DNA of 32,000 nt from Hyperthermus butylicus DSM 5456 (GCF_000015145.1 NC_008818.1:1200001-1232000); one strand, 5' to 3'; counted from the stretch's first letter, positions 1-32,000 are shown. The notes: generated by a model not told the origin, from the letters alone. Numbers and translations are program-made.

Positions 1-713
1 GCCGAAGAGAGGAGGTCACGGCCATAAACGCAGTCATAAACAAGATTGAGAGCGTAAAGGACCGCTATAGCGACATACTTGACGACGAGGCTGCGGACAT
101 AGTTGCAAGGATTAGACCAGGTTATGCAAACGTTGTTGACCTGAGTAGGCTTGACCGGGACGCCATAGACGTTACCGCGAGCCATTTACTGCGAAAGGTG
201 CTATGGGAGAGAAAGCTACACAAACTCGGCGTGAAGAGTAGATTACCATACCCTATCCTCATAGTAGTTGAGGAGGCGCACATACTAGCGCCAAAGGATG
301 AAGACACCTTGTCGAAGTACTGGCTGGCAAGGATAGCTAGGGAAGGGAGGAAATTCGGAGTAGGCCTCATGCTTGTAAGCCAGCGCCCCAAAACACTTGA
401 CCCGGATATTCTTAGCCAGGCGAATAACCTTATAGTGCTTCGGATTGTCGAACCAAGCGACCAGCGCTACATACAAGCCGCAAGCGAATCCCTTACCGAT
501 GACCTTGTTGAACAGCTTCCAGCGCTAAACACGGGCGAGGCAATAGTAATAGGGCCCCTCATCCGCGTCCCGGCGCTGGTTAAGATAGACAAGTACCCAG
601 GTCCTCTCGGCGGCAGCGATATAGACGTTGTGGCCGAGTGGCAGAACCATATGAGCCAGGAATCCGAGGCCGAAGAGTCCACAATAGAAGATGTACTATC
701 AAACCTCATGTAG
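1..713 (+). CDS. herA: HerA-type DNA double-strand-break repair helicase/ATPase, C-terminal ~235 codons (5' end outside window)
   Basis: Frame 3 is open from nt 3 to the TAG at 711-713. The translation contains a Walker-B-like ILIVVEEAHILAP, GVGLMLVSQRP and LIVLRI...GEAIVIGP, typical of HerA-class ATPases. It lies directly upstream of mre11-rad50, as in other thermophilic archaea. Confidence 0.85.
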   Translation, partial: RREEVTAINAVINKIESVKDRYSDILDDEAADIVARIRPGYANVVDLSRLDRDAIDVTASHLLRKVLWERKLHKLGVKSRLPYPILIVVEEAHILAPKDEDTLSKYWLARIAREGRKFGVGLMLVSQRPKTLDPDILSQANNLIVLRIVEPSDQRYIQAASESLTDDLVEQLPALNTGEAIVIGPLIRVPALVKIDKYPGPLGGSDIDVVAEWQNHMSQESEAEESTIEDVLSNLM

Positions 714-733
714 TAACACCCCTAGGAGGGGAT

Positions 734-1957
734 ATGACGGAGGCTGACTATAGCGTGGAGCATCTACACTTGCTTCACGTGTCTGATACTCATCTTGGCT
801 ACCGACAGTACGGCATTATAGAGCGAGAAATGGACTTCTACCAGGTGTTCGAGGAGGTAATCGATATAGCAATCCGCGAACATGTAGATGCAGTCATACA
901 TACTGGCGACCTATTTGACTCTACAAGGCCACCAGCACAAGCCATAAGGGCTGCAATAAGAGCGCTTAAGAAACTAAGAGGACATGGTATACCCTTCATA
1001 GTTCTCGCGGGTGACCACGACACTCCTAAGCGTGCAAACCTCTCACCCCTCACCGAGCTCGATGAGGTCGGGCTGGCATACACTATAGGAGCCATCGGAG
1101 ATAAGCCGACAACCATACAAATTGATACAAGACATGGTCGCTTACTTGTTAGCGGTATAAGGAGCCAGAAGGGACTCCATGCCAGGAAACATTTGCTTGA
1201 TGCGTTTAAACAGCTTGTCCCCCGCGATAGGAGCACTGTGAACATACTCTTGCTCCACCAGGCTCTCCGCGAGGTCGCCCCCAACTACGAGGTTGAACTG
1301 GGCGAACTTCCCAAGGGATTCTCATACTACGCGCTAGGACACATACATCTCTACCGCGAGTTTAGGCTAGGAGATGCTGCAGTGGTATACCCTGGCTCGC
1401 CCGAAGTCCTAAGGATTGATGAGGCTCGCGAACAGCCTCAGCGCTATGTTGTACTCGTAGAGGTAGACCAACGTTCAACAAAATCACTTGAAAGAATAAG
1501 GCTGGAGATGCCAAGGCCCATAGTTTACAAGGAGATCATCTATCAAGGCCTTGCCGAGTTTAAGAGCTTGCTCGTGGAGCTTCGGGAGAAGCTTGCAAAG
1601 ATGGCAGCTAAGGGAGTGAAGAAGCCTCTACTATACATGTACGTGAAGCGGTTACCAAGGGGCTCGAAGACAGATATCTACACACTCGTCGAGAGGATTC
1701 TGGGAAGCTACATCCTAGACTACAAGCTTAACATTGAGACAGTGATAGAGAATGTGCCGAAGACTGTGCAGAGTGCAGCCGCCACTATAAACATTGAGAA
1801 TATACTCCGGGAGCTTCTCGGAAACGACGAGCTAGCACAGCTAGCAGTAAAACTCATTGAAATCCTTGGAGGCGAGTCCGAGAAGCATGCGCTCAAGGAG
1901 GCCTACAGTATTGTTGCGCAAGAGTTTGGCCTTGATAGGGAGGCTGGTCTACTATGA
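734..1957 (+). CDS. mre11: Mre11 DNA repair nuclease
   Basis: ATG 734 is preceded by AGGAGGGG (724-731). The phosphoesterase motifs HVSDTHLG, HTGDLFD, LAGDHD, LLLHQ and GHIH appear in canonical order. The 638-733 extension in the ORF track overlaps herA and looks non-coding. Confidence 0.9.
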   Translation: MTEADYSVEHLHLLHVSDTHLGYRQYGIIEREMDFYQVFEEVIDIAIREHVDAVIHTGDLFDSTRPPAQAIRAAIRALKKLRGHGIPFIVLAGDHDTPKRANLSPLTELDEVGLAYTIGAIGDKPTTIQIDTRHGRLLVSGIRSQKGLHARKHLLDAFKQLVPRDRSTVNILLLHQALREVAPNYEVELGELPKGFSYYALGHIHLYREFRLGDAAVVYPGSPEVLRIDEAREQPQRYVVLVEVDQRSTKSLERIRLEMPRPIVYKEIIYQGLAEFKSLLVELREKLAKMAAKGVKKPLLYMYVKRLPRGSKTDIYTLVERILGSYILDYKLNIETVIENVPKTVQSAAATINIENILRELLGNDELAQLAVKLIEILGGESEKHALKEAYSIVAQEFGLDREAGLL

Positions 1958-4617
1958 TCATAGAGGCTGTTGAGCTGGAGAACTTCCTCAGCCATCGCTA
2001 CACCAAAGTCGAGCTTGGCAGAGGCATAGTAGCCGTAGTTGGACCCAATGGTGCAGGCAAGACAAGCATCGTTGACGCCATAACATATGCACTATTCAAC
2101 ATACACTCGCGCGATACTCGCAACAAGAAGGAGCCCCTCATACGCCTCGGTGCTCCTGCTGCAAAAATAATAGTAGAGTTCAGCGTTGGCAAGAAACGTT
2201 ACCGTGTACATAAAACAGTGTATCGTGGCGCAACACCTACTCAGGCAACTCTCTACCTTCTCGAGGATGGTAAGCCCCGGCTTGTTGCGCGCGGAGTTGA
2301 GAGTGTTTCTAGAGAGATAGCCAGAATTGTTGGTTTTGACCCACAGCTAGCAGATGTGATCATGGTTACTAGGCAGGGTGAGATAGAAAAGATACTCGTA
2401 GACAAGAAGGCTCGGATAGAGGCGATTAATACTCTTCTAAAGCTGCGAGCAATGGAGAAAACCTATGATAGAATGCGGGATCTCATAAGCAGGGTTTCTA
2501 GGAGGCTAGAATACTACCGTGGAAGACACATTGAGCTTGAGAGGGAGTTGAAGAGGCTACGAGAGGAGGCTGCAAGGTATGAAGAGGCAAGGAGGGAGCT
2601 GGAGAGGGTTAGTGCTGAGCTGGAGGAGGTACGTAGAAAGCTCGATGAGGCCAAGCACGAGCTTGAAAGAGTTGAAGAGCTTAGGAGAGAGTACGAGGAT
2701 CTCAACTATCGTCTCGGGTTGCTCGAGGCGGCTATTAAGAGGGATAAGGAGCGTCTTGCTGAGCTTGAGAGAGAGTATAGGGAGGCAAGAGCAGCTGAGG
2801 AAGAACTTGAAGCTCTTCGTGGCGCTTTAGAGGTTGCGAGGAAAGTGCGTGAGGTTAGGCAACTGCTAGTGAAGCGGAGACAACTTGAAGCTCACCTTGA
2901 GGCCATCGAGAAAGGACTTGAAAACTTTGAAGCTGATGAGGATATGTTAAGAAATCTCGAAGAGGTTGTTAGGAGGTATGAAGAGCTAGAGGAGAAGCTC
3001 CGGGAGCTAGAAGATGTAAATAGGGAGTACATGATTGTGGAAAAACAACTGGAGAATATTGAGAAAGACATTAGGCGCGTTGAAGAGGAGCGAGATAAGG
3101 CTAGGTCAAAGCTATATGCTCTGCTTCAGTCAAGCCTGCCCGTGGAACCACCCAGCGAAGTCTCCAAGCTACTTGAGTTTATAGACTCTCTTGTACACGA
3201 CATTGATAAGAGAATCGAGCAGCTGCGAGCAAGGAAGGAGGCTGTTGTAGGCCAAGTTAGTGCTAAGCTGAACGAGAAGGAGTACATTGAGGGCATACTG
3301 TTGAAGCTTACGAGTGCTAGTGGAAGGTGCCCTCTCTGCGGCCGCCCCCTAACGGAGGAGCACCGAATGACGCTTATCTCGAAGTTTAGGAGTGAAAAAA
3401 GAGGCGTGGAGACCGAGATTAAGAGACTTGAAGCGCAAAAGCAGACCATAGAGGCAGAGATAACGAGGCTTGAACAACAGAGGGAGCGTATAAGGGAGCT
3501 TGGGAAGAAGATTCGCGAGCTTGTTAGCCAGGTTAGCCAGCTCGAGGCTAGGCTTGAGGAGTTACGTACTGAGCAGGCTAAGCTTAGCGAGAGGCGACTC
3601 GAACTCTTTGAAAAGCATAAAGAGTACGAGGAGGCTAGGAAGGAGCTGGAGAAGCTTGGGCAGGCAGTTGTAGAGTATAGGGTTCTCAAGCGTAGGCTTG
3701 AAGAGCTTGAGAAGCGTAGGGTAGAAGCTGAGCGACTCCGCGAGGAGCTTAGGAGACTTGATGAGAAGATTGGTACTTTACTTGGAGAGCTTGGGGTTGA
3801 TGCTAGTGGCCTGGATGAGCTTGAGGAAAGGGTTTCACACCTTCTCGAGATGGTGGCTGAGCTGAGGAGTAAGGCTTCAAGGAGACCCGAGCTTGAAAGG
3901 AGACTTGACGAGGTTAGGAGGAGGCTTGAGGACTACGAGGAGGAATATAACAGTGTTGCTGGGAGGCTTGAGGAGCTTAAGGGCATCGAAGAGGAGTATG
4001 AGAAGTTGAGAAGCCTCGTCGAGAGCCTTGAGGAGAGGTATCGTGAGAAGGTAGCTGAGTACTCAAAGCTCCGCGGGATAGTGGACGAGCTGGAGAAGAG
4101 TGTAAAAAGGCTTAAGCTCGTTGAGGAAGAGTATAGACGTGTTAGCGAGAAGCTCGAGCGTTATAGCCATGCAAAGAGAGCGCTGGAGCGTATCCGTGCC
4201 GTTATAGGCCCTGAGGGCTTACAGAGGATTGTCCGTCAGGCCATCCGTAATAGTCTTGAGTACCATTTGCGCCAGATACTCTCAGCCTTTAACATAGACT
4301 TTGTCGATGTAAAACTGGACGATGAGTACAGTGTTACGCTGATTACGAGGGCTGGCGAGAAGACCGTCTCGATGCTCAGTGGAGGTGAAAAGATAGCGCT
4401 AGCTATAGCATATAGGCTGGCTCTAGCAAGGCTAGTTGGGAGCCGCATAGAGTCACTCATAATGGATGAGCCCACTGTACACCTTGACGCTGAGAAGCGT
4501 AGAGAGCTAGTGAACATCATTAAGCAGAGTCTGAGTGTTACAGGGCTAGCACAAATGATAGTTGTTACGCATGACCGGGAGGTTGAGGATGTTGCTGATA
4601 GAGTTATAGAGGTTTAA
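1954..4617 (+). CDS. rad50: Rad50 SMC-like ATPase
   Basis: ATGA start/stop overlap with mre11 (1954-1957). Walker A GPNGAGKTS (nt 2041-2067), a very long E/R/L/K coiled coil and a zinc-hook CPLC (nt 3328-3339). ABC signature LSGGEKIALAIAYRLA and Walker B SLIMDEPTVHLD. Confidence 0.95.
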   Translation: MIIEAVELENFLSHRYTKVELGRGIVAVVGPNGAGKTSIVDAITYALFNIHSRDTRNKKEPLIRLGAPAAKIIVEFSVGKKRYRVHKTVYRGATPTQATLYLLEDGKPRLVARGVESVSREIARIVGFDPQLADVIMVTRQGEIEKILVDKKARIEAINTLLKLRAMEKTYDRMRDLISRVSRRLEYYRGRHIELERELKRLREEAARYEEARRELERVSAELEEVRRKLDEAKHELERVEELRREYEDLNYRLGLLEAAIKRDKERLAELEREYREARAAEEELEALRGALEVARKVREVRQLLVKRRQLEAHLEAIEKGLENFEADEDMLRNLEEVVRRYEELEEKLRELEDVNREYMIVEKQLENIEKDIRRVEEERDKARSKLYALLQSSLPVEPPSEVSKLLEFIDSLVHDIDKRIEQLRARKEAVVGQVSAKLNEKEYIEGILLKLTSASGRCPLCGRPLTEEHRMTLISKFRSEKRGVETEIKRLEAQKQTIEAEITRLEQQRERIRELGKKIRELVSQVSQLEARLEELRTEQAKLSERRLELFEKHKEYEEARKELEKLGQAVVEYRVLKRRLEELEKRRVEAERLREELRRLDEKIGTLLGELGVDASGLDELEERVSHLLEMVAELRSKASRRPELERRLDEVRRRLEDYEEEYNSVAGRLEELKGIEEEYEKLRSLVESLEERYREKVAEYSKLRGIVDELEKSVKRLKLVEEEYRRVSEKLERYSHAKRALERIRAVIGPEGLQRIVRQAIRNSLEYHLRQILSAFNIDFVDVKLDDEYSVTLITRAGEKTVSMLSGGEKIALAIAYRLALARLVGSRIESLIMDEPTVHLDAEKRRELVNIIKQSLSVTGLAQMIVVTHDREVEDVADRVIEV

Positions 4618-4654
4618 GGAGCCGTGAGGGGCACAGCGTTGTACAAGTGCTAGG

Positions 4655-5602
4655 CTAGCCGTCGCTTTCCACATTCCCATATTCTATGATAGGCTCCCAG
4701 CATTCCTTACAGAGGACTGCTATCTCATTGTAATTGTCTAGTTTTACGCCATCTCTTCCAACAAATGTTTCAAACACGTAGCTTGAGCTATCCATGCTTC
4801 TACGGAGCCTAACCAAAAGCCCAGGCGGCATGGTATAGAGCGTATACCCTTCTGGTGTCTTACGCGTATAGATTGGGGCCCATGTGCTAGCTGCAGCTAG
4901 GGCTTCTCCAAGGCGTATTGGGTGGATGTTTGACGCAGCTGCCAAGCCGCTGTACAGCCTGGCGAGTCCTGCGACTAAATCGGGGCCATACCCTCTTTTG
5001 CCCGCGATGCTTGTTACGTGGGTGCGATATTCTCGGAGTACGCTGTATAATTGCTCCCCATAACGGTAGATGCAGCTTCCCCATTCTATGAGCACGTCTC
5101 CGCGCGGATATAAACATGGAAGCAGGTGTTGCGCCTTCTCCACCACGGTCTCGGGTATAAGCGGGTAAATAGCTTCAGCTTCAAGCCAGCCCTTAACTAC
5201 TAGCACCTCCTCACCAATAACTAAGCCCTGCTCATTGCTAGCAAGTTGTAGTACCCACCTGCCCTCCAGAACGGTTCTCTTAACAGAGCCTATGACTGTG
5301 GACCTCCTATAGGGTAATCCATAGACGTCAATGCTCGCCGGCTTAGAGTCTACTATGATAGCTATATCAGAGATACTGAAATGTGGTAGTGGCTGCGGTA
5401 TCCAGGGCTGGGTAGGGGTTACTGGTAGGAGCTCGCTGAGGCTCTTGAACCTTGCCTGGAGCCTCGTCGTCGAACCCCTACTACTAACTAGCCTACATTC
5501 ACTACCGCTGCAGACATAGAGGGTTTCACATGTTGACTCATACTCTACCCGTATTGGTTCGCTAGTAGCGTCAATGTATACGTGTATGCTGCAGGAGGTC
5601 AA
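4655..5602 (-). CDS. Hypothetical protein (315 aa), convergent with rad50; only a weak and incomplete resemblance to NurA motif order
   Basis: Long ORF with non-repetitive, protein-like composition that fills the gap between rad50 and glnA. No diagnostic motif. IAIIVDSKP, LEAEAI and VLIEWGS are vaguely NurA-like, but the spacing and the catalytic His do not fit. Confidence 0.5.
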   Translation of the reverse strand: MTSCSIHVYIDATSEPIRVEYESTCETLYVCSGSECRLVSSRGSTTRLQARFKSLSELLPVTPTQPWIPQPLPHFSISDIAIIVDSKPASIDVYGLPYRRSTVIGSVKRTVLEGRWVLQLASNEQGLVIGEEVLVVKGWLEAEAIYPLIPETVVEKAQHLLPCLYPRGDVLIEWGSCIYRYGEQLYSVLREYRTHVTSIAGKRGYGPDLVAGLARLYSGLAAASNIHPIRLGEALAAASTWAPIYTRKTPEGYTLYTMPPGLLVRLRRSMDSSSYVFETFVGRDGVKLDNYNEIAVLCKECWEPIIEYGNVESDG

Positions 5603-5758
5603 CGCTCCAGCCCTCGCCTAGGCCGGGGGTCATAGCTTACATCTAACCCTAGTTTGGTTTACCGGTACAGACCACACAACAACAAAAAACAAAATTTCGA
5701 AGCACACGAGAGGAACACATAATATGTTGTACTGAGGAGCTTGATTCCAGGCGAAAGG

Positions 5759-7144
5759 ATGTCTGGAACTCCAGGTTCAGATCTGGACAAATTCAAGTGG
5801 TTAGAGCTGCACTACACAGACCTGGCTGGCTATCTGAGGAGTGTTACTATCGCAGCGGAGGATCTCAGAGACAATGTCGACGTAACAGGCTTTGATGGTA
5901 GTAGTGTTGAAGGCTTCACGGATATAAGTGATAGTGATCTAACACTGCGTCCAGATCTAAGTACATTGGCTGAGATACCATGGCTAGAGGCTACGGGGAG
6001 GGTAATATCAACAATATACAAGAATGGTGCTAGGTATGAGCGTGATCCACGCTACATTGCTGAACGTACTGAAAAGCTTCTTGGCGAACAAGGCCTTGAG
6101 GCTCGTATAGGTCCCGAAATAGAGTTCCACATAGTAGACAAGCTATACCTTAGTGTTGACCAGCCACAGCGCGGACTATGTTACCGCATAGTTTCAAGTG
6201 AACACCCCGGCAGTGGCAGCTATTTCGAGAAGACTAAGAAGGCATACCACACACCGGCACCCTTCGACAAAGTTTACGGGCTGCGGCTCGAGCTAGCCGA
6301 GGTTCTAAGGAAATACTTCAGAGTACATGTAGAGGTTCACCACCACGAGGTTGCTAGTGGCGGACAGATTGAGATAGACTTCCGTTATGGTGGCGTGGTA
6401 TCAGCTTCTGATGGGGTTATCACGGTCAAATACGTTGCAAGGAATATTACTGCAAGGCATGGCTATACTGCAATCTTTATGCCTAAGCCGTTCGCTGGCG
6501 ATAACGGGAATGGGATGCACGTACATATCAGCATTTGGGAGCGTCGCGGGAATGGTTTTAGAAACTTGTTCTATGACCCATCAGACGGTTATGCAGAACT
6601 GAGCCAGTACGCTAGGTACTTTATCGGGGGTCTCTTAGAGCATGGGAGAGCTCTTGCAGCAATCGTGGCACCAACCGTGAATAGTTACCGTAGGCTAATA
6701 CCAGGCTACGAGGCTCCAGTCTACCTCGTCTGGGGAAGGAGTAACCGTAGCGCAGCCATCCGTGTACCATTCTACGGCCGGGGTGCAGAGAAGTCTAAAC
6801 GCATAGAATTTAGGCCCCCCGACCCCTCCGCCAACCCATACCTGGCCTTCACCGCCATAATTGCAGCCGGCCTAGATGGTGTGAGAAAGAAGATCGAGCC
6901 GGGCGACCCCATAGACCGTAACGTCTATACTATGAGCGAGGCTGAGAAGAAGCGGCTCGGGATAAAGGAGCTGCCTAGAAGCCTAGAGGAGGCGCTAGAC
7001 GAGCTAGAGTCAGACAACGAGTTCCTACGACCATACATACCGTCAAGCGTTCTTGAAGCCTACATAGAGCTTAAGCGGCGTGAAGCCAGGGAGCTTAAAG
7101 GATATCCAAGCCCAATGGAGATCTACACATACCTCTCACTCTAA
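5759..7144 (+). CDS. glnA: Glutamine synthetase, type I
   Basis: The translation aligns by eye along its full length with GS-I: EIEFHIVD, HHHEVASGGQIEIDFRY, FMPKPFAGDNGNGMHVHISIW, NSYRRLIPGYEAPV, SNRSAAIRVP, EFRPPDPSANPYL. ATG 5759 is preferred over TTG 5741. Confidence 0.9.
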   Translation: MSGTPGSDLDKFKWLELHYTDLAGYLRSVTIAAEDLRDNVDVTGFDGSSVEGFTDISDSDLTLRPDLSTLAEIPWLEATGRVISTIYKNGARYERDPRYIAERTEKLLGEQGLEARIGPEIEFHIVDKLYLSVDQPQRGLCYRIVSSEHPGSGSYFEKTKKAYHTPAPFDKVYGLRLELAEVLRKYFRVHVEVHHHEVASGGQIEIDFRYGGVVSASDGVITVKYVARNITARHGYTAIFMPKPFAGDNGNGMHVHISIWERRGNGFRNLFYDPSDGYAELSQYARYFIGGLLEHGRALAAIVAPTVNSYRRLIPGYEAPVYLVWGRSNRSAAIRVPFYGRGAEKSKRIEFRPPDPSANPYLAFTAIIAAGLDGVRKKIEPGDPIDRNVYTMSEAEKKRLGIKELPRSLEEALDELESDNEFLRPYIPSSVLEAYIELKRREARELKGYPSPMEIYTYLSL

Positions 7145-7243
7145 CACAACTATCAAATCTTGTTTTCGCCTTATAAGCTTCAGACCTTACAGTACGGAAT
7201 TTATGGCCCAGCCGGTGAGGAGGGCTCCGGGCGTAGCCGAGTA

Positions 7244-7999
7244 ATGGCTCGTGCGGAGAAGGGGATGCCGGCCCGAGGCTCCATCCCACAGCAGATGCCC
7301 CGCATTGCTTGTTATGGGATTGCATTCCACATTCTCGCAAACTACAGGGATGAGATAGGTAGTGACGATGCCTTCGTGGCACGCGCTGACTATGTAAACG
7401 GTAAATGCCGTATCGAGATAGGGGGAACATTATGCGATGGCAAGGCTGTAGAAGCGGCCGCAGGAATATTGCCTCGGCTCATTAGAGTACCGCTCATACC
7501 CTTCGAGGCTAAGTGTGTTAGTGGAGAATACAAAGCTCATATGGGGTTTGCTGAACTCTCACGCAAAGCTGTCGAAGAGGCTCTGTCTGCACTGCGTAGT
7601 GTCCTTGTCAGCATTGCGCTTACGGTTAACTACGAGTACTTTATTGTTGTGGGATGGAATGGAGGTGTCGCAACTGGATATGGGAGGCATGACCGCATAC
7701 AGCTGCCACACATTCAAGCCGTACTGTTTGTACACACACACCCTATAAGCATCTGCTACCCATCAAGGAATGATCTTCTCTCAGTGGCCGATTTCCTGGC
7801 CGATGGAGGCCTTGCAGCACTCATAGCATCGCCACACTGTATTAGTGCTCTGAGGCTGATAAGGCCCCTCATAGAGGATGATTACTGGGCCCTTCAGGAG
7901 GCGGCGAGCTGCGTAGCAAAAGCCAAGTCCGCCGAGCACTACATGGACTGCCTAGGCATGCTGCAGAAGCTTGAGAGTATAGTGTTTGAACTCATATAG
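7244..7999 (+). CDS. JAMM/MPN-type metalloprotease domain protein with ~100-130 aa uncharacterised N-terminal extension (start uncertain: 7244, 7265, 7295 or 7541)
   Basis: Exact JAMM motif H-x-H-x7-S-x2-D (HTHPISICYPSRND, nt 7733-7774), with an upstream Glu in NYEYFIVVGW. The start cannot be fixed by eye. Confidence 0.6.
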   Translation: MARAEKGMPARGSIPQQMPRIACYGIAFHILANYRDEIGSDDAFVARADYVNGKCRIEIGGTLCDGKAVEAAAGILPRLIRVPLIPFEAKCVSGEYKAHMGFAELSRKAVEEALSALRSVLVSIALTVNYEYFIVVGWNGGVATGYGRHDRIQLPHIQAVLFVHTHPISICYPSRNDLLSVADFLADGGLAALIASPHCISALRLIRPLIEDDYWALQEAASCVAKAKSAEHYMDCLGMLQKLESIVFELI

Positions 8000-8218
8000 G
8001 TCTGGACAAGTATCGGGGGCTCGGCTAGGAAGGCCTCTGGCATCGGCCCCGCTTGGGAGGCCTACCTCTAACTACGGGCTCGCCATAGCCCCGGAGAGTG
8101 TGTATACTCGCATCTGCGTCAAGGTAATCAATATTTACCGGGGTTGGAGTGTAAAACTTCTTGGTGCTGACGTGGACCGGATCTGAGGCCTCTACAGCTT
8201 GTGATGATGCATCGGGCG

Positions 8219-9505
8219 CTACTGAGTAACACCTAGTTCCTTCGCTATGCTTCTAAGTAGTTGCCAGCCATACTCAACTGTCCTTCCTGTTGCTAGGCAT
8301 GTTTGTTCATCGAATCTACCCGGGCTTGTACTTAGGCCCTTCCAGCTAGCCATCCATGGTACTGGGTCGTCTGCATGTGCTCTTACCCTCCACGGCGTCG
8401 CATGATCTGAAGTTACTATCACGGCTGTCTCGTTAAGGTCTATCAGCTCTATCAGTGGTTGTATGAATAGTTTGTCTATTAGCTCTATCGCTCTCTTCTT
8501 GCCTTCAAAGTCGCCGTCATGGCCGGGTTCATCTGGACCCTTTAGGTGCACATATATGAAGCGGTGGCCATCACGATATGCTTTTATCGTCGCCTCAAGC
8601 CTTACAGGGAGATCTCTTTCGTGGTTACCAGTTGGTGGCGGTACACTATAGTACTTCATACCGGCAGCAACGGCTATACCTATCTCCACAGGCATTTCAG
8701 CTATGGCTGCTGCAGGCGATAGGCCAAGTACACTTGCTATCGGTGGTAGTCTTGGTGGCTTTTCGCCCGCATCTCTTAACAGTATAGCGTTTGCCTTGAG
8801 CAGGCCACGCTTTGCCCTCTCCAAGTTTACTGGATGATTATCAAGTATTTCTATAGCCTTCTCAACAAACTCATCTACTAGCTTGCACGTGTACTCTGCC
8901 TCCTTGCTTGACAATAGTGGCTTGCAGCGTGGAAGTACCATCTCTGGATTCCTTACCGCTACTGAGATCAAACCACGTCTCTCATATGCTGGGTCAATGT
9001 TTGAAACCATTGCGGAAAGCTTGTGCTCCCTATCACCTATAATGACTACTGCGCGGTGACCAATTGTAGCCTTAACCCTGGCATAACCAGTTGAGCCTAA
9101 CCTCATGCCGTCAAGAGCCTTGGCTAATTCCTTCGCCTCTGGCGAGGTTAGGCTACGGGCAACCCTCCTATCTATTATCCTGCGTGTTGAAGGATCAACT
9201 GTTGCAAAGTTTGCCCTGAAGGCAACCTCATAGCCTTCACGTATTTCCAAACCCACGCCAAGGGCTTCAAGAGGACCACGACCGGTGTAGTATTCCTCGG
9301 GGTTGTAGCCGAGTATGGAGAGGGTTGCGAGGTCGCTCTCCGGAGCTACACCCTTGCCGACCGGGTAGTGTACACCACAAATAGCGTGTCTAGCTAACGT
9401 GTCAAGTCCTGGCGTAGAGGCGCTGCTTAATGGTGTTTCACCGTTGTCGGGGCGGTCTGCAGCACCGTCAAGGATTAGGAGTACTATCCGTTTAGGCCCT
9501 GGCAA
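8219..9505 (-). CDS. apgM: Cofactor-independent phosphoglycerate mutase, archaeal type (ApgM)
   Basis: N-terminus IVLLILDGAADRP...TPLSSASTPGLDTLA, then GYNPEEYYTGRGPLEALG, FRANFATV...DRRVAR, HLKGPDEPGHDGDFEGK and VTSDHATP...DPVPW. These match the archaeal ApgM/alkaline-phosphatase-superfamily pattern. Apparent TTG start at 9505. Confidence 0.85.
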   Translation of the reverse strand: MPGPKRIVLLILDGAADRPDNGETPLSSASTPGLDTLARHAICGVHYPVGKGVAPESDLATLSILGYNPEEYYTGRGPLEALGVGLEIREGYEVAFRANFATVDPSTRRIIDRRVARSLTSPEAKELAKALDGMRLGSTGYARVKATIGHRAVVIIGDREHKLSAMVSNIDPAYERRGLISVAVRNPEMVLPRCKPLLSSKEAEYTCKLVDEFVEKAIEILDNHPVNLERAKRGLLKANAILLRDAGEKPPRLPPIASVLGLSPAAAIAEMPVEIGIAVAAGMKYYSVPPPTGNHERDLPVRLEATIKAYRDGHRFIYVHLKGPDEPGHDGDFEGKKRAIELIDKLFIQPLIELIDLNETAVIVTSDHATPWRVRAHADDPVPWMASWKGLSTSPGRFDEQTCLATGRTVEYGWQLLRSIAKELGVTQ

Positions 9506-9528
9506 GGAGCTGGTCCACCTCCAGCGTA

Positions 9529-10293
9529 CTAGCTGTCCCCGAAGCTATTCGTAGCTGTTGCCGCTAACTCTTTTCTCGCTGCCGTTACTGCTCGTTTTAC
9601 GCCATCTATGTAGGCTTCATGTTCTGCTGCAAGTCCGTCAAAGAATTCCCTCAATATGTGAGCCTTGTTGACGGCAAGCTTTCTCGCGGCATCACTGCAT
9701 AGGAACTGGTCAAGTCTAGCCAGTTTCTCACGGTAATGGTTCAACGTACCGTCAATGTCTCGTTCATGGCGGCCGGAATAGTAGATTGCGCGGTATACCC
9801 CTATAGCTCCTAGGGCGTCGAGTTTATCAGCATCGCTTAGTATGCACGAGAGTACGCTACTATACTTTCCCCCCGACAGGCTATAGCTGTGTTCAAGTAT
9901 TGCACGCTTAACCTTCTCGACAACATCACTGCTAAATCCCATTCTTGGCAGAACGAGTTCTGCAATACTAGCCGATACTATGGCATGATGTATGCCAAGG
10001 CGCTCCTCAACACCCCTACCAACATCATGCAGAATGGTGGCTGCATACATTTCCTCATCGTTTATATCATGTGCACCAATCATCTCTTTCAGCTTGAAAG
10101 CTATACACATCACCCTTACAGTATGGGGTAGCCCGTGCGCTTCGTCGAAGCCTTGCAGAGCTGCAGCAAGCGACAGCAGTTGACGGCACCAGGTTATTGA
10201 TAAACACTTATCCACCACAGCACTACAGTCCAAGCTCTCGGGCACCGGTGAGGTGTTCCGGCGGAGCTGAGGACAATAAGACAGCAGACTCAT
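9529..10293 (-). CDS. HD-domain metal-dependent phosphohydrolase
   Basis: HGLPHTVRV...ILHDVGR (the H...HD signature) and SDADKLDALGAIG. Co-directional and closely spaced with apgM downstream and a membrane protein upstream. Confidence 0.7.
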   Translation of the reverse strand: MSLLSYCPQLRRNTSPVPESLDCSAVVDKCLSITWCRQLLSLAAALQGFDEAHGLPHTVRVMCIAFKLKEMIGAHDINDEEMYAATILHDVGRGVEERLGIHHAIVSASIAELVLPRMGFSSDVVEKVKRAILEHSYSLSGGKYSSVLSCILSDADKLDALGAIGVYRAIYYSGRHERDIDGTLNHYREKLARLDQFLCSDAARKLAVNKAHILREFFDGLAAEHEAYIDGVKRAVTAARKELAATATNSFGDS

Positions 10294-10324
10294 CTGTGAT
10301 GAACTCTTCGCTGTCCCGAGGTGC

Positions 10325-10942
10325 TTAGCCTATTGGTGTACCCTTAAACACTAAGGATAACACTGTGAAGAACGCTATAGCGGCTAGCCCTATCCCGGCA
10401 AGCCTAATACCGCTTACAACCATGCTCTCTCCACTTATCCTACCGAGATAAGCACCAAGGAGAAACAGCTCTAGGACTATAAGCATTGCAGAAGTGTAAA
10501 CGAGAAGCCCCGTAGCAGCTCTTACACCGAGCAGTAACGCTATGGTAAACGGTGTCACACCTATGGCTGGAAGGACTATTGCTCCAAGCCCACTCCACAA
10601 CGCGACATAAATGGGAACTATCTTAGCTGCCCTCTCGTATATGCTGCCCCTTAGCGTGTGCAGGATAATCCTCTCTGTACGCTTGAGTTCTCTAAGTCTC
10701 TCAGCCCGCTCGGAGAGATATGTGGCTACGACACCACTAAAGAAGCCCATGGCGAATGATGCACCTATAACGCTACCCACGTAGCTTGCAGGGCTTGTAG
10801 TGCCACTGAGATAGTTTCCAAGGATCACGCCGAGACTCGACAGTAACCCGTCAAAGCTGTTGGTGACAAACATTCTGCGAGCAATACTATCTGCGTTAAG
10901 CATGCGAGCATACTTTATCATCTCGCGGTAGAAACGCAGCAT
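10325..10942 (-). CDS. Integral membrane protein of the VIT1/CCC1-like (DUF125/TIGR00267-like) family
   Basis: The N-terminal cytosolic helix is followed by ARRMFVTNSFDGLLSSLGVILG, a family-typical R-x-F-V-x-x-x-x-D-G motif. Four to five hydrophobic helices follow. ATG 10942 is preferred over the GTG 11029 extension. Confidence 0.55.
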   Translation of the reverse strand: MLRFYREMIKYARMLNADSIARRMFVTNSFDGLLSSLGVILGNYLSGTTSPASYVGSVIGASFAMGFFSGVVATYLSERAERLRELKRTERIILHTLRGSIYERAAKIVPIYVALWSGLGAIVLPAIGVTPFTIALLLGVRAATGLLVYTSAMLIVLELFLLGAYLGRISGESMVVSGIRLAGIGLAAIAFFTVLSLVFKGTPIG

Positions 10943-11075
10943 CAGCCCAAATATGCTAAAGATCCCCCGCGTCAAGGGGCATGCATCCCTTCCTACAACC
11001 AGATACAAGGGCGAGATAGCAAAGAGCACACCGTGTTTTTGGAGGAGTAAAAATACACGACCTATATGCAGGCCT

Positions 11076-11312
11076 CTACCTTGCGCCCCGTTTTGCCAGC
11101 TTCACCCTGGCAACATACTCTTCAAGTACTATTCTCACTTTGCCACCGTTTTTGCCGATGTTTACGAGGAGGTCATTAACCCTATAGCCGCACCTCGGGC
11201 ACCAATAGTAGTACCTAACTATTCTACCTCCATTACGGAATTCTATCTCTACACGATACTCCATATGTGTTCTACACCTAGGGCATACAATGCCATCCAT
11301 GCCCTGCGCCAT
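11076..11312 (-). CDS. Small zinc-ribbon protein
   Basis: Two CxxC pairs (CPRC...CPRC) flank a beta-rich segment, with a basic C-terminus. Start uncertain (ATG 11312 or 11300). Confidence 0.45.
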   Translation of the reverse strand: MAQGMDGIVCPRCRTHMEYRVEIEFRNGGRIVRYYYWCPRCGYRVNDLLVNIGKNGGKVRIVLEEYVARVKLAKRGAR

Positions 11313-11488
11313 AACCCAGCACCCTCGCCGCATACATACCTCGAATATTCCCGCTATCACAACCGTTTAGCGCCATGACTTGCTCAGCTACTAGCCCGGT
11401 TCTACTCCAGTGTACACTATAACCCGCGTTAAGGCTTAATATACCGATTTCGCTTCTAAGACTAACCCGGACGAGGTGAAGCATTACG

Positions 11489-12577
11489 ATACTCTTTGAC
11501 GCTTATGGGAGGCCGTTAACTAATCTGAGACTTATGGTTACAGGTAGATGCAATTTTGCATGCTTTTTCTGCCACATGGAAGGCTATAAGCAGGGATATC
11601 GGGTAGAGGACGAGGTTAGCCTTGAGGAAATTGAGCTTCTAGCCAAAGCTGCTAAGAGGATTGGCATTGAGGCTTTCAAGATCACTGGCGGCGAGCCGAC
11701 AGTAAGGAGTGATCTTGTCGATATTGTTAAGATTCTTCACAGCTACGGGTTCTATGTGTCAATGACGACCAATGCTTCACTCCTACACAACCATATGCCA
11801 GGCCTTGCAGATGCTGGTATAGGACATGTGAATGTTAGCCTACACTCTCTCTCCGAGAACGTGTTTGAGAAGATTACTGGACGTAGGATGCTCGGCCAGG
11901 TTATCCAGAACATAAGGCTACTACGCGAGTACGGAATACCAGTTAAGATAAACTTTGTAGTACTGAGAGGGCTCAACGAGGACGATGTCGTAAAGTTGAT
12001 AGACTTTGCAGCATCTGTTGATGCAACAGTGCAGATTATAGAACTCCACCCTGTAGGCAGGGCTGTGAAAAGGTTTAAGGACTATTATCTGCCGCGCTGG
12101 CATATACTTGAGAAGCTTGAGGATAGGGTTGTCGAGATAAAGTACAGGGTTGGACTCCACAATAGACCAATACTAGTACTTGATAACGGTGTACGTGTAG
12201 AACTCGTAGGTCCCGTAGGCAACTACGCATTCTGCGCCGCTTGCACACGTATGCGAGTCACTTACGACTTTAAGCTAATACCATGTCTAAACTGGCGCGG
12301 TAGCCCAATTGATATTAGGAAGCGGCTTGTCAATACACACTCTCCCGAGGAGAAAGTTGAGAAGATTATTGAAGCCTTAAAGGAGGCTAACATGCTCCGC
12401 AGACCCTTTGTCCTATTTCCAAGGAGTGGTAAACCGTTCACAGTTAAGCGTAAGTGGCGTATCGCGAGACTTGGCATACCTCGGCGCGACGGTAGCTTAT
12501 CAATAACAGGGCAGCGACGCGAGAAGGTTCTAGCCCTGCTACTCGGAGAGTGGGGTAAGTATCTACAAGCTAGCTGA
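11489..12577 (+). CDS. moaA: GTP 3',8-cyclase MoaA (radical SAM, molybdenum cofactor biosynthesis); 5' end anomalous
   Basis: Radical-SAM cluster CNFACFFC (nt 11549-11572), followed by HMEG, ITGGEPTVR and the C-terminal cluster CAACTRMRV...IPCL. The family-typical N-terminus FDAYGRPLTNLRL lies upstream of the first ATG (11534) and downstream of an in-frame TGA (11477-11479). Confidence 0.8.
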   Translation: MLFDAYGRPLTNLRLMVTGRCNFACFFCHMEGYKQGYRVEDEVSLEEIELLAKAAKRIGIEAFKITGGEPTVRSDLVDIVKILHSYGFYVSMTTNASLLHNHMPGLADAGIGHVNVSLHSLSENVFEKITGRRMLGQVIQNIRLLREYGIPVKINFVVLRGLNEDDVVKLIDFAASVDATVQIIELHPVGRAVKRFKDYYLPRWHILEKLEDRVVEIKYRVGLHNRPILVLDNGVRVELVGPVGNYAFCAACTRMRVTYDFKLIPCLNWRGSPIDIRKRLVNTHSPEEKVEKIIEALKEANMLRRPFVLFPRSGKPFTVKRKWRIARLGIPRRDGSLSITGQRREKVLALLLGEWGKYLQAS

Positions 12578-13469
12578 TGATGTATGATACAACCTTTTCA
12601 AGCATCATTACGAGGAATACAAGGCCTAGCATCATGTTTGTTTTCTTGAATGCCGTTCTGCTGTAATTCGGATCTCCTCCGAGTTCTGCATATTTTACTG
12701 CAAGATGAAAGATTGCTATGGCGGCAATAACGCCTACTATGAGTGACACCGTACCTATGACATTGTTGACCCAAAGCCCAACAATAGAGTAGCCCATTAC
12801 GAGCGAGCCTAGTCCTATGCCGGATGCAACAGCTATAGGGGTATCAGCTACAACTGGCAGCATTGGCACATTTGCGCGCCTATAATCATCGCGGTAGTAT
12901 GTTGCTAGGAACCATATGTGTGAGGGAACCCATGTAGCGACAATAAGTGAGAACAGAAGCGCATTAACATCGATTCTTCCCGCAGCGGCTGCCCAGCCAC
13001 CAAGAGCCGGTGCACCACCAGCAACAGCTCCAGCTATAATGCTGAGTGGTGTTCTCCTCTTGAGGAGATAGGTGTAAGCTACTATGTCAAAGAGGAAACC
13101 AATAACTATTGCAAGAGCAAAGTGAGGGTTTATAATGCGCCAAGCGAGGATTACGGATACAATTGTGGCTGCTACGGTTGCTATAAACACCTTTAGAGGG
13201 TCAAGCCTTCCAGCTGGTAGTGGCCTATCCCTAGTCCTCTCCATAAGTGCGTCTATGTCCCTGTCAAAATACATGTTTAGCGCTGTAACCGCAGCTATAG
13301 TGATAAACCCTAGAGTGAGCACCACTAGGTGTCTCTCATAGGGCTTTCCGAGCCCGCCCCCAACAATATATGCTGTATACATTGTAAATAGTAGTAGGAG
13401 TGTCTGCTTAACCTTAGCTAGGGCAAACACGTCCAGCAACACGGATCGCACACGGCTGAGCTGCATCAC
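12570..13469 (-). CDS. ctaB: Protoheme IX farnesyltransferase (heme O synthase), UbiA family
   Basis: NMYFDRDIDALMERTRDRPLPAGRL matches the CtaB/CyoE signature, and there are about 8 hydrophobic helices. Start is GTG 13469 or ATG 13466. AAAATTTA (13489-13496) lies about 26 nt upstream, giving leaderless-type geometry. Confidence 0.85.
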   Translation of the reverse strand: MMQLSRVRSVLLDVFALAKVKQTLLLLFTMYTAYIVGGGLGKPYERHLVVLTLGFITIAAVTALNMYFDRDIDALMERTRDRPLPAGRLDPLKVFIATVAATIVSVILAWRIINPHFALAIVIGFLFDIVAYTYLLKRRTPLSIIAGAVAGGAPALGGWAAAAGRIDVNALLFSLIVATWVPSHIWFLATYYRDDYRRANVPMLPVVADTPIAVASGIGLGSLVMGYSIVGLWVNNVIGTVSLIVGVIAAIAIFHLAVKYAELGGDPNYSRTAFKKTNMMLGLVFLVMMLEKVVSYIIS

Positions 13470-13677
13470 ATGTGCACCTCGTTCGCCGAAAATTTACGTA
13501 GACACCCTAGTTAGAGCCTATAGCGAGGCTCAAAACTATTTAACTGTTAAAGCGGATAAAATCTCTGAGGCTGCGTAGATGTGCACTGCATGTTCAAGCT
13601 AAAGCTTACACTTGTATCAACACGTCAGGAAAACTTGCTTCACTGCATGGAGAGGATTCAGGCAGCACTATGTGCAC
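13470..13677. repeat. Three copies of ATGTGCAC (13470-13477, 13579-13586, 13670-13677), each preceded by GC(T/A)GC 3-4 nt upstream; candidate operator set
   Basis: Read directly from the sequence. An 8-mer is expected about once in this whole window on both strands. The core GTGCAC is palindromic, and the third copy is the perfect palindrome TGTGCACA. Confidence 0.5.
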
Positions 13678-13925
13678 ACGGTAGATGTATAATGGGCCGA
13701 GCCGGCTGGACTATTTCGGCTATACGGAAGTGCATAGTCATCCTTACAGCTCCAAGGCCTAGAGCAGCTCAGCTAGTACCCGTACCTCTCCCGGCATCAT
13801 ACGAAACACCAATACTGATTGAATGCATGGCTACCGAGGATGTAGTTGAGTTAGTAGAACTGCTCAACACAGCTACGGAGGATTGCAAAGCTTCTCTACT
13901 GGTCACAGAGGCGGCTAATACGTAA
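13581..13925 (+). CDS. Possible Cys/His-rich small protein (114 codons), divergent from ctaB
   Basis: GTG 13581 lies about 22 nt downstream of ATAAAAT (13556-13562), a leaderless-type arrangement. There are 7 Cys, including HCM-x18-HCM-x6-LCAHGRC. The antisense ORF 13769..14032 is Ser-rich and looks spurious. No family recognised. Confidence 0.3.
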   Translation: MHCMFKLKLTLVSTRQENLLHCMERIQAALCAHGRCIMGRAGWTISAIRKCIVILTAPRPRAAQLVPVPLPASYETPILIECMATEDVVELVELLNTATEDCKASLLVTEAANT

Positions 13926-14077
13926 TAGCCACCAGCCCGTAACATATCTCTGGGCGATGACAGGGTAAGCGGTCGCCGAGGGACTGGTATGAGGAAACTC
14001 CCATGAATGGAGCCCACATAGACTGAAGACATGTTAAAGTACCGGACCCTTACTTATGTTTAAACGGCTGAAGCCCC

Positions 14078-15022
14078 TTGCCCGGCCCCCTCTACGGCCG
14101 CGACCTTTTATCAATACGTGACCTCAGCAGCGAGGAGGTATGGCTAGTCATTGAAACTGCTAGGCAGATGAAGCTACGCTACTACGCTGGTGAGCGCATC
14201 ATACCCATGCTAAAGGGTAAGACTATCGCCCTCATCTTCGAGAAGCCTAGTACGCGTACAAGGGTCAGCATGGAGGTTGCCGCGCTACAACTCGGCGCGA
14301 CCCCCCTGACATTCAGACGCGACGAGCTACAGCTGGCCCGCGGCGAGCCAATTAAGGATACAGCACGCGTACTATCGCGCTACGTGGACGCAATAGCCGC
14401 AAGGGTCTTCAAGCATGAGAGCCTGGAAGAAATGGCTGCCTATGCAAGCGTACCCGTTATAAACATGCTCAGCGACCTCGAACATCCCTTGCAAGCTCTA
14501 GCGGATGCCTTAACGATTTACGAGAAGAAGGGCCACATAAAGGGCATCAAAGTCGTATACGTGGGTGATGGTAGAAACAATGTGGCGCACAGCCTCCTAC
14601 TGGTCATCGCTAAGCTCGGGGGACACATAGTTATATCATCGCCTAAGGAGCTGACACCGAGAAAAGACATCCTCGAAGCCGCACAGCTGGCAGCAAAGGA
14701 GACAGGAGCAACAATAGAGCTTATTGAGGATCCCGCTGAGGCTGTTAGGGGTGCCGACGTGGTCTATACCGATGTCTGGGTGAGCATGGGTGAGGAATCC
14801 CTAGCCGAGGAAAGGAGGCGTCTATTACAGCGATACCAGGTTAACGAGAAACTAATGTCACTAGCATCAAACAATGCCATATTCATGCACTGCCTACCGG
14901 CCCATCGCGGTGAGGAGGTAACCGAGGAAGTCATAGAAGGCCCATGGAGTGTCGTGTGGGATCAAGCTGAGAATAGGCTACACGCACAAAAGGCTGTTCT
15001 AGCACTGATATTAGCGCCTTAA
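14078..15022 (+). CDS. argF: Ornithine carbamoyltransferase
   Basis: [11 protein letters not shown] (carbamoyl-phosphate site), DVWVSMGEE (the OTC-specific SMG) and [14 protein letters not shown] 14078 is the only in-frame start upstream of the conserved [11 protein letters not shown]. Confidence 0.9.
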
Positions 15023-15042
15023 AACGCCGTATACTTTTCTCT

Positions 15043-15450
15043 TCACCTAACCCTCCTAATCTCCACGCCCAGCTCTCTAGCAGCAGTCTTCGCGTCGTCC
15101 AGGAGTACTGGGCCTGAACCGTAGAGTACCAGTATTGGCTTAGCGTTTATACTTCGAGCCTTCTCTGCAATAGTCTCGACCATCGATCTACCTACATTGA
15201 CGCTGCCATAGATAACGTCTACCGCCAGTATAGTGGACTCCTTCTTAGCTACGAAGGATACAGTGCCCTTCGGCGTTGGAAACTTCATCTTCACACTGTA
15301 CCCGGCCTCCACGTAGCGACCCGCAACCTTTCCCTCAACACCATACTTTTCTGCAAGCTTCTTCTTCGTAAACACGATTTCCGCTAGTGTCACAGCTCCT
15401 TCACCCCGTGCCCCCAGCACTGGGCTAGGCTTTATTAGTATCCCCCTCAC
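15043..15450 (-). CDS. Small hypothetical protein with restriction-endonuclease-like (Hjc/Mrr-type) sequence pattern but without evident catalytic triad
   Basis: The pattern G-x-x-GE...AGYSVK...VSFVAKKESTILAVDVIYG...PILVLYG resembles a PD-(D/E)xK core topology. The expected D...E-x-K positions read S...D-V-I. GTG start at 15450. Confidence 0.35.
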   Translation of the reverse strand: MRGILIKPSPVLGARGEGAVTLAEIVFTKKKLAEKYGVEGKVAGRYVEAGYSVKMKFPTPKGTVSFVAKKESTILAVDVIYGSVNVGRSMVETIAEKARSINAKPILVLYGSGPVLLDDAKTAARELGVEIRRVR

Positions 15451-15489
15451 TCCGGGTCTCCGCTAGGACGTGACTTGGCAGAGCCGGTT

Positions 15490-15732
15490 ATGGCCATTGG
15501 CATTGCAGGAATGTTCTTCATAGTGCTTGGCTGGGCTTTATCGCTACCTGCTGTTCCCCCCCTACGGCTAAGCACATCCTACTTCATTGGCAGCACATTA
15601 TTGACTATTTACGCTATACTCTTGAGGGATCCCATATTTACTGTATTGAATGCTCTTGCTACAGGGTTAGCGTTAGCGAATATATTTCGCGGCCTAAAGC
15701 AGCGGCGTAAACAGGGTGTACTGGAGCGATGA
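15490..15732 (+). CDS. Small three-helix membrane protein
   Basis: Three hydrophobic segments (IGIAGMFFIVLGWAL, YFIGSTLLTIYAILL, IFTVLNALATGLALANIF) and a basic tail, KQRRKQG. Either ATG 15490 or TTG 15475 could be the start. Confidence 0.45.
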   Translation: MAIGIAGMFFIVLGWALSLPAVPPLRLSTSYFIGSTLLTIYAILLRDPIFTVLNALATGLALANIFRGLKQRRKQGVLER

Positions 15733-15828
15733 ACACATCTAAACTATTAACGGTTACAACAAGTATTCAGCCATTATCATCATAGCTCTCGTGACACTGT
15801 TACAGTTATAGGCTTCTATGTCAGGTAC

Positions 15829-17961
15829 ATGCCATTTGAGAACTACAAGCACGTAGAGAAATTTGCCAGGAATTACGGCATCTCACCCGACGTAGCAAAA
15901 TTCTCCTACATAGACGCCAACGACCCCTGGATAGAGTACTGGCTAGCCAGGTACCTACACGATAAAGGTGTGTCGTCTTGGGCTAGCCTTACCCGTGACA
16001 ACCCTGTAACAAAGCTATTCTGGTACCCGTGGGGTAGAGACTTTACGCATACAGAGTTCCCATTCATACCCGTTGTTGGCGCGCTAACCCCTGGAGGCAT
16101 GAGGGTTGTTGAATGGGTTTCACTGCTACCGCCAGTTTTCGGAACACTAGCAATAATTATTGCAGCCATCTACATGTACCGTGTCTATGGACGTCCAGCA
16201 GCAATCATAGCTGCTGCTCTTCTATCACTCCTGCCAGCATCAACCTCAAGGACCTACGCTGGGTTCGTGGAGAAGATTGGTATTGCACTTCCCTTCCTCA
16301 TTCTAGGCCTCATGTTCTACGCCGAAGCACTTAGGAGGCGTTCGCTGGTATACGCTGTTGCTGCTGGTGCTGCATTTGGCGTTATAAGTTATGTATGGGG
16401 AGGCTACGTTATTGCCGGCCTTGCTATCGCCGTAACTTCACTGCTAGTACCACTAGCTGTCAATAGGCTTGATGAGGCTAAGCCTTATCTCCTGACAAGC
16501 ATTACTGTAGCTGCTACCGCGCTTGCAGCATCCATACCAGCCGACATCTACGGCCCGGCATCAATCAGGTTTTATGCCGCCGCACTCGCTGTAGCACTGT
16601 ATGTGTATGGCATTGTGTTCGTTCTAGAAAAGCTTCATGCCAGGAGTACTGTAGCGAGAGGCTTCGTCTATAGGCTCGCAGCTCGTTGGCGCAAGTTCTA
16701 CACATATGTGCTCGCAGCATCCATTATCATCGGCATGTTTATAGCGTCGCTGATCAAGCTGCCGAGCCGCGCCGTGTTTGCTATAGCCTGGCCTCTACGG
16801 GAGACAGGGCTCATACACTTGTCCCTGCTCGCTGAGACTGTTGCCGAGCATTCATCACCACTTACAGATCCGAGGCTTATGAGGGACTTCATGTGGAGTA
16901 CCAATGTACTAGTTGTGCTTGCACCAATAGCTGGGTTATACCTCCTCTATCGAGGCCTATGGAGAAGAGAGGCTTACCACATACCGCTAGCTATCACAGC
17001 TCTAGGACTGTACTATGCCGTGCTCGGAATGGTTTACTTCCAGCAAGCAGCATCGGTAGTAGGCATACTCGCTACAGCTGCACTAACACCCTATGTGCTA
17101 GAGCCGATCACTATTACGAGCATACAGCGCACAAGGAGATGGAGACGTAAGAGCCAGGGGCCCTCGGAGCTGCAGCTCCTTGGAGCCGTAGTATTCATAG
17201 CACTCATAGCTGGTGGCATGGTGGTAAGCGCGTATAGAACAGTAAACGTCCTCGAGAAGCATGTAGCAATGATTACAGGGTATAGCCTAGACACTACCCA
17301 GCTGGGCTGGCTCTACCTGCTAGATTATCTCCGGCAGAGTATAAGCAACGATACAGTTGTCGTCACATGGTGGGACTATGGGTACCAGATAAGTGTTGGT
17401 GCCGAACGCCCCTCAGTAGCTGATGGTGCAACGATTAATGCTACCCAGATACGACTACTAGCAGAGTTCTACACAGCCACAAGCGAAGACGAAGCCGCCT
17501 CGATACTCGAAAGGCTCGGGCTAAAGCCTAACCAGACCTTGATATTCGTACACGATCTGGCACTCTACAACCCATCAAAAGGCATACTTGTGTATACACC
17601 CGCTATAGACATACCAAAGTCAGCTGCCATGCTCCATATAGCTGAGAAGGACAAGGAGGGGTTCTGGCCGATAAACGATAAGTACATGTATACGATGATA
17701 TACCGGTTCTTCTCTACTGCACCATTCTACCTCGACAAGATAGGCATAGCAGTGCCCAACGTAACTGAGCTAGTAAAGCCAAAAACCGTTCTCGTCGGCA
17801 ACCTCCAGATGAAACCATTTACTATGAAGAGGTTTGAACCATACATGGTAGTCGTAGGGTTCTACATCGACGCTGAGACAGGCCAACCAATCGCAAAAAT
17901 AGTAAACGGAGATGTGTACTATTACGTAATGCTGCTAATACTGTTTAAGTGGGTTAAATAG
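15829..17961 (+). CDS. aglB: Archaeal oligosaccharyltransferase AglB (STT3 family)
   Basis: WWDYGYQI (nt 17368-17382 encode WWDYG), an EL1-type DANDPW...YPWGRD, a TIxE-like ETVAEH, and many TM helices followed by a soluble C-terminal domain. Confidence 0.9.
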   Translation: MPFENYKHVEKFARNYGISPDVAKFSYIDANDPWIEYWLARYLHDKGVSSWASLTRDNPVTKLFWYPWGRDFTHTEFPFIPVVGALTPGGMRVVEWVSLLPPVFGTLAIIIAAIYMYRVYGRPAAIIAAALLSLLPASTSRTYAGFVEKIGIALPFLILGLMFYAEALRRRSLVYAVAAGAAFGVISYVWGGYVIAGLAIAVTSLLVPLAVNRLDEAKPYLLTSITVAATALAASIPADIYGPASIRFYAAALAVALYVYGIVFVLEKLHARSTVARGFVYRLAARWRKFYTYVLAASIIIGMFIASLIKLPSRAVFAIAWPLRETGLIHLSLLAETVAEHSSPLTDPRLMRDFMWSTNVLVVLAPIAGLYLLYRGLWRREAYHIPLAITALGLYYAVLGMVYFQQAASVVGILATAALTPYVLEPITITSIQRTRRWRRKSQGPSELQLLGAVVFIALIAGGMVVSAYRTVNVLEKHVAMITGYSLDTTQLGWLYLLDYLRQSISNDTVVVTWWDYGYQISVGAERPSVADGATINATQIRLLAEFYTATSEDEAASILERLGLKPNQTLIFVHDLALYNPSKGILVYTPAIDIPKSAAMLHIAEKDKEGFWPINDKYMYTMIYRFFSTAPFYLDKIGIAVPNVTELVKPKTVLVGNLQMKPFTMKRFEPYMVVVGFYIDAETGQPIAKIVNGDVYYYVMLLILFKWVK

Positions 17962-18023
17962 CTGCATCACTGACAAACTGGGCTGAGGAGGCTGAAGGCT
18001 TCAATACATAGCTCTGAGTCCCA

Positions 18024-18031
18024 TTTATTAA
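18024..18031 (+). promoter_or_regulatory. TATA-like box (TTTATTAA) upstream of the 18063 operon
   Basis: An A/T-rich octamer in an otherwise GC-balanced spacer, about 35 nt upstream of ATG 18063. Confidence 0.3.
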
Positions 18032-18062
18032 GGGGGGCTAGAGAGTAGAGGGTGCAGCGCTG

Positions 18063-18545
18063 ATGATATTTAAGCGACGGAGACAAGTATCGCCGCGTGT
18101 AAAGCTGCTAGAGCTAGCAGTCGCCACAAGATATGCTGTTTCCAGGTTGGGGCTGCAAGCTGCAAGGCTTAGAGCAGCATATCAGCGGACACGGGACAAG
18201 ACACTGCTGAAAATGCTCGAGAACATCGTTAGGCTTCAGGCTGTATTGGAGGTCTTGTCTGTTAGACTTGAGACACTAGCACAAATAGGCACCATATCCT
18301 CGGAGGATCTGTACACGGTGAAGCAGATAATTGCTGATCTTAAATCAGCTTATGGCGACATAGCACCAGGCATATCCAGCATGCTTGCCGACCTAGAGAA
18401 TACTGTTACCTCAATAGCTTCCCTCACAGGCCTAGAGATCCTTACCACGGGGGTAACAGTGGCTGACGAGAATGCTAGACGGATACTAGAGGAGGCTGAG
18501 CTTATAGCTAGGCAGAGGCTTGAGGAACTGATGAGACAGACATAG
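18063..18545 (+). CDS. All-helical protein with ESCRT-III/CdvB-like sequence pattern (160 aa)
   Basis: A basic N-terminus (KRRRQ) is followed by long amphipathic helices. The segment LSVRLETLAQIGTISSEDLYTVKQIIADLKSAYGDIAPGISSMLADLENTV resembles the RLET...G...P-E/G-I/L core I recall from crenarchaeal CdvB paralogs, and the C-terminal helix is acidic. This is pattern recognition only. Confidence 0.45.
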   Translation: MIFKRRRQVSPRVKLLELAVATRYAVSRLGLQAARLRAAYQRTRDKTLLKMLENIVRLQAVLEVLSVRLETLAQIGTISSEDLYTVKQIIADLKSAYGDIAPGISSMLADLENTVTSIASLTGLEILTTGVTVADENARRILEEAELIARQRLEELMRQT

Positions 18546-18546
18546 G

Positions 18547-18804
18547 GTGAAAGCGTTGAAACTCACAATAATATATCACTACCGGGATACGGGTCTCGTC
18601 CGCATAACACACTATGGAGAAGACGGCCGCAAGATAGCCGAAGAAGAATATAGGGACGTTAAAACGCTAGTTGTGAAGACTCCAGTCCTGCTCCCCCGGG
18701 GGATGCATCACGCTATAACAGCATACGTCATAGAGGGGGGAGCCCGCATAATAGCTAGGGATGGCATATTGATAGTCGAGGGTGGGGACGGGGAGGCTGG
18801 ATGA
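18547..18804 (+). CDS. Hypothetical small protein (85 aa), beta-rich
   Basis: GTG 18547 lies 1 nt after the upstream stop. The composition is protein-like and no motif is recognised. Confidence 0.5.
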   Translation: MKALKLTIIYHYRDTGLVRITHYGEDGRKIAEEEYRDVKTLVVKTPVLLPRGMHHAITAYVIEGGARIIARDGILIVEGGDGEAG

Positions 18805-19199
18805 TCAACGTAAAGATAGAGATGAGTAAGAGCCGTACAGGGAGGCATGCAGCTCGCAGCCTGGCGCTACTCGTCTCCGAGGAGGGCGATATTGTAGAGG
18901 CTAAGCCTAGGAGGATAGCTGAGACTAAACCGCTTTACAGCAGGGGGCGCGCCTACATAGCATCTATTGACGTGCCGGAAGGCTGGTACCTGGTCTACGT
19001 ATATCTCGTGAAGAATCTTAGGGGTCACGTTAAGGGTTATATTGAGGTCTATTCCAGGGATGCCGAGCTACTCTACCGCGCAGTGTACCGGAAGTTAAAG
19101 CTCAGGTTTAGCAAGGGGGACCCGCACTATGCTTGGATTGTTAGACGGGTAGCCGAGTACCTTAAGCTGCCAGTCAAAAACTATAATCTAGAGCCGTAG
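18801..19199 (+). CDS. Hypothetical protein (132 aa)
   Basis: ATGA overlap with the upstream gene (18801-18804). Basic and aromatic-rich (WYLVYVYLVKNLRGHVKGYIEVY). No motif recognised. Confidence 0.55.
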   Translation: MINVKIEMSKSRTGRHAARSLALLVSEEGDIVEAKPRRIAETKPLYSRGRAYIASIDVPEGWYLVYVYLVKNLRGHVKGYIEVYSRDAELLYRAVYRKLKLRFSKGDPHYAWIVRRVAEYLKLPVKNYNLEP

Positions 19200-19212
19200 G
19201 AGTAGAGAATGG

Positions 19213-19602
19213 GTGGCCGATGACCGGGGCTCAGAGGCTTACCCTCTGCGGGGATGTAGACTTCACGGACCGGGGGAGGCCGTACATCACTTGGCACAGG
19301 CTAGGAGAAGGCTTTTGGAGCGTAAGCTTAAGGAGATGCTCCTAGAGCAAGCGAAGAGAGCTGGTATAAGTCCAGAGCAGCTTGCCGAGTGGCTCTACGA
19401 GTCTGCCGGTATACGGGTTAAAGCTACGTGGCATGATGTCGAGAGGGAGGTTCTACGATCAGACGAGGTTTCAGCACAGGAGCTTGCGGCCTACCTGCTC
19501 TCCGAGGGTGTTGAGGTAGATGAGAGTAAGTGGCTCGATATACTTAGGCAGCATGGCTTGTCAAAGAGCATCCCACGCCTACCTCGGGAAGGTGAAAAGT
19601 AG
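19213..19602 (+). CDS. Hypothetical helical protein (start uncertain: GTG 19213 or ATG 19336)
   Basis: The C-terminal 88 codons (MLLEQAKRAGISPEQLAEWLYES...) look genuinely coding. The first ~40 codons are R/G/H-rich and overlap an alternative-frame 41-codon ORF (19220-19345). Confidence 0.45.
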   Translation: MADDRGSEAYPLRGCRLHGPGEAVHHLAQARRRLLERKLKEMLLEQAKRAGISPEQLAEWLYESAGIRVKATWHDVEREVLRSDEVSAQELAAYLLSEGVEVDESKWLDILRQHGLSKSIPRLPREGEK

Positions 19603-19605
19603 GCC

Positions 19606-20184
19606 TTGTGCGAGTCTCTAAGGCATCTAGAACGCTTGCCTTGTGGCAAGCTGCGCGACTGTATAGATATGCTTGCAATACTGTTTGCAGCTTCCAATCT
19701 AGGCCCCATAGGTAGGCCTAGCCTCTCAACACTCATTGGTATTGGTGAGAAACGCGTACGAAACCTTGTAGCAAAGCTTCGCAGCGCTGGGCTTGTTAAG
19801 GCTTCACGGGCAGGAATTACGTCGGACGGGATGCAAGGAGTGTTGTGCCTCAGTTCTGGGGGCTACACTATAGCCCTTGCAGCATGTAGCAGGGCAGTAG
19901 CCGAGCTGATGCTTCGCAGCATAGTAGCTCTGAGAGATAAGCTTGTAATCCTAACGGGAAGCCCAGCCATACTCGAGGTCATAGGCTACATAGACTCGAA
20001 CGGTGCTACCGTCTTCCCGGGGCTTGGCTTGGAGCTCTCGGAGAAATATGCAAGGCTCGTCAGCGAGATAGGTAGCAGGGAGACCTGCAGGAGCGTAGGT
20101 GGCTGCCTCGTAGCCGTATTCAACTTGCCGGACTGCTATCGCTGCTGTGCAAGTTTCTTACAGGCACTGGCTATGTCCGGGTAG
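19606..20184 (+). CDS. Winged-helix DNA-binding protein with Cys-rich C-terminal domain (wHTH + DUF4443-like architecture, from memory)
   Basis: The N-terminus GPIGRPSLSTLIGIGEKRVRNLVAKLRSAGLV is a typical wHTH recognition unit. The C-terminal ~110 aa domain ends in CYRCC. TTG 19606 lies 3 nt after the upstream stop. Confidence 0.55.
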   Translation: MCESLRHLERLPCGKLRDCIDMLAILFAASNLGPIGRPSLSTLIGIGEKRVRNLVAKLRSAGLVKASRAGITSDGMQGVLCLSSGGYTIALAACSRAVAELMLRSIVALRDKLVILTGSPAILEVIGYIDSNGATVFPGLGLELSEKYARLVSEIGSRETCRSVGGCLVAVFNLPDCYRCCASFLQALAMSG

Positions 20185-20729
20185 TTCTCAGCTATCTCCC
20201 TAACCCTGGAGACCCCGTCTATGTAGTCTATTATCTCTGCGACAGGTTCGGGTACATGTAGACGCCACTCATCAGAGCCAAGAAGCATTAAGCACCTGAT
20301 ATACTCGCCTGACCAGACAGACTTATTGCGTAGCGGTGGCGTAACGGTCTTCACCCCGGCGTCGCGAAACGCCCTGCTTACAGCTGGATTCGCCGTTGCC
20401 ACTGCTTCCACGGGCGGCACGTAGCCGAGAACGAAGCCTGCATTGCCAGCATAGACTGAGAGGGTCTGTATCGTCGCTGTAACTATCCTGGCTAGATTGA
20501 GGCCTGCCCACTCGAGCGCAGCCCTAATCATTAAAAGTCTCTCGCCAGCCGTGAACGGGTTTAGCCAGGTATGGCTTTCATCAGCCATTCCAACGAGTAT
20601 TACGACTTCCTGATACCTCTCGTAGAGCCACTTGACAGCCTCCAGGTGCCCTAGGTGGAATGGCTGGAACCTGCCAAAGAATAGTACACGTCCACGCCCA
20701 AGCCTCCGGTAGGCATTCTGGAACCACAA
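20136..20729 (-). CDS. nadM: Nicotinamide-nucleotide adenylyltransferase, archaeal type
   Basis: GRFQPFHLGHLEAVKWL (nt ~20646-20675) followed by VILVGMADESHT..NPFTAGER. In-frame TTG 20729 gives a family-typical ~198 aa. The 20730-21035 extension is R/S/P-rich and overlaps the divergent gene. Confidence 0.85.
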   Translation of the reverse strand: MWFQNAYRRLGRGRVLFFGRFQPFHLGHLEAVKWLYERYQEVVILVGMADESHTWLNPFTAGERLLMIRAALEWAGLNLARIVTATIQTLSVYAGNAGFVLGYVPPVEAVATANPAVSRAFRDAGVKTVTPPLRNKSVWSGEYIRCLMLLGSDEWRLHVPEPVAEIIDYIDGVSRVREIAENYPDIASACKKLAQQR

Positions 20730-20805
20730 TAGTATGCACCTCTTAGTCCTGCCCGCTAACTTAGAATCCCAGCTCCACGGCCTCTCAGCGCCTCGGGGCA
20801 TAATA

Positions 20806-21948
20806 GTGGCTCGGCTAGTCTGCTTCGTCGTCAACCCTCTAGCCGGTATAGGTGGGCCCCTAGCACTCAGGGGCAGCGATGGCAGTGCAGGGCTAGAAGC
20901 GCTTCGTAGGGGTGCAAGGCTTGTATCCCCTGAGCGTGCTCGCGTCTTTGCTGAGGAGTGCAAGCGTCTACGGCTAGGGGAGAGGATAGTCTTCCTAACA
21001 GCCTCAGGAGTCATGGGAGAGACGCCCCTAAGCAAGGCAGGCTTTGCGTCATACCATGTTGTCTACCATCCGGACAGCTGGCCCACAAACCCCCACGATA
21101 CCATGGAGACGGTTCGGGCCTGCATAGCCCGTGGCGCCGAGATAGTTGTATTCGTTGGAGGTGACGGAACTGCCCGCGACGTAGTGTCCGCACTGCACGA
21201 AGTTGGTGCTGCCAACACACCGATTCTTGGTGTACCCTCCGGTGTCAAGGTCTACAGCTCAGTCTTTGCAGAAAACCCTCGTGCAGCCGCCCATGTACTT
21301 GCCGAATGGCTTGATCACGGCACTACATGTGAAGGCGAAGTAGTGGATATAGATGAGGATGCATTTCGTGCAAACATGCTGAGAGCACGCCTGTACACTA
21401 TAGCAAGGACTCCTTGCAGCCCATTAATGGTTGGGGCTAGCAAACAACCAACACCCTCCACGGAGGAGGAAGAGGAGAATAAGAGAGCTATAGCACGCTA
21501 CCTGGCGGAGAACATGGAGGAATGCACCCTCTACATTCTAGGCCCCGGCACAACAGTCAAGGCTATAGCAGATGAGCTAGGTGTTGAGAAGACCCTGCTG
21601 GGGGTAGACGTAGTACACAACCGTAGGCTTGTAGCCGCAGATGTTGACGAGAAAACACTTTACAACATTGTGGCCAGGCACCTAGAAGGAGGCGGCAGGG
21701 TAAAGATAGTCGTGACACCTATTGGAGGGCAGGGCTACATCTTTGGAAGAGGTAACCAGCAGATATCGCCCAGGATACTGAGGCTCGTAGGCCGAGACAA
21801 CATTATAGTAGTTGCAACAAAATCTAAACTCTCAAAGCTGAAACGGTTAAGAGTCGATACGGGAGATGAAAAGGTTGACGAGATGCTTAGAGGCTATATA
21901 CGTGTCGTAACAGACTACGGCGAAGAGACCGTGGTGCGTGTAGAGTAG
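20806..21948 (+). CDS. ATP-NAD kinase/diacylglycerol-kinase-fold protein (COG3199-type putative NAD kinase)
   Basis: N-terminus FVVNPLAGIGG, VFVGGDGTARDV (GGDGT at nt 21157-21171) and PSGVKVYS. GTG 20806 is preferred because the product then starts directly at the conserved N-terminal segment (MARLVCFVVNPLAG). Confidence 0.65.
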   Translation: MARLVCFVVNPLAGIGGPLALRGSDGSAGLEALRRGARLVSPERARVFAEECKRLRLGERIVFLTASGVMGETPLSKAGFASYHVVYHPDSWPTNPHDTMETVRACIARGAEIVVFVGGDGTARDVVSALHEVGAANTPILGVPSGVKVYSSVFAENPRAAAHVLAEWLDHGTTCEGEVVDIDEDAFRANMLRARLYTIARTPCSPLMVGASKQPTPSTEEEEENKRAIARYLAENMEECTLYILGPGTTVKAIADELGVEKTLLGVDVVHNRRLVAADVDEKTLYNIVARHLEGGGRVKIVVTPIGGQGYIFGRGNQQISPRILRLVGRDNIIVVATKSKLSKLKRLRVDTGDEKVDEMLRGYIRVVTDYGEETVVRVE

Positions 21949-21985
21949 AATATAGCAATCCACACCCTCCGAGGGGGATTTGGAG

Positions 21986-22585
21986 ATGTACGTGTTTCGG
22001 GATGAACCCATATACATGGAGGAGTGGAAAGCCCTACTGATAGCATCGCTAGCCATTGCCTTTGGATTTGTAGGCTTCAACGTAGTAGGCGTAATAGCTA
22101 ATCCAGTTAGCTATGCTGGCGGTGTACTAGCTGGAGCCATTATCGGTGTTGTACTCCACGAGCTAGCCCATGCATGGATGGGGCGTAGGGAGGGATGCGT
22201 TGCCCACTTCGTACTGTCAAGGATAGGGCTTAGCCTCACACTATTCTTCGGGCTGCTCAGAACCCTCAACATACCATTCGTAATATTAGCACCCGGCTAT
22301 GTCTCACTATACTGTAGAACCTTTGCACGCGACGACTACGTAGCAGCAGCTGGACCCATGACGAACATTGTCCTAGCGGTAATTGGTAGGGCAGCTGAAC
22401 GGCTGGCAGCAAGCACGAGCTATGGTGCCTACGTATTCGCTGCTGGATTCACCGATGTAAACGCATGGATAGCACTATTCAATCTACTACCCTTCATACC
22501 ACTCGACGGCTCAAAGATAATGAGGAGAAATCTCATAGCATGGCTAGCAATGCTGGTCCTTGCAATAGTCCTCGCCTACCTATAA
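21986..22585 (+). CDS. Site-2 protease family (M50) membrane metalloprotease
   Basis: HELAHAW (nt 22157-22171), NLLPFIPLDGSKI (the second metal-ligand motif) and multiple TM helices. Confidence 0.75.
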   Translation: MYVFRDEPIYMEEWKALLIASLAIAFGFVGFNVVGVIANPVSYAGGVLAGAIIGVVLHELAHAWMGRREGCVAHFVLSRIGLSLTLFFGLLRTLNIPFVILAPGYVSLYCRTFARDDYVAAAGPMTNIVLAVIGRAAERLAASTSYGAYVFAAGFTDVNAWIALFNLLPFIPLDGSKIMRRNLIAWLAMLVLAIVLAYL

Positions 22586-22615
22586 GGAGGGATAGAAACT
22601 GAGCCGTGAAGCTGG

Positions 22616-23356
22616 CTACTCTAACAATGTGTAGTAGACCCTCTTCCTCCTCCTACCCCGGCTTTCCAGCTTCACAATCTTTATCCCAGGTATCTCACAA
22701 GTATTCCTCACGTGTGGACCGCCATCAGCTTGTATATCTACGCCAGGTATTTCGACTATTCTCAGCTTCTCAACATCTGGTGGAAGTTTATCAGCCAGTT
22801 TGACTATCCCGGGTATGCGTAGGGCTTCCTCCCTCGGCAACCAATAGACTTTAACCTCAATACACCTTCTAATGATCTGGTTAGCCTCCTCTACTGCTTG
22901 ACGGACAGCAGACTTCCAATCATCAACATTTATCTCGAGATCATCCCTAGCCGTCTCCGGCGTTATATGGCCACCAGTAACTCTTGCACCGTACTTGTTG
23001 TAGAGTACTGCTAGTAGTATATGGCTGGCCGTGTGCAGCTTCATCATCTGGTACCTACGCTCCCAGTCAATAACGCCATGGACACGCATTCCCGGATGCA
23101 GCTTGGACAAGTCACCATCAACAATATGTGCTACATCGCCTTCACGCATTACGACATCTACTACACGCAGCTCTGAGCCGTCAGGTAGTATTAGAATGCC
23201 ATGATCAGCGTCAAGGCCTCCTGAGGGCCTGGGATGAAATGCTGTAGCCTCGAGAAATACTGCATTTCCTTCTACACGGGTCACTATGGCATCAAACTCT
23301 TTGAGGTAGCTATCCTCTTGAAAGAGAAGCTTTGCTGGCAAAACGGGGACACCCAT
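22616..23356 (-). CDS. alaX: Alanyl-tRNA editing protein AlaX (AlaRS-like editing domain)
   Basis: MKLHTASHILLAVL (the HxxxH zinc motif), GGPHVRNT, and an N-terminal beta-barrel-like segment as in AlaX-M proteins. Confidence 0.8.
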   Translation of the reverse strand: MGVPVLPAKLLFQEDSYLKEFDAIVTRVEGNAVFLEATAFHPRPSGGLDADHGILILPDGSELRVVDVVMREGDVAHIVDGDLSKLHPGMRVHGVIDWERRYQMMKLHTASHILLAVLYNKYGARVTGGHITPETARDDLEINVDDWKSAVRQAVEEANQIIRRCIEVKVYWLPREEALRIPGIVKLADKLPPDVEKLRIVEIPGVDIQADGGPHVRNTCEIPGIKIVKLESRGRRRKRVYYTLLE

Positions 23357-23566
23357 AGTGTGGACCTGGACTCAGGGTAAAAAAGACTCATTATCAGCTG
23401 TTTAGCTTTAGGATTAGACCATGCTACCAGTTGCAGCCGATCAGGGCTTGGCTGTTCTCACAACCTCAGCAAGGAACCGCGTAAAGCTGTGATGTTGCAG
23501 CTTTGATGCGATCTCTCTTGGAGACTTGACATAGGGGATGTCTAGTATATAAAGGGGCTTGGATAG

Positions 23567-24316
23567 TTATGCTAGCACCTTATCAGTCTTAAGCATGACT
23601 AGCCCACTGACTATCTCTGAAACCTTACGCAGCTTGTCACCATCAAACACTATTGCTCTACCCGGAGCTACTACAATGAAATAGTCAACCCTGCCTTCGA
23701 GCCCGGCAAATGGTACTACGGCGTTGTTAAACGACTCTATTACAACTACATCATAGCTTCTATCGAGAATAGTTAGACAGGCTGCAAGGTTCTCAGCAGC
23801 ACTAGCTGTTGACAGTTTTTCAACAAGCCTACTCGCCGATATAGGTGTAGCACCTGTAGCCTTCACCAGTTCCTCAACAATTTTCCTAAAACTCGGCCCC
23901 AACCTCTCAACGTTCTCCGGAACGTAGTAATGAACTGCGCTCCCTTCCGCACAGCTAGAGAATCTGGCAAGAACAACCATACCCTCAATGCTCGATATCC
24001 TCGCTAGGTACTGGGCAACCCCACTAAAGAGTAAGGGGTCAGGATATGCAAGCATTAGGCTTACAGGGTTTACAAGGTGTATATTGCTATCACCAAGCTG
24101 TTCAATGTAAATTAGCGCATCGTTACCAGCTAGAATCCCGTGTCTTAGCGAGGACTCCACCGGATCCCATGAAGACCAGATGTTGTAGGCTGCTACCGGC
24201 TTGTATGCCATGACCCTAGCTCCAAGCGTCCTGAGCGCCGTAGCTAGTCCTACTGTAAACCACGTCTTTCCCGACTCTAGCTCGAGGAGACCAGAGACAA
24301 GTAGCTTTATAGCCAT
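23567..24316 (-). CDS. Dethiobiotin-synthase-like (BioD/CobQ-N fold) P-loop protein with atypical Walker A
   Basis: LLVSGLLELESGKTWFTVGLATALRTLGARVMAYKPVAA parallels GTDTxVGKT...G...KPV. VNPVSL...YPDP and DVVVIESFNNAVVPF parallel NPY...sP and vlvEGaGG. No other bio genes are nearby. Confidence 0.4.
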   Translation of the reverse strand: MAIKLLVSGLLELESGKTWFTVGLATALRTLGARVMAYKPVAAYNIWSSWDPVESSLRHGILAGNDALIYIEQLGDSNIHLVNPVSLMLAYPDPLLFSGVAQYLARISSIEGMVVLARFSSCAEGSAVHYYVPENVERLGPSFRKIVEELVKATGATPISASRLVEKLSTASAAENLAACLTILDRSYDVVVIESFNNAVVPFAGLEGRVDYFIVVAPGRAIVFDGDKLRKVSEIVSGLVMLKTDKVLA

Positions 24317-24414
24317 CCTGCAGCCTGCCCCAGGCTTATCGTACTGTTGAGGTATTATTGTCTCGGCGGTGTAAGAGTTACGCCCATACCTGGAATAGTA
24401 CGAGTAGGGGTGTA

Positions 24415-25191
24415 ATGAGCAGCCAATATGGCTGGAGTGATAGGGCTAGCTGGCATGAGGAAGTTGCAGAGACTAGTGGGCAGGAGAGGCGGCAGGGCCC
24501 CCGGAGCAGGATTGTCGAGGCAATAGCTGTTCTCCTCCTAGCTAGGCCGATGAGAGCTGCTGAGATAGCACAAGTACTGGGTAAGCCTACACGCTATGTT
24601 AGCAGCTACCTCAGCTATTGGCGTACACGAGGCCTCTTCGAGTACGAGAATGGATTCTGGACGCTAACCGAGAAGGGTGAAGAGTTCGCCAGAAGCATCC
24701 TTGAGCGCGAAATGAACTCCAGGGTTGCACAGTATGCTGCTCTTGCACGCCAGATACTGGAGCAGGAACAAGTCAGCTCGACAATAAACAACAATACAAG
24801 CACTGGACCGAGGCTACTCTCAGGCAGAATCCAGCCATTCATTGCCGCCTATACTGGTAAAACCGGCAAGAAACGACGAAAGCAGGGACTACCCAGATCA
24901 GCATGTATCCAGGCAATTCTCGCCGACCTGGAGATAGACGAGGAGGAAAGAGCCATTCTGGAGCATATGCTCAATCACTATCTACAATGGGGTACCTCGT
25001 ACACCTACCTGGACCAGCTCGAGCACGATCTCGAAGCTGACAGAGTTTGGCTACTAACAGTGTTACGCCGTCTGCAGACAAAGGGAATCATGTACATATA
25101 CAATGACCGGCGCCTTGGTATCAGAGTGGGGCTCTCCAAGAGGCTCAAAGAATTCGTCATTGCAACGTGCCAGCCCAGCTCTCAAGTATAG
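24415..25191 (+). CDS. Putative transcription regulator with two winged-helix domains
   Basis: The N-terminal wHTH reads RPMRAAEIAQVLGKPTRYVSSYLSYWRTRGLF. A basic linker (KTGKKRRKQG) precedes a second wHTH-like unit, WLLTVLRRLQTKGIMYIY. ATG 24415 is preferred over TTG 24358. Confidence 0.5.
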   Translation: MSSQYGWSDRASWHEEVAETSGQERRQGPRSRIVEAIAVLLLARPMRAAEIAQVLGKPTRYVSSYLSYWRTRGLFEYENGFWTLTEKGEEFARSILEREMNSRVAQYAALARQILEQEQVSSTINNNTSTGPRLLSGRIQPFIAAYTGKTGKKRRKQGLPRSACIQAILADLEIDEEERAILEHMLNHYLQWGTSYTYLDQLEHDLEADRVWLLTVLRRLQTKGIMYIYNDRRLGIRVGLSKRLKEFVIATCQPSSQV

Positions 25192-25467
25192 CTACCACCC
25201 CTATGCTTCGTCTGGAGAATGGGTATTCTTGCTCCGGGAATACCTAGCCAGAGCTAAACATAGCCTTTCACCATCAAGTTTATACAAACAGGCAAAAATA
25301 CTCGGTGATGCATGGTATCTATACTCGCTGGCTAAGTAATACTGAGATGAGGCTCTGGGGTAGTGAAGATAAAAGGGGGGATGAAGCTTAGGTGAGAACC
25401 TCCTCGCTTTGCCGGAGTAGTTGTGGTAGTCTATACTTGTATCCAGCCGCGGCATGCTCGTCATCTA

Positions 25468-25677
25468 CTATAGCCCGAAGGCTCGTCTCCGGTTCCTTAG
25501 CTTGACCTCCCAGTAGAGCTGCCTTGCTGCTGGATTGCTTGCAGGTGCCTCCAATATCTTTCCATTTGCTAGCTTTAGTAGAAGCTTGTCTCCTTGTATC
25601 CATACATCCTCGATCATGTCAAGTGAAGGATACTTCGCCTTGCCTTGTTGGTCATCCAAAAGTAGGCTTTCAGTCAT
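25468..25677 (-). CDS. Small hypothetical protein (69 aa), DUF2442-like beta pattern
   Basis: An ATG with an A/T-rich box (AAAATATAGG on the minus strand, ~25713-25722) about 40 nt upstream. IEDVWIQGDKLLLKLANGKILEAP resembles small beta-rich DUF2442-type proteins, which is a weak resemblance. Confidence 0.35.
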   Translation of the reverse strand: MTESLLLDDQQGKAKYPSLDMIEDVWIQGDKLLLKLANGKILEAPASNPAARQLYWEVKLRNRRRAFGL

Positions 25678-25825
25678 AGCGTTTTGGGCACCTGCCAGTA
25701 TTATCTAGATAGGGTCTACCTATATTTTGGTGTTTCGGAGGGTAAAATACTTGGGTTGTGAGGAGGCCATTTTGTGCTGATGCTTGTGTGATGAGTGGAG
25801 ACCTCGCCGAACCCACCATTAGCGA

Positions 25826-26683
25826 CTAGATGATTTCCTCCATCTTCTGCTGTATTATTCTCATAGCCTCGTCTCTTGTCATTTTAGTATAGCTAGCTGT
25901 TGTAGCTGCCTCCACTAAAGCCTCGGGAGCATTTTCAAGCTCATCAATTCCCTTCTCTATTGTTGTTTCAGCCTTGTAAGCGTCGCCATCAGCTATTAGT
26001 ATTATCGTTGCTCTGGTCTTGGAGTTCTCGCTGTTAAGTATCGCTAGGCCTATGTTGTTGCCCTCTGCGTCTTTGAGCATTGCTATCTTCTCGCCGCGAC
26101 GGGTTTCACCATAAATTATGGCCTCTGCAGGCTCTACTGGCGGCTTAAGCTGTGGCAAGGCTGGTTTCTTCTCAACCTTTTCGACCTCCTCTACTTGTGC
26201 ACTTGCTATCCGCTCCTCCCTGACACGCTGTACTTCACGCTCAACTTCAACTTCACGTGCTTCTGTCCATGCTTTCTCCTCTTCTGTGACTGGACGCGCT
26301 AGTACCTCCTTGGCAGTCTGGAGTACCTCCCTGACAGTCTTTTCAACGTCCTCGTCGGGTATGCGGCGGAAGGCCTCGACACGTAGTGTGTCGAGCTTCC
26401 ACACGATATCGCCGTCTCGCAACTCATATTCTATCCTTATCCTGACGACGTCGCCTTTGTCTATCCTTAGCTTGTTTACGAGTATCTCGAAGAGTAGCCG
26501 GTTGAGTTCGCCTGCCCTATAGGCTACTTGTTTAGGTTCTATTGCTCCCTTCTTGATTTCGTCTCTCAGCTGGGCGAAGAGTACCCGCCGGAGCTTGTCT
26601 GCATAGGCGCCTGCTATTACGAGGCCCGTGGAGAGCTGGGGCAAACAGTTCCACCTCTCTGGTTCCAATGCATAGTTTCCCAC
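25826..26683 (-). CDS. Two-domain protein with highly charged helical linker; possibly ThermoDBP-related (DUF2258-like) nucleic-acid-binding protein
   Basis: The N-terminal ~130 aa domain begins LSTGLVIAGAYADKLRRVLFAQL. A linker of about 50 aa (EEEKAWTEAREVEVEREVQRVREE...KKPALPQLKPP) precedes a C-terminal ~90 aa domain. The gene starts 15 nt after the Nre-family gene. The family assignment is from memory only. Confidence 0.55.
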   Translation of the reverse strand: MGNYALEPERWNCLPQLSTGLVIAGAYADKLRRVLFAQLRDEIKKGAIEPKQVAYRAGELNRLLFEILVNKLRIDKGDVVRIRIEYELRDGDIVWKLDTLRVEAFRRIPDEDVEKTVREVLQTAKEVLARPVTEEEKAWTEAREVEVEREVQRVREERIASAQVEEVEKVEKKPALPQLKPPVEPAEAIIYGETRRGEKIAMLKDAEGNNIGLAILNSENSKTRATIILIADGDAYKAETTIEKGIDELENAPEALVEAATTASYTKMTRDEAMRIIQQKMEEII

Positions 26684-26698
26684 TAGCTATAAACTGTT

Positions 26699-27952
26699 TT
26701 ACCTCTTCAAGAACATGTCCAGTGTTGTGGTACTACGCGTCTTTCTTGCAAGGATAGAGCTGTGGAGTGCACTGCGCGCAGCATCTGATAGCAAGAGCTT
26801 CTCCGATACATACCTTATAGCTTCATCTAGCGTGTCAAATGTTGCAACTAGGCCATGTACTAGTGCTTGCCGGGTTGTTTCGCGGAGGTGCCAGTTGCCA
26901 ACGGGAGCATAGTAGTCCCTTGTTATCTCCCTCACTATTATCGCCTTTGCTTGTCTCCTCCTAGCGTGGAGTTGCTCTGCTACGGGGAGTCTCATAGCCA
27001 TGTAGCCGCCATCCATCTCGGATAGCTTTAGGCTCATAGACTCTGTAACCCTGTAGACTACGGGCTGGCTAGCAGCTTGTGTCCAGGGTGTTAATGGGTG
27101 CCAAACCTCTATCAGCTCGGCCTCGTAGGAGCCTGGGAAGAGGATTACCGTAATGTAGTTGCCGAGGTAATGTGCATGGTAGACCTCGACTCTGCCCAGG
27201 GTATCGTAGGTTCGCACCCTGTGTAGCAGCCTGGTCGAGATTATCTGGTCGACAGCAGTTATGCTCCACCTTGTCGGTACTAGTCGCCGGCTTCTAACCC
27301 GGCCTAGGAGGCCTAGCGAGAAAGCCCTCACAATGGTGTATACGTCTACACCACTCCTATACAGTTCGTAGACAGCCTCATCGCTTCTTGCATCGTCCCA
27401 TATCAGCTTCTCGAGCTTAGGGTGCAGCGTCGGGTTAGACTCGACAATAACTTTTCTTGCAGGGGCTGCAGGGCCTTGCGGGGCTAGCACACCGTCAAAG
27501 CGGAGTGAGGGTATGGGCGGTTTTTCTAGTAGTGCACGGGACTGGACAGGCTTGGTGGAAACAGCGGCTACGGAAATTTCCTCCTCGTAGAGCTTCCAGG
27601 GTGTTGTAGCCTGAACCCTCTTCACGCCCGAGACTAAGCTTGAGCGGTAAGAGATTATCGTGCGTAGGGGTAGCCTTTGCCTAGCCCAGTCGAGTGGCGC
27701 ATCGTGCAGTCTTGCCTTCTCGCCGTGCTCCTCGGGCGGTAGGTTGTAGAGGATGGGCACAGTGGGATAGCCAGCCTCGCCGACAACAATGCTGGGAGGA
27801 GAGTCTCCCTCGACCTCTCTCGAACCCGTAATGCGAGAGGATGCTAGAACTTGCTGCCGAAACCTCTCAAGTATGGGGCAGTAGGGTAAGCCGCAGAGCT
27901 TCTTGTAGCCCTTGCACCGCGTGCAAAGGCCTGGCGGTATACGCCGCCCCAC
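26699..27952 (-). CDS. Nre-family archaeal DNA repair protein (COG1602-type)
   Basis: N-terminal Cys cluster CTRCKGYKKLCGLPYCP. About 400 aa, with a C-terminal PIP-box-like TTTLDMFLKR. GTG start at 27952. Confidence 0.6.
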   Translation of the reverse strand: MGRRIPPGLCTRCKGYKKLCGLPYCPILERFRQQVLASSRITGSREVEGDSPPSIVVGEAGYPTVPILYNLPPEEHGEKARLHDAPLDWARQRLPLRTIISYRSSLVSGVKRVQATTPWKLYEEEISVAAVSTKPVQSRALLEKPPIPSLRFDGVLAPQGPAAPARKVIVESNPTLHPKLEKLIWDDARSDEAVYELYRSGVDVYTIVRAFSLGLLGRVRSRRLVPTRWSITAVDQIISTRLLHRVRTYDTLGRVEVYHAHYLGNYITVILFPGSYEAELIEVWHPLTPWTQAASQPVVYRVTESMSLKLSEMDGGYMAMRLPVAEQLHARRRQAKAIIVREITRDYYAPVGNWHLRETTRQALVHGLVATFDTLDEAIRYVSEKLLLSDAARSALHSSILARKTRSTTTLDMFLKR

Positions 27953-28077
27953 GTCCTAGCCCTCTCTCAGCCCTCCCTGCCTGTAGGTTCTATGGCTGTA
28001 GTGGGGTGTAGAGCTTTCCTCCTCATGCCTCTTGTATAGAATCCTATGTAGCTATGCTATTGTAACTTGTGGCGAGG

Positions 28078-29499
28078 TTAATTGGTGGTTTTGACACTGA
28101 CCGTTTTAGGTTCAATCACCTTGATAAGTTTGGCTTTCCTCCACAGCTCCTCGATGCTAGCTGCACCAGCGTATCCAAGGCCTGCGCGGATACCCTCAAC
28201 AAATCCGCGGATAACTCTTGATAGGGGACCACGATATGGTACTAAACCTTCGACGCCTTCTTCTAGCTTCTTTACGAGCCTCGCATATCTGTCCATGGCA
28301 AACCTCTTCTCCATTGCTCCTCGGCTAGTCATCCCCCTATAGGGCTTGTAGAGCTTCTCGCCTATTCTTATCAGCGGTGCAGCCGCTTCATCTGTTCCTG
28401 CAACAGCGTAGCCTAGCATTACAGAGCTAGCTCCAACTGCAAGAGCTTTTACAGCATCGCCAGGCGTCCTTATGCCGCCATCAGCTATCACTGGAGCATC
28501 TAGCTCCAGCTCTTCAACTGCATCCCTGGCAGATGCTGTAGCCCATAGCGTTGGCGAGTATGCCCCCTGTCATCTGTGGCGTCGTACATATTGATTCTCC
28601 GCCTACACCAGCTCTAACGCCGTCAATCCTCTCGACTATTGATGCTGCATCCATGACTGCTTGGTAGTTACCAACATTTCCTATCACTATGTCAGCAGTA
28701 GTCTCCTTAGCGATCCTTGCAGCGGCTCTCATCGCGTTAACATTGTGGAAGTGTGCTACGTCCATCACTAGTGCATCAACGTAGCGGTCTAGCATCTTTG
28801 CACGCTCTAGGTCGAAGGGTGATATTGCAGCGGCCACGATAAGCCTTCCATCTTAGTTGGTTGCAGGGTCATATTCTTCGAGAGCTTCACGCAGCGTTAT
28901 CGAGCCAACGTAGTGTCCATCCCTATCAGTAACAGCTACTACGTCAACTTTGCCTTGCCTGACAATGCTAACTCCCTCCCGGATAGCCTCGAGGTGGACA
29001 CTTGGCCCACTAATTGCCATTGAGTCTACGGGTTCGCCTCCGCTTCTACAATTCTCAGAGACAATGTGATAGTAGGCGTAGCCAGCTAGCCTTGCCAGCG
29101 GCATCTATGATCGGTAGCTGCCTAACCCCCTCTTTCCGCATAACCTCGAGTATGCGGGTACAAGGCTCGCCTTGGCTAGCGTAGAGCGGTCTGAGGGGTA
29201 GCGCGGCGGGATACTCCTTGACAGCTCTAACATCCTCGACTTGTCTGGCTATGGGTAGGTTGCGGTGCACAACACCTATGCCGCCGTGAAGCGCCATGTC
29301 TATAGCCATTTCTCTTTCAGTCACGATATCCATGGGCGATGATGCTAGAGGGATTTTCAGTCGGACATTCCTGCTAAACCTCGTGTCAGTCTTCACTTGG
29401 TGGGGCTCAACCTCCGCTCTCCCAGGCTCAAGGTATAGCATCTCCAAATACAAGCACTACCTGGGCGTCAAGAATTTTTGAGCGGAAATCAGCCAACAT
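28078..29499 (-). pseudogene. guaB: IMP dehydrogenase, disrupted (3 frameshifts + 1 in-frame TAA)
   Basis: IMPDH sequence is recognisable over its full length but is spread over five reading-frame pieces. These are MLADFRSKILDAQVVLVFGDAI (from ATG 29499), the catalytic N-part (29055-29453), the CBS pair (28853-29104), the barrel with ESICTT (28514-28837), and IADGGIRTPGD... (28078-28491). Frame breaks lie near 29433, 29088-29096 and 28558-28567, and the TAA is at 28853-28855. Confidence 0.85.
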
Positions 29500-29588
29500 G
29501 TATCCACCTAAAGAGCCTCATGCAGCCCCATATCCGGGATGTAGCGTTTATTCGAGTTGTGGTTTTGCAGAGTCCCGCGGAGTACACG

Positions 29589-31160
29589 ATGAGGAGCACG
29601 GAGGGCTGGAGGCCCTACCGGGAGCATGATACAGTCCTCGTTATTGGGTTTGGAGGACAGTACGTGCATCTCATAGCTAGGAGGGTTAGGGAGCTAAATG
29701 TTTACAGTGAACTCATACCGTTTAACAGGCTTGAGAGACATGTTGTTGAGGAGGTGAAGCCTTGCGCCATAATACTGTCAGGTGGGCCCTCAAGCGTCTA
29801 CATTGATAACGCGCCGAGGCTGCCGGGCTGGCTTCTAGACTATAGCGTGTCGCTACTCGGCATATGCTATGGTCATCAGCTCCTATCCATAATGCTTGGT
29901 GGTTGTGTTGAGTGAGGGCAAGGCGAATATGGCAGGACTATAGTGAGGCTTGTTGGTAGCGACCCATTGTTTGGTGGGTGGAGCCAGAGCGAGGAGGTGT
30001 GGATGAGCCATAGCGACTATGTATCTCAAGTGCCGCCGGGTGCTAGGGTCCTAGCGGTCTCGGAGGATACCGGCTACATAGCAGCCTTTAGACTCGATAG
30101 GGATGGAAGGCCGATCTATGGCGTCCAGTTCCACCCCGAGGTTGCTCACACGCCTAAGGGCCGGCTACTCATAGAGAACTTTGTACTCCACATAGCCAGG
30201 TGTAGGCCCACCTGGAAGCCAGAAAATTATGCTGAGAAAATGGTTGAAGAGATACGAACGATGGTTGGAACCAGAGACAAGGTACTGGTTGCTGTTAGTG
30301 GTGGTGTAGACTCTACAACCACCGCGCTACTTGTCAAGAAAGCGGTTGGCGACCGCCTGGTAGCAGTATTTGTTGACCACGGACTTTTCCGTGAGGGCGA
30401 GGTTGAAGAAGTACTATTGACACTGCAGAGCCTGGGCATAAAGCCTATCGTGGTGCGTGCTGCTGACAAGTTCCTCTCAAGACTACGTGGCGTAGTAGAT
30501 CCCAAGGAGAAGAGGAGGATTATCGGGGAAGAATTTGCCCGAATATTCGCCGAGATAGCTCGGGGAGACCCTGCAATAAAGTGGTTAGCCCAGGGTACAA
30601 CCTATCCAGACGTAGTGGAGAGCAGTGCCGAGCCTGGGACTGATAGGATTAAGAGTCACCACAATGTTGCAGGGCTTCCAGCATGGCTGGACCTACACTT
30701 GATGGAGCCGCTAAGATATCTCTACAAGGATGAGGTGAGAAGGCTAGCTCTCAGCCTAGGCGTACCCCGCGAGGTAGCCTATCGACACCCGTTTCCAGGC
30801 CCAGGGCTAGCTGTGAGGATTATTGGTGAGGTTACCGAGGAAAAGCTTCGGATAGCTAGGCGTGCAAGCAGAATAGTTGAGGAGGAGCTGCTGAAAGCAG
30901 GACTATACTATAGTGTCTGGCAGGCATTCGCCGTGGTCGGGGACGATAAGTAGGTGGGGAAAGGAGACCGTAGGGTCTATGGCTACATAGTCCAAGTCCG
31001 GATAGTCAAGAGCGAGGATGCCATGACTGCTGACTGGGCCCGAATATCATACGAGGTCCTAGATAGGATTGCTAGAAGGATTACGGGCGAAATATCCGAG
31101 GTAACAATGGTTGCGTATGCGGTGACAACCAAGCCGCCAGCAACCATCGAGCCACAGTAG
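29589..31160 (+). pseudogene. guaA: GMP synthase (glutamine-hydrolysing), single frame interrupted by in-frame TGA (29913-29915) and TAG (30951-30953)
   Basis: GATase GICYGHQ...FHPE, PP-loop SGGVDST, KSHHNVAGLP, HPFPGPGLAVR and KPPATIE all lie in one frame. Conserved sequence continues directly across both stops (GGCVE*GQGEYG and [15 protein letters not shown]). The usually invariant C-terminal IEWE reads IEPQ. Confidence 0.85.
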
Positions 31161-31205
31161 CGCCAGAGGCTGCATACTCACTCCAGTATCGTTCTCTGCT
31201 GTGCA

Positions 31206-32000
31206 TTACATTATCCTGAAGTGTAGCACGCCAACAAGCCCCTTGAACGTCTTGCGTATCCACTCCGCCTCAGGTAGGTCTCCGCTCAAGAAGTAAACCT
31301 TGGTGCCATACTTCTTAGCCTCCTCCGCCAGTGTATCTGCATCAGGCCTCTCCTCGTCGACTATAATGTATTTCAGAGCACCCATTTCGAGGGCTGTTTT
31401 TACCATCTTGTCGCCATATACTGCTAGCCCGTCATCCTTTGCTAGGTGGAGCTTAAACTCCTCAACAGCCTTAGCGAGTTCTGCGTACTTGTTCTGCTCA
31501 ATTATGTCGGCAGCCTTTATGACTAGCTCTCTCAGCCCAGCCTCGCCCTGATAGGCTACATCGACGGTCTTGCTTGCTATCTTTTGGCGTACACGGTAGT
31601 CCAGGAAGTCCCTTGCTTCCTCGAGGAAGTCTTGCTTGGCGTAGCCGGGGCCACCGAGTATTATCGCTCTGAGGACACCCTTCTCTATGAGTGGCAGGAA
31701 GTGTTTGTTCATTGCTTCGGCTACCTCGCGGTAGAAGCCCTTTACGAATTGCTCGATCTGCCTATCGAAACGCCTCTGGCTCTGACCGCCCTTATGGTGC
31801 TTGCCTGGCACGTAGCCCTCAAGTTCCTCTAGAACTTGTATACGTGTACCCTTAAGCAGGCCTATAGTGGCCTGGTCGCGCTCGATTATTACGAGGCCGT
31901 AGGTCTCCTCTTGTTCTATCATTTCCTCGAGGAATTCTGTATGGAACCACTTGTCGGTACGGTAGAAGAAGACTGGCACCGGTTCTGGCGGCGAGAAGAC
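31206..32000 (-). CDS. prf1: Peptide chain release factor aRF1, C-terminal two-thirds (5' end outside window)
   Basis: GGQ motif in KHHKGGQSQRRF (GGQ at nt 31782-31790). The frame is open to nt 32000 (..PPEPVPVFFYRTDKWFH). The C-terminal domain resembles eRF1/aRF1. Confidence 0.9.
   Translation of the reverse strand, partial: VFSPPEPVPVFFYRTDKWFHTEFLEEMIEQEETYGLVIIERDQATIGLLKGTRIQVLEELEGYVPGKHHKGGQSQRRFDRQIEQFVKGFYREVAEAMNKHFLPLIEKGVLRAIILGGPGYAKQDFLEEARDFLDYRVRQKIASKTVDVAYQGEAGLRELVIKAADIIEQNKYAELAKAVEEFKLHLAKDDGLAVYGDKMVKTALEMGALKYIIVDEERPDADTLAEEAKKYGTKVYFLSGDLPEAEWIRKTFKGLVGVLHFRIM

Follow-up and report, generated by a model that had tools for sequence, protein, structure and literature searches.

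The question raised by the stretch of DNA analysed here (the window, 32,000 nucleotides of Hyperthermus butylicus CP000493, positions 1,200,001-1,232,000) is whether the genes packed behind an ESCRT-III-like gene form with it one operon and one dedicated machine. The original prediction had described five same-strand ORFs behind a TATA-like box, and all five were found where it had placed them, some with a start codon that we revise below:

18024-18031, plus strand: TATA-like box TTTATTAA, proposed in the original prediction
18050-18054, plus strand: Shine-Dalgarno-like GGGTG, 8 nt upstream of the ORF1 ATG
18063-18545, plus strand: ORF1, CdvB3-class ESCRT-III paralogue, 160 aa (A2BM29/ABM81040)
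18547-18804, plus strand: ORF2, 82-85 aa, no recognisable family, likely true start TTG 18556
18801-19199, plus strand: ORF3, basic (pI 9.9) all-beta protein with a C-terminal helix, from a Desulfurococcales-wide uncharacterised family
19291-19602, plus strand: ORF4, approximately 103 aa, start moved to TTG 19291 (previously GTG 19213)
19606-20184, plus strand: ORF5 (Hbut_1210), PH0730-type winged helix-turn-helix (wHTH) regulator

The absence of CdvA and CdvC from the window was also correctly predicted, both genes mapping at approximately 790-795 kb of the genome. The identity of the locus can thus be cleared up as a known CdvB3 gene with neighbours whose gene starts are corrected here, and with one gene missing in comparison with relatives. 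In our reading, the arguments for and against which we consider about evenly balanced, the cdvB3 locus is a composite of three evolutionary units standing together in Pyrodictiaceae, and not one dedicated ESCRT-III machine. The three units would be ORF1; ORF2 and ORF3, with a kink-turn-like RNA at the ORF3 3' end, as the widely conserved one; and ORF4 with ORF5.

The assignment of ORF1 to the ESCRT-III/CdvB paralogues was borne out by sequence profiles as well as by the predicted fold. NCBIfam models CdvB3, CdvB1_B2 and CdvB matched residues 47-157 with E values from 3.6e-12 to 3.8e-10, below their curated cut-offs, and the ORF1 family profile retrieved CdvB2 (9s97, E 3.5e-14) and CdvB (9s9j, E 6e-8) from the PDB; Pfam Snf7 gave no match at E <= 1. 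The AF2 model (pLDDT 89.9) has five helices (residues 11-43, 46-75, 80-97, 102-122 and 131-158), that is, the five-helix core with a long alpha1-alpha2 hairpin that characterises ESCRT-III. When the model was searched with Foldseek, CdvB2 filaments ranked at the top (TM 0.67-0.71, E 2e-5), followed by CdvB and then by IST1/CHMP1B, and the fold resembles the solved CdvB2/CdvB structures 9s97-9s99 and 9s9j. The Snf7/ESCRT-III-like fold anticipated for the 18063 product was therefore found in its predicted structure.

ORF1 is not a new find, since it is already catalogued as the H. butylicus CdvB3 (A2BM29, CP000493 1218063-1218545, arCOG00452; Frohn et al. 2022, S2 Table). It is this published phylogeny, together with arCOG00452, that places ORF1 in the CdvB3 class; the HMMs cannot assign the class, the scores for CdvB3 (46.3 bits) and CdvB1/B2 (46.0) being equal. 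ORF1 differs from that class in that it falls far under the cut-off of 170 bits of the NCBIfam CdvB3 equivalog (NF041009) and has no Pfam Snf7 match. The class is defined as the Snf7 core only, without MIM2 or a C-terminal winged helix (PMC8970359), and ORF1, which lacks both, comprises just alpha1-alpha5 with a basic N-terminus and ends at residue 160, two residues past helix 5. As in Sulfolobales CdvB3 (the Saci_1601 class, the shortest crenarchaeal ESCRT-III paralogue), a core-only protein of approximately 160 aa is encoded away from the cdvABC locus (PMC8970359; PMC5840170). By direct search, the ORF1 family was confined to Pyrodictiaceae-type genomes. By analogy with Sulfolobus CdvB3, ORF1 would most likely join the assemblies that the other CdvB paralogues form at budding sites or the division ring, and would not itself be grippable by CdvC/Vps4. 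For a class without the motif gripped by Vps4/CdvC, it would be of value to find a set of conserved partners; the present evidence does not establish such a set.

Tight gene spacing is typical of archaeal clusters and, taken alone, is not beyond chance. The TATA-like sequence is present upstream of ORF1, its promoter role being putative, and no AT-rich box at a fixed distance upstream of ORF1 was found in relatives; a GGGTG or GGTG motif 8-12 nt before the ORF1 start recurs in most related loci. The 1-nt gap reported between ORF1 and ORF2 exists literally (stop 18543-18545, GTG 18547), but the real gap is probably 10 nt, because ORF2 homologues align with TTG 18556, ahead of which stands a GGGTG (18545-18549). 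At the next junction the 4-nt ATGA overlap between ORF2 and ORF3 (18801-18804) was confirmed, as was the 3-nt gap between ORF4 and TTG 19606 of ORF5. The 13-nt junction proposed between ORF3 and ORF4 is, on the contrary, probably wrong. Homologues of ORF4 (104-107 aa) begin at the position of TTG 19291, which is thus the probable start, leaving a gap of 91 nt here and of approximately 110 nt in relatives; the nucleotide sequence of the first 26 or so codons after GTG 19213 is conserved, yet in L012, L014 and L007 it lies in other frames than the ORF4 body. Gaps or overlaps of a few nt therefore join ORF1 to ORF2, ORF2 to ORF3 and ORF4 to ORF5, but not ORF3 to ORF4. This spacing makes the co-transcription of ORF1-ORF3 plausible, whereas a single five-gene operon is doubtful, since a conserved structured non-coding element, filling a gap of approximately 90-110 nt, parts ORF3 from ORF4.

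Conservation of the neighbourhood, which had been suggested as a check, was found in every Pyrodictiaceae-type locus examined, with the order AglB, ORF1, (PF0610-like), ORF2, ORF3, RNA, ORF4, ORF5, NMNAT (on the minus strand), NADK and M50. A PF0610-like gene, coding for a wHTH/Zn-ribbon protein, lies between ORF1 and ORF2 in most of these loci where the interval was read; it is absent in L011. In H. butylicus it is likewise missing from that interval, and it was not found in the 32-kb window. The PF0610 type (wHTH plus rubredoxin-like Zn-ribbon, Pfam PF21476/PF23470) would be an ancestral member of the cluster and stands beside ORF3 in Fervidicoccaceae. The distance between ORF1 and the gene after it is short in several genomes, which counts against the composite reading: 1 or 10 nt here, a 29-nt overlap in L011, and between a 4-nt overlap and 30 nt in L012-L014. 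In L011, PaREP1 genes replace ORF4-ORF5 and ORF1-ORF3 stay. Locus L020, a 2.9-kb metagenomic contig with flanks unlike those of Pyrodictiaceae and an ORF3 only 51% identical, keeps a truncated ESCRT-III-like ORF (hhalign probability 89.5%; hmmsearch E 8.5e-8), ORF2, ORF3 and the RNA, an arrangement that a functional link between ORF1, ORF2 and ORF3 would predict.

ORF2 and ORF3 had been regarded as orphans, which does not hold. Although searches of the ORF2 and ORF3 sequences against Pfam, NCBIfam, PHROG, PADLOC and PDB profiles gave nothing meaningful, the ORF3 family comprises 76 clusters at 50% identity across Desulfurococcales (match E <= 0.001), and ORF2-like genes precede ORF3 in other families. 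Every Pyrodictiaceae-type locus, and L020 too, has an ORF2 homologue of 74-90 aa immediately upstream of ORF3, and at this place Desulfurococcaceae (L015) and Fervidicoccaceae (L137) show weak ORF2-like matches, each with E 0.002. ORF3 is the best conserved member of the cluster, with 61-72% identity in related loci against 36-57% for ORF1, and has S11, H16, Y46 and G49 as invariant residues. Its AF2 model (pLDDT 96.7) found no fold match in the PDB by Foldseek (best E 0.12, TM <=0.35). A well-conserved Desulfurococcales family with a confident predicted fold and no solved relative represents a testable lead.

The company kept by ORF3 elsewhere suggests a function other than membrane remodelling. 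ORF3 occurs without an ESCRT-III neighbour in Desulfurococcaceae, in Fervidicoccaceae and in a third clade, in at least four other contexts. The gene order is TruD, PTH2, ORF2-like, ORF3, TRAM, RFC in L015 and ORF2-like, ORF3, RNA element, PF0610-like in L137; in L016 and L138-L140 ORF3 runs up to or into the start of a DEAD/Helicase_C/MZB helicase gene, and in L008-L010 it is placed after FrhB. Family-profile search detected no ESCRT-III-like gene near ORF3 in L008, L015, L016 or L137-L140, and outside Pyrodictiaceae ORF3 adjoins, without ESCRT-III, a PF0610-like gene or a DEAD/MZB helicase gene, with the exception of one metagenomic contig. With PF0610-type, TRAM or DEAD/MZB helicase genes beside it, and given its charge, ORF3 most likely handles nucleic acid, probably RNA, and would not take part in membrane remodelling.

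These observations bear directly on the view that ORF1-ORF5 are one operon and a dedicated ESCRT-III accessory module, with ORF2-ORF4 as adaptors or cargo-binding partners and ORF5 as its own regulator, serving division, vesicle formation or membrane repair. Same strand, tight spacing and maintenance of the cluster throughout the Pyrodictiaceae-type loci speak in its favour, as does L020, where the ESCRT-III-like gene, ORF2, ORF3 and the RNA persist in different flanks, and partners are plausible since no way of recruitment or removal is known for CdvB3-class proteins (PMC8970359). The claim that the neighbours are hard-wired to ESCRT-III mostly comes down, however, to family-level synteny, which extends well past the five genes and equally includes AglB, NMNAT, NAD kinase and the M50 protease; with unrelated housekeeping genes on both sides, such synteny says little about function. 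Moreover, ORF2-ORF3 do without an ESCRT-III-like neighbour elsewhere, the structured element splits the cluster, L011 and L020 have lost or replaced ORF4/ORF5 but kept ORF1-ORF3, and the partners of ORF1 show no membrane segment, MIT, MIM or PRC-barrel signature, no hydrophobic segment typical of a membrane span being present in any of the five proteins. That the neighbours work with ESCRT-III as a dedicated accessory module is thus possible but weakly supported, and the complete five-gene version appears to us unlikely.

The composite reading is further shaped by the element lying between ORF3 and ORF4, which is the freshest lead at the locus:

19213-19284, plus strand: non-coding kink-turn-like RNA, approximately 70 nt, conserved in 14 loci
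19216-19218 with 19278-19280, plus strand: C helix GCC/GGC of the element
19219-19223 with 19276-19277, plus strand: GAU bulge and tandem G:A of the element
19262-19279, plus strand: invariant TTCACGGACCGGGGGAGG of the element
19275-19279, plus strand: GGAGG, likely ORF4 Shine-Dalgarno, in the 3' strand of the element

Its invariant blocks were recovered in 13 Pyrodictiaceae-type loci and in a diverged Fervidicoccaceae copy (L137), with covariance model scores of 61-84 bits, the L137 copy scoring 37.7 bits. A pattern scan of metagenomes was too loose, most of its 120 loci being chance matches, and filtering gave L020, L061 and L084 as real new copies. The element is single-copy in the window, also holds a variable apical hairpin and the invariant 11-mer UUCACGGACCG, and stays with ORF3 where ORF4/ORF5 are absent (L011, L020, L137). 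In the proposed helices 92.8% of cells are paired and six of the eight pairs change on both sides, values reached by none of 500 shuffles; the C helix is 100% paired, each of its three pairs changing on both sides in some sequence. Minimum-free-energy z-scores on single sequences showed folding no better than in shuffles, so the structure is supported by covariation only, over few base pairs. All Pyrodictiaceae-type copies share the pattern 5'-GCC GAU GA CC / 5'-GG GA GGC, which in L137 reads GGG GAU GA UC / GA GA CUC. Judged from its sequence, the element thus has the features of a kink-turn, namely a C helix, a 3-nt bulge, tandem G:A pairs and an NC helix.

The likely ORF4 Shine-Dalgarno sequence would sit in the non-bulged strand of this kink-turn and extend across the tandem G:A into the C helix, so that binding of L7Ae or of another kink-turn protein would be expected, from the sequence design, to fold the element and shut off translation of ORF4-ORF5. 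A precedent exists in the l7ae 5'-UTR, where a GAU-bulge kink-turn occludes the Shine-Dalgarno sequence, placed, likewise as here, within the C helix or next to it (Daume et al. 2017, PMC5539422; Huang et al. 2019, PMC6298567). A Watson-Crick 3b:3n pair prevents ion-induced folding; this pair type is found here, switching from C-G to U-A among copies, and folding should therefore need protein. Unlike the l7ae switch, the element precedes ORF4-ORF5 and not l7ae, is longer (approximately 70 nt, with the extra 11-mer and hairpin), follows ORF3 even where ORF4 is missing, and has a putative L7Ae binding. The Fervidicoccaceae copy also differs from that switch in having no GGAGG in its 3' strand; Shine-Dalgarno occlusion cannot, as a consequence, be the only or ancestral role of the element.

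Many archaeal sRNAs lodge at the 3' ends of ORFs, and the element might instead be an independent, atypical C/D-box-like sRNA gene unrelated to the regulation of ORF4, with the 11-mer UUCACGGACCG as 2'-O-methylation guide for a conserved rRNA or tRNA site. Box-like motifs do occur in order (GAUGA; CUGA in L013, L014, L020, L084 and L137; GAUG/AUGA; xxGA), the element persists beside ORF3 without ORF4, and the 11-mer is extremely conserved across GC-rich and AT-rich genomes, as a guide sequence would be. An Rfam scan returned no significant family and nothing below E 0.18, although the sub-threshold matches (six of seven for the L137 copy and the only one for the window) were archaeal or eukaryotic C/D sRNA families (sR60, sR39, sR17, sR49, SNORD43 and sR24; E 0.18-6.4). 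Against this assignment, the D-box position reads GGGA or GAGA and not CUGA, the spacers measure 13-16 nt and not approximately 12 nt, and the C/D register has no terminal stem, the covarying stem implying instead a Kt-7-like register with a GAU bulge. The element does not therefore conform to an archaeal C/D-box sRNA, the GAUGA core being present and CUGA occurring in some loci only, and we regard this origin as improbable; no rRNA or tRNA, as possible guide target, was found in the window. The kink-turn-like RNA could be a second natural case of kink-turn translational control outside l7ae, or an atypical C/D-like sRNA. Other interpretations were discarded by inspection: the hammerhead, as CUGAUGA...GAAA is not conserved; H/ACA, as there is no ACA box; and the bulge-helix-bulge splice motif, as the bulges lie opposite one another. 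A DNA operator built from the direct repeat GACCGGGG was discarded as well, because the repeat spacing varies (38-55 bp) and the helices covary.

A bolder combination, to which we attach a low probability, would take the CdvB3-like gene, ORF2, ORF3 and the kink-turn RNA as one unit, an ORF3-RNA ribonucleoprotein coupled to an ESCRT-III subunit without MIM. If this were true, the ribonucleoprotein might serve to load ESCRT-dependent vesicles with RNA or nucleic acid, or to bring CdvB3 to where it acts, and the lineages with ORF3 beside a helicase or PF0610-like gene would retain just the half that handles RNA. Far less tenable, and rejected here, is the view that ORF2-ORF5 are what is left of a virus, plasmid or defence island that integrated beside cdvB3: the ORF3 model has a weak, borderline Foldseek resemblance to uncharacterised proteins of Sulfolobales filamentous or rod-shaped viruses (E 3e-3, TM ~0.5) and PaREP1 genes stand in for ORF4-ORF5 in L011, but 2.9 million viral contigs contained no ORF3 relatives and no copy of the RNA motif, composition does not differ from that of the flanks, synteny is stable across the whole family, PHROG/PADLOC gave no significant family match, and in the window no tRNA gene was found and nothing integrase-like was noticed.

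In the composite reading, ORF4 and ORF5 would represent a Pyrodictiaceae-specific pair. No ORF4 was detected outside loci with the Pyrodictiaceae-type cluster; its Pfam matches were weak and inconsistent (HTH_32, SinI), and NCBIfam, PHROG, PADLOC and PDB profiles gave nothing meaningful. The description of ORF5 as a wHTH protein with a Cys-rich C-terminus was upheld by profile and cysteine pattern, and the protein is a putative DNA-binding regulator. A word-indexed homologue search returned only ORF5 itself. Its profile matched PH0730 (2p8t, E 8.4e-8) over residues 18-164, covering both domains, and CggR N-domains (E 1e-6), in agreement with an N-terminal winged helix followed by a C-terminal domain as in the PH0730 type; the original pointer to DUF4443 thus came close, although Pfam DUF4443 itself gave no match. 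In Pfam, CggR_N (E 2.4e-6) and PH0730-like_N (9e-5) matched ORF5, and both matched all five of the ORF5 family members, below gathering cut-offs in each case. The alignment with PH0730 (2p8t) takes in the wHTH together with the greater part of the C-terminal domain, and the CggR/SorC N-terminal wHTH domain aligns as well. PH0730 has no assigned function, and ORF5 differs from it in having five invariant cysteines (C2, C81, C94, C180 and C181, the last two in a CY.CC tail), four of which lie outside the aligned region; these cysteines hint at a sensor of metals or of redox state. The start at TTG 19606 is supported by an invariant Met-x-Cys N-terminus, and the deposited Hbut_1210 is 10 residues shorter than ORF5 read from this codon.

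The cluster is read here, with roughly even confidence, as a composite: a known CdvB3-class gene, an ORF2-ORF3 pair accompanied by a kink-turn-like RNA, and an ORF4-ORF5 regulatory pair. The five same-strand ORFs of the original prediction were all found, and the features considered are the following:

18063-18545, + strand: ORF1, CdvB3-class gene
18556-18804, + strand: ORF2, from the likely revised start TTG 18556
18801-19199, + strand: ORF3
19213-19284, + strand: conserved non-coding kink-turn-like stretch (RNA element)
19291-19602, + strand: ORF4, from the likely revised start TTG 19291
19606-20184, + strand: ORF5 (Hbut_1210), from the likely start TTG 19606

ORF1 encodes an ESCRT-III protein that falls in the CdvB3 class. 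The product is 100% identical to a Hyperthermus butylicus protein, the window being CP000493 1,200,001-1,232,000. Its window coordinates correspond to the CdvB3 entry listed by Frohn et al. 2022 (PMC8970359, S2 Table; A2BM29/ABM81040.1, COG5491, arCOG00452, CP000493 1218063..1218545), thus identifying it as that exact gene. The NCBIfam models for CdvB3, CdvB1/B2 and CdvB matched residues 47-157 with E values of about 1e-12 to 1e-10, all three scoring far under their curated cut-offs, and the Pfam scan returned no Snf7 match. In the PDB, a profile of the ORF1 family (16 members) matched CdvB2 (9s97, E 3.5e-14) and CdvB (9s9j, E 6e-8). The AlphaFold model (pLDDT 89.9) shows five helices, with the chain ending two residues past helix 5, and was placed by Foldseek closest to CdvB2 filaments (TM 0.67-0.71), followed by CdvB and then IST1/CHMP1B. 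Neither MIM2 nor a winged-helix tail is present, in agreement with the published CdvB3 class. The structural guess of an ESCRT-III-like first product was thus correct by profile, AlphaFold and Foldseek, but the protein is not new, having been catalogued before. No CdvA or CdvC is encoded in the window, as had been noted; this is expected, since CdvA, CdvB and CdvC sit at about 790-795 kb.

With regard to the junctions, the ATGA overlap of ORF2 and ORF3 (18801-18804) and the 3-nt gap between ORF4 and TTG 19606 were as predicted. The proposed 1-nt gap between ORF1 and ORF2 held only in that a GTG (18547) sits 1 nt past the ORF1 stop; homologues align instead with TTG 18556, which is preceded, 6 nt upstream, by GGGTG. 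The 13-nt ORF3/ORF4 junction could not be maintained: the stretch following GTG 19213 is conserved elsewhere out of frame with the ORF4 body, and ORF4 homologues (104-107 aa) start at the position of TTG 19291, thus leading to a spacing of about 91 nt here and about 110 nt in relatives. ORF5 probably starts where a Met-x-Cys N-terminus is invariant, and its product would then exceed the deposited Hbut_1210 (182 aa) by 10 residues. As for a putative promoter, positions 18024-18031 do read TATA-like TTTATTAA, but no box at a fixed position was found upstream of ORF1 in eleven loci, whose only common feature there is a Shine-Dalgarno (SD)-like GGGTG, 8-12 nt ahead of the start.

In loci of Pyrodictiaceae-type genomes and metagenomes, that of Pyrofollis japonicus among them, the genes follow a common order: OTCase, two small genes, AglB, ORF1-ORF5, NMNAT (on the opposite strand), NAD kinase and M50 protease. 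This synteny far exceeds the five genes and is therefore, by itself, little evidence on function. Conservation is highest in ORF3 (61-72% identity, versus 36-57% for ORF1). Most of the Pyrodictiaceae-type loci in which the ORF1-ORF2 interval was read carry in it a sixth gene of about 107 aa, encoding a PF0610-like wHTH and Zn-ribbon protein (L007:5359-5697, L012:4404-4724, L013:4386-4706, L014:4353-4679). It is missing from this interval in H. butylicus and locus L011, and from the whole window; a member of the same family adjoins ORF3 in Fervidicoccaceae (L137:4577-4909). L011 keeps ORF1-ORF3 and the RNA element, past which ORF4-ORF5 were not detected. Two small PaREP1-family genes on the opposite strand (L011:6115-6404) are followed there by a 191-aa gene without family assignment.

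ORF2 and ORF3, originally described as orphans, turned out to have relatives. An exhaustive profile search with ORF3 retrieved 76 clusters at 50% identity, 72 of them with E <= 1e-10 and all but one single-domain proteins of about 75-165 aa; those that carry a name belong to MAGs of Desulfurococcales, Desulfurococcaceae and Fervidicoccaceae. The family has no match in Pfam or the PDB, and its invariant residues are S11, H16, Y46 and G49. ORF3 itself is a basic protein of pI 9.9 that lacks any hydrophobic segment, and its highly confident AlphaFold model (pLDDT 96.7) consists of nine to ten strands and a C-terminal helix. Foldseek found no solved relative of this model (best E 0.12). Borderline BFVD matches (E 3e-3 to 5e-2, TM 0.4-0.5) were to uncharacterised Sulfolobales virus proteins, the top ones from Sulfolobales Beppu filamentous phage 1, Sulfolobales Beppu rod-shaped virus 1 and Acidianus rod-shaped virus 2; no sequence relatives were found in viral contigs.

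All Pyrodictiaceae-type loci have, in the ORF3-ORF4 interval, two blocks that do not vary, CCGAUGAC.G and UUCACGGACCG..GGAGG, bracketing a variable hairpin. Identity between the proteins on either side is just 35-65%. This element of about 70 nt was found in L002-L005, L007, L011-L014, L020, L061, L084 and L137:4406-4478, three of these copies (L020, L061 and L084) having come from a metagenome scan. The copy in L137, from an AT-rich Fervidicoccaceae genome, is diverged and was located at the ORF3 3' end by a covariance model (37.7 bits, E 1e-7). The pattern is that of a kink-turn (GCC-GAU-GA-CC / GG-GA-GGC): a C helix GCC/GGC, a GAU bulge, tandem G:A/A:G, then C-G and C-G. In L013 the C helix reads CCC/GGG; in L137 it reads GGG/CUC, and there 3b:3n also changes to U-A. 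Among 14 sequences, in an alignment fitted to the model and hence biased towards the structure, 92.8% of cells were paired and two-sided changes occurred at 6 of 8 pairs, a result equalled by 0 of 500 shuffles. Single-sequence folding energies were unremarkable.

In most loci keeping ORF4, the GGAGG of the 3' strand lies 8-11 nt ahead of the likely ORF4 start; in L012 and L013 the earliest candidate start is 4 nt away. The nearest precedent is the l7ae 5'-UTR switch, in which a kink-turn with a GAU bulge is folded when L7Ae binds, so that the SD is concealed (PMC6298567, PMC5539422); judging from sequence, the element would share this design, with the putative ORF4 SD in its 3' strand. SD occlusion may however be a secondary use, since the element is kept with ORF3 where ORF4 is missing and there is no GGAGG in the L137 copy. 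A competing reading still in play is an atypical C/D-like sRNA; as a guide, it would have the complement CGGUCCGUGAA as its target in rRNA or tRNA. The resemblance to C/D sRNAs is looser than that to the l7ae switch, and Rfam gave no family match, C/D sRNA families appearing only below threshold.

Outside Pyrodictiaceae, ORF3 was found in the following contexts:

L015, Desulfurococcaceae: TruD, PTH2, a 93-aa ORF2-like gene, ORF3, TRAM, RFC
L137, Fervidicoccaceae: an 82-aa ORF2-like gene, ORF3, PF0610-like gene, QPRTase
L016 and L138-L140, third clade: ORF3 next to, or running into, the 5' end of a DEAD/Helicase_C/MZB helicase gene (L016:4989-7741, L138:4001-6693, L139:4001-6699, L140:4001-6684)
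L008-L010, lineage unassigned: ORF3 after FrhB

In this third clade, one of the Desulfurococcales, the helicase (DUF1998) is 757-760 aa long, its junction with ORF3 varies between a gap of 5 nt and an overlap of 34 nt, and a TRAM-domain gene lies nearby. This setting is a hint that the role of the ORF3 family has to do with nucleic acids, and the other neighbours of ORF3 point to nucleic-acid transactions.

None of these contexts contains an ESCRT-III-like ORF, as searched with the ORF1-family profile, which argues against the cluster being a dedicated ESCRT-III accessory module. On the other side stands L020, a 2.9-kb metagenomic contig with an ESCRT-III-like ORF, an ORF2-like gene, ORF3 (51% identical) and the RNA element, in this order and in other flanks: small ORFs, one membrane-protein-like, where AglB stands elsewhere, and, on the other side, a convergent gene that by its sequence we read as radical-SAM-like. 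The ESCRT-III-like ORF encodes a helical 113-aa protein related to the central part of ORF1 (hmmsearch E 8.5e-8; hhalign probability 89.5%). Together with the retention of ORF1-ORF2-ORF3 and the RNA in L011, this makes a genuine ORF1-ORF2-ORF3 link possible; a dedicated module nevertheless appears unlikely to us. In the composite reading, the widely conserved ORF2-ORF3 and kink-turn-like RNA unit would probably be nucleic-acid related, with ORF4-ORF5 as a putative family-specific regulatory pair. The original observation is thus confirmed in part, and its interpretation partly supported. No mention of Hbut_1205-1210 emerged from the literature search, nor is the CdvB3 neighbourhood discussed in the 2024 ESCRT survey of Makarova and colleagues; the gene arrangement appears undescribed, its ESCRT-III member being already known, and what merits following is the RNA element, as well as the family of ORF3.

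ORF4 (about 103 aa) gave no convincing family. ORF5 matched CggR_N and PH0730-like_N in Pfam, both under cut-off, and its profile spans both domains of PH0730 (2p8t, E 8e-8). Its five invariant cysteines (C2, C81, C94, C180 and C181) may point to a metal or redox site. ORF5 and the convergent NMNAT gene share their last 49 nt (20136-20184), an overlap conserved in relatives (e.g., L004 7861-7933, L013 6370-6391). The 299-aa NMNAT ORF (20136-21035, - strand) is over-extended: family matches start at residue 116, indicating a gene of about 184 aa (roughly 20136-20690), so that its seeming overlap with the NAD kinase ORF (20734-21948, + strand) is an ORF-calling artefact. NAD-metabolism genes flank the ORF3 cluster in two unrelated contexts, namely NMNAT and NAD kinase in Pyrodictiaceae (window 20136-21948) and YjeF_N/carbohydrate-kinase and QPRTase in Fervidicoccaceae (L137:404-2017 and 5199-6371), which may be a coincidence.
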